Below, piece after piece: positions 1-64,000 of a DNA stretch of 64,000 bases (position 1 is the stretch's first letter; each line of letters opens with the position of its first letter). Made by a program: the position numbers and the translations under genes. Origin of the DNA: Octopus vulgaris (Eukaryota). Below the pieces are notes generated by a model. That model did no database searches and had not been told where the DNA came from. It saw only the letters and a program-made list of their open reading frames with translations. Where the stretch lies: assembly GCA_951406725.2 (NCBI GenBank), contig OX597840.1, forward strand, positions 13,082,001-13,146,000, read 5' to 3'.

Positions 1-443
1 TGTATACATGGATGGGGGAATGTATGTATATATATCATCATCATCATCATATATATATATATATATATATGCACATGTATGTATGTGCCTCTGTATGTAT
101 GTATGTATGGATACACTGAAGTACGTTTCTTTGAGATTGAAGTATTTTCTTTGTGGAGTAGATCCCTAGGAGCAACGAGGCCTTTTCATTTGAAGATAGT
201 TTTTGGTATTCGTGGATATATGAGTAACTTTGTAATATTTACATAGATGCATATGTGCATCTACTTGCACTTGTGCTACAGATGTGCATTTCACTTTAAT
301 GTACCTGTATCTGTTTCAATACTGTTCATATGTAGATGTGATTGTGTGTATTTCTTTGACCTATGAGTCCTCTATTGGGGAATACCTGAAATGCCTTTTG
401 TACTTTCACTGTAGTACTAATCTGTTGTTATTATCATTTTGGA

Positions 444-1415
444 AGGTGATGAGCTGGCAGAATCGTTAGCATGCTGGGTAAAATGCTAAGTGGCATTTTG
501 CCTGTCTTTATGTTTTGAGTTCAAATGCCACTGAGGTCGACTTCACCTTTCATCCTTCTGGGGTCGATGAAATAAGTACCACTCGAGCACTGGGGTTGAT
601 GTAATAGACTAGGCCCCCTCTCCCAAGAATTTCAGGCCTTGTTCCTATAAAAGAAAGGATTGTTATCATTTTGGTTTGGCTCCGGTTTGGTCTTATTTCT
701 TGCAGGATTAATGTGGGTAGCAAGGTACTTACTGTAACCTTAGGGATCCACAAGTTTTCTGCAGTCTTTCAAGTGCTTAGAACCCTTCAGATAATCCTTG
801 CTGTTCCTAAGAGACAAACTTTCTGTAGGAGCTCTACTGGGCATTCTATTCCAATCTCCTTCAGCCATTCGTCTATATATATTCGCTTATTCTTCCCAAT
901 GCACCAATTATAAGAATATGGTGAACTGGCAGAATCGTTAGCAAACCAGGCAAAATGCTTAGAGATATTTTTTCTGTCTTTACGTTCTGAGTTTAAATTC
1001 TGCTGACGCTGACTTTGCCTTTCATCTCTTTGGGGTCGATAAATTAAGTACCATTTGCATATTGGGGTCGATCTAATCGACTTTATCCCTTTCCCCAGAT
1101 TTGAGGTCTTATGCTTCCAGTAGAAAGAATTATTATTGTTGATGTTGCTGTTATTGCTGTTGCTGCTGCTGTTGCTGTTGTTCTTGTTGTTGTTGCTGTA
1201 AGGCAGCAAGCTGGCAGAATTGTTAGCATGCTAGGCAAACTGCTTAGTAGTATTTTGTCCGTCTTAATGTTCTTAGTTCAAATTCTGCTGAGGTCGACTT
1301 AGCCTTTCATCTTTTCAGTGTCGATAAATTAAGTACCAGTTGAGCCCTGGAGGTGATGTAATCAACTAGCCCCTTCCCTCTAAATTTTGGGCCTTGTGCT
1401 TATAGTAAAAGGGGT
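444..1415 (+). mobile_element. Three SINE family B copies
   Basis: GAGCTGGCAGAATCGTTAGC...GAGTTCAAATTC...CCTTTCATCCTT..GGGGTCGATAAA.TAAGTACCA at ~444-660, 920-1135, 1200-1415; more at 4060-4260, 4811-5225, 6190-6617. Confidence 0.85.
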
Positions 1416-1631
1416 CATTGCTGATGCAGTAAGCTGGCAGAATCATTAGCATACTGGACTAAAATATCCTCACAAAATCATGACGATATTTTAGTCTCCT
1501 CAAAGACCTGGCTACCTCACTAATGCTGGTGCCACAAGGAAATACACATAGTACACTCTGTAAAGTGGTTCATGTCAGGGCTGGCCCTAGGGTTGCTGGC
1601 GCCACAGGCAAGTTCAATTTTGGGAAGCTGA

Positions 1632-2090
1632 CATCATCATCATCATTTAACGTCCGCTTTCCATGCTAGCATGGGTTGGACAATTTGACTGAGGACTGGC
1701 GAGCCAGATGGCTGCACCAGGCTCCAATCTTGATCTGGCAGAGTTTCTACAGCTGGATGCACTTCCTAATGCCAGCCACTCTGAGAGTGTAGTGGGTGCT
1801 TTTATGTTCCACCGGCACGAGAACCAGTTAGGCGGTACTGGCAACAGCCATGCTCAAATGGTGTTTTTTACGTACCACCTGCTCAGGAGCCAGTCCAGTG
1901 GCACTGGCAATGACCTCGCTCGGATGTTTTTTCACGTGCCACCGGCACAAGTGCCAGTAACAATCATGCTTGAATGGTGCTTTTTACATGCCACCGGCAT
2001 GGAACCCAGTTAGCCACTCTGGCAACGATCATGTTCAGATGGTGCTCCTAGCGCTCCACTAGCATGGATGCCAGTCATCAAATTTGATTT
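1632..2090 (-). mobile_element. Family D (RTE 3'-UTR-type) repeat with internal GCCACCGGCAC subrepeats
   Basis: ATCATTTAACGTCCGCTTTCCATGCTAGCATGGGTTGGAC...CTGGATGC; related copies at ~8365-8680 (+), 49183-49400, 50690-50890, 58305-58385, 39870-40005. Confidence 0.75.
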
Positions 2091-2369
2091 GTGGTAATTT
2101 CCTTGCCTTTGTCATGTCCACCTTGACATCCCCTAGCACATGTTACCTCAGCTGACCTGCCAGCCTTGGTTGGTGTTAGAAAAGGTGTCCCCTTGTGGAA
2201 CCCACAATGGAAATGAAATGCATGTAACAATGCAATCCACCAACCCTCCTAGGCAAACTGTAACCTACCCCCCACCCTCATACTGAATAAGTGCTGATTC
2301 CAACCATGGCAACCCATTCACCTTATGCCAGCATCAAAATCAAAAGTACAACTATGATGATGATGTCCG

Positions 2370-2725
2370 TTTATATATATTTATCTTTTGCCATTTGCAG
2401 CATATATATGTCTATATATCTGTCTCTTGCTATATAAATATACACATATATATGCAAATATATCTAGGTGTGTGTGTGTTTATTTACACATGTATTGTGT
2501 CCTTGACTATTTGTGTGTGTAAACATGTGTGTGCCTATCTTTGTTTATTTGACTCTGTGTATGTGTGAGTATATATATATATCTGTATTTATCTATTTGC
2601 CTTTGTCTGTTTGTGCATGTATGTTTATGTATATAAATCTGTTTAAGTATATACTAGTATAACTATTGATTTACCTCCGTGTGTGTGTGTGTGTTTACAA
2701 TTCTGTCTATGCTTAATCTTATGTT

Positions 2726-2756
<31 letters not shown>

Positions 2757-3203
2757 CACAGACACACACTCACATATATATATGTCTGTGTCCTATTTGT
2801 CTATGTATGTGTGTGTGTGTGTCTGTCTGAATGTATATTTATGTATATATGTATGCATTTATATGTATACATATGTGTGTCTATATACCTATATTTGTGT
2901 ATATGTCTATATGTGTGTGTGTATATGTATATATATATATATGTATATTTATGTGTTTGTGTCAACCTATTAGATTAGATTGCGTATATACTCTGTCTGT
3001 GTGTGTGTGTGTGTGTGTGTGTATAAATGTAGATACATGTATGTATATGTCTGTTGATTCTATATAATTATCTATGTATGTATCTGTATTTGTGTGTGTG
3101 TGTGTGTGTGTGTTGTGACCATCTTTTAGCCTGTATATGTATGTAAATATTTATGTATCTTTGTGTGTGCATATGTGTGTGTGTTTCCTTATGTATGCAT
3201 CTG

Positions 3204-3248
<45 letters not shown>

Positions 3249-3336
3249 CTAAATACATACATATCACTCTCTTTTCCTTTTCTTTTCTCTCTCCTTTTTC
3301 TGTCTCTCTGTATGCTTGTGTATTTGTGTGTATGTG

Positions 3337-3373
<37 letters not shown>

Positions 3374-3406
3374 ATATATATGTGTGTGTGTGTGTGTGTA
3401 TATATG

Positions 3407-3455
<49 letters not shown>

Positions 3456-3680
3456 GTGTGTGTGTGTATATATATGTGTGTGTGTGTATATATGTGTGTG
3501 TATATATATATGTGTGTGTGTGTATATATATATGTGTGTGTGTGTGTATATATATATATGTATGTGTGTATATATGTATATATATATATGTATATGTATA
3601 TATATGTATATGTATATATATGTGTGTGTATACACATGTGTATGTATACCTGTGTGTGTGTATATATGCCTGTGTATATT
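2370..3680. repeat. Compound (TA)/(TG)/(CA) microsatellite field
   Basis: Alternating purine-pyrimidine repeats; similar fields at 33630-34190, 47770-48180, 52255-53560, 59158-59570. Confidence 0.95.
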
Positions 3681-4335
3681 GTAACCGTCCTTTATTAGTT
3701 AACAGAAGAATCGTCATTGTCACCACCACCACCACCATCACCATCATCAGCAGCAGTAGCAGCAGTAGTAGCAGCAGTAGCAGCAGCAGCAGCAGCACTA
3801 TTTACCGAACATAACAAATGTGTCGTTCGTCTGTTGCTTAACCATTCATCGGTGATCAATACCTAACTTAGGAACCTAACTTGGTCTCGTAAAACATTAC
3901 AATCAATTTTTTTTTTTCCCTGTTGAAAAGCGCCAGGCAATCAATACATCTAACAAACTTCACGCTTTTTCTCAGGCTACAAAAATGATATACATATCAC
4001 CAAACACAACAACAACAACAACAACAATTACTATTATTGTTGTTGTTGTTGTCGTTATTAAGACAGCGAGCTGCCAGAATCATTAGCATCCGGGGGGAGG
4101 GGGATTGCTTTGCATTTTATCTGTTCAAATTCTGCTGAGGTCGACCTTCGCCTTCATCCTTTCAGGGTCGGGGAATCAAGTACCAGTGAAACACTGGGGT
4201 TGATGTGTTCGACTCCTCCCCGTCCCCCAAACTGCAGGCCCTTTGCTTATGATAGAATGAATTATCATCATCATCATCATCATCTTCATCATCAATTTTA
4301 TTATTATTTATTTATTTATGTGCCCTTTTCAAGCC

Positions 4336-4383
<48 letters not shown>

Positions 4384-4980
4384 GTAGTAGTAGTAGTAGT
4401 AGTAGAGCTGTGCATGCCATCAAAGTGACACTGGGGTAAAATATAAGTGAGAATGTGATTAATACATTATTCAGTATAAACTATATAGTTACAGGAATGG
4501 CTGTGTAAGAAACCTACTTCCTAAGCATATGGTTTCAGTTTCAATCCCACTGCCTGGCATCTTGAGGTCATGTCTTGTGAGTGGAATGGTGACGGAAACT
4601 GAAAGAAGCCCATTGTTTATATACATGCACAAACACATGTACATGTGTATATATCTGTGTGTGTCTGTGTATATATATCCATGTGCGTGCACATGTATGT
4701 ACCTGTGTGTGTTTGCTTGTGTATCTATCTTTGTGTTTGTCTCCCAAGGCTACTTGACAATCAGTGTTGGTTTGTTTACATCCTTGTAACTTAGCAGTTT
4801 GTTAACAGAGACGAGCTGGCAGAAACATTATCACGTCATGCAAAATGCTTAGCGGTATTTCGTCTGTCTTCACGTTCTGAGTTCAAATTCCACTGAGGTC
4901 GACTTTGCCTGTCATCACTGGGGCCAATGTAATCAACTTACTCCATCTCCAGAACTTGTTGGCCTTGTGCCAGAATTTGA

Positions 4981-5020
<40 letters not shown>

Positions 5021-5266
5021 GTTATTATTAGGGTGGCAAGCTGGCAGAGCCATTAGCATGTGGGATGAAATGCTTAACAGTATTTCATTCATTGCTATGT
5101 TCTGACTTCAAATTCCACTGAGGTCAACTTTCATCTTTTCGAGGTCGATAAATTAAGTAGGGGGCAATGAAATTGACTACTCCCTTCCCTCAAAATTTCG
5201 GACCTTGTACTTATAGTAGAAAGGATTATTATTATTATTACTATTATTATTATTATTATTATTATT

Positions 5267-6142
5267 ATTGAGTGAGAGAGCAGTGCATGCCATCAAAGTG
5301 ACACTGGGGTACAAATATACGAAGCCCAGTATACCCATCATGACTATCCGTCTGATAAGGGTACACCAAGCACATGCATCACAACCATGTGTGTGACATG
5401 GTGATTTATTATTGCTATTATTATTATTATTATTATTATTATTGATTAAGGGTTATTTAAGGATGTTGAATGAAACACCCATGTTTCCAGAGGTGAATCA
5501 TTCAAACCCCAAAGAATCCCTCTCAACACACGGCTATGATGCTCCCCCACTACTTCTGGTCGGGATCAGAGATGCACATATCGTCAGCCAATAAGGGACA
5601 TGCTCAACTGGTTACAGTCAACAATGACAAATTCACTTGTGCTTATTAGTAGAAAATTATTATTATTATTATTATTATTATTGAGTGAGAGAGCAGTGCA
5701 TGCCATCAAAGTGACACTGGGGTAAAATATACGAAGCCCAGTATACCCATCATGACTACCCGTCTGATAAGGGTACACTAGGCACATGCATCACAACCAT
5801 ATGTGCGCGACATGGTGATCTCATATCAAGATAAACAGCACATGACCTTGCGGGTGGGGCCCAGTTAGAATTTTCTTCAGTTTGAGTAGCCCCATCCCGC
5901 TCAAAAGGTCCCTGATTAAGGGTTATTTAAGGATGTTGAATGAAACACCCATGTTTCCAGAGGTGAATCATTCAAACCCCAAAGAATCCCTCTCAACACA
6001 CAGCTATAATGCTCCCCTACTACTTCTGCTCATGATCAGAGATGCACATATCGTCAGCCACTAAGGGACATGCTCAACTGGTTATGGTCAAACAACTGAC
6101 AAGCAAATCTGTGGTATTGAGCAGAATATTTGCTGTAGCCCT
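5267..6142 (-). mobile_element. Family C copies/fragments in (TTA)n
   Basis: 5267-5406, 5444-5640, 5681-6142; also 4403-4445, 56894-57333. Confidence 0.85.
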
Positions 6143-6154
6143 TTATTATTATTT

Positions 6155-6189
<35 letters not shown>

Positions 6190-6630
6190 GGTGGTAAGCT
6201 GGCAGAATTGTTATCACACTGGATGAAATGCTTAGTGGTATTTCACCTGTTGCTATGTTCTGAGTTCAAGTTCTGCTGAGGTTGACTTTGTCTTTCATCC
6301 TCTTGGGGTCAGTAAATTAAGTACCAGTGAATCACAGGGGTTGATATAACCGACTAGTCCCCTCCTCAAAATTTCAAGGCTTTGTGCCTTCAATAGAAAG
6401 GATTATAATTATTATTATCAGAGCGGCAAGCAGGCAAAACGCTTAACAGCATTTCATCTGACCTTACATTCTGAGTTCAAATCATGCTGTGGTCGACTTT
6501 GGCTTTTTTCATCTTTTCAGGGTTGATAAAATAAGTACCAGTTAAATACTGGAGTCAATGTAATTGATTTACCCCTTCCCCTGAAATTACTGGCCGTGTG
6601 CCAAAATTTGAAACCAATATAACAACCATA

Positions 6631-7025
6631 GGCGCAGGAGTGTCTGTGTGGTAAGTAGCTTGCTTACCAACCACATGGTTCCGGGTTCAGTCCCTCTGCG
6701 TGGCTCCTTGGGCAAGTGTCTTCTGCTATAGCCCCGGGCCAACCAAAGCCTTGTGAGTTAATTTGGTAGACGGAAACTGAAAGAAGCCCGTCGTGTATAT
6801 ATATGTGTGTGTGTGTGTGTGTCTGTGTTTGTCCTCCTAGCATCGCTTGACAACCGATGCTGGTGTTTTTACGTCCCTGTCACTTAGCGGTTCGGCAAAA
6901 GAGACCGATTGAATAAGTACTGGGCTTACAAAGAATAAGTCCCGGGGTCAGTTTGCTCGACTAAAGGCGGTGCTCCAGCATGGCCACAGTCAAATGACTG
7001 AAACAAGTAAAAGAGAGTAAAAGAG
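6631..7025 (+). mobile_element. tRNA-derived SINE family A, full length
   Basis: A box TG(T)CTGTGTGG, B box GGTTCAGTCC, internal (TA/TG)n, hairpin tail plus (AAAAGAGT)-like repeats. Other + copies at ~9098-9490, 9949-10577, 13488-13878, 19483-19920, 62030-62395. Confidence 0.9.
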
Positions 7026-7671
7026 ATATCTAGCGTCACTATTGCTGGCACAGCTGGACCAGTAATTATATGCTTAAGGATTTTTTGTGAACAGCTGTGA
7101 CACACAGACACACTCAATAAACTTCTGAATACCTGGTGTTATGATTCTTTTATTTTATTTTTATTTATTATTCATTTGTTTATTTATTTTATGCTGTGTT
7201 TTTAATAAGTTTGCAGTGGAATTGTGAGGTTATGAGTTTGACTTCACTGCATGAATGCTGTTGCTTAACACTTAGCATTATAGCTGCGGGAAGGGTTTGA
7301 CAGAAAAGTCCTGAGTTCAATTCCTGGCAATGTATTGTGGCCTTGAGCAAGTCACTTTATTTCACATTGCTTCTGTCCATTCAGCTGGCAAAACTGAGCT
7401 GTACCTGTTATTCAAAAAGGCCAGCCATGTCACACTGTGTCACACTAAATTTCCCTGAAAACTCCATTAAGAGGATGCATGTCTGTGGAGTGCTCAGCCA
7501 CTTGCATGTTAATTTCACGTACTGGAAGCTTTAACTGGAACCTTCATCGTTGTGACAGTGCCATATGTGTGTGTGTACATATGTGTGTGTATAAATATGT
7601 GTGTATAATATATGTATATAATGTAAGAAGTGTTTATGTGTGCACATATAAATAATAGATGTGTGTGTGCG

Positions 7672-7709
<38 letters not shown>

Positions 7710-7990
7710 AATAATAATAATAGGGAGTATAACTCCAAACTTACAGGGAAAAATTCAGTTTAGTATTAAATCAAATTTCACAATATAAATATATAAAATA
7801 TAAATAAGAGATAAAACCACTATTATGCAATTCAAACAGTGATGGGCATAAACCAATACATAAATAACAAATATATATATTAAAAAAATTTATATATATA
7901 TATTGGTTATTTATGTATTGGTTTATGTCTATCAATGTTTGAGTTGCATAAAAGTGGTTTTCTCAAATTTATATATATATATAAATAAAT

Positions 7991-8036
7991 CCCTGCGCAA
8001 GGATGACACGCAAATTCGTGAAGCGTTCCATATTTT
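7991..8036 (+). ncRNA. U6: U6 snRNA 3'-half retrocopy (5'-truncated)
   Basis: CCCTGCGCAAGGATGACACGCAAATTCGTGAAGCGTTCCATATTTT matches the conserved metazoan U6 3' half with no mismatch I can see. The 5' half and promoter are absent. Confidence 0.93.
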
Positions 8037-8097
8037 CTAATGGCGGTGCCCCAGCATGGCCACAGCTTGTGAGCTGAAACTAAATAAAATATAAAAT
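8037..8097 (+). mobile_element. LINE/SINE-type 3' tail fused to the U6 fragment
   Basis: CTAATGGCGGTGCCCCAGCATGGCCACAGCTTGTGAGCTGAAACTAAATAAAATATAAAAT is homologous to the SINE A tail CTAAAGGCGGTGCTCCAGCATGGCCGCAGTCAAATGACTGAAACAAGTAAAAGAG. Confidence 0.85.
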
Positions 8098-8239
8098 ATA
8101 TATATATATATATATATATATCTATATATATATATATATACCGGAGTAAACACATAAATGCGAAACAAGGTGGAAAAAAGAGTACTCAAATACCAGTGGA
8201 GTAATATTGCTTTATTTAAAGCAGCAGAAAATTCAACAA

Positions 8240-8280
8240 AACCTGTTACTCTGAGTTTCCCATTGCCGTTCATCGGACAG

Positions 8281-8283
<3 letters not shown>
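8240..8283 (-). ncRNA. Degenerate minimal type-I hammerhead-like motif in a (TA)n-embedded repeat fragment (8141-8285)
   Basis: Minus strand: AAACTGT CCGATGA ACG-GCAA-TGG GAAA CTCAGAG TA ACAGGTT; stem I CTGT/ACAG, near-palindromic stem III, GUA triplet. Confidence 0.5.
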
Positions 8284-8365
<82 letters not shown>

Positions 8366-10782
8366 TCATGAAGGCAAAGTGGGTGTCTCATGGAGGTAAT
8401 GACAGACCTGACAGACCTTTGGTATCATGTCGTGCTTAAGAAGAAGACCCATGAAGCCAAGCAAAATCACAGTCGTGGCAGATATTGGTGTCACACAAAT
8501 GGCACCTGTGCCAGTGGCATGTAAAAGCACCCGTTACACTCTGAGTGGTTGGTGCTAGAATGGGCATCCAGCTGTAGAAAACCATGCCAAATGAGAGTGG
8601 ATCCTGGTGCAGCTTACCAGCCCTGGTCCAACTGTCCAACCCATGCCAGCATGGACAACAGACATTAAATGACGATGATGATTATGGTGATATAACTATA
8701 TACACTACCCTATATGTGGTTATATAAAAGAATGTATCGAGTTAAAATCTAGACACTCATAAATTAACTTTATATAGAAACAAACTGATTCTGTTGTAGA
8801 ACGGAGCCAGATGTTCAATTGTAACTGACAGAGGGTAATTTAGATTCCTTTCTAGTTAGCAGTTAAGCACAGAAATCGTCAGTCTTTATTCCTTAATCAA
8901 ATTATCTCTAAACGTTTAATCTTTATTCTGCTTTCTTATCCTTCCTTATACTCTGATCATGAAGATAGAATCTTAATTTATGGTTAGCTGAAGATTCTTA
9001 TTGCATGTAATAATAAGCTCGTCATCTCTATATAAACCTCTATAAAAGTCGAACTCATTATGTAATAAATGTAATATTTAAAAGATCAACAAATTTCTGC
9101 AGAGTGGCTGTGTGGTAAGTAGCTTGCTAACCAACCACATGGTTCCGGGTTCAGTCCCACTGCGTGGCATCTTGGGCAAGTGTCTTCTGCTATAGCCCCG
9201 GGCCGACCAATGCCTTGTGAGTGGATTTGGTAGACGGAAACTGAAAGAAGCCTGTCGTATATATATATATTTGTATGTGTGTTTGTCTTTGTTCCCCTAG
9301 CATTGCTTGACAACCGATGCTGGTGTGTTTACGTCCCCGTCACTGAGCGGTTCGGCAAAAAGAGACCGATAGAATAAGTACTGGGCTTACAAAAAGAATA
9401 AGTCCCGGGGTCGAGTTGCTCGACTAAAGGTGGTGCTCCAGCATGGCCGCAGTCAAATGACTGAAACAAGTAAAAGAGAGTAAGAGAGTGTAGGTTACCT
9501 ATGAATGCATTAACATTTTCTTTTTTTTTTATGTGTCTTTGATTCTGCATTTTGTATTTTAAAGATACTTGTGGTTTGTCTGTTACTATAACCATATCTC
9601 ATCGCCAATAATGTTATAACGATGTTGGGTTGTGCATAGAATAGTATTACCCAAATAAATGTTTGGATATGGTTATCTAGGGTAACCTTTTGCAGAATTA
9701 ATATGTTCACAGGGAACGTGCTCCATACTATGCCAAATGTAGATACGATATTAAACTAACACAGTAATCCGATACCAGCGATTAACACAGTCAACTGCCG
9801 ACAAAGGTTACACAGGTTCTTTGTTTTATTGAAATGCATCAGTCCATTTTTAGTCATGGGGGTGGTCAGGATCCTTCCACAACAGTTTTGTGAGCGCAAC
9901 AGCCTAACCATCAGGCCGCGCACCTTCATAGATAATTATAAATATATAGGTGCAGGTATGGCTGTGTGGTAATAAGGCAGCGAGCTGGCAGAAACATTAG
10001 CACACTGGGTGAAATGCGTAGCAGTATTTCGTCTGTTATTATATCCTGAGTTCAAATTCCGCTGAGGTCGACTTTGCCCTTCATCCTTCCGGGGTCGATA
10101 AATTAAGTACCAGTTATGCACTGGGGTTAATTTAATCAACTTTGTACCTTTGTCCTTGTTTGTCCCCTCTATGTTTAGCCCCTTGTGGGCAATAAAAAAA
10201 AAAAGAAGCTTGCTTCCCAACCACATGGTTTGAGGTTCAGTCCCACTGCAAGGCATCTTAGGCAAATGTCTTCTACAATAGCCTCGGGCAATCAAAGCCT
10301 TGTGAGTGGATTTGGTAGATGGAAACTGAAAGAAGCCCATCATGTATGTGTGTCTTTGTGTCTGTGTTTGTCCCCTCCACCACCACCACTCGATAAGTAG
10401 TGTTGGTGTGTCCCCGTAACTTAGCAGTTTGGCAAAAGAGACCAATAGAATAACTACAATAAGTACCAGGTTTTAAGGCAAAAGTAAGCCCTTGGGTCGA
10501 TTCAGTCAACTAAAATTTCTTCAAGGCGGTGCCCCAGCATGACCACAGTCTAATTACTGAAACAAGTAAAAGAAAAATGATATCATTAATAAATAATGGT
10601 TTCAAATTTTGGCACAAGGCCATCGAGTTTAAGGGAGTTGGATAAGTTGATTTCATTGACCCCTGTGCTCAGCTGGAACTTATTTTATTGACCCTGAGAG
10701 AACAAAAAGCTAAGTCGACTTTGCTGAAATTTGAACTCAAAATCTAACGACACAAAATTCCACTCAATATTTTGGCTGGCAT

Positions 10783-11198
10783 ACTCTTTTACTTGTTTCG
10801 GTCATTTGACTGTGGCCCTGCTGGAGCACTGCCTTCAGTCAATCAAATCGACCCCCAGGACTTATTCTTTGTAAGCCTAGTACTTATTCTATCGGTCTCT
10901 TTTGCTGAACCACTAAGTTACGGGGACGTAAACACACCATCATCGGTTGTCAGGTGATACTGGGGGGGACAAACGCAGACACACAAACATACACAGACAC
11001 ACACATACATACATATATATATATATACATATATACGATGGGCTTCTTTCAGTTTCCGTCTACCAAATCCACTCGCAAGGCTTTGGTCGGCCTGAGGCTA
11101 TAGCAGAAGACACTTGCCCCAGGTACCACACAGTGGGACTGAATCCGGAACCATATGGTTAGTAAGCAAGCTACATACCACACAGTCACTCCTACACC
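10783..11198 (-). mobile_element. SINE family A
   Basis: Reverse-complement copy of 6631-7025. Confidence 0.9.
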
Positions 11199-11217
11199 AA
11201 TGACAAAAGTAACTCGC

Positions 11218-11289
11218 CTCCCTGGCGGGGAATTGAGCCCCGGTCTCCCGCGTGACAGGCGGGGATACTTACCACTATACAACCGAGGA
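11218..11289 (-). tRNA. tRNA-Asp(GTC), variant or pseudogene
   Basis: Reverse complement TCCTCGGTTGTATAGTGGTAAGTATCCCCGCCTGTCACGCGGGAGACCGGGGCTCAATTCCCCGCCAGGGAG (72 nt) is near-identical to metazoan tRNA-Asp. It carries T54C, A9T and a C5-A68 mismatch; TTTT lies ~10 nt downstream (11205-11208). Confidence 0.88.
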
Positions 11290-12049
11290 ACAGCTAACTT
11301 TTCTGCCAGCTTGCCACTAAACACATAAGAACACTGAATTCTAACTCAGCACTTGAGGTTTTAACTGTTATTGTAGCTTGAAAATCAAAAGGAAAAAACA
11401 TTCAGAGAAGGTCACTTGATAAAACGCAAAAAATAAACACACCTAATGCAAACAGGAAGTGTTTTGATTACAAGTTTTGTTGCTGAAAGGAGGCTAAACT
11501 TTGTTTCTTGAACAGAAGAGTGCTTAGTTCCAGTTTTTTACCCCCAAACAACAACATTGCTTGAACGGTAGTCCAGGATTTGATTACAGGTGTAGATATC
11601 TGAGGTATAGAACTTTTAAGGGTTTAATCACGCTTGTGTCATCATCAGTATTGTCATCGTTTTAACATCCACTTTTCCTTGCTTGCATCGGTCAGAAGAT
11701 ATTTATTGCAGTGGATTTTTTTTCTATACCTGGATGTCCTTCCTGTTGCCAAAACTCACCTGCTTCTGAGTAAGGTGATATTTTTCCCTGTGGCTAAACA
11801 TGTTTTTGTGGAAGACTGGAAACAGACACCGCTTGCATGATGGTCACACTTGTTTACAACCATCACATGATAGTGACGCAAAGAGACAGTGATGTGCGTG
11901 CATGCATGCACACACGCACACATACACACACACATTCTTTTAGTTTCTATCAGATTCACTCACAAAGCATTGGTTGGCCAAATTTTTCTTCCAGCTGATT
12001 CACTTGCGTATTTTTTTGTGTACGTATGTATGTATGTGTTTATGTATGC

Positions 12050-12368
12050 ATGGCTCAGTGGTTAGAGTGTCGAGCTTACAATCATGAGGTTGTGAGCTCG
12101 AATCCCAGACCGAGCTGCGTGTTGCGTTCTTGAGCAAGACACTTTATTTCACATTGCTGTAGAAATGAGTTGCAACGTCACAGGTGCCAAGCTGTATCGG
12201 CCCCTTTGCCTTTCCCTTGGATAACACTGGTGGCATGGAGAGGAGAGTCCAGTATGCAAGGGTGACTGCTGGTCTTCCATAAAAAAAAAACAACCTTACT
12301 CGGACTTGTGCTTCGGGGGGTAACTTTCTAGGTGCAATCCCATGGTCTGTTGTGACCGAAAGGGGTCT
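12050..12368 (+). mobile_element. tRNA-derived SINE family E
   Basis: TGGCTCAGTGG A box, G(T/C)TCGAATCC B box; second copy at 43109-43437. Confidence 0.85.
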
Positions 12369-12434
12369 CAGAATACACTATATACACACATGCTGCTTAT
12401 GGTTATAAAAAGTTGTATACACAAGTGCTAATCA

Positions 12435-12792
12435 CTTAAAGTTGATGGAAGTTGTGGAAAAGGGAGACACAGGAAGACATGGAATGAAGTACTGAAGGCT
12501 GATCTCAAGATGCTAAGCCTTACGAAAGAGATGACTAAGGACCAAGATATCTGGTGCCTTGCTGTACTCAAGACCAGTCTGCCACAGCAGAATTGATACC
12601 AGTGATGGTGCCAAATAAAAAAGTACCCAGTATGCTCTGTGGAGTGGAGTGGTTGGTATTAGAAAGGGCATCCAGCCATTGAAACCATGCTGAAACAGAG
12701 AATTGATCATGATGTGGCCCCTGGCCTTACCAGCTCTGGTCAAACCATCCAACCCATGCCAGCAGGAAAAACGGACGTTAAATGATGATGAT
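12435..12792 (+). mobile_element. RTE-clade LINE 3' end (source of repeat family D)
   Basis: VDGSCGKGRHRKTWNEVLKADLKMLSLTKEMTKDQDIW is a typical RTE C-terminus; the 3' UTR carries GGGCATCCAGC and ends GACGTTAAA(TGA)n. Confidence 0.78.
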
Positions 12793-14243
12793 GGGCTTAC
12801 ACACTGTTTCCTTCTACCAAACCCATTCACCAGGCATTACTCAGCCTGGGGCTACAGTAGAAGACACTTGCCTAAGGTGCCATGCAGTGGGATTGAGCCT
12901 GAAACCATGTGGTTGCAAAGTGAGCTTAAACAGCTTATTATTATTATTATTATTGTTATTATTGTTATTACCTAACATTTTTGGAAGAGACAAAAGACAG
13001 CCATATCATCATGTCTGTATCTGGGGACTGAAATCAATTAACAAGTATGTTTAAAACATATAACCCCTACCAAGTCTAATACTTCCACCCCATTATAGCT
13101 ACCCATGTGGACATCAAGTAATTCAAATACTTCATAGCTTTGCCTCTTCATCCAGTAGGGTTTATGAAATAAACCATTAAAGAGCTGCCAGCCCCTCTTG
13201 AGACCATTATATCGATGTCAATACCATTAACGATTTTGAAATTTTTACTAAATTAATTATCAAAATGTTTGAAATATGTTGTTAACAATTTTAGTATATT
13301 TTGTTTTTATTTTACTTTTAGTTTAAAAACCCATAATAAAAAGGAACTTAGTAGAGTCAGTAGAGCATCAAATAGCATGACTTGTGTTATATATTCTGAC
13401 TCCCTGTTGTCTGAGTTCAATTTCTGTCTAAATTCTCATAATCCCTCCTCTTTTTGCAGTTGATAAATAAAAAAAAAAATGACTATAGCAGGAGTGGCTG
13501 TGTGGTAAGAAGCTTACTTCCCAACCACATGGTTCCGGGTTCATCCCCACTGCGTGACACCTTGGGCAAGTGTTTTCTACTATAGCCTCAGGCCGACCAA
13601 AGCCTTGTGAGTGGATTTGGTAGACAGAAACTGAAAGAAGCCTGTCGTATATATGTATATATATGTGTATGTGTGTATTTGTGTCTGTTTGTTCTCCGCC
13701 ACCATCACTTGACAACTGATGTTAGTGTGTTTACACCCCCGTAACTTAGCGGTTCAGCAAAAGAGACCGATAGAATAAGTACTAGGCTTACAAAGAATAA
13801 TTCCTGTGGTTGATTTGTTCGACTAAAGGTGGTGCTCCAGCATGGCCACAGTCAAATGACTGAAACAAGTAAAAGAGTAATTGAGGGTATGGAACTAATG
13901 GGATCATTTATTTTAGCTCTTTGTATTCTGAGTTCAGTTCCTACCAAGGTCCTCTTAGTGTTTTGTCCTTCATCAGTTGATAAAGGGCACAGAAAGTGTG
14001 CCTAAAGCCAGCTGGAGATGATGATCTCCTGGTGCTAAAAGCTACAGTAACACCCACCCTTAGTGGTTAGCCATATTGAGATGGCTGAGTATACCTCACA
14101 TTGTCGTGCAGTTACTGTTTATACCTCATTCAGAGATTTATTATTGCTTGAATACAGTTTTTCGAGATCAGTGACGAAAAGTTACTAGAAAAACGATATA
14201 AGTATTTGCATTGGGACTCCCTTCATCGAAAACCAGTGATTGT

Positions 14244-14288
14244 CGTACACCGACGACAGGTCAATACCTAGAAACTGCAGTCCATGCG
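14244..14288 (+). ncRNA. Degenerate minimal type-I hammerhead-like motif
   Basis: CGTACA CCGACGA CAGG-TCAATA-CCTA GAAA CTGCAG TC CATGCG; palindromic ACTGCAGT stem III, GUC triplet, stem I partly decayed. Confidence 0.5.
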
Positions 14289-14747
14289 TATCACTTAGGT
14301 TGACGAGGGAAGGATGCAATAGGGATGACCTCCCTATTTCATGTTGTGCATTTTTGCCACAGATGGAGATAACAGAAAGGGATCATTGCAAGATATCTTG
14401 TTGTAATTAATCTGGCACATAGCATTCTGAATTCAATTCCTGCCAGAGTCATCTTGGCTCCATATTCTTCTGCTGTCAGTAAATAAATAATTTCAGATTT
14501 AGGTTGATGAACTGGTAAGATACCTTGTGGTCAGATAGTTTATCAAAGCAGATTTCCTGCGGCTGGATGCTCTTCCTTTCACTGACCCTCACCTGTTTCT
14601 AAACAAGCTAATATATTCTCATGGCGTGACATGTTTCATAGAAGACTGGACTTGAACGACATTGCTTGTTTGATAGTGAAATTTGTTTTTTTTATATAAT
14701 CATATGATGTTAAGACAAAGACACACAAAGAAATGTACATTCTGTCC

Positions 14748-15162
14748 CTTATTTCATTATTGCCCACAAGGGGATAAACATAGAGGGGTCAAACAAGGAC
14801 AGACAAAGAGATTAAGTCGATTACATCAACCCCAGTGCATAACTGATACTTAATTTATCGACCCCGAAAGGATGAAAGGCAAAGTCGACCTCAACGGAAT
14901 TTGAACTCAAAACGTAACGGCAGACTAAATACCTATTCCTTTACTACCCACAAGGGGCTAAACACAGAGGGGACAAACAAGGACAGACACACGGATTAAG
15001 TCGATTACATTGACCCCAGTGCATAACTGGTACTTAATTTATCGACCCCGTAAGGATGGCAGGCAAAGTCAACCTCAGCGAAATTTGAACTCAAAACATA
15101 ACAGCAGACAAAATACCGCTAAGCATTTCGCCCAGCGTGCTAATGTTTCTGCCAGCTCGCCA
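14748..15162 (-). mobile_element. Dimeric SINE B with Tx1-like tails
   Basis: Full unit 15162-14933 joined at AATA|GGTATTT to a head-truncated second unit. Confidence 0.8.
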
Positions 15163-15394
15163 CTGTATGTGTATGTGAGCAAGAGACATTCTGTCTCTTG
15201 TTCACATACTCTCCCTTAGTTTCTCTCTTGTCAACTTTACCCTGGAGAAGGACTCTGTCTGAAATGTTGGATTTTTTTCCACTCCCTACAGTAAGTTCAC
15301 TGTGATAATAAGTTATATAGACTTGCCAGTGTCGAATATTATCAGTCTCATTGGCTTTTTTTTTTTTTTACTCATATATTTATATATATGATGT

Positions 15395-15640
15395 GGAGGC
15401 GCATCGCTTAGTAGTTAGGGTGTCAGCATCATGATTGTAAGATTGTGGTTTCGATTCCTGGACCGGGCGACGCGTTGTGTTCTTGAACAAAACACTTCAT
15501 TTTACGTTGCTCCAGTCCACTCAGCTGGCAAAAATGAGTAACGCTGCGATGGACTGGCATCCCGTCCAGCTGGGGGGAACACATGCGCCATTGAAACCGG
15601 ACCCCATGAGCCTGGCTAGGCTTTAAAAGGGTGCATTTAT
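15395..15640 (+). mobile_element. tRNA-derived SINE family F with V-domain-like block
   Basis: tRNA head, then CTGCGATGGACTGGCATCCCGTCCAG; related - copies at 27833-28138 and 54813-55110. Confidence 0.8.
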
Positions 15641-15663
15641 TTATTTATTTATTTATTATTGTG

Positions 15664-15694
<31 letters not shown>

Positions 15695-16721
15695 CTGTGT
15701 ATATGTATGTGATGGGTTTCTTTCAATTTTCATCTGTCAGATCTGCTTGCAAGATATTCGTTGACCCACAGCTAATGTAGAAGACACCTTTGCAAGGTGT
15801 CACACAGTGAGACTAAACCCAAAGCAATACGGTTGGCAAGCAGACTTCTTAACCACACAGACACACCTGCATCTACCTCTACTCACACATGTGCACACAA
15901 CCAGCTTAACTGAAAAATGCTTTATCTTTCCACTGTTCATGATGGCACAAACCCATTTCTTTGTCGTTCAGTTGATCGTAATGATTAATTCATTGCAGCT
16001 GGTGACATTTTAAAGAAGAAAAATTAAACAGGAACAAATGAATGAGCCAGGTTTCTAATTATCATCATTCCATATTTTATTCATGCTGGATGGCCATACA
16101 AAGAAATATTTCCAGTCTGGCCCTCTTCCAAAAGAGTTTGCCAACCCTTGTACCAGACCAATGAAACTGAAATTCCACCTGTTCCTTAACTAACACACAC
16201 ACACACATACACACACACACACAAACATATGTATATAACTGTGTGTGCTAAGAAGCTTGCTTCCCAACCACATGGTTCTGGGTTCAGTCCCACTCCATGA
16301 CACCTTGTGCAAATGTCCTCTACTTTAGCCTTGGGCTGACCAAAGCCTTGTAAGTCAATTCAGTAGATAGAAACAGAATGAAGCCCATCATCATCATCAT
16401 CATGCAGTGTTTTAAATCCAGGTTTTGTCTCTGTTAATGAGGGTGGCCAGATCTACCTCAATGCCATAGCAACTGAGGTAGGCAGGTGCAGCTCATCCCA
16501 ACCTTTGGGCTGGCTGGTGCTTATTCTCCTTTGCTATCATGAGGCTTTTTTGGAGCTGGATTTTCTATGGGGAGCATGCCCTTCTTACTCCCAACCTCAG
16601 TTTCTAGACGTGGGTGGGCCTGAGACCAAGGCCTCTACCACATTTCCTGGGGTCAATTTATTTGACTAAAGGCAGTGCTCCAGCATGGCCGCAATCAAAT
16701 GAATGAAATAAATGAAAGAGA

Positions 16722-16755
<34 letters not shown>

Positions 16756-18010
16756 ATATATATATATATATATATATATACATACATATATCTTCTATCT
16801 TTTACTTATTTGCGCCATAGGACTACTGTGACCATGCTGGGCCACTGCCTTGATGGGTTTTGTCAAATAATCATCTGCAGTTCTTAATTTTTTTAATTTG
16901 GTATTTATTTCTATGATGTTTACATCTAAATTCTTATGACATGAAAAAATGTGTGTGTGGGTATTTGTGTCTCCTTACCACCCTTCACTGTTGTAAATCA
17001 ATGTCCTTCATTTTTAATACGCTGTGGAAACATGTCTGGCCATGGGGTGGTGGTGGGTTGGTGGGGGTTGGGGAATACATCACCTTGTTAGACAGGTGAG
17101 GGTTGGCAACAGGAAAGGTGCCCAGCTGAAGACAAAAAAAAACTGCCTCACCAAATTCTGTCTGAATCATGCAAGCATAGTAAAGTCAGACATTAAAATG
17201 ATTGTAATGGCGATGACGATGATGATAGAAAATTTCAGACGTGTACGTTCCTCATATCTAGTAATTTACACCTGGCTTTTTTTTTCTGCTTTTATCAAGT
17301 TTTATTTATTGTTCTTTATTTTTTTTGTTACGTGTTCCTTTGTAATCTCTCTCTCTCTCTCTTTCTGACATTTCACAATGGCAAACCTACAACCAGTCCT
17401 AATGTCTACTTTCTGCAGATATTGTCTCTGATTGCAGTTGTTAATTCCATGTCTTCTCTCATAAATTCTCAAACACATACCTTGCATTGCATTAAATCAC
17501 TCAAACTAATCTCTAATACACTGCAGTTAATGTCTTCAGTTTGGAGGATAATGATAATCCCTTTTTTTTTTATTATCTTGATTCAGGCATTAGACTGTGG
17601 CCATGCTGGGGCACCACCTGGTGGAATTTTAGTTGAATGAGTTGACCCCGATCCAGTACTGGTTTATTTATTATTTTTTTTTTTTTAGTCTGGTACTTAT
17701 TCTGTTGGTCTCCCTTTGCTGAACTGCTAGGTTGCGGGGGACATAAACTTTCCAACACTGGTTATTGAGCAGTGGTAGGCACACACACACACACAAAGAC
17801 ACACAGACACAAACACACAGACAGACACACACAGAAGTGCACACACACTTGTATGATGGGCTCTTATCAGTTTCAGTCAACCAAATCCACTCAAGGCTTT
17901 GATCAACTTGAAGGTATTAGTAGAAAACACTTGCCCAAGGTGCCATGCAGCAGGACTGAACCAGGAATCATGTGGTTGAGAAGCAAACTTCTTATCACAC
18001 AGTCATGCCT

Positions 18011-18045
<35 letters not shown>

Positions 18046-18224
18046 AAATTATAATCTAGGGTATCTAAGAGATACTACGACGCTGGAAATAGCAGTCAAA
18101 ACTTGACTCTAAAACCACATTAAATGTTCATACTGCACCAGGAGAAAAGACAGAGACAAAATAAACTAGCAAAAAAATTACTGGAAAATGTAAAAAGATA
18201 ATATATATATTTTATTTTTTTACA

Positions 18225-18858
18225 TTTTTCAGTCATTTGACTGTGGCCGTGCTGTACCACCGCTTTAAAGGGTTTTAGTCGAAGAAATCGACCCCAGGAC
18301 TTATTCTTTGCAAGCCTAGTACTTCGCAGTTCAACAAAAGAGACTGATGGAATAAGTTATGGGGAGGTAAACACACCAACATCAGTTGTCAAGTGATGGT
18401 GGGGGACAAACACAGACACAAAGACACATAAATATATACATACATATGGAATGGTTCTGGTTCTGGGTTCAGTCCCACTGCATGACAGCTTTGTAAGTGG
18501 ATTTGGTAGACGGAAACTGAAAGAAGCTCATTGTATATGTGTATATATATGTATGTGTGTGTGTGTGTGTGTGTATCTGTATTTGTTCCTCCACCATCAC
18601 TTGATAACCGATGCTGGTTTGATTATGTCCCCATAACTTAGCGGTTCGGCAAAAGAGTCATTTGACTGGGGCCATGCTGGAGCACCATACTTAGTCGAGC
18701 AAATTGACCCCAGGACTTATTCTTTGTAAGCCTAGTACTTATTCTATCAGTCTCTTTTGCTGAACCGCTAAGGTACGGAGATGTAAACACACCAGCATCG
18801 GTTGTCAAGCTATGTTGGGGAAACAAACACAGACACACACAAACATATACACACACAT

Positions 18859-18901
<43 letters not shown>

Positions 18902-19036
18902 TATATGACGGGCTTCTTTCAGTTTCCGTCTACCAAATCCACTCACAAGGCTTTGGTCGGCCCGAGGCTATAGTAGAAGACACTTGGCCAAGGTGCCATG
19001 CAGTGGGACTACTTACCACACAGCCACTCCTACGCC

Positions 19037-19037
<1 letters not shown>
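18225..19037. mobile_element. Cluster of SINE A copies in alternating orientation
   Basis: Partial - (18225-18448), partial + (18450-18656), - (18657-19037). Confidence 0.85.
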
Positions 19038-19074
<37 letters not shown>

Positions 19075-19640
19075 GTTGTTGTTCTATCTTGTTAGAGCAG
19101 CTAATAGTCTTCAGAGTACAGTGAACTGGTGCCGTGCCAATATCATGTAGAGACTTTATGTAGGGTTTTTTCTGTTTTTTTTGTGTATTTGTTTTGTCTC
19201 CCCCCCTCTCCTTTTAGTCATTTATCCATTTCCTGATATTTTTCTAACATGTAATTTGAAGTGCCATAAAAATACCATTTCCTGCCGATGAGTCAACAGC
19301 GCCGTTTATTTTTTAACGATATTTACCATTATTGTTTCTGATGTTGTTGTTGATGTTTGTAAGCGACTGTAAAACATTTAAAATGACCACGGAAATCTGT
19401 GGTGATTAAAAGAATTGGTTTGATAAACAGATCAATAAAAACATTTATGTTGTTTAGCCCTGGGTCAGACCCTCTTTGAGTACACCTATGGCTGTGTGGT
19501 AAGAAGTTTGTTTCCCAATCACATGGTTCCAGGTTCAGTTCCACTGTGTAGCACCTTCTGCGAGTACCTTTTTCTGTAGTCCCTTGGGTTGACCAAAGCT
19601 TTGTGAGTGAATTTGATGAACAAAAACTGAAATAAGTCCC

Positions 19641-19678
<38 letters not shown>

Positions 19679-19972
19679 ATCCCATCATCTCTTGACAACC
19701 GATATTGGTGTGTTTACATCCCTCTAAGCAGTTTAGCCAAAGGGACTGATACCATAAGTAACAGTTTTAAAGAAATGCCCTGAGGTTGATTCAGTCAACT
19801 AACGGATTCTTCTAGACAGTGCCCCAGCATGGCCACAGTCCTGGGGTCAATTTGCTCGGCTAAAGGCAGTGCTCCACCATGACCACAGTCAAATGACTGA
19901 AACAAGTAAAAGAAAAAGAGATTCAATAAGATGTTTAATTTTCTCAATTTTCCTGTTAATATTTTTAATATC

Positions 19973-20133
19973 CGCAGGAGTGGCTGTGTGGTAAGTAGCT
20001 TGCTAACCAACCACATGGTTCCGGGTTCAGTCCCACTGCGTGGCACCTTGGGCAAGTGTCTTTTGCTATGGCCCCGGGCCGACCAATGCCTTGTGAGTGG
20101 ATTTGGTAGACGGAAACTGAAAGAAGCTTGTTG

Positions 20134-20168
<35 letters not shown>

Positions 20169-20377
20169 TTGTGTGTCTGTGTTAGTCCCCCTAGCATTGC
20201 TTGACAACCGATGCTGGTGTGTTTCCATCCCCGTCACTTAGCGGTAGGCAAAAGAGACTGATAGAATAAGTACTGGGCTTACAAAGAATAAGTCCCGGGG
20301 TCGATTTGCTCAACTAAAGGCGGTGCTCCAGCATGGCCACAGTCAAATGACTGAAACAAGTAAAAGAGTAAAGAGAG
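19973..20377 (+). mobile_element. SINE family A
   Basis: Near-full-length copy. Confidence 0.9.
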
Positions 20378-20892
20378 TTCCTTTATTTTTTTTGTTCATT
20401 TTTTATTTTGTTTTATTGAGAGTTAAACAATTTTTTAGGTAGGGGAGATAACCAAAAGTACCGATATTATTCATAAAATGGCAAGGAAATAACCCAATTT
20501 TTTAATGGGGGTAACCAAAGAGTACCTGCATTTCATCATTTGAGGGTTAATGAAACAAGTACCAGTTGAACCCTGAGGTTGATATAATCAACTAGCCCCC
20601 TCCCCCCAAATTTCTGGCATTGCACTTATAACAAGAAGGGTTTTTTCCAGACACTATATATCTAGGACTACATATTACCCTACTTATCCTTTCTCCCGTT
20701 TTTTTTTTTTAAGTTGGCAGGATGATGTGAGGGAAATTTAGCTGGTATTTCTTGCAGGCTGATGGGAGAGCCTCTGTAGAGGCTTTTCCATTTGCTTGCA
20801 AAAACAGATGTGGGATGAAGATGGTTAAGTTGATAAGGTAGTTTTTTAATATCTCCTGCAGTAAATATATTGATTTCACATTTTGACACATA

Positions 20893-21300
20893 GGCGCAGG
20901 AGTGGCTGTGTGGTAAGTAGCTTGCTAACCAACCACATGGTTTCGGGTTCAGTCCCACTGCATGGCATTTTGGGCAAGTGTCTTCTGCTATAGCCCCGGG
21001 CCGACCAATGTCTTGTGAGTGGATTTGGTAGATGGAAACTGAAAGAAGCCTGTCGTATATATGTATATATATATGTGTGTTTGTATATGTTTGTGTGTCT
21101 GGGTTTGTCCCCCTAGCATTGCTTGACAACAATGCTGGTGTGTTTACGTCCCTGTCACTTAGCGGTTCGGCAAAAGAGACCGATAGAATAAGTACTGGCC
21201 TTACAAAGAATAAGTCCCGGGGTCGATTTGCTCGACTAAAGGCGGTGCTCCAGCATGGCCGCAGTCAAATGACTGAAACAAGTAAAACAGTAAAAGAGTA
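20893..21300 (+). mobile_element. SINE family A
   Basis: Full-length copy, GGCGCAGGAGTGG...AAAAGAGTA. Confidence 0.9.
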
Positions 21301-21481
21301 AGGCCAGCATTTTGGTGGCGGAGGCTAAGTTGATTATACATCAACCACAGTACATGACTGGTACTTATTTTATGAAAGGCAAAGTAGACCCTGGTGAACC
21401 CAGAATATAATGCTAGAAGACTTGCCACTAAGCATATTGTCTGATGCAGTAACAATTCTACCTGCTCACTGCCTTATTCTG

Positions 21482-22885
21482 CAGTAAATATATTAGATAA
21501 CCTTACCTACCTATTCGTCTATTTATTTATCTCCCCACATAATTATTTCTAGTTAACATCTTAAATGTTTTCCATGGTAAATATATTAACACTACTAACT
21601 TACCTATGTACTTTTCTCTCTCTCTCACCACATAATTATTCTTAGTGAGAATTTCAATGTTCTCTGCATTAAATGTATTAACACTTCTACCTTACTTTAC
21701 CTGTTTGTCTATTTATCTAACTTCCTGTCTGTCTTATTTCATAATTCTTCCTAGTTAGTCACTTAATATTTTTTTGCAGTTAATATAGTTATACTACTAA
21801 ATAACCATACTTACCTATTTGCCTGTCTCCCTATCTATTTCACCACATAATTATTTTCTAGTTAGCTTTTTTTTTTTACTATTCTCTTTATTAAATTTGT
21901 TGACACAACTGCCTTATCTTACCTGTCTGTCTATCAAACTTCCTGTCTGTTTGTCTCACACCATAATTCCTTCTAGCTAGCTTAATGTTTTCTACTGTAA
22001 ATGTATTAAGACTACTATCAAATCATTCCCATTTATTTGTCTGTCTGTCTCGCCACATAATTATTCCTGACGAGATTTTTTAATGTCCTCTACATTAAAT
22101 ATATTAACACTGCTACTTTACCTTGATTGTCTTTCTCTCTCGCTTCCTGTTTGTTTGTCTCACTGCATAATTCTTTCTAGTTAGCTTTTTAACATTTAAC
22201 TCTGTAAATATATTAATATTGCTAATTAACCATCCTTATCTATTTGTTGATCTATTTATCTCACCACAAAATTATTTTTAGTTAGTTTTTTAATGCTCTC
22301 TACATTACATGTGTTAATGCAACTAACTTACCTATTTACCTATCTCTCTACCTATTCACCTATCCATCTTGCTATTTAACTGTTTGTCTGTCTGTCTGTC
22401 TATCTTTCTAGCTGTCTGTCTATATGTTTATCTGTCTGTCTCTCAGTCTGTCTCTGTCTATCTATCTGCCTGTTTGTCTATCTAATTTTCTATCTATCTA
22501 TTTGCCTGTCTGTCTATCTATCTATCTATCTGTCTGTCTCTCTGTCTGTCTACCTGCCTACCCAGAACCACCCACCCACTAACCCATTCATCCATCCATC
22601 TATCATCAGTGTGTTTTCCTGTCTATCTGTATATCTATCTATTGTCAGTCTGTTTGTGCCTCCCTATCTATCTATTTCACTTTCCATCCATCCTTCACAT
22701 AACAGAATTCTCTCTAGTTATTTCATTTTCCCACACGTTTCCCACATTACATATATTAACACTACCTACCTACCTACCTACCTACCTACCTACCTACCTA
22801 TCTATCTATCTATCTATTTGTCTATTTCAACACATAATTATTTCTAGTTAGTATTTCTAATACCCTCCACATTAAATCCATTAAC
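21482..22885. repeat. Degenerate ~95-110 bp minisatellite with embedded (TCTA/TCTG/CCTA)n
   Basis: Recurring TAAATATATTAACACTAC...CACCACATAATTATT..TAGTTAG, about 11 units. Confidence 0.75.
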
Positions 22886-23059
22886 ATGACTAACGTAACA
22901 TTTATTGCTGATTGAATCACTAAGTAAACGTAATAAAAAAGTACAAAAGTTTGCAAGGTGCAATAAAACATTTTGCCTCACGCCATAATGATTGATTCCG
23001 CTATGCGGAATTTTTGGTATGCGATATTCACCGATATAAACTACCTTAACTGGTGTTTT

Positions 23060-24023
23060 AACTTTTGCTTGTTTCATTCTTTAGACCGAGGCCATGCTGG
23101 AGCATCACATTATTCTTTTTATTCTTTTACTTGTTTCACTCGTTTGACTGTGGCCATGCTGGAGCACCGCCTTTAGTCGAATAAATTGACCCCCAGGACT
23201 TATTCTTTGTAAGCTTTGTACTTATTCTGTCGGTCTCTTTTACCAAACTGCTAAGTTACGAGGATGTAAACACACCACCGTCGGTTGTCAAGCGATGTTG
23301 GGGGACAAACACATACATGCATACATACATACATATATTTATATATATATATATATACACATATACACATATAATGTATGTATTGATGTGTGTGTGACTG
23401 TGTTTGCCCCCCCACACACACACACACATCTTTTATATTTTTCTTGTTTTAGTCATTAGACTGTGGCCATGCTGGGGCACTGACTTGAAGAATTTTTAGT
23501 TGAATGAATTGACCCCTGTGCTTATTTTTTTTTAAACCTGGCGCTTATTGTATCAGTCTCTTTTGCCAAACCATTAAGTTACAGGGATGTAAACACACCA
23601 GCACTGGTTGTCAAGCGGTGATGAGGGATAAACAGGTTCTTCCATTTTCCATCTACCAAATCTACTCACAAAGCTTTGGTTGGCCTCAGGCTATAGTAGA
23701 CACTTGCCCAAGGTGCCACGCAGTGAGACTGAACTCAGAACCATGTGGTTAGGAAGCAAGCTACTACTACTACTACTATATATATATATATGTTCTTTTG
23801 TTTGTTTCGGTCATTTGACTGTGGTCATGCTGGAGCATTGCCTTTAGTTAAACAAATCAGCTCCAGGAGTTATTCTTTGTAAGCCTAGTACATATTCCAT
23901 CGATGTCTTTTGCTGAACTGCTAAGTTATGGGGACATAAACACGCCAACATCAGTTGTCAAGCAATGATAGGGGGACAAACAAACACACAAATGTGTACA
24001 CACGCATACACACACGCACACAC

Positions 24024-24055
<32 letters not shown>

Positions 24056-24334
24056 TAAAAAAATACAAACTGGGACAAGAACGCATAACATTTAAAAGAC
24101 GATGCAAAAAACACGGACAGGACATTCGAAGCCTTCAATCTTCAGTCAAGAACCAGATCATCCTCGCAATTTTGGCTGATTAATCTTGAGATTGCTCCAA
24201 TCTGACCGGCCCCAAGGAAAAACTAAGCTAAGCGCATTAGATTCCTTGGAAAAAAGCTTCGAATGTATACAAAACAAGGACGGAAAAACGGACGATGTTA
24301 CATGAATATGAATACAAAAATAATACGTAAAAAC

Positions 24335-24369
<35 letters not shown>

Positions 24370-24990
24370 TAACAGGACATCACAATAGGCGTCTTTCGAC
24401 TGAGACATATTAAACTCAGCTGGCGTGTTAGGAATGTGCCTTAGGGCAGAGAAAAAATGTTGATGTTACCACAACCACTGCCAGACCCAAAAGGCAGTAG
24501 TCAGTCAGTCAGTCACATATGAAGAGAAGAGAGGGGAAAAGAGGGACAGAGGAATTAAGGAGGGGGAGAAGAGAGAGGAAAAGAGGGACAGAGGATTAAG
24601 GAGGGGGAGAAGAGAGAGAAAGCAAGAAAAAGAGACAGGGACAAAGTGAAAATCCACTCAAAAGGGTTTAGTCGACCCAAGGCTATAGTAGAAGACACTT
24701 GCCCAAGGTGCTATGCAGTGGGACTGAACCCAGAACTACTTACCACACAGCCACTCCTGTGCCTATATATTACTCTTTACTCTTTTACATGTTTCAGTCA
24801 TTTGACTGCGGCCATGCTGGAGCACCGCCTTTAATCGAGCAACTCGACCCTGGGACTTATTCTTTTGTAAGCCCAGTACTTATTCTATCGGTCTCTTTTG
24901 CCAAACCGCTAAGTCACGGGGATGTAAACACACCAGCATCGGTTGTCAAGCAATGCTAGGGGGACAAACACAGACACACAAACACATGCA

Positions 24991-25030
<40 letters not shown>

Positions 25031-26118
25031 TACGACGGGCTTCTTTCAGTTTCCGTCTACCAAATCCACTCACAAGGCTCTGGTCGGCCCGAGGCTATAG
25101 TAGAAGACACTAGCCCAAGGTGCCACGCAGTGGGACTGAACCCGGAACCATGTGGTTGGTAAACAAGCTACTTACCACACAGCCACTCCTGCGCCTGATA
25201 TATATATATTTATATATATATCAAATATTTATGTATTGTATTTATTGTTTCCATTTACAAATGGTTATAATTCATAAACATTATGTATAGAATTCCATAT
25301 GAAATATTATACATGTAATGAATACAGAAATTGTTATATTTCGGAAGATATTGTTTAAAATATGATTCTTTGGATAATGGAGTGAGTTGGCATTAAGTTT
25401 AAAAGTCTTGAAATTCTTCAAGCTCTACAATTGGCATTTACCTTAGTATGAAACCATAAAATCGAGTGCCAACACATAAGAATTCTATCACAATAGAATT
25501 CTTGTGTTCTTCCTTTCTTTCTATCTAAACTTGATGCCAGTCACATTTCCTGTTATTAAAAACCAACATTTTAGAGGTATAAAAAAAAAATTTAAATAAA
25601 AAAAAGTTAACAATAAAAATAAAGAAATCCTAAGAAACTACTAGAATTTTTCTATTTTGAAATACAATGGTATTTGATCTTTGGTTAGTTCTTAACATTT
25701 TCCCAAAAATCAAGTTGGATTTTTTTTAATGGAATGGTGCTCATATATCTAGGGCAGCATTTCTTTAATCTGTCTAAAGATATTGAAACAGACTAACACA
25801 GAATCTTAAGAGTTCTCATGGTTAAATAGCAAAGATGCAGCTGTTTACTGTTTTTTTGAATCATCACCATTTTTTGTCTTTTTTTATTTACTCTTTTTAC
25901 TCTTTCGCTTGTTTCAGTCATTTGACTATGGCCATGCTGGAGCACCGCCTTTAGTCGAGCAAATCGTCCCCAGGACTTATTCTTTGTAAGCCTAGTACTT
26001 ATTCTATCGGTCTCTTTTGCTGAACTGCTAAGTTACAGGGACGTAAACACGCCAGCATTGGTTGTCAAGTGATGTTGGGGGGCCAAACACAGACACACAA
26101 ACATATATACACACACAC

Positions 26119-26163
<45 letters not shown>

Positions 26164-26330
26164 TGCAATGGGCTTCTTTCAGTTTCCGTCTACCAAATCC
26201 ACTCACAAGGCATTGGTTGGCCTGAGGCTATAGTAGAAGACACTTGCCCAAGGTGTCATACAGTGGGGTTGAACCCGGAACCATGTGGTTGGTAAGCAAA
26301 CTACTTACCACACAGCCACTCCTACGCCTA
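23060..26330 (-). mobile_element. Array of minus-strand SINE A copies
   Basis: Copies or fragments at ~23065-23310, 23430-23760, 23793-23990, 24650-24765, 24771-25195, 25889-26328. Confidence 0.85.
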
Positions 26331-28159
26331 TGTTTATTTGTTCTGTTGTTAGATATTCATCAGAATATTCTTCGTATGTAACATGAGTCAGGGCAGGTGT
26401 CACTCATTCCTACATAACACAGGTGTGAAATATCATTCATAATGTGCATTTATGTAACTGGAAGTGTGGTACTCATATTTATGCTTCTCTGTCCCCCCTC
26501 CTCCCAGATACTCTGTGGAAAGGTCATTATCACCAACATCACTTAACCTAAAGCTATAGTAGAAGACACTTGCCCAAGGTGCCACACAGTGGAACTGAAC
26601 CCAGAACCGTGTGGTTCGTTAGCAAGCTACTTACTACCACAGAGCCACTCCTATGCCATCTATCAGCCAAAGGTCTAGTTCCCATATTTCTACATCTATG
26701 TTCTTCCTCTACAAAAGCTCAAGGGAGAGGCACAGCTTGCATGCATGAGATGTGCCTTAATTTTTTGTTTCTTTGTTTGTTTTGATATGGAATAATGGAT
26801 GTAGAGTAGTGGAGAATGCTAGAAAGAGCAGCAATAAAAATGGTTTGGTCGATGAGTGGTTTTATTGCTGAGAAAGAGGAAGATAAACAATGAATTGTAG
26901 AGAATGGTGGGGATAGAGCTTTTGATGAATGTTGTGAAAAGAAAGGGGATGATATGGTTGAGTCATGGGCTGAAGGCGGTGGAGGTGGGAATGAGGACAA
27001 GGGTTGAGGTAAAATGGAGTAAACTTTCATGGGGTCCACAAAACTAACCCTTGTTTTAGTAAGGATAATGGAGAGAAAAGAGAAACATATATATGCATAT
27101 TCCTTACTGCTACTGATTGCTGCTACTACTACTACTACTACTGCTGCTAGTTCTCTTCTTCTTCCCCCTCTTCTATTTCCTCTGCAACTACTGCTATTTG
27201 TTGTCTTCCTCTTCTTCCTCTTCTTCCCCCTCTTCCTCTTCTTCCTCCACTTCCTCTTCTTCCCCCTCTTACACTTCTTCCTCCTCTTCCACCTCTTCCT
27301 CCTCTTCCACCTCTTCCTCTTCTTCCTCCTCTTCCACTTCTTCCACTTCTTCCTACTCTTCCATTTCCTCCTCTTCCACTTCTTCCTCTTCCACTACTCT
27401 TCCACTTCTTCCTCTTCTTCAACTTCTTCCTACTCTTCCTCCTCCTCCTCTTCCTCCTATTTTCCCTGCAACTACTGCTATCACTGTTGCTTCTCCTTCT
27501 CTTCCTTCCTCTCCTACAATTATTACTACCATTCCTCCTGCTACTACTCTTATCACTGCTGTGTCTGTTCCCCCTCATTCTCCTCCTCCTCCTACTCCTA
27601 CTGGCTGCTGAGAAAACCCCCTTGTTGTCAAACCACTGACCTTTGTCTCATTCTCTACTGACTCCATAATGCGTTTATTAAACATATTGATAAAACTATA
27701 AACTTTTTGCCTTCACCTGTTTATTCCGACCAAATAAACTCCATCTCTCACCTGTTTTATTTACACTTTGAACCCACCTCCCAAACAACATTAGATTCTG
27801 AATATTTCCATACCAATAATAATTTCTTATATTTATACGCCCTTTTCAAGCCTAGCCAGGCTCATGGGCCCAGTTTCCCGGTTTCTATGGCGTATGTTTC
27901 TCCCCTGCTGGACGAGACACCAGTCCATCGCAGCATTACTCAAGAAACAAGAAGAAAAAGTGAGAGAAAGTTGGGGCGAAAGAGTACAACAGGGGTCGCC
28001 ACCACCCCCTGCTGGAGCCTCGTGGAACTTTAGGTGTTTTCGCTCAATAAACACACACAGCACCTGGTCTGGGAATCGTAAGCGTGTTCCTCCGACCGTG
28101 AGTCCGCTGCTCTAACCACTGGGCCATTGCGCGTCCACCCTAATAATAATGATAATAAT

Positions 28160-28885
28160 AATCTTTTCTACTATAGGCACAAGACCTGAAATTTTGGAGG
28201 AGGGTACTAAGTTGATTACATCGACCCCAGTGCTTGACTGGTACTTTTTTTCCATTGTCCCTGAAAGAATGAAAGGCAAAGTCAACCACGGCAGAATTTG
28301 AACTCAGAGTGTACCAGCAAATGACCTGCCGCTAAGGATTTCACCCAGTGTGCTAACAATTCTGCCAGCTTGCCGCCTTGCTAATAATGATAATAATAAT
28401 GGTTTCAAATTTTGCTACAAGGGCAGCCATTTTGGGGAGGAGATCAGCCGATTAGATTGACCCCAGTATACAACTGGTACTTGATTTATCTACCCTAAAG
28501 GGGTGAAAGGCAAAGTCGACCTCTGCTGAATTTGAATTCAGAATGTAGTGATGGGTGAAATATCGCTAAGCATTTTGCCCAGTCTGCTAACAATTCTGCC
28601 AACTCGCCACCTTTTTTTTTTTTAATAATAATAATAATAATAATGATAATAATAATAATAATGGTTTCAAATTTTTGCCACAAGGGCTGCAGTTTTGGGG
28701 GAGGGGATGAGTTGATTACATCGACCTACCTCCCCCCCCTTGTTCAACTGGTACTTATTCTATTGACCCTGAAAGGATGAAAGGCAAAGTCAGCCTTGGC
28801 GGAATTTGAACTCAGAACATAAAGACAAATGAAATATTGCTAAGCATTTTGTCCAGCATGCCAATGTTTCTGCCAGCATGCCACC

Positions 28886-28887
<2 letters not shown>
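28160..28887 (-). mobile_element. Tandem SINE B copies separated by (TAA)n
   Basis: Copies at ~28160-28378, 28400-28612, 28661-28887. Confidence 0.85.
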
Positions 28888-28939
<52 letters not shown>

Positions 28940-28940
<1 letters not shown>

Positions 28941-30420
28941 GTTCTGGTTTTATCGGTCACAAGGGCTAATATAAATTAAAGACATGTAAGGACAAAAACA
29001 GGATGAAAAGTACAAAGGTTTTTGTGAAAAAAAAGGTCCGTGTAAACATTAAAATAACAATGAAAAATATAACAAATAAAACTCCCAAATAGGGGGAGGC
29101 ACTTTGAAAGGTTATTCATGGAAAAACCCATAAAAGCCACAGGAGCCTGGTCAAACAGGGAGAGAGCCCCTTCTTTTATATTACCATTTTTTTACAGGTG
29201 TAAGTAACCTTAGAATTGGTCTGTTCATATTGGCCATTTTACCGACATTCACCCACCTTTCAATAAATTTGCTATGGGACAACACTTCCCTCTCTACTCT
29301 CATCTTCCTTTTCAAGTGGAACTTGAAAAAGTTGATAAGGCCCTGGTCAAAGAGGAAAGTGTCTGACTCTAGCCCTTGCAAATGGGTCCACCATACCACC
29401 TCTTTCGCTACAGCCACCGGACAAGGAAAATTGCCTTGCCCTCTCTGTTAAAGGAGGTCAGCGGGGCAATCTTCACTGTGGATTCAGCTGATAGCCAGAT
29501 CTGTCCTACACACGACAAGCTGTTCAACATAAACCCACAGATCAGCAATACTTGGGCACTAGACGAGTGTTTGCAGAATGGTTTTATCACCCTGAGCGCA
29601 CCTCGGGCAGACCTGGCTGACGGCACTTCCGTGCCAGTAGAATTTATTTTGAACAGGCAGAGTCCCTCGGTAGCATTGCCAGGTGAGGGGATCTTTGGAA
29701 GCTATTCATGGGCCCAGCCTGAAAGTTCTTCCGAACAGACCGTTTAGCTGATTATCATCGACGCCTAGAGTTTCCCTGAGAACGTTGTCACACTTTTCCT
29801 GCACTAACCCTCTATAGAACGCTAGAGTGGAACTACTACCAGTCACATTGCCCACTTGGTGGAGGGTGGTGGGAGCTTGACGGCACTCAAGGTGACAAAT
29901 GCCCTTTCTCGGTCTGTGTTTGATCGAAGGGTGCAGCTCGTTTAAAGAGACGAGCTGTGGAAAGTCATGTCTGACCATCCAGGAAACACTTGAGATACCG
30001 TAGCCTGAGCGCATGTCTATGTATCAGCAACCTCAGCATGCCAAGGCCTCCATTTAGCAGCTGTTGACAGCAGATGGAGTGCTTGACCCTTTAACAGAAA
30101 GTCAAAGAGCAAGCACACCAACTTGGCCAGCCAGTGGTCAGGACAAGGGACGACGGTCAATAGGTAATAGATGATGGATGTGATGTACACATTTGCCACC
30201 TCCGCTTGACCTTTCCTCTCGGCCCTCTTTTGGGTGAGATTGGCCACCCTGCTCATCACATCCTCCCAGTTTTTCTCCACTTGGAGGTCCGGACCAAATC
30301 AGACTTCAGGCAGTTTAGCAGGACCATCTGTCCGGCATCCTACAACACTGTTGGATGGCATGGACTTGCCCCTCCAGGTGCCCAGTTGCAAGCCCGCCAA
30401 CTTTTCCTCGTTAATTTTCG
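28940..30420 (-). mobile_element. 5'-truncated Tx1/L1-clade LINE (ORF2 C-terminal part plus 3' UTR), frameshifted
   Basis: Minus-strand peptides GLQLGTWRGKSMP, FGPDLQVEKNWEDVMSRV, AEVANVYITSIIYYLLTVVPCP and a degenerate zinc knuckle CPRCAQGDKTILQTLV*CP; the 3' end ...TTAGCCCTTGTGACCGATAAA abuts (TTA)n. Confidence 0.85.
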
Positions 30421-30478
30421 CACCTTCGTATATTTTAACCCCAGTGTCACTTGGATGGCATGCACTGCTATCACACTC

Positions 30479-30520
<42 letters not shown>

Positions 30521-30522
<2 letters not shown>

Positions 30523-31001
30523 GTCTTGGTATAAAAGATGGGCTACAGCAAATATTCTGCTCAATACCACAGATTTGCTTGTCAGTTGTTTGACCTTAAC
30601 CAGTTGAGCATGTCCCTTAGTGGCTGACGATATGTGCATCTCTGATCACGAGCAGAAGTAGTGGGGGAGCATCATAGCCATGTATTGAGAGGGATTCTTT
30701 GGGGTTTGAATAATTCACCTCTGGAAACATGGGTGGTTCTTTCAACATCCTTAAACAACCCTTATTCAGGGACCGTTTGAGCGGGATGGGTTACTCAACC
30801 TGAAGAAAATTCTAACTGGGCCCCACCTGCAAGGTCACGTGCTGTTTATCTTGATATGAGATCACCATGTCGCGCACATATGGTTGTGATGCATGTGCCT
30901 GGTGTACCCTTATCAGACGGGTAGTCATGATGGGTATATTGTTGGGCTTCGTATATTTTACCCCAGTGTCACTTTGATGGCATGAACTGCTCTCTCACTC
31001 A
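30521..31001 (+). mobile_element. Family C retroposon ending CACTCAA(TAA)n
   Basis: ~480-bp copy flanked by (TAA)n; a short 3' copy lies at 30426-30479. Confidence 0.85.
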
Positions 31002-31024
31002 ATAATAATAATAACAATAATAAT

Positions 31025-31059
<35 letters not shown>

Positions 31060-31438
31060 TAATAGCAGCAACAACTACATCAATAATAATCCTCATTAAC
31101 CTTCATTATGTCCAGTTTTCCATGTTGGTCGATGTAGTTGTGTGTTCTCGCCTGCAGGTTGACTCATTGCTTCCTTTTTCTTTTCAATTCCATTCTCAAT
31201 ATCTCACCGTATTCCTACTAATCTATTTTGAGGAATTTCTCCCTTGCACCTTTGTAATATCTCTTCCATATAATCTGCTTGTCATGCTTTCTGGTTCTAC
31301 TTTTGATTCCAGTACTGCTGAAATGGTAGATTATAAACTGACTTAGTTCTCTCTTTCTCTTTCTCTCTCTTTTTTTCTTTATTTTTGTCTTTTTTTTCTC
31401 TCATTCTCCCTCCCATTGTTTCTCACTCTCTTTACTTG

Positions 31439-31471
<33 letters not shown>

Positions 31472-32739
31472 ATCTCATTCTTTCTCTCTTTCTCCCATTC
31501 TTCCTCACTCTGTTTCTTTGCCTCTTTCTCTTCCTCTCTCTGTTTATCTCTCATTCTCTCTCCCGCTCCCCCATTCTTTTTCACTCTCTTTCTCTGGCTG
31601 TCTCTCTTCTCTTTCCTACTCATTCTTTCTCCATCGCATTCTCTCGCTTTTTGTTTCTTTCTCTGTCTGTCTATCTCTCTTTCTCTCACTTCCTCTCAAG
31701 CTCTCTAACTCTATTTCTCTCTCTTTCACCCACGTTCACTCTCCCCTCTCTCTTTCACTCTTGCCCCTTTCACTCTCCTTTTCTCTTTCTCTCCTCTATC
31801 TGTCTCTCTATGTCTCTCTTCTGTGTCTGTCTGTCTCTCCCCCTCTCCTCTGTCTGTGTGTGTCTCCCTCTCTCTCGCCTCTTCCCTCCCCTTTTGCTTC
31901 ACAGTTAAGTCTGTGCTACCGCTTCAATGTGGCAGAAGAAAGGATTAAAAAAATAATACAACAAAAACATAAAAGAAATAAAGAAGATATCAAAACTTCC
32001 GTTGTGGCTGTTTGGATAAGAAGTTCACTTAGCATCTCTATGGTTTCAGGTTCAGTCCCACTGCATGGCACCTTGGACAACTGTCTTCTACTATTGTCCC
32101 AGGTCAATGAATGGATTTTCTAGATGGAAACTGAAAGAATCCTGTAGCTTTGTGGTAAGAAGCTTGCTTCCCAACCACATGGTTTGGGGTTCAGCCCTGT
32201 TGCATGGTACCTTGGGCAAGGGTCTTCTACTATAGCCCTGGGCTGATTAAAGCCTTGTGAATAGATTTTCTAGATGGAAACTGAAAGAATCCCATAGGTT
32301 TGTAGTAAGAAGCTTGATTCCTAACCACAACATGGATTTTGGTTCAGTCCCGTTGCATGGTACCTGGAGTCTTCTACTATAGCCCTGGGCTGATCAAAGC
32401 CCTATGAATGGATTTGGTAGATGGAAACTAAAAGAAGCCTGTCGTTTTAATGTCCTCTTTTCCATGCTTGCATGTGTTGGACAGAATGTGTCAAGGCAGA
32501 TTTTCTATGCCTGGACGCCCTTCCTGTTTCCATGCAGGGTGATAATATATCCCCTGAGGCCAGACATGTTTTCAGGGGGAGACTGGAAATGAACAACACC
32601 ACTTGTATGATGGTGAAACTCATTTACGACTGTCACACCATGTCAGGACAAGGAGAGACTTTAACCAATGTGGGTCATGGCAACCATCTAACTCATGCCA
32701 GTGTAGATATACAGATGTAAAACTGGTGCAGTTGCAGAA

Positions 32740-33140
32740 GTTGATGATGATGACGATGATGATGATAAGAATGATGTTGATGATAATGATGATGATAACG
32801 ATAATATTGATAGTTATGATGATACTTATAACAATGATGATTATGATGTTGATGATGCTGATGATAGTGGTGATGCAGGATATTTGTGACGATGATGATG
32901 ATGATGATGATTGTGATGACGGTGATGATGTTGTTGATGCTGATAATGATGGTAGTGATGATGGTGATGAGTTGATGCCAATGATGGTGATTATGATAAT
33001 GATAGTGATGATGAAGAGGATGATGATGATGATGTTGATAATCATGACGATAGCGGTTATGACACTAATAACGGTAATAATGATGTGGATGGTGATAACG
33101 ATGATAAGAACGATGTCAATGATGACAACCATAATTATAA
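32740..33140. repeat. (GAT)n degenerate trinucleotide repeat
   Basis: Direct inspection; a (TAA/TGA)n array of similar type lies at 60506-60758. Confidence 0.95.
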
Positions 33141-35081
33141 AAACGAATGCAGACAGAACCACGCCCTGCCCCCACCATAAAGTTTTGGGCAGAACTATGG
33201 CTACATTTAATTATATCAAAGCCACACCCTACTTGACTCGCCCTCATTCCACTCTCTCCGGAAAGACGAAAGACTAAGTCCACCTCGGCAAGCAATACTG
33301 AATTTCACACTTAATACAGCAGTGCAATTTACCCGATGCTCAACCGATTAATTGATTCCGTCATTCCGCATCTTTACTGCGGCACGAGGAAAGACAACAT
33401 TCGTTTGAACTGTGAGCATCCTGTAATTAACAGTGAATGTATTGCATTTAATTAATTTGTTAATCAATGTTAAATGTTGATTTAAACTTGATTATGTGTT
33501 TACTAGGAAGAGAAGATCAAGGAGAATTAACGAATTAATTAAACGACAAATGATAAGAAGCTGTTGCTGTATCAAAAAATAAATTAAATATATTCCAATG
33601 AATTATCTTATAAAACACTTTTTTTTGCATGCGTGTGTGTGTGTGTGTTGATATGAGTGTGTCCATTTGTGTGTGAGTGTATGTCATTGTATTTATGTAT
33701 GTGAGTGCGTTTCAGTATGCAACTGCGTTTGTGTGTGTGTGTGTGTATTTGTGTTTATACATGTGTGTATGTGTGTATTTGTGTTTGTGTGAATGTGTGT
33801 ATGTATTTGTATTTATGCATGTGTGTGTGTATATATTTGTGTTTATGCATGTATGAATGTGTGTGTGTGTATATGTGTTCATGTGAGTGCGTGTATATTT
33901 GTTTATGTATGTGTGCATCTGCATTTAGGTGTTTATGCATGTGTGTGTATGCTTTGATGCATACACTTCTGTGTTTGCAAGTGTGTGTGTCTTTTGTGTT
34001 TGAATGTGTGTTAATGTGTATGTTTTTACATGTGAGTGTATGTCTATTTGTGTGTGTGTGTATTTGTGTGCATGTGCTTTTATGAATGTGTGTATTTGTG
34101 TAAGTGTATGTTTGTGTGTGTGTGGTTTTATCTCTGTGTGAATGTACTTAATGTGTATGCGTGTGTGTGTTTAGGTGTGTATGTGTGTACTGTTGTACCA
34201 TTATATATAGCGATGGAGATGGATGCAGTAGAGGACCAGGATGTCCCGTTTTCCTCATCTGGCTCTTTGTGCTTCACAATGTGTTGCTGTAAGCCGTAAT
34301 TGTCTTCCTCTCTGTCGAACTACCAAGTTTTCTTCTGCAGAATCTGCCAGATCCAGTTTTCACCTGTATCAGTAATCAAACTCTAATATGTTAATAAGCC
34401 CCTAAAGCTGGAACCCAGACAGGTGTTACCAATCCGGGGTCAGAGTAGATCAGGGAACAATAACGGCTAAACGGCGAGCTGACAGAAACGTTAGCACGCG
34501 GGCGAAGTGCGTAGCCGTATTTCGTCTTCCGTAACGTTCTGAGTTCAAATTCCGCCGAGGTCGACTTTGCCTTTCATCCTTTCGGGGTCAATAAACTAAG
34601 TACCAGTTACGCACTGGGGTCGATGTAATCAATTTAATCCGTTTGTCTGTCCTCTCTGTGTTTGGCCCCTTGTAGGTAGTAAAGAAATAGGTGGTTCTAC
34701 ATTCCTGAAGACCCTGTAAACTCTGAGCCAGTGTTTTCTGAGTAGATTTGGTTGACAGAAACTGAAAGAAGCCTGTCGTGTGTGTGTGTGTGTTTTATGA
34801 ATTCCATGTTTGTGATTATGACTGTTCCACCACAACCGGTGTTGGTTTGTCTACATCCTTCTAACATTGTCACATGGCAAAAGAGACTGAAAGAATAAGT
34901 ACCGTAGACTGAGATCAATCTGTTTGACTAAACCACTTAGAGCCATGCTCCAGCTTGGCCACAGTCCACTGACTGAAACAAGTCAAAAGATATTTCAGTC
35001 AATGAATGTTTCACTTGATTCAATCAATGGAACAGCTCGCTTGTGAAATTAACATGCAAGTGACTGAGTACTCCACAGACT

Positions 35082-35473
35082 TACTCTTTTACTTGTTTCA
35101 GTCATTTGACTGCGGCCATGCTGGAGCACCGCCTTTAGTCGAGCAACTCGACCCCGGGACTTATTCTTTGTAAGCCCAGTACTTATTCTATCGGTCTCTT
35201 TTTTGCCGAACCGCTAAGTGACGGGGATGTAAACACACCAGCATCAGTTGTCAAGCAATGCTAGGGGGACAAACACAGACACACAAACACATACACATAC
35301 ATACATACATACATATACATATATACGACAGGCTTCTTTCAGTTTCCGTCTACCAAATCCACTCACAAGGCATTGGTCGGCCCGGGGCTATAGCAGAAGA
35401 CACTTGCCCAAGATGCCACGCAGTGGGACTGAACCCGGAACCATGTGGTTGGTTAGCAAGCTACTTACCACAC
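35082..35473 (-). mobile_element. SINE A nested in a SINE G copy (35020-35680)
   Basis: SINE G sequence resumes on both sides of the insert. Other - copies of A at 42157-42520, 45750-46139, 48520-48840, 55322-55705. Confidence 0.85.
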
Positions 35474-36579
35474 ATCCTTAATGTAGTTCTCAGGAAGAGT
35501 CAATGTGACATAGCTGGTGCTTTTGATTTACTGGTACAATTCATTTTGGCTGGCTGAGTAGAATGGAACAATGCGAAATAAAGTGTCTTGCTCAGGGACA
35601 CAATCTGCCACTGAGAATTGAACCCAATACCTTACAGTCAGGAACTGAATATCCCTAACCACTAAGCCACGAGCCTTCACAAGTCAAAAGATAAAAAGAA
35701 GATAATTTATACTTTTAATGTTATTTTGTTCTGTCTGTATAATTTTAGAAATAGCATTTCTTAAAATGTCACTCCGCAGTAAATATTTGCGATTTTAACA
35801 TTTTGCATTAAAATATAATTGGTTTGCATAAAGAGATAAAAAAAAAGAAAAGAAAGAAAAATTCTTTTTTTAAATATTTTTTACTCTCTTCCAAATATTA
35901 ATTTTACGTTTTTTTGCTTCAATTCTTTTTATTCCAATTTATGTTAAATGTCAGTTTTTCTCAAGTGTCTGCAATAATATTATTTTATTTTACTTTAATT
36001 TATTTATTTTCTCTATGTGCATGTGTGTGCATAGTTTATTATGTGTGCATGTATGTGTATTTGTGTGTGAATGTGTTTGTGTGTGTGTTTATTTCTCAAG
36101 TAATCATATATTTAGATAACCATATATTATTATTATTGTTATTGTTGTTGTTGATATTTTCTTTCTATAAAGTATATTTGCTTATTTTTCATTATTTTTA
36201 TTTCATCTATTTATTTATTCTAAATTCTTTATTATATAGAAAAATTTTCCACAATTTCTCTTGTATTATTTATTGATCGTTAAATATCATTATTATTTCT
36301 AAATTTCAATACAATCTTTTGATTAAGCTGCTGCGATTGTCTTCTTCAATAGCTCGTTATTCAATAAACTTGTTATTATATTGATTGTGGATTTTAATTG
36401 AATGCTGTAAGCAACATAAACTATTAAAGGAATTTCACTTAGAAATTATTTATTATTGAAGTAAACATACGTCTGCAGAACTAAATACTATGATGGATTG
36501 CATTCTTGTTGTTTTTGGTGGTGTTGCTAAATTAAGAAAATTATTATTATCAATAACAGAAAGAATGACGATGATAATA

Positions 36580-38290
36580 ATTCTTTCAAATTTTGGTGCA
36601 AAGCCAACAAATTTTGAGTGGAGAGGGCAGGTCAGTTATATTGCCCCCAAGTGTTCAGCTGGTACTCATTTTATCAACCCAGGAGGGATAAAAGACAAAG
36701 TGGACCATGGCAGAATTTGAACTCAGAGCATAAAGACAGATGAAATGCTGTTGAGCATTTAACCCAGCATGCTAATGTTTCTTATTTCTTTATTGCCCAC
36801 AAGGGGCTAAACATAGAGGGGACAAACAAGGACAGACAAAGGGATTAAGTCGATTACATCAACCCCAGTGCATAACTGGTACTTAATTCATTGAGTACTG
36901 GTACTTAATTCAGGCTGCGAGCTGGCAGAAACGTTAGCACGCCGGGCGAAATGCGTAGCCGTATTTCGTCTGAGTTCAAATTTCGCCGAGGTCAACTTTG
37001 CCTTTCATCTTTTCGGGGTCGATAAATTAAGTACCAGTTACACACTGGGGTCTATGTAAACAACTTAATTCGTTTGTCTGTCCTTGTTTGTCCTCTCTGT
37101 GTTTAGCCCCTTGTGGGTAGTAAAGAAATAGGTACTTAATTCATCGACCATGAAAGGATGAAAGGCAAAGTTGCCCTCGGTGGAATTTGAAATCAGAACG
37201 TTACAGCAGACGAAATACCGCTAAGCATTTTGCCTGGCCTGCTAACGTTTGTGCCAGCTCACGACTTTGTAGTTGTAATAATGATAATAATAATAAGAAG
37301 AAGAATGGTTTCAAATTTTGCCACAAGGGCAGCAATTTTGGGGTAGGGATGAATCAATTACATTGACCCCCCCAGTGTTCAACTGGTACTTATTTTATTG
37401 ACCCTGACAAGATGAAAGGTAAAGTCGACCGAGGTGGGATTTGAACTCAGAACGTAGCAACGGATGAAATACCGCCAAGCATTTTATCCAGCTTGATAAC
37501 AATTCTGCCAGCTCACTGCCTTATAGTAGTAGTAGTAATAATAATAATAATAATAATAATAATCCTTTCTACTATAGGCACAAGGCCTGAAATTTTGGGG
37601 GATGAGGATAGTCGATTTCATCGACCCCAGTGAGTAAATGGTACTTATTTCATCAACCCTCAAAAGGATGAAAGGCAAAGTCAACCTCAGCGGAATTTGA
37701 ACTTGGAATGTAGCGATGGGTGAAACGCCACTAAGCATTTTGCCTGGCATGCTAACGATTCTGCCAGCTCTCCACCTTAAATAATAGTGATAATAACAAT
37801 AATAATTATTTCAGATTTTTTCCACAAAGGCAGCTTGGGGGAGGTGGGGATGAGTTGATTATATTAACTCCAGTGTTCAAATCTTTATATATAAAATTGA
37901 AGTTGTGTGTGTGAGACTCTGTCTCCTCCGATTTAGATTCCTAACTACTCCCACAATTTGCGGTGCAGTTTAACCAAAAGCGGATATCTTATAGTCGTCA
38001 TTCATATCGAGCCCTTCTGGGTATTAGCGCGCGTCTATGATGAGTCTACAATTTAAAAAAAAATTTACCATCATTTTTCCGCATTTTTAATGATTTTTGC
38101 TCGGGTTATATAAGGGAAGTAATTCTCTAAAAATGCTTATATAGTTATTTCCCTTACAAACCCAAGCAATGCTGGGCGATACTACTATTTATACTTATTT
38201 TATCGACCCTGGAAGGATGAAAAGTAAAGTCGACATTGGCAGAATTTGAACTCAGAACATAGTGGCAGACGAAATACTGCTAAGCATCTG
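36580..38290. mobile_element. Nested SINE B cluster
   Basis: The + copy at 36913-37130 is flanked by the 13-bp TSD GGTACTTAATTCA (36900-36912, 37131-37143) inside a - copy; further - copies extend to 38290. Confidence 0.85.
37882..38188 (+). mobile_element. Non-autonomous Helitron-like element nested in a SINE B copy
   Basis: Starts A|TC(TTTATATATAAAA); subterminal hairpin CCCAAGC-AAT-GCTGGG at 38161-38176; ends CTAT|T (degenerate CTAG); no TSD; splits a SINE B sequence. Confidence 0.7.
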
Positions 38291-39429
38291 GTACTTATTC
38301 TACTGTTCTCTCTTGCCAAACTGCTAAGTTACAGGAATGTAAACACACCAACACCAGTTGTCAAGTGGTGGTCATGGGACACATATATATATGATGGGTT
38401 TCTTTCAGTTTCTGTTTCTCATATCCACTCACAAGACTTTGACCAACTGTCTTCTACTATAGCCTCAAGCTGGCCAAAGTGCCATGCAGTGGGATTGAAC
38501 CCGGAACCATGTGGTTTGGGAAGCAAGCTTCTTACTTACCACACAGCCATGCGTGATTCCGTTGTGATGTGGGGGTTACCAGAATTGTTCAAACATAAAG
38601 CAAAATTCCACATAGAACATAAAGTACGAGAAATTGTACTGAGTTCAAATTTCTTGTTATTGGAAAGGCATTTAAAATTATGAAAAAAAAAGTCATTGAT
38701 GTTTATTACTTATAGATGCTATCTGCAATGTAAACCAATAGTTAAGTTATCATTAACACAAATTAATATTGTGATCATTAAATACTTAATTATAAATAAA
38801 GACGGTAACTTAAAAGACATCATTAACTCAATTATTGATATTATTTTAATTATTTCAATAAAACGCTTTTGTATACATGGAATTTATTAATGAGCATTTT
38901 AATTAATTTATGGTAGCGAAGTGATAGAGTTGTTAGGGCACGAGACGAAATATCTTGTGATATTTGTTCCAATACTATTCATTTTGAGTTCAAATCCTGC
39001 CAAGGAAGGTTAATTTTGACTTTTATCCTTTTGGGGGTTGATAATATAAAATACCTACTTAAGGTGTTTGTTTGGAGGAATTGTTAGGACTTTGTTGTAC
39101 TTGTTCCAGCCCTCTATGTCCTGGGTTCAAATCCTACCTATGGTAATTTTGCTTTACATCTTTTTAGGAGTTGATAAGATAAAATACCAGTCTAAAGCAG
39201 GGGACTGACAGAGTTGTTAGAATATCGGACAAAAATACTTTGTGTTTGTTTTAGCCCTTTCTAGTCTATTTCATTGTAGACTTAGTCTGCCATGCAGTTT
39301 AACCCTACCCTCATTGCACCTTGGATGTCTTTAGTAGGTCCCCCTCCATTGCTTGCATTATAGGGACTTGGTGTTTGGTTTGAAGATGAATTCATCCTTT
39401 CGTCCCACCAATCTCTTGGGCCCCAGAAA

Positions 39430-39680
39430 CCATGATGATCCTGTTGAGGACGTTTGATCTCAACCACTTAGACTACTGCTCCCAACTATGCTCACCACTC
39501 TGCATCACACAGGATAAAATTAATGGCAGAACTCAAAGTAATCCAGTGAAGTGCCATGAAGAAAATGGTCTTAATGTGTCTGGTCAGCTAATGGGAAAGG
39601 CTGAAAAACTTAAGACCCTACTTCCTAGGGCTGCATATCATTAGGAAGAGTATCCAATTATGGAAATCATGCTAAAGAAT
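39430..39680 (+). mobile_element. Degenerate CR1/Jockey-type LINE ORF2 C-terminal fragment
   Basis: HLDYCSQLCSP ... (Y)WERLKNL motifs with frameshifts and stops. Confidence 0.65.
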
Positions 39681-39736
39681 GCATTGGATTTTGATGCAGT
39701 CCTGTGGATTGTCAGGTCCACTTGAACTGTCAAACC

Positions 39737-40201
39737 CAGTGGTTTTCAGTCAGAGTTCATGTGACCAATGAAGGTCCACATAAAAAATTTTTGGGATCTT
39801 CACATCAAAATGGTAAATTGGGGATCTGCAATAGTAATTTAAGGTCCCCCTGTGAAAAATTTGGTTTAGATGTATGTAGAAGGGCAGCCAGCCATAGACG
39901 CCATGCCAAATCAGACTGGAATCTGGGGCAGGTCCCCAGCTTGCCTACTTTGGTAAATCCATCAAACCCATGCCAGCATGGACAGTGGATATTAAATGAT
40001 GCTGATTGCAAGAAACATCTCAGTTTCTTTCTTTTATGTTTTACAGAGTTCAACCTACATGAATGTGTGAAAAACAAAATAGGGATTTTGAAATAAGTTT
40101 CTATAAAACTAGTTTTTAAACATTGAATGTCTATAAGGGGTCCACCAGAATAAAATAATAATCAAAGGGGTCCATAGATAAAAAATGGTTGAGAACCCCT
40201 G
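39737..40201. mobile_element. hAT-type MITE remnant with a nested family D fragment
   Basis: CAGTGGTTTTCA at the left and TTGAGAACCCCTG at the right (CAGGGGTTCTCAA TIR type). Confidence 0.5.
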
Positions 40202-40460
40202 ATCTGACCCATGCCAACATAGAAAACAGACATTACTCTCTTACTCTTTTGCTTTTAACTTATCCTTTACCTCTCCCTCATTTCTCCCACACCATTTATT
40301 CCTGTCTGTTTAATTGATCAATTTAATTAAATGGAAAAGCTATATTCCCTGAAGAATCGCAGATTGTTAGTAAAATATTTCATCTCTGTATTTGCATTTA
40401 AAAAAAACTTTTTTACATCTGTTTCATTTTCTTCCATCTTTTCTTTTTTGTCTTTTGCAG

Positions 40461-40691
40461 ATCGTAAGTTCTTAATCGCAAATGCTCAGGTTGAGAATAT
40501 ACCCATAATATTTTGCAACGATGGATTTTGTGAGTTGACAGGATATTCGCGGGCGGAGGTCATGCAAAAATCTTGCCTGTGTGACTTCCTTCACGGACCG
40601 CTAACAAATGCCTATGCTATTGTACAGATCAAAGAAGCTGTACAGGGATCTGAAGAAAAACAAGTGGAAATATTATATTACAAAAAGGATG
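40461..40691 (+). CDS. KCNH: Internal coding exon of an ERG-subfamily (KCNH2/6/7-like, EAG superfamily) K+ channel, N-terminal PAS domain; equivalent to hERG exon 2
   Basis: Polypyrimidine tract plus TTTTGCAG acceptor ending 40460; GTAAG donor at 40692; 231 bp, phase 1 at both ends. Translation [49 protein letters not shown]...[14 protein letters not shown] aligns colinearly with h[52 protein letters not shown]...EERKVEIAFYRKDG. Confidence 0.96.
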
Positions 40692-40949
40692 GTAAGACAT
40701 TTTTCTGTTTTTTTTTAATTTTATAATTTAAAAAACAACTGCAAAGGGTCAAAAAATTTTAAGCCTTTTACTGTAGAAATCAGATATATTCACTCAAAAT
40801 GTCATTACCCTTAACTGCAGAAAGCAGTTTTATATGCCATTCTGTCTTTTGTTCAGGAATGTCACATTTGGAAATTTTTTTGTTGAGATATGTCTAGCTT
40901 ATTGAGGCAACATGACTTGCAGAAAATACACAAACAATAATGCTGTAAC

Positions 40950-41700
40950 AAGATTTTTGTCTTTGGGTAGCAATTGTTATATCCTATTCGTTTACCCCTA
41001 GAAAGTATGGAAAATGGCTAATATCTCCTTCAAACTTTGCTTTCGCTATATTTATTCAAACCCCAAAGGATCCCTCTCAACATAGGGCTATGATGCTCTG
41101 CCACTACTCCTGCTTGTGATTTAGAGATGCACATATTGTCAGTCTCTAAGGGACATGCTCAACTGGTTAAGGTCAAGCATCTGACAAACAAAATCTGTGA
41201 TATTGAGCAGAATATTTGCTATAATGATACTTTTTGTCCTTGGGTAGCAACTGTTATTTCCTATTTGCTTATTCCTACAAAGTATGGAAAATAGCTAATA
41301 TTTCCTTCAAACTTTGCTTTTCTTATATTTATTCAAACCCCAAAGAATCTCTCTCATCACATGGCTATAACGCCTCCCCCACTACTCCTGCTCATATTCA
41401 GAGATGCTCATATTGTCAGCCACTAAGGGACATGCTCAAGTGGTTAAGGTGAAGCAACTGGCAAACAAAATCTGTGATATTAAGCAGAATATTTGCTATA
41501 ACGATATTTCTGCTTCAGCAACTCAGTGCTGAATCTGTGTAAAATGTAATGGAAAATAGGTCAACTTGAAAACATTGATGTCCAGGTGACAAAAGCAAAG
41601 TTTGAAGGGAATAATAATGATTTCCTTTAATTTCTAGATAGAGGCAAATAGAAAATAACACTTACTGACCACAATAGAAAAAAATATATAAGATTTTGTT
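40950..41700. repeat. MITE-like inverted repeat enclosing a 2x ~278-bp tandem duplication
   Basis: Units at ~40954-41231 and ~41232-41505; inverted arm at ~41590-41690 (AAAGCAAAGTTTGAAGG vs CCTTCAAACTTTGCTTT). Confidence 0.7.
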
Positions 41701-42563
41701 CCACGGTGTTATTTGGTAGATATCTTTCATTATTATTGGAATAATCATGAAATTTAACTTGGCAGCTAAAGAGTTACACTTTTACTGCAGAAATGAATTA
41801 TATCCACTCGAAATTTCATCAGCATTTAACCGCAGGAAACAGTTATATATACCAATCTGTCTTTTGTTGAGGGACTTCATGTTTGGAACTATGTTTCTGT
41901 TGATATATCTCCTTGAAAGATTCCACATTTGATGTGACTTCAGTGGTCCAACCATTCATATTTCAGTTCAAAAGATTGACAATATTGCATGCAATTCCAA
42001 GTATTTTCAAGCAACCCAGAATCTATGAACAAAGAACCATATCATATGCCTTCTGGTTGTCTATCCACACTGTCACTAAGGTCATGTTGTATCTTTTGCC
42101 CTCTTTCAAGACTGTCTTGTCCATTACCAGCTGATCTTTGACTCCTCTTCATTCATACTCTTTTACTTGTTTCAGTCATGTGACTGTGGCCATGCTGAAG
42201 CACTGCCTTTAGTCGAGCAAATCAACCCCAGAGCTTATTCTTTGTAAGCCTAGTACTTATTCTATCGGTCTATCTTGCCGAACTGCTAAGTGACGGGGAC
42301 ATAAACACACGAGCATCGGTTGTCAAGCGATGTTGTGGGGACAAACAGACACACATACATACACATATACATATATACGACGGGCTTCTTTCAGTTTCCG
42401 TCTACCAGATCCACTCATAAGGCTTTGGTCGGCCCGAGGCTATAGTAGAAGACACTTGCCCAAAGTGCCATGCAGTGGGACTGAACCCGGAACCATTTGG
42501 TTCGTAAGCAAGCCACTCCTACATGTTTACACCCTTTACACTCTTCCTGTTAAATGTTATTCT

Positions 42564-42882
42564 GGCACATGGCTTAGTGGTTAGGGTATTCAGCTCATGA
42601 TCATAAGGCCGTGAGTTCAATTCCCAGCGATGTGTTGTGTCCTTGAGCAAGAAACTTTATTTCACATTGCTCCTGTCCACTCAGCTGGCAAAAATGAGTA
42701 GTACCTGTATTTCAAAGGACCGGTCTTGTTGCATTCTGTGCCATACAGAATCTTCCTGAGAACTACATAAAGGGTACACGAGTCTGTGGAGTGCTCAGCC
42801 ACTTGCATGTTAATTTCATGAGAAAGCTGTTCCGTTGATCTGATCAACTGGAAACCTCATTGTCGTAACTGACGGAGTGCCA
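42564..42882 (+). mobile_element. tRNA-derived SINE family G
   Basis: TGGCTTAGTGG A box, GTTCAATTCC B box; related copies at 7305-7563 and 35020-35680 (-). Confidence 0.85.
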
Positions 42883-44092
42883 GTATCTCTTCTGGTCCAT
42901 GAACACATACTGTTCATCTGGCAGTATTTTGGCCAACAGCATCCCTGTGATGGACAGACAAGGTTATTGGCCTAAATTTGTCAACAGAATCTCTACTTGA
43001 TGCTTCTCTTTGGCACAATATTATTCTGTCTCTGGTCATCCAGCCTGGAATTCCTTTGTGGTCTTGAAGGAATACGTTTAATCCTTCCACTATCCTTTCA
43101 TGAGTGAAGGCTCATGGCTCAGTGGTTAGAGCATCAAGCTTACAATTGTGAGGTTGTGAGTTTGATTCCTGGACCATGCTGTTTGTTGTGTTCTTGAGCA
43201 AGACACTTTATTTTCATGTTGCTCCAGTTCACTCATCTGTAGAAATGAGTTATGCATCACTGGTGCCAAGCTGTATCAGCTTTTGCCTTTCCCTTGGATA
43301 ACATTGGTGGCATAGAGAGGAGAGGCCGGTATGCATGGGCGACTGCTGGTCTTCCATAAACAACCTTGCCCGGACTTGTGCCTCGGAGGGTAACTTCCTA
43401 GGTGCAATCCCATGGTCATTCATGACTGAAAGGGGTCATAATAATCATTTCATGACATTCTGTAAATTTCTTCACCCAGTACCCCTGAACCCTATCTGGG
43501 CCTGTTGCTTTCCACTTGCCCATCCTCCTTGCTTAAAGTCTTCTTGCCAAGAATTTACGTTGGTTTGTTTTACACGATGTGTACCACTCTGCCTTAGTGT
43601 TCTGTGTTTCCTCTTTCCCGCTTGTCCCAGAGTCTTTAACTGTTTTTTCCACATTTGGGATGTATGTATCTTTCTCTATTTCTACATTTACTCTTCAATA
43701 AATAATTTTTTGTGAATTTTGAAGTCTGTCTGTGCTGTACTGTTTAATTCTCTCATCATATCGAGCGATTTTTCTGCCTTTTTTTTTGCTCTCATCTTGC
43801 ACTTGTTGTTTTAGTTCCCCAATAACCATCAGCAACCTTTTGAAATCAATATCAGATCTTTGTTTCAACATGTTATACCTGTGCTGATTCTGCAGTTCTT
43901 CTTTTCTCTTCCTCCTCCTCCTCCTTCTCCCCCTTTGGTATTGTCTTCATACCAAAGACTTAACAAGCAACAACCAGTAACCTAGGGTGGACATTGTTGT
44001 GTAATGTTATTAGTCAGCACAGCTTCCTGTACTCTTGGGTTTTCATTCTCCAGCTTAAGTAATAACAGAGGGGAAGAAGTTTCCGGAATATA

Positions 44093-44324
44093 TATTTCTT
44101 TATTGCCCACAAGGGGCTAAACATAGAGGGGACAAACAAGGACAGACAAAGGGATTAAGTTGATTACATCGACCCCAGTGCATAACTGGTACTTTATTTA
44201 TCGACCCCGAAAGGATGAAAGGCAAAGTCGACCTCGGCGGAATTTGAACTCAGAACATAGCGGCAGACGAAATACTGCTAAGCATTTTGCCCGGCGTGCT
44301 AACGTTTTTGCCAGCTCGACGCCT
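44093..44324 (-). mobile_element. Young SINE B with 14-bp TSD
   Basis: GTTTCCGGAATATA at 44079-44092 and 44325-44338. Confidence 0.92.
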
Positions 44325-44369
44325 GTTTCCGGAATATAGATTACAAAGACAAGAACTGATGTAAAGCAT

Positions 44370-44805
44370 GAACCTTGTTAGTTAATACTATTTCCTTGAT
44401 TTTGTATATGCTAGATATTCCTAGAATTTTTCCAAGGAAACCACTGATGGTTTTCTTGGACCCTAAGTAATCCAATCACAACTGGTATTGTTTCCATCTT
44501 CATGTGCCGCATCTTACTTATTTCAATTTCAAGGTCTTTATACTTGAAAAGTTTATGGTATTCCTTGCCCGGTACATTTTTGTCAGATGGTAGTGACATA
44601 TCCATAAGTAGGCAGGTCTAGTTTATGGTGTCCTTAGTAATAATATCTGGTGTCCTTAGTAAATATATCTGGTGTTCTTACTAATAATATCTGGTGTCCT
44701 TAGTAATAGTATCTCATGTCCTAAGTAATAATATTTTGCAGTAGGTTCCAAAAATTGTAATGTTGTTATTTTTAACTGCTGGTTTAAGTTAGTGTTCATA
44801 CCAGC
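44370..44805 (-). mobile_element. R4/Dong-like RLE retrotransposon fragment
   Basis: WYEH...; PDIITKD..TCLLMDMSLPSDKNVPGKEYHKLFKYKDLEIEISKMRHMKMETIPVVIG. Confidence 0.8.
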
Positions 44806-44855
44806 TTTTTTTTTTTTTTTTTTTTTTTGCATGTTATAATGATTAAGGTGACAAA

Positions 44856-45750
44856 AGGCAGTGAGTTGGCAGAATTGTTAACACACTGGGCAACATACTT
44901 AGCAACATGTCCATCTTGTTCAGAGTTCAAATTCCACTGAAGACAACTTTGCCCTTCATCCTTTCGGGGGTTGATAAATTAAGCACCAGTGATACACTGG
45001 AGCCGATATAATCAACTAGCCCCCTCCCACCAAATTTCAGGCCTTGTACTTTTAGTAGAAAAGATTATTATTATTATTATTATTATTCATTATGTTTTGT
45101 GTTCAAATTCTGCCAAGGTTGACTTTGCCTTTCATCCTTTTGGGATCAATAAATTAAGTACTAATGAAATACTGGGGTCGATGTAATTGACCATTTCCCT
45201 CGGCCAAATTTCAGGCCTTGTGCCTTTAGTAGAAAGGATTATTATCATTATTATTATTATTATCATTATTATTATTATCATTATTATTATTATTATCATT
45301 ATTATTATTATCATTATTATTATTAAGGTGGCGAACTGGCAGAATGGTTAGCACGCCAGGTGAAATGCTTAGTGGCATTTCATCTGCCTTTACATTCTGA
45401 GTTCAAATTCTGCCAAGGTTGACATCGCCTTTCATCCTTTCGGGGTCGATAAATTAAGTACCAGTTGCATACTGGGATCGATCTAATCAACTGGCCTCCT
45501 CCCCCAAAATTTCAGGCCTTGTGCCTAGAGTAGAAAGACTATTTTTATTATCATTAAGGCAGCGAGCTGGCAGAATCGTTAGCAAGCTACGCAAAATGCT
45601 TAGTGCAATTCGTCCATCTTTATGTTCTGAGTTCAAATTCCACCAAGGTCAACTTTGCTTTTTATCTTTTTGGGGTCAATAAATTAGGTACTAGTGAAAT
45701 ACGGGGGTTGAGTAAATCAACTAGTCTCCTCCCCCAAAGTTTCAGGCCTT
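44856..45750 (+). mobile_element. Head-to-tail SINE B array
   Basis: Four copies separated by (TTA)n. Confidence 0.85.
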
Positions 45751-46439
45751 ACTCTCTATTTCACTCTTTTACTTGTTTCAGTCATTTGACTGTGGCCATG
45801 CCTTTAGTTGAGAAAATCGACCCCAGGACTTCTTTATAAGCCTAGTACTTATTTTATCTGTCTCTTTTGCTGAACCACTAAGTTATGGGGACGTAAACAC
45901 ACCAGCATTGGTTGTCAAGTGATGTTGGCGGGGGACAAACACTGACACACAAACATACACACACACTCATATATACTACATACGACGGGCTTCTTTCAGT
46001 TTCTGTCTACCAAATCCACTCACTTGGTCGGCCTGAGGCTTTAGTAGAAGACATTTGCCAAAGGTGCCATGCAGGTGGACTGAACCTGGAACCGTGTAGC
46101 TGGTAAGCAAGCTACTTACCACAGAGCCACTCCTCCACCTATGTGCCTGTGGTAGAAAGGATTATTATTATGTTGGATTGGCAGAGTCCACGTTCTTTGA
46201 TAGTGTAGCCCTAGGTAGACCATGCCAAAAGAAAAGACAGGATGGTCATAGCTGGAAGATGTTTGGTTATTAGCTCTGCTGTGTGAGCAACTGTCCCGAA
46301 GCTTAAATAACAATAACAAGGAAGAGCACATTAGATAATGTAATTCGAGGTGTACTTGTCCCAGACTAAACAGTAATAACAGCAGCAACAGCATCAACAT
46401 GGAAGCTATGTCAAGGGTGTGTTGGGTGGAAGTCTATTT

Positions 46440-47546
46440 ATTACTCCTCCTCCTTGCCCCACTTCCCGGTTCTGCCTCAGTCTACTCCCTTTCTCTTCCT
46501 ACTCCTCTTCCATCACTTCTATCCTCCTCCTCTACTCTTTTCTTCTCTTACAGCCCTTTCTCCTCCTCATCCTCTCTTTCTCATTCGCTTACTTTCTTTA
46601 CTCTTCTTTCCTCTCCTCTTTGTCCCCAATGTTCTTCCTCCTCTTCTTCTTCCATCTCCCCCTCCCCATACTCTCCTCCCACCTCCACTCCTTCCTACAC
46701 CCCTTCCTACTTGTCTCTTTCCTTCTCCACTTCCTCTACCTACTCCTCTTCCCTTTAATCTAAAAACTATATTGCATGAATTCAATTTATTCCTCCTCCT
46801 TCTCCTCCTCCTCTTCCCTTTCTTCCTTCTCTTTCACTTTCTCCTCTTCTAACCTCTGTCTTTTCTTCTCTTCCCCTTCCTCTTATTTCTTCTTTCTCCT
46901 CCATCACCTCTCTCCCCACCTTTCCTCCCTTCCTCTCTCTCTCTTTTCCCTCCTCTTTCTCACCCTTTCACCCTCCCTCTTCTCCCCTCCTTTTCCTCTT
47001 TCCTCTTCTCCTTAATCCTTTGTTTCCCTTCTCTATCTCCTTCCCTCTCCCTTTTCTCCTCCTCTCCTCTTTCTCCTTTTCCTCCCCATCTCTCTCCCCT
47101 CCTCCTCTTCTTTCTTCCACCTTTCTCTCTACTCTTGGTCCCTCCTCCCCTTCCTTTCCTCCTCCCCTTCCTTTCCTCCTCCCCTTCTTCCTATTCCCCT
47201 TCATCTCTCCTCCCCTTCTTCCACCCCTTCTCTCTCCCTTCCCTTCTCCTCCTCTTCCCCCTCCACTTCCTCGTTTCTCTTCCTCCCCTCTTCTGTCTCC
47301 TCCCACTTCTGTCCCTGACTCTTCTCTCCATCCTCTCTTCTCTCCCCTTCTTCCACCCCTTCCCTCTCCCTTCCCTTTCTTCGCCTCCTCTTCCTCGTCC
47401 TCCTCCCCTTCCTCGTTTCTCTTCCTCCCCTCTTCTGTCTCCTCCCACTTCTGTCCCTGACTCTTCTCTCCCTCCCCTCTTCCCATCTTCTCTCCCCCTC
47501 CCATCTTCTCCCCCTCCTCTCCACACCACCACTCCTCCCTCCCTCT
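46440..47546. repeat. ~1.1-kb polypyrimidine/polypurine tract
   Basis: C/T-dominated + strand with an internal ~64-bp direct repeat (47266-47329, 47408-47471); similar tracts at 27150-27600 and 31345-31900. Confidence 0.92.
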
Positions 47547-48145
47547 AATGTCCTTGTTGTATCTTCTGATGCTTATATATTTACCCCTGAATCAACAACC
47601 CCCAGCAAACGTCTTCTCATTTATCTCTTTCTTCCTTCGTTTATTTATTTTCTCTTTAGAAAATAAATAACATCCATTTCTGTTTTTTTCATTGCCTCCG
47701 TTTTGCAGACGAAAGGAAATTTATTCCACCTCACACTTCGTCACTTCAGCACATCTATTGCCCCATTTCTGTGTGTGTGCCTGTAATATATGTTATATAT
47801 GTGTGTATGTGTATGTATATGTGTGTGTGTGTATGTATATATATATATATGTGTGTGTGTATGTGCGTGTGTATATGTGTATGTGTATATACATGTGTGT
47901 GTGTGTGTATAAATGTGTATATACATGTGTGTGTATATAAATATGTGTATATAAATGTGTATATATATGTGTGTGTATATAAATATGTGTATATACATGT
48001 GTGTGTATATAAATATGTGTATATACATGTGTGTGTATATAAATATGTGTATATACATGTGTGTATATATATATATATACGGAGAATTCACAAAAAACAA
48101 AGACAAAAAATGTATATATATGTGTGTGTGTGTGTATATACATGC

Positions 48146-48179
<34 letters not shown>

Positions 48180-50193
48180 ACTCTACCTCACGTTTCATAA
48201 TTTCAATGCTATGTCATCTTATATACTGTTGTATGAAGCTACTTTCTGCAAATCTTTGAAGAATCAATGCTGCACATGTCTGTTTATATATTGATTCCAA
48301 ATTTTGGCAACAGACCAGGAATTTTGGGTGGTGGAGAGTAAGCTGGTTATATCGTCGACCCCAGTATTCAACTGGTACTTACTTTATCGACTCCGAAAAG
48401 ATGCAAGGAAAATTTGACTTTGGTGTAATTTGAACTCAGAATGGGAAGAGGGCCAGAAATGGTGCTAAACATTTTGTCCGCTGTACCAGCGATTCTGCCT
48501 TGTGTGTGCGTTTATATATCTTTTACCTTTTACTTGTTTCAGTCAATAGACTGCGACCATGCTGGAGCACTGCTTTAGAGAAATTTTAGTCGAATGTATC
48601 GACCCCGGGACTTATATTATTTACAGACTGGCACTTGTTCTGTGAGTCTCTTTTGCCAAACTGTTAAGTTATGGGAACACAAACACACCAGCACCTGTTG
48701 TCAATAAGTGGTGGGTGGACAGACAGACAGACACACACACACACATACACACACACACATAGGAAGAACTTCTTTCAGTTTCCGACTTCCAAATCCACTC
48801 ACAAAACATTTTTTGGTCCAAGGCTACAGTAGAAGATAGTAATTGTTCAGTTTAGGGATATTAAAAAAGTAAATAAAAATTAAGGGGGAGATAACTAGTA
48901 AAGGGATATTAAATAAGTCAACTTACTATTAACATAAATACCGTAGTAAGGTAACATGGTGAATTACAATTTTTGCACGTGTATAAATTCATAATTAGTC
49001 AACGCCATGCCAACCACCGAAGAATCTTGTCTCGTGATTCAGCTAATTGGGTGATATTCCAACATTCGTCCTAGATTGATTCACAGTTGAGGATTTAAAT
49101 TTCAGGAACAATAAATTGTGGTCCTACTGGTCTTCCATGTGCCATTCTGATCAGTTCTAAAGTAAATAATATCCAATATTTATCATCATCATCATCGTTT
49201 AACGTTCACTTTCCATGCTAGCATGGGTTGGACGATTTGATTGAAGTCCGGCGAACCAGATGGCTACACCAGGCTCCAATCTTGATCTGGCAGAGTTTCT
49301 ACAGCTGGATGCCCTTCCTAACGCCAACCACTTCGAGAGTGTAGTGGGTGCTTTTTACGTGCCACTGGCACGGGGGCCAGTCAGGCAACGACCTCGCTCG
49401 ACCTTTGTTAACAATAAGTTGACTTATTTATGTCCCTTTACTAGTTAACTCTCCCTTAATTTTTATTAACTTTTTTGATATCACTAAACTGAACAATTAC
49501 CATAGAAGACACTTGCCCAAGGTGTCATGCAGTGGAATTGAACCCTAAACCATATATGGTTGGGAAGCAAGCCTCTTACTACGGAGCCATGCCAGAATCA
49601 TTTACACATATAATTTTCCATGTTTGTATGGTTTGGCTGAAATTTGTTGTTGTGATTTTTCTAGGGCCAGAGGCCCTTCCCGTCACCAACCCTATGCCTG
49701 TTTTAATGCAAGACAATATATAGTAGGAGACATTTGCCCAAGGTGCCATGCAATGAGATTGAACTCTCAACCTTCTTACTTCAGAGCCATGCCAGCATCA
49801 TTTTAACATATAATTTTCCATATAATTATGGGTTGGCTGGAGTTTGTTGAGGTCGATTTTCTAGGGTCAGGTGCCCCCCCCCCCTGTCACCCACCCTTGC
49901 TTGCCTCCATGCAATGTAATATTTGCCCACAACCAAACATCCTTTCAAAAAAGACTAGTAATGAAAGACACTGCTTGTGTGTTGGTAACATCCGTTTACA
50001 ACTATCACTGAATGTCAAGACAAGAAAACTGGAACACACATACGTATATAAAAGGGTAATGACCCCTTTCAGTCTCCTTTCATAAGGGCCACTTACGCTT
50101 AGGTGCATTTAACAAAGTAGATACTCAGGTGTCACTTGATGGCGATTGTCTTCATCTGAAATTTTTGAAACACCAATTGATGATGTCTGTCAT

Positions 50194-51176
50194 TTAATCC
50201 ATTAGCATTCAGATTAGCATTCAGGTTAGTCTGTTGAATGTTATGCTTATGAGGGGGTACCCAAAAGGAAGCTGGAATTTTACAATATTTCTTTTATTCA
50301 CTTAGTGTTTATTCACATTGATTTGAATTAATAAAGCATTATCTTGTAGCTCTGACAATTGCAGTGTGGAAGGTGTTTGTAAGCCATTTAAGAAACACAC
50401 AAAAGCCGTTCGATTCACTTCAACATTGAAGTTTAATTTGTCAAAATATTTTCGTCGCTATAAGACCGCGACCTGTTCACTGTCAAAAATCCGTGCTGCA
50501 ATTGTTTTCGTTCCAGCACACGATCTCAGATCAAATCACTTGCTATGCAAGTACATCTCCGTAATTGTAGCTCTGAGATTTCGATAAAGTGATTGCATAT
50601 TATTAGGATGACATTGTTGGGTAGGTGTGAGGGGCCAGATCTGGCCAGATTCAACATAAAACAGGTAGAAAATTTGGGGCCAAATATCATTATTATCATA
50701 ATTTAACATTCATTTTCCATGCTGGCATGGGTTGGACAGTTTGACATGGAGCTGGCCAGACACCAATTGTCTGTTGTGGCATGGTCTCTACAGCTGGATA
50801 CCCTTTCTAACACTGACCGCTTTGTAGTGTGTGCTTGATGCTTTTTACATGCAACTGGAATGAATGTGTTTATGCAGCCCTGGCATCTGTAAAGGACAGT
50901 TTGAATGGCCAGTTGAAATATCTATTTCTTTATTGCCCACAGGGGGCTAAACATAGAGGGGACAAGCAAGAACAGACAAAGCGATTAAGTTGATTACATC
51001 GACCCCAGTGCATTACTGGTACTTATTTAATTGAGCCTGAAAGGATGAAAGGCAAAGTCGACCTCGGCAGAATTTGAACTCAGAACGTAACAGCAGACGA
51101 AATACTGTTAAGCATTTCACCTGGTGTGCTAACGATTCTGCCAGTTCACTGACCGGTTGAAATATTAAGGGGTTAA
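50194..51176. mobile_element. piggyBac-type MITE (TTAA ends) with several nested insertions
   Basis: TTAATCCATTAGCATT at the left and AATATTAAGGGGTTAA at the right form imperfect TIRs with TTAA. Confidence 0.5.
50437..50487 (-). ncRNA. Minimal type-I hammerhead-like motif, G3-C8 core variant
   Basis: Minus strand: TTTGACA GTGAACA G GTCGC-GGTCTTATA-GCGAC GAAA ATAT TT TGACAAA. Stems I and II pair (one mismatch in stem I); stem III is the palindrome AATATT. Confidence 0.55.
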
Positions 51177-51691
51177 AGGTTAAAGAATTTGTCACCTCCT
51201 CTGTCAGTTCTGGATAGAAGTCTTCTGAAGGTTGCTTGTAATGTGGTGCAAAATCTTACACTGTAAAAGAGTAAGTGTTATGACATAACCTTGTTTCACA
51301 CCTTCTCAGACAGAAAATAGTGCAACAGCCTCAACTACGAGGAATTACATCATGTAATTGGTGCAGTATTTGCACAAACATGCTTGGATAATCATATTTG
51401 GTAAGGATTCTCTACAGACAATTATGATACCTTGTATCAAAAGACTTAGATCAACATAGATTATATATAGGGCCTGATTCAGCTTTATACTTTCTTCCTG
51501 GGTCTATCGTCTGTATAGATCATATCAGTAGTGCCTCTGTCAGTGCAAAAACAAAAAAAGAACGCATACGTTCACGTGTGGTGAATATATTATCTAAATT
51601 ATGCAAAAATGAAAATAACACTGACATCTCATTTCAACAGATATATTTACCAAAATTACATAAAAATATCTTGAAATACTGAAGAGTAAAT

Positions 51692-52115
51692 TTATTCAGT
51701 AGAATTGCTGTTGGTTTCAACCACAGCCTCCAGAATACTTCAGAATCTCCTGCAACTCTTCTGGACTGTCTCCTTTAAGTTGGTGTCTGCTGCCATAATC
51801 CTTACCTTCAGTTTGTCTTTGGTGTTACAAAGAGTTTTGTTGGTCTCTTGATCAACTGCGCCCCACACATAACAATCAAGGGGGTTGCTGTCTGGAGAGT
51901 TAGGTGGCCAGATGCTAGGAGTGATGTTGTTGCAGAAATTGTCTGACAGTCAGGACTGTGTTCTCCTCCTTGTGTGACATGGTGCAGAGTCCTGTTGCCA
52001 GATACAGGGTCTTCCAGCAGCCACCCTTTTGACTCAGAGAGGCACTCGATGTACGCCCCCATATTGAGTCTGATGCCATGTGGCAAGATGAATGGAGGTA
52101 TAATGGAGGATGAAT
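51692..52115 (-). pseudogene. Tc1/mariner DD37D (maT-type) transposase relic, C-terminal part
   Basis: WQQDSAPCHTRRRTQS*LSDNF...IWPPNSPDSNPLDCYVWG: 37 residues between the 2nd and 3rd catalytic Asp; in-frame stops; interrupted by a SINE at ~52117. Confidence 0.85.
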
Positions 52116-52850
52116 GAAGGCAGCAAGCTGGCAGAAACATTAGCATGCTGGGAGAAAGCTTAGCGGTATTTCGTCTGCCGTTACGTTCCATACAGTAGGA
52201 CTGAACGCAGAACCATGTGGTTGGGAAACAAACTTCTTACTACACAGCCACAACTATACATATACACCCACATATGAAATGTATACATTTGTGTATATGT
52301 GCAATTATAATATATTTGTGTATACACATGGATAAAATATATGTGTGCATGTGTGTGTGCGCACATATACATTTGTACATAAATGTACACATAATATATG
52401 TAAGCACACATGTACATGTTTGTGTGTGTATGTTTATGTATCTGTCTGTATGTTGCTGTGTCCCTGTTAGAAGTGATTTGAGTATAAAAACCAAATCTCT
52501 GTTGTTAGATGTCAATGGATTCTTGTCTATGTTTTGCTATTAATATATGTTCAATCTGTATTTTGGGGTGGAAATTCTAACGTTTATCTCACTCCCGCAG
52601 TGTTTCAGTGTGTCTGTGTTTGGTATGTGTATGCCATTGTGTGTGTTTATGAGTCCGTATATGGTCGTGTGTGTGTATATATATATATACACACACACAC
52701 AAACACACATACAGACATACATAATTATATATACTGGTTATTTGTCAAGCAATTTGAGCTTTAAATTGTACTTACACACACACACACACACACAAACACA
52801 TACACATATATATACATACATTGCTGTATGTGTGTGTGTATGCATGTATG

Positions 52851-52897
<47 letters not shown>

Positions 52898-52986
52898 ATG
52901 ATATATGTGTGTCTGTATGCATATGTATATATATATATATATATACAAATATATGTGTGTGTGTATGTATGACTGCATATACATAC

Positions 52987-53046
<60 letters not shown>

Positions 53047-53378
53047 CAAACTATGTCTCTGACTGTGTATATATGTCTCTGTCAGTCTGTGCTTATTCCA
53101 ATAGCCGCCATTTTCTTTATCAAAGGACTACTTTTTATTCATTGCTTACAAATGTCTCTTCTTTTATGATATTCCACTACAAATACAAACATCCACTGTT
53201 ACTTTTCTTGTGTGCATTGTACACACACACACACACACAATGTGTGTTTGTGTGTGTGTATGTGTACATATATGTGTATGTGTACATAGATATGTATGTA
53301 CACACACACACACATATATATCTACATATATAAATGTACTTATATGTAAACATGTATATGCGCATGTATATATATGTG

Positions 53379-53411
<33 letters not shown>

Positions 53412-53528
53412 GTATGTACAACCATATATAAGTGTATAATGTATATATGTACAGTCATATATATATACTCATATATATATATATATATATATGCACATAC
53501 GTATATGTATGTACACACACATGTGTAT

Positions 53529-53563
<35 letters not shown>

Positions 53564-53786
53564 TAAGAGTGAGAGGGATGACATTGAACTCCAATGTAAA
53601 TGAAGGAAATATATAAATATTCCAATGAGGAATTTCATGCAATTGCTTGCAATGGTGTTTAGCACCACAAGAGAATCCAGAGAACCATTTATTGGTTTGT
53701 TCGGTTTTGTTCTTGTTTGCTGTTGTAACATCATGCTACTACTATGTCTGGAACTGTTGCTACTGCTACCATTAATGTTGCTGCTG

Positions 53787-53818
<32 letters not shown>

Positions 53819-54170
53819 GTTACCATTATCACGACCACCGCCACAACAACTGCTACTACTTCTACTACTTGACCATGCCACCACCACTATGATCACTACT
53901 GCAACTACTACTACTACTACTAGTAGTACTGATAATAATCCTTTCTACTGGAAGCAGAAAGCCTCAAATTTGGGGTATTGGAGGAAGAGATTAAGTCAAT
54001 CACATCTACCCCAGTGCATGACTGGTACTTATTTAATCGACCCCGAAAGGATGAAAGGCAAAGTCAACCTCAGCGGAATTTGAACTCAGAACATAGCGAC
54101 GGGTGAAATACCGCTAAGCATTTCATCCAGTGTGCTAACGGTTCTACCAGCTTGCCGCCTTGGTTGTAGT

Positions 54171-54219
<49 letters not shown>

Positions 54220-54224
54220 GTAAA

Positions 54225-54259
<35 letters not shown>

Positions 54260-54439
54260 AACGAACTACTGAGTTTGGTTTAATGGCCTACCAATATACA
54301 CTATGAGTTTCTTTGCCCTAGGAGTCGGGAAGACACTCAGCAAGAAATGGAAGAAAATTTGAAAGAAGAAAAAAAAAGTAATAATAATAGTAATAATAAT
54401 AATAATAATAGTAATAATAATAATAATAATAATAATAGC

Positions 54440-54800
54440 TTTCTGAGAGCACAAACCTCCACCAAGACAACACCAACATCTTCTCAATAATTAGTCAGAG
54501 TTGATTTTTAAAATAAGAATATCTGAAATAAACTCAACTGCTCTCACAAAGGAGAATACTAAAAATGAACTCAACTGCTCTCAAAAATTAAGTAAAAAAA
54601 AAAAGGAAAAATAATCCAGAAACCTTGTTCGGTACTGGATCAATCCCAAAATCTAATCAGTTTGTGCCAGTCACAAGGCCAAACATCTCTGATAGTTTCA
54701 TCCGAATCCATGCAGCAGTTCTTGAGATATCTTGTCCACGGACAAACAAACAAACATGACTGAAAACAATACCTCTGCCTTCACTAATGTGGAGGTAATA
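54440..54800 (+). mobile_element. Helentron/DINE-1-like non-autonomous element
   Basis: 5' ACCTCCACCAAG, internal AATCTAATCAGTT...TTTCATCCGAATCC...GAGATATC...(ACAA)n, 3' hairpin TACCTC...GAGGTA; flanked by TAA repeats. Confidence 0.55.
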
Positions 54801-55749
54801 ATAATGATTGTTTGTTCCTTCTCAAGCCATGCCTGGCTCATAAGGGCTGGTTTCCCGGTTTCCTTGGCGTATAGGATTCCCCACCTGGATGGGACGCCGG
54901 TACGTCGCAGGTGAGCTGCTAGATGCAGGAGGAAAGAGTGAGAGAAAGTTGTGGTGAAAGAGTCAGCAGAAGTTCGCCATTACCTTCTGCCGGAGCCACG
55001 TGGAGCTTAGGTGTTTCGCTCATAAACACACACATTGCCCGGTCTGAGATTCGAACCTGCGATCCCTCGGCAGCAAGTCTGCTACTCTAACCACTAGGCC
55101 ATATGCCTCTACAATAATATTGATAAGGGTTTTTAATTTAGGCACAAGGCCAGCAATTTTGAGTGGGTGGGGTACGTTGCTTGCATCAGTTCCAATGCTT
55201 GACTGGTACTTTATGTCATTCACTTCGAAAGGATGAAAAGCAAAGTTGACCCAGGTGGGATTTGAACTGTGAATGTAAAAAGAGGAAGAAATGCCACCGA
55301 ACGTATTTTGTCTGGTGCTCTCTCTCTTTTACTCTTTTACTTGTGTTTCAATCATTTAACTGTGGCCATGCTGGAGCACTGCCTTTTAGTCGAGGAAATC
55401 AACCCCAGGACTTATTCTTTGTAAGCCTAGAACTTATTCTATCAGTCTCTTTTGCTGAACTGCTAAGGTACAGGGACATAAACACACCAGCATCGGTTGT
55501 CAAGTGATGTTGGGGGGAGAAACATCGACACATAAACGTATACACACACACATACATATATGTATATATATACATATATACGATGGGCTTCTTTTCAGTT
55601 TCTGTCTACCAAATCCACTCACAAGGCTTTGGTCGGCCCAAGGCTATAGTAGAAGACACTTGCCCAAGGTGCCACGCAGAGTGACTGAACCCGGAACCAT
55701 GTGGTGCATTAACAATTCTATTACTTTGTGGCCTTAATGATAATAATGA

Positions 55750-56885
55750 TCCTTTCTTCCAAAGGCAGAATGCCTGAAATTTTGGGGGAGCAGGTTGGTT
55801 GATTGCATCAACCCCAGTGCATAACTGGTATTTATTTCTTTGACCCTGAAAGGGTTGAAAGGCCAAGTTGACCTCAGCTGCATTTGAACCCAGAACATAA
55901 AGACAGACGACATGTCACTAAGCTTTATGCCGTGCTAATGATTCAGCCAGCTCATCGCCTTCTCATTAATAATAATTATAATTATAAATAAATTCTTCAT
56001 TGCCCACAGGAGGCTAAACATAGAGGGGACAAACAAGGACAGACAAAGGGATTTTCAATTACATCGACCCCAGTGCATAATCGGTACTTATTTAATCAAC
56101 CCTGAGAGGATAAAAGTTAAGTCGACCTTGGTGGAATTTGAACTGAACTCAGAATGTAATTGCAGACGAAATACCGCTAAGCATTTCGCCCGGGTGCTAA
56201 CGATTCTGGCAGCTCCCCTATTTATAATAATAATCCTTTCTACTCTAGGCACAAGGCCTAAAATTTTGGCGGGTGGAGACAAGTCAGTTTCATCGACCCC
56301 AGTGTTTCACTGGTACTTAATTTATCGACCCCCAAAAGGATGAAAGGAAAAGTCGACTTTGGTGGAATTTGAACTCAGAATGTAAAGATGGATGAAATGC
56401 TGTTGAGCATTTACCCAGCATGCTAATGATTCTTATTTCTTTATTGCCCCCAAGGGGTTAAATATATAGGGCATAGACAAGGACAGACAAAGGGATTAAG
56501 TTAATTAGATCGACCCCAGTGCGTAACTGGTACTTAATTTATCGACCCCGAAAGGATGAAAGGCAAAGTCGACCTCAGCTGAATTTGAACTGAGAACATA
56601 GCAGCAGACGAAATACCACTGAGCATTTCGCCCCACGTGCTAACATTTCTGCCAGCTCGCCCCTTCATTTAAGGCAGTGAGCTGGCAGAACCATTAGCAC
56701 GCCGGGTGAAATGCTTCGCGGTATTTTGACAGCCACTATGTTCTCAGTTCAAATTCTGCTGAGGTCAGCTTTGCCTTTTATTCTTTTGAGGTTGATAAAT
56801 TAACTACCAGTTATGCACTAAGGTCAATGTAATTGACTAAACCCTCCTACAAAATTTCAGGCCTTGAGCTTAGAGTAGAAAGGAT
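55750..56885. mobile_element. SINE B cluster (several - copies, one + copy)
   Basis: Repeated B consensus blocks; also at 50922-51150 (TSD CC[A/G]GTTGAAATAT), 53938-54161, 60290-60505, 60800-61000. Confidence 0.85.
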
Positions 56886-57857
56886 TATTATTATTGAGTG
56901 AGAGAGCAGTGCATGCCATCAAAGTAACACTGGGATACAAATATACAAAGCCTAGTATACCCGTCATGACTACCCGTCTGATAAGGGTACACTAGGCACA
57001 TACATCACAACCATATGTGCCCAACATGGTGATCTCCTATCAAGATAAACAGTGCATGACCTTGCTGGTGGGGCCTTGTTAGAGTTTTATTCTGGTCAAG
57101 TAGCCCATCCCGCTCAAAAGGTCCCTGAATAAGGGTTGTTTTAAGTATGTTGAATGAAGCACCCATGTTTGCAGAGATGAATTATTCAGACTACCCAAAA
57201 TTCCTCTCAAAACGTTATGATGCTCTCCCAATGCTTCTGCACATATCATCAGCCACCAATGTTCATGTTCAACTGGTCACGGTCAAACAACTGACAAGCA
57301 AATCTGTGGTATTGAGCAGAATATTTGCTGTAGCAAATATTAAAGGTGGTGAACTGGTAGAATTGTAAGAACACCAGACAAAATTCTTAGGAACATTTTT
57401 ATTGGGTCTTTATTTTGTAAGTTTAAATGCTACTGGGGTTGACTTTGCTTTCGATCCTCTCAGAGGCAATAAAATAAGTACCAATTGGGCACTGGATTTG
57501 ATGTAATCGAGTTACTTTTCCATCAAAATTGCTGGCCTTGCTCCCAATTTTGAAACCATTATTTAAAGCTTATCTGCTTTGAGATCCAGTATTCCAAAAA
57601 TAATTATTGCTTGATTTTTTTTTTTTTTAAAGTTTTTAAAATTCTTATGGTATAATTGTTTCTCTCAAATTTTTATAAAATTACCATTGCTGAGAAAAAA
57701 GTTTGTAAGCTGAATGAAGAAATTTGAAGAATTGTTTTGATCCAGTGGTTTGACCACTGTCTTGTTTACAGAAGATAAACAGTTGAGTCCCATGGACCGC
57801 CTTCAACTTTTTCCATCGAAGCACATTTTTAATTCAATGTCTGTAAAAAGAAGTGTA

Positions 57858-58290
57858 TCACCATCATTTAGCATCCATTTTCCCTGCTGACATGGGTTTG
57901 ATAGGAACTGGTAAGCTGGAGAGCTTCAACAGGCTCCAGTCTCTTTTGGGTTAGTTTCTACAGCTGGATGCCCTTCCTAGTGCCAACCACTCCGAGTGTG
58001 TAGAGGATGCCTTTTACATGTCACCGGCTTAGGTAGCTTTCATGTATCATTGGCATGGGTGTATTTCATGTGCCCCCAGCATGGGTACCCATCACATGTT
58101 ATTGGCATGGGTGCCTTTTACGCATCACTGGTACTGGCCATGACTGCAATTTCATTTGACTTGATGTCTCTTCTCAAGCATAGCAAATTGCCAAAGGTTT
58201 TGATCACTTGTCATCACCTCTGTCAGACTCAACATCTGAGCATCATTCTTCACTACCTCATCCCATATCTTCTTGGGTCTACATCTTCCA
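57858..58290 (-). mobile_element. RTE-clade LINE 3' end
   Basis: Minus-strand RPKKIWDEVVKNDAQMLSLTEVMTSDQNLWQF plus the same 3' UTR module. Confidence 0.75.
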
Positions 58291-59958
58291 TGTATATATA
58301 TATTATCATCATCGTTTAACGTCCGCTTTCCATGCTAGCATGGGTTGGACGATTTTGACTGAGGACTGGCAAACCTGATGGCTGCAAGGTTGTTTGTGGG
58401 AGACCAGCAATCACCCATGCATACCAGCCTCCCTTCTCCACACCACCGATGTTGTCCAAGGGAAAGGCAAAGGGGCTGATATATGATTGTTTCATCTCAC
58501 TGTAAACCCTATGTTATTGTATCTAACCATTTCTTGTGTCCTTCATATTGATGTACCTAGATTCTAATGAATTTTATAACTCACCTGTCTGTCTGACCTT
58601 CTGTCTGACCCTCTGTCTCACTGTCTATTTGACTTTCTGTCTGTCTGTCTCTCTATCTAATCTTACCCTAACCCTACCAACACCTGAAACTTTCATGGCT
58701 GTTTCATCTCACTGTGATCCCTATGTCATTGTACCTAGCCATTTTTGGCATCCTACTTGTTCATGTGCCTAGATTCTAAAGAATCCTATAACTATACATA
58801 CGTACATACATACCTACATACATACATACATACATACATATACATATATACAAACACACACACACACATATATATATATATTACTATTTCTGACACACTC
58901 CCATACACAATTCATTGACTTTAAATGTTGTAAATGAAATATTTATTGCATTATTACATTCAAAGCCAAATGGTTTCATGATCTTTGAAGATTAAACAGT
59001 AATATTTATATTACAAGTTATTTATGATCCCCCCTTGTCACCCCCCCCCCACATCAAAATATTATACTAATGCGTCTGCTAATAGATCTTGTTTTTATGT
59101 GTGTATTTATTATGTTTGAGCTGTGAAAAATCCATCGTTCCTGCTTGTATTACATCCATATATATATATATATATATCATGATGTACATATAGGTGCCTA
59201 ATGTACTATTATATGTACACACACACACACACATGTTATATATATATATGTGGGTGTGTGTGTGTGCATACATATATGTAGTGTGTGTATATATATATAC
59301 ATACACACACATGTATATATATATATATATATATAAATGCATATGAATATACACACATATATATATGTATGTAATATATGTGTGTGCATACATATATGTA
59401 GCATGTGTATATATATATATATATATATGCATGTATGTATATACACACACATACACACATGTATATAAGCACACACATGGATATATATATGTATATATAT
59501 AGATATACATACACACACATGTATATATAAATACATCATAAATATAAATACACACACATACACACAAATATGATGTGTTTTATTAGATAATAGATTGTGT
59601 ATAGCATAGTTAATTTTCAGTTGAGAATGTTAAATCACCTCGTTAATGTTCATAATGTTTTAATCTTCAAAGAGGGGACAGGTTCTTTTGTCTATCATAC
59701 TTCCCCCCCCCCTTTTTTTTGTATGTTTGTGTGTTTTTCAGTTGAAACAGTTTCTGTTCAGGACTTTAATTTCGACCAATAAACTTAAAAGAACTAAAAT
59801 ATCAAAAGTAAAAAACAAAAACTACATTAAAAAAAAAAAAGAATATGTACAACAAATATAGAAACATCTGAAATCAGTATTTTGGAGAGATTAACAAGAG
59901 ATTAACAAAAGGGGCCTACATTTCATTTGATGACGATGATGATGATGATGATAATAAT

Positions 59959-60247
59959 TCGTTCGTTTTTTGGCCACAAGGGCTAACAAAAATCAATTAA
60001 AACATAAAGGGACAAAACACAGGACGAAAGTTACAAAGGGTTTTGTCCGTTTGAAAAGGGTCCGTGTACAAAAGCAGGATAACAACGAAATGTAAGTAAC
60101 AATTAAAACTCCCAATAGGGGGAGGCGCTTCGAAAAGTTACTCTTGGAAAAACCCATAAAAGCCACAGGAGCCTGGTCAAAAGGTGGGGGTAGAGAGCCC
60201 CTTTCTCCTTTTATATTTCCTTTTAATTCACACAGGTGTATCTGCAG

Positions 60248-60248
<1 letters not shown>
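59959..60248 (-). mobile_element. Second, short 3'-UTR copy of the same Tx1/L1 LINE
   Basis: Clear homology to 28940-29200 (CACAAGGGCTAA, AAAACTCCC, GGAAAAACCCATAAAAGCCACAGGAGCCTGGTCAAA); flanked by TAA/TGA triplet repeats on both sides. Confidence 0.85.
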
Positions 60249-60285
<37 letters not shown>

Positions 60286-60516
60286 TGATAATCCTTTTTA
60301 CTATAGGCACAAGGCCTGACATTTTGTGGGAAGGGTCTAGTTGATCACATCAACCCCAGTGTTTTACTGGTACTTATTTCATCAACCCCGAAAGGATGAA
60401 AGATTAAGTCGACCCCAGGGGGTGGGACTTCAACTCAGATTATAGCGACAGGTGAAATACCTGCAGTTCGTCCAACGTTCTAATGATTCTGTCAGCTTGC
60501 TGCTTTAATGATAATG

Positions 60517-60560
<44 letters not shown>

Positions 60561-61002
60561 GATAATAATGATGATAATAATAATAATAATGATAATAATA
60601 ATGATAATAATGATGATAATAATAATGATAATAACGATTATAATAATGATAATAATAATAATAATGATGATAATAATAATAATGATAATAATAATGATAA
60701 TAATAATAATAATGATAATAATAATGATAATGATAATAATAATGATAATAATAATAATGTTGCTGTTGTCATTGTTGCTACTGTTATCATTAAGTTGATG
60801 AATTGGTGGAATCATTAGCATACCAGGCAAAATGCTTAGCGGCATTTCATGTTCTTTACATTCTGAGTTCAAATTCCACCGTGGTTAAATTCACCTTTCA
60901 TTCTTTTGGGGCCAACAAATTAAGTATCAATGAAACACCGAAGTTGATGCAATTGACTAGTCCCCTCCCCCAAAGTCCAGGCCTTGTGCTTTTAGTACAA
61001 GG

Positions 61003-61033
<31 letters not shown>

Positions 61034-61035
<2 letters not shown>

Positions 61036-61582
61036 GAGTGAGAGAGCAGTGCATGCCATCGAAGTGACACTGGGGTAAAATATACAAAGCCCAGTATACC
61101 GATCATGACTACCCGTCTGATAAGGGTACACCAGGCACATGCATCACAACCATATGTGCATGACATGGTGATCTCATATCAAGGGGCCTTGTTAGAATTT
61201 TCTTAATCTCAAGTAGCTCACCCTGCTCAAAGCTCCCCGAATAAGGGTTATTTAAGGATATTGAACAGAACATCCATATTTTCAAAGGTGAATTATTCAA
61301 ACCCCAAAGAATCCCTCTCAGTACATGACTACGATGCTTTTCCACCACTTCTGCTCGTGATCAGAGATGCACATATTGTCCGCTACTAAGGGACATGCTC
61401 AACCGGCGAGGGTCGTGCAACCGACAAGCAAATCTGTGGTATTGAGCAGAATATTTGTTGTAGTCCATCTTTTTTATACCAAGACAAAATATGTACATGT
61501 TAACATTACCAATCAGTTAACATCAGAAGCCAATAGAACCACTGCCTGGTACTGCATTGGGGTATTGGTACTGTATCAGGAC
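61034..61582 (-). mobile_element. Longest family C copy
   Basis: Same 3' terminus as the other copies; extends furthest 5'; flanked by TTA repeats. Confidence 0.8.
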
Positions 61583-61609
61583 ATTATTATCATTATTATT
61601 GTTATTTAC

Positions 61610-61960
61610 TTTTAATCTGCACGCTTGCTACAATCACTTGTCGGGACACACCCAGCGTCATAGGGTGAGTGATGGATAAGAGATGTTACAGTATGACTGA
61701 AAACTTGGGGAGGGAAGTGGCCAGGGCAGTAGCGAAATACCTTCATATACAACACAGACATTTAAATATATAGGGTTTTTCTAAGGATGTGGGCAGTACT
61801 TGTCAGTACAATTTTTTGGATTTCTCTGAGATATGGTTCTCCTGGGATGTTGTCTAGATGTTTCTGACATCCCTTTTTTATCATACCTAGGGCACCTACA
61901 ATAACAGGAATAGTTTTTGCTTTAACATGCCACATCTTTTGTGTTTTAATTTCCAGGTCA
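61610..61960 (-). mobile_element. R4/Dong-like RLE retrotransposon 3' fragment
   Basis: Minus-strand DLEIKTQKMWHVKAKTIPVIVGALGMIKKG plus 3' UTR ending near a TAA-rich tract; a second short copy of that 3' end lies at ~61975-62030. Confidence 0.75.
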
Positions 61961-63014
61961 TTATTATTATTATATTTTACTTTTAATCTGCGTATTTGTT
62001 ACAGTCACTTGCTGAGGCATACCCAGTGTCCTTGGGCAAGTGTCATCTATTATAGCCTTGGGCCAACCAAAGCCTTGTGAGTGGATTTGGTAGATGGAAA
62101 CAGAAAGAAGCCCATCGTGTGTGTGTGTGTGTGTATATATATAGATAGATATAGATATATGTGTGTGTGTGTGTGTGTGTATATGTTTCTGTGTCTGTGT
62201 TTGTCCCCCCAACATCGCTTGACAACCGATGCTGGTGTGTTTACGTCCCCGTAACTTATCAGTTCAGCAAAAGAGACCGATAGAATAAGTACTAGGCTTA
62301 CAAAGCATAAGTCCTGGGGTCGATTTGCTCAACTAAAGGCGGTGCTCCAGCATGGCCACAGTCAAATGACTAAAACAAGTAAAAGAGATAAAGAGTATAC
62401 AGTATGACCACGTGAAATACCTGGCATCACTGTTAGGTTCCAGTAACAGGCAATGGTCGTTAACTTGTTAAATTCACAACCAGGACTACGATAATACCTG
62501 GCTGCAAACTGCCAGGTGGGTCATTGTAGCCTGGTGATTTTGTTAAAGGACAGGTATGATCACTTTGCTGGTTTACCTGTCGATTGTGTCTGATAACAGG
62601 CATTTAGTGTGTGTCTGCTGGGTACTGACCTGATCATTTGGATGGGGTGTTGCCAAGTATTAAGAATATTTTTCCTTAGCATTATGTTTCCAAACTCAGG
62701 GTGTATGTTCCATGATGTAGCATCTACCATACTGCAAAATAAGGTAATTATCTCAAGCTCTACAACTTTATAACACACCTGTGTATTGAGTACTTGTGTT
62801 TTAGTACATAGACATACAAAAAATTACACACACACACACACATATATGTGGTATTTTTTTCTTTATATGATATATGTATAGTATCATTAATAGTTATTGT
62901 CAAGCTAATATGGCAGTCCAGAAATATAGGATAAATGTATAGTATTGGTTTTCCATATAATACACACACACACATGTATGTCTGTATGTCTGTCTGTCTG
63001 TCTGTCTGTCATGG

Positions 63015-63380
63015 TTCAGTTTTATTTTAAGAATTCTTGCCAATAGAGAAAGCACCAGTTTCTAACTTAGATAAAAGGCTCCTTGATTGGAATTTCAACA
63101 TCAACAACAGGGTATTTTTGTATGTATGTGTGTGTGTTTGTGTGTGTGTGCAGATTTGTATGTTTTGTTTTATGTATGTATTCTCATGCATATAGTTGCA
63201 TTTCTAGATATACTCATGTAATATTTAAATGATAGACTTCTGGAAAGTTTTACAAATCTTTACAGTTCCAGTGATGGATTGGATCTGATGTCTTCAAATC
63301 AGCTTTCTCCTTTCTGGCTTTGAGAAGCCTAATTTCTCAAGATTGGTATTTAGGCAGTGTGTTACATATCTCAGGGCCTC
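63015..63380 (-). mobile_element. Tandem 5'-truncated copy of the same RLE element 3' end
   Basis: Diverged duplicate of ~63411-63745 (TTCTTGCCAATAG, TTCCAGTGATGGATTGGATCTG, TTCTCAAGATTGGTATTTA). Confidence 0.85.
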
Positions 63381-63410
63381 ATGTATGTTTGTATGTATAT
63401 ATGTTATTAT

Positions 63411-64000
63411 TCAATTTATTTCAAGATTTCTTGCCAATAGAAAAAGAACCGGTTTCTAACCTAGATCCAAGGCTCCTTCATTGGAATTTCAACATCAACC
63501 ACAGGGTATTTTTTTATGTATGTGCAGAGTTATATGTTTTATACATGTATTCTCATGCATATAGTTACATATCTAGACATGCGCATATATGTTTTAATGA
63601 TAAACTTCTGGAAAGCTTTACAGATTTGTCCATTTCCAGTGATGGATTGGATCTGTAGTTTTTGAATTAGCTTTCTCCTTTCTTGTTTTGAGAAGCCTAT
63701 TTCTCAAGATTGGTATTTATGCAGTGTGTTACATATCCCAAGGTCCCAATAATCACATGTATAAACCTGAACTTGTAATCTAGGTAGAATAACTGCAGAT
63801 TTCTCAATAGTTCAGCATAAGTGTTCTCTTTTTCACTGATCTTCAGCTTTATGTTAACATATGATGGGCAGCTAATTTCTACAACTGTGCACAGTTTTTC
63901 TTCCCTATCCCAAATCATTATATCGGGTCTGTTGTGCTTACATTTTATTGAGGTCTTCACTGGTACATTCCACCAGTACTGCTTTTTATGATGAGTGGCT
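63411..64000 (-). mobile_element. R2-superfamily (restriction-like endonuclease) non-LTR retrotransposon 3' end; runs off the window
   Basis: ORF 63697-63960 HNRPDIMIWDREEKLCTVVEISCP...KISEKENTYAEL...VIIGTLG carries the PD-(D/E)xK RLE motif; 3' UTR extends to ~63411. Confidence 0.88.

What the first reader, a model, noticed from the sequence alone, without database searches (positions are those of the whole stretch)
7991..8097. U6 snRNA 3' half fused at its U4 end to a structured LINE-type tail: U6/LINE chimera or U6-headed SINE in an invertebrate
Seen: 46 nt matching the U6 3' end terminate in exactly TTTT and join without spacer to a ~60-nt tail homologous to the SINE A tail, all embedded in (TA)n. 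Known: vertebrate U6/L1 chimeras join U6 ending in ~4 U to a LINE 3' segment (RtcB ligation or template switch), and snRNA-headed SINEs (U1/U2-derived SINEU) exist in crocodilians. Inference: a non-L1, stem-loop-recognising LINE (possibly CR1-type) retroposed a U6-tail fusion RNA. The unmutated U6 part suggests a recent event. I do not recall this being described in cephalopods.
Basis: partly seen in the sequence, partly recalled or inferred. Interest (0 to 1): 0.8.

Follow-up and report, generated by a model that had tools for sequence, protein, structure and literature searches.

The report
U6 RNA fused to retrotransposon tail
The back half of the splicing RNA U6 was copied into a cephalopod genome joined to the short recognition tail of a jumping gene, a kind of hybrid already known from platypus and lizards, here seen once in an invertebrate.

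Summary
7991-8036 is the 3' 46 nt of U6 (Rfam E 8.6e-9), ending in four uridines and joined in sense to a two-hairpin retroelement tail (8037-~8096), between (TA)n arrays. The host is a coleoid cephalopod, and the site probably lies in intron 1 of a KCNH7-like gene. The tail is not a decayed copy of the local SINE tail. It differs at 8 of 9 positions in hairpin 2, which stays paired, but at only 1 of 30 elsewhere, and it is the only one of its type among 28 tail-like places in the window. Best reading (0.7): a one-off chimeric retrocopy made in one insertion by a tail-recognising ('stringent') non-L1 LINE, after RNA ligation or a template jump. The same anatomy, 5'-truncated U6 plus short LINE end, is published for platypus L2, with related cases for lizard L2/RTE-X, opossum RTE and turkey CR1. 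My searches found no invertebrate case. The partner LINE, copy number, junction reads and empty site were not obtained, so 'CR1' is unsupported and a U6-headed SINE family (about 0.12) stays open. New member of a known kind; interest 0.35.

The parts
7991..8036 (+). 3' 46 nt of U6 snRNA (Rfam model positions 59-104), 5'-truncated, ending in four T; lacks the 5' stem-loop, ACAGAGA box and AGC triad (positions recalled), so it cannot work as U6
   Evidence: RF00026, 39.7 bits, E 8.6e-9; no 5' half upstream
8037..8041 (+). five bases between the U6 end and hairpin 1; they already align with the SINE A tail (4 of 5 match the word found in 13 of 23 SINE-type tails)
8042..8061 (+). tail hairpin 1, shared with the local SINE families (1 difference from their consensus in alignment columns 1-24)
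8063..8076 (+). tail hairpin 2: stem CAGCT/AGCTG with loop TGTG, against stem CAGTC/GACTG with loop AAAT in the SINE consensus; two inner pairs changed on both sides, new loop
8077..8096 (+). conserved AAAC followed by short A-rich terminal repeats, the presumed priming end
7982..7989 (+). 8-nt A/T word repeated at 8081-8088: candidate target-site duplication or priming microhomology (inconclusive)
   Evidence: word occurs 8 (+) and 16 (-) times in the window
7970..7983 (.). (TA)7 array on the 5' side
8096..8140 (.). (AT)22.5 array on the 3' side
7798..7976 (.). left flank: 88-nt inverted repeat, 84% complementary, 3-nt spacer; a separate TA-associated element
6630..7015 (+). reference copy of the local SINE ('SINE A'), with an A/B-box-like head by eye and the sister two-hairpin tail; 13 near-full copies in the window, this one included

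Best explanation
A dead, one-off chimeric retrocopy. Shown: mature-ended U6 3' half, in sense, directly ahead of a minimal two-hairpin tail, at a TA-rich site. Inferred steps: (1) The ORF2 protein of a stringent non-L1 LINE held the 3' hairpins of its own RNA, or of a sister SINE's RNA, and that RNA was broken five bases upstream of hairpin 1. (2) U6 was joined to it. I slightly favour ligation of the U6 2',3'-cyclic-phosphate end to the 5'-OH fragment by RtcB (about 0.38 of the 0.7) over an end-to-end template jump by the reverse transcriptase (about 0.32). (3) Target-primed reverse transcription began at a TA-rich nick, helped by pairing of the A-rich terminal repeats. (4) Copying stopped after about 100 nt, inside the cytidine run of the U6 internal stem-loop. 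The product has no promoter of its own and no U6 function.
For: U6 part ends at the natural 3' end with four T and is in sense. Human U6/L1 junctions end in about 4-8 T (PMC6789731 passages) and 98.3% are sense (PMC13174262 passages). Platypus U6-L2 chimeras almost all have 5'-truncated U6 plus a short L2 piece, with TSDs of only 1-9 bp in 72.5% of 40: the same anatomy. The tail is structured (z -3.35; 92.7% of cells paired against 18-43% when slid) and shared with at least two local SINE types, which is the usual sign of a LINE-derived recognition tail (PMC4824008 passages). It differs from the SINE consensus at 8 of 9 positions in columns 25-33 (the other 23 tails: 0-3) but at 1 of 30 elsewhere. 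Stringent LINE ORF2 reads the stem generally and the loop specifically (PMC4176376 abstract), so a new loop fits a sister LINE. The U6 end is not repeated after the tail, which argues against the tail inserting into an existing U6 copy. Only one copy in 64 kb.
Against: No LINE open reading frame ending in this tail was found. The three LINE-like fragments in the window end differently, and outside scans were empty or gave chance hits. So the donor may be a SINE and the clade is unknown. Covariation is not significant (pairs changed on both sides: 82 of 500 shuffles as high) and rests on this one sequence; a gapped alignment of hairpin 2 is also possible. The TSD is ambiguous in low-complexity DNA. 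There is no read-level confirmation, copy number or empty site. Nothing in a single copy separates ligation from template jumping. Usb1 and RtcB were not checked in the host, and some metazoans lack Usb1 (PMC5855946 passages).
Confidence: 0.7

Rival explanations
1. A U6-headed SINE family. A master locus (a U6 gene with this tail behind its weak four-T terminator, or a chimera transcribed from flanking DNA) makes U6-tail RNA that the LINE copies repeatedly, and this is one 5'-truncated copy.
For: The anatomy is RNA head plus minimal tail, and the tail begins about where the local SINE families begin to share it. U1/U2-headed SINEU families and the snoRNA-headed platypus snoRTE exist. Meeting one copy in a single 64-kb window is more likely if the family is abundant. 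The site is in sense within a probable long intron, a possible route to transcription.
Against: One copy among 28 tail-like places in the window. No look-alike in earlier scan findings. snRNA genes have no internal promoter. No U6-headed SINE in the search 'U6-derived' + 'SINE'. An unchanged U6 part is what copying of cellular U6 gives. Platypus reaches 40 independent chimeras without a family being claimed.
Confidence: 0.12
2. Two independent insertions: a 5'-truncated U6 retrocopy made first (for example by an L1/Tx1-like element), and later a very short LINE or SINE 3' end that landed at its T-run.
For: An L1/Tx1-like fragment (clade recalled, no Pfam hit) lies at about 29,000-30,300, so another retroposition machinery exists. 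TA-rich sites attract insertions.
Against: No duplication of the U6 end after the tail, no poly(A) and no spacer. Same orientation and base-exact abutment would be a coincidence.
Confidence: 0.08
3. The chimera was made elsewhere and is carried or multiplied as a passenger of the TA-associated element(s) around it, or by DNA-level duplication.
For: Both flanks look like repeat-derived modules between TA arrays. Several runs guessed to be RNA hold about a quarter of the words of 7700-8300, which suggests that part of the stretch is a repeat.
Against: No second copy of either flank was seen in the part of the BLAST output shown (the output was cut). The shares cannot be assigned to a position.
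Confidence: 0.06
4. Assembly artefact or contaminating U6 sequence joined to a repeat in low-complexity DNA.
For: The site is bracketed by TA arrays. The best DNA run holds only 0.53 of the words of 7700-8300. No junction-spanning read was seen.
Against: The join is at the exact biological 3' end of U6, in sense, to a host-type tail. A mis-join has no reason to respect that. The window has no N.
Confidence: 0.04

Closest known systems
Platypus U6-L2 and U6-Mon-1 chimeras; lizard U6-L2/RTE-X/AnolisSINE2, opossum U6-RTE, turkey U6-CR1 (Doucet et al. 2015, PMC4476161; section 10 read whole, plus passages)
   Same: 5'-truncated U6 ahead of a short 3' end of a stringent, stem-loop-recognising element; simple-repeat 3' terminus; short or unclear TSD.
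   Different: Host is a cephalopod mollusc, not a vertebrate. The tail has two hairpins and its LINE clade is unidentified. The element part is only about 60 nt. It sits between TA arrays. One copy is known here, against 40 in platypus.
Human U6/LINE-1 chimeras formed by RtcB ligation (Moldovan et al. 2019, PMC6789731; Law and Burns 2026, PMC13174262; passages)
   Same: U6 intact at its 3' end with about four T, sense orientation, joined to a 5'-truncated element end.
   Different: In mammals U6 is mostly full-length, the partner is poly(A)-ended L1 and TSDs are clear. Here U6 is truncated, there is no poly(A) and the tail is structured.
SINEU, U1/U2-headed SINEs of crocodilians (Kojima 2015, PMC4494074; first fifth of the text and passages)
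   Same: snRNA-derived 5' part on a short retroposon without internal promoter.
   Different: SINEU are multi-copy families with shared structure, built on U1/U2 and probably moved by Tx1. Here the RNA is U6 and no family is shown.
Octopus tRNA-derived SINEs OK/OR1/OR2 (Ohshima and Okada 1994; seen only as a citation; match to the local SINEs is recalled)
   Same: The local SINEs share hairpin 1 and the AAAC end with the chimera's tail.
   Different: The chimera has a U6 head, no SINE body and a different hairpin 2.

Membership tests
U6/LINE chimeric retrocopy | U6-derived segment that keeps the natural 3' end with about 4 or more T | tested here: met
U6/LINE chimeric retrocopy | U6 is 5' of, in sense with, and directly joined to a retroelement 3' end | tested here: met
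   homology to retroelement tails starts at 8037
U6/LINE chimeric retrocopy | 3' part comes from an autonomous LINE (rather than a SINE) | tested here: inconclusive
   distinct sister tail but no LINE ORF linked to it
U6/LINE chimeric retrocopy | single insertion event: TSD around both parts, or an empty allele | tested here: inconclusive
   8-nt A/T word on both sides, not distinctive; no empty allele available
U6/LINE chimeric retrocopy | no U6 promoter or 5' half upstream (not a gene) | tested here: met
   no U6 match in 6600-7985; promoter elements themselves not scanned
RtcB-ligation type | U6-tail fusion RNAs without genomic template; U6 with cyclic phosphate; RtcB dependence | not testable with these tools
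   needs raw RNA reads and biochemistry; criteria from PMC6789731
snRNA-headed SINE (SINEU-like) | many copies with one shared structure and junction | tested here: inconclusive
   1 copy in 64 kb; no genome held
snRNA-headed SINE (SINEU-like) | master copies or shared diagnostic changes that set it apart from the cellular snRNA | not testable with these tools
   single copy; criterion from PMC4494074
Copy of the local SINE A | SINE body upstream and SINE-type hairpin 2 | tested here: not met
   BLAST of SINE A covers only its last ~52 nt here; 8 of 9 differences in columns 25-33
   motif absent from the supplement files searched and from full texts; bivalve CR1 and L2 tails both have stem-loops, so structure alone does not name a clade

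The most novel reading that the evidence does not exclude
This is a member of a U6-headed SINE family in cephalopods: the first SINE built on U6, and the first snRNA-headed SINE outside crocodilians. It would run from a master U6 locus that reads through into a LINE tail with its own hairpin-2 loop and would target TA microsatellites.
Probability: 0.12. Interest if true: 0.72.

Novelty: new member of a known kind. Interest (0 to 1): 0.35.

Why it matters
If confirmed as a one-off chimera, it extends U6/retroelement fusion from vertebrates to molluscs. That would suggest the special reactivity of the U6 3' end towards LINE RNPs is old and not tied to L1. It also gives a test case: in a stringent-LINE invertebrate, a genome-wide census of junction positions and a search for untemplated U6-tail RNAs could separate ligation from template jumping. 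It shows the minimal 'RNA head + LINE tail' step thought to found SINEs. One copy has no likely function. Only a multi-copy family would surprise a specialist.

Tried and rejected
No whole genome is held, so no copy count. Tail patterns in public collections: viral contigs 0; metagenomes 0 for the exact 23-mer; 15 hits for a degenerate 20-mer, all in GC-rich (0.56-0.72) contigs without hairpin 2 or the AAAC end, so chance; prokaryote genomes 0; phages 0. Sequencing-run search on 7700-8300: 20 of 24 listed runs hold part of it, best share 0.53, under at least four organism labels; shares cannot be placed on the junction and are not used as support. No read- or contig-level view of the junction was obtained. 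Partner LINE in the window: fragments at about 790-900(-), 63,100-64,000(-) and 29,000-30,300(-) end in other tails; Pfam and Atlas gave nothing useful for them. Octopus vulgaris transcriptome supplement of PMC9115989 could not be read; 4 of 8 files searched for the tail gave 0; file 8 had no 'snRNA'. Those unread files could hold the LINE. Tail motifs were absent from the searched supplements of PMC4824008, PMC5786205 and PMC4758252 (one file each of the first and third not searched) and from full texts. A hammerhead in the right flank, suspected by eye, was not supported: no Rfam hammerhead at E<=10, fold z 0.15 and 0.49. A micro-inversion does not explain hairpin 2 (by inspection). TA targeting: a TA array starts within 20 nt of the end for this tail and for 1 of 23 SINE tails, background 1.4%; one selected case is too little. 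PMC7754599, PMC11727581 and PMC10886601 (passages) had nothing on invertebrate U6 chimeras.

Full report
What is there. Positions 7991-8036 align to the 3' part of the Rfam U6 model (39.7 bits, E 8.6e-9 for the 301 bases scanned). The score is under the gathering threshold because more than half of U6 is missing, which is why the whole-window scan listed only a tRNA-Asp. The core matches 42 of 46 consensus positions and ends in four T. Identity to human U6 over all 46 bases is from memory; the host's U6 was not available. No U6 5' half lies in 6600-7985. From the next base on, the sequence aligns to the 3' tails of the window's SINEs. It folds into two adjacent hairpins (z -3.35; z -2.42 for 8042-8085), followed by AAAC and short A-rich repeats. 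(TA)7 lies just upstream and (AT)22.5 just downstream.

The tail is a sister of the SINE tail, not a copy. A motif search found 27 first-hairpin matches. A covariance model built from 24 of them found 28 places at E<0.001, the 24 training rows included. Only the finding's copy has hairpin 2 with stem CAGCT/AGCTG and loop TGTG. Against the consensus of the other 23 aligned tails it differs at 8 of 9 positions in columns 25-33 (others 0-3) and at 1 of 30 elsewhere. Both changed pairs stay paired, but this is one sequence and the covariation is not significant (82 of 500 shuffles as high); a gapped alignment is also possible. SINE A (6630-7015) matches here only over its last ~52 nt. Zebrafish L2 proteins read the stem generally and the loop specifically (PMC4176376, abstract). 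So the simplest inference is a related but different LINE, or a different SINE that depends on it. I could not find that element. The window's LINE-like fragments end differently. Public contig scans gave nothing real. Literature and supplement searches for the motif were empty or incomplete. The suggestion of CR1 is therefore untested.

Host and setting. An exon at 40460-40693(+) encodes a PAS domain. Its best named relatives are mollusc KCNH channels at 72-88% identity, against 64-68% for vertebrates. A 99%-identical protein clusters with cuttlefish KCNH7. The host is thus a coleoid cephalopod; 'octopus' rests on recalled SINE sequences. The first 25 residues of that protein do not map in the window, so the chimera probably sits in sense in an intron 1 longer than 40 kb (inference). 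The left flank is an 88-nt inverted repeat. An 8-nt A/T word occurs just before the U6 part and again at 8081-8088. It could be a TSD, priming microhomology or both. It occurs 24 times in the window on both strands, though only 1 of 84 TA-array ends carries such a word, and it also resembles the tail's own terminal repeat. I count it as inconclusive. The U6 end is not repeated after the tail, which argues against the tail inserting later into a U6 copy.

Mechanism. Shown: order, orientation, intact U6 3' end, minimal structured tail, 5' truncation. Inferred: one target-primed reverse transcription event by a tail-recognising LINE on an RNA broken five bases before hairpin 1. U6 was added either by ligation or by a template jump. 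RtcB joins U6 with a 2',3'-cyclic phosphate to 5'-OH RNA fragments, and the products end in about four T (PMC6789731, passages), so I lean slightly to ligation. An end-to-end jump gives the same DNA, however, and Doucet et al. read their non-L1 cases as template switches. Usb1, which makes the cyclic phosphate, is missing in some metazoans (PMC5855946, passages) and was not checked here. The 5' end falls in the cytidine run that is 2'-O-methylated in human U6 (C60, C62, C63). By recalled numbering it is the base after C60. With one copy and eight methylated sites this is only a prediction to test. Zero changes in 46 nt allows up to about 6% divergence, so 'recent' is loose.

Comparison with what is known. 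Doucet et al. 2015 (PMC4476161, section 10 read whole) describe platypus chimeras in which almost all U6-L2 copies have 5'-truncated U6 ahead of a short L2 piece, with TSDs of 1-9 bp in 72.5% of 40. They also give lizard chimeras with L1, L2, RTE-X and a SINE, two opossum RTE-type cases and one turkey CR1 case. That is this anatomy, so it works like a U6/LINE chimera and meets the sequence criteria I could test; LINE donor and single-event status stay inconclusive. The word 'invertebrate' does not occur in that paper or in the 2026 L1 chimera census. Searches of the held library found no invertebrate U6/LINE chimera and no U6-headed SINE (listings, with passages read for the papers cited). The library lacks most subscription journals and Repbase was not available, so this is not proof of absence. 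Earlier findings of this scan note snRNA/LINE fusions and U6 retrocopies in other genomes, including fungi (unchecked), and none matches this sequence.

Verdict. A real U6/retroelement-tail chimera, a new member of a known kind in a new animal group. The open, more novel reading is a U6-headed SINE family. For it: the head-plus-minimal-tail build and the precedent of SINEU and snoRTE. Against it: one copy in 64 kb and no internal promoter. I put it at about 0.12. Read-level support, copy number and the empty site were not obtained, and they decide the question. Interest 0.35.

Noticed in passing
window 40460-40693 (+): Exon of a KCNH7/erg-type potassium channel (PAS domain), 97% identical to a protein that clusters with cuttlefish KCNH7; exon 1 and later exons were not found in the window, so the flanking introns are very long.
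   Followed up: partly
window 11216-11290 (-): tRNA-Asp(GTC) gene or copy lying directly 5' of a SINE A copy at 10784-11193(-), about 25 nt apart and on the same strand; possibly a tRNA/SINE chimera or chance neighbour.
   Followed up: no
window 7798-7976: 88-nt inverted repeat (84% complementary) centred on a TA/A-rich spacer, between TA arrays; unidentified element.
   Followed up: partly
window 8140-8285: 146-nt module between two TA arrays, by recall like Penelope-type termini; a hammerhead-like motif seen by eye was not supported by Rfam or folding.
   Followed up: partly
window ~790-900 (-) and 63100-64000 (-): 3' fragments of restriction-like-endonuclease LINEs (R4/Dong-like by recall); the second has an internal tandem duplication of its end region.
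   Followed up: partly
window ~29000-30300 (-): Decayed L1/Tx1-like LINE 3' fragment (clade recalled; no Pfam or Atlas hit) ending at a (TTA)n array; a related 3' end seems to recur near 60000-60250.
   Followed up: partly
window 10525, 17618, 23484, 48574: A second SINE type shares the two-hairpin tail but has a different upstream body and hairpin-2 loops (TAAT, TATT); tail sharing among several SINE families.
   Followed up: partly
window 19815-19915 (+) and 23059-23171 (-): Tandem double tails: two tail copies head to tail about 50-60 nt apart.
   Followed up: no
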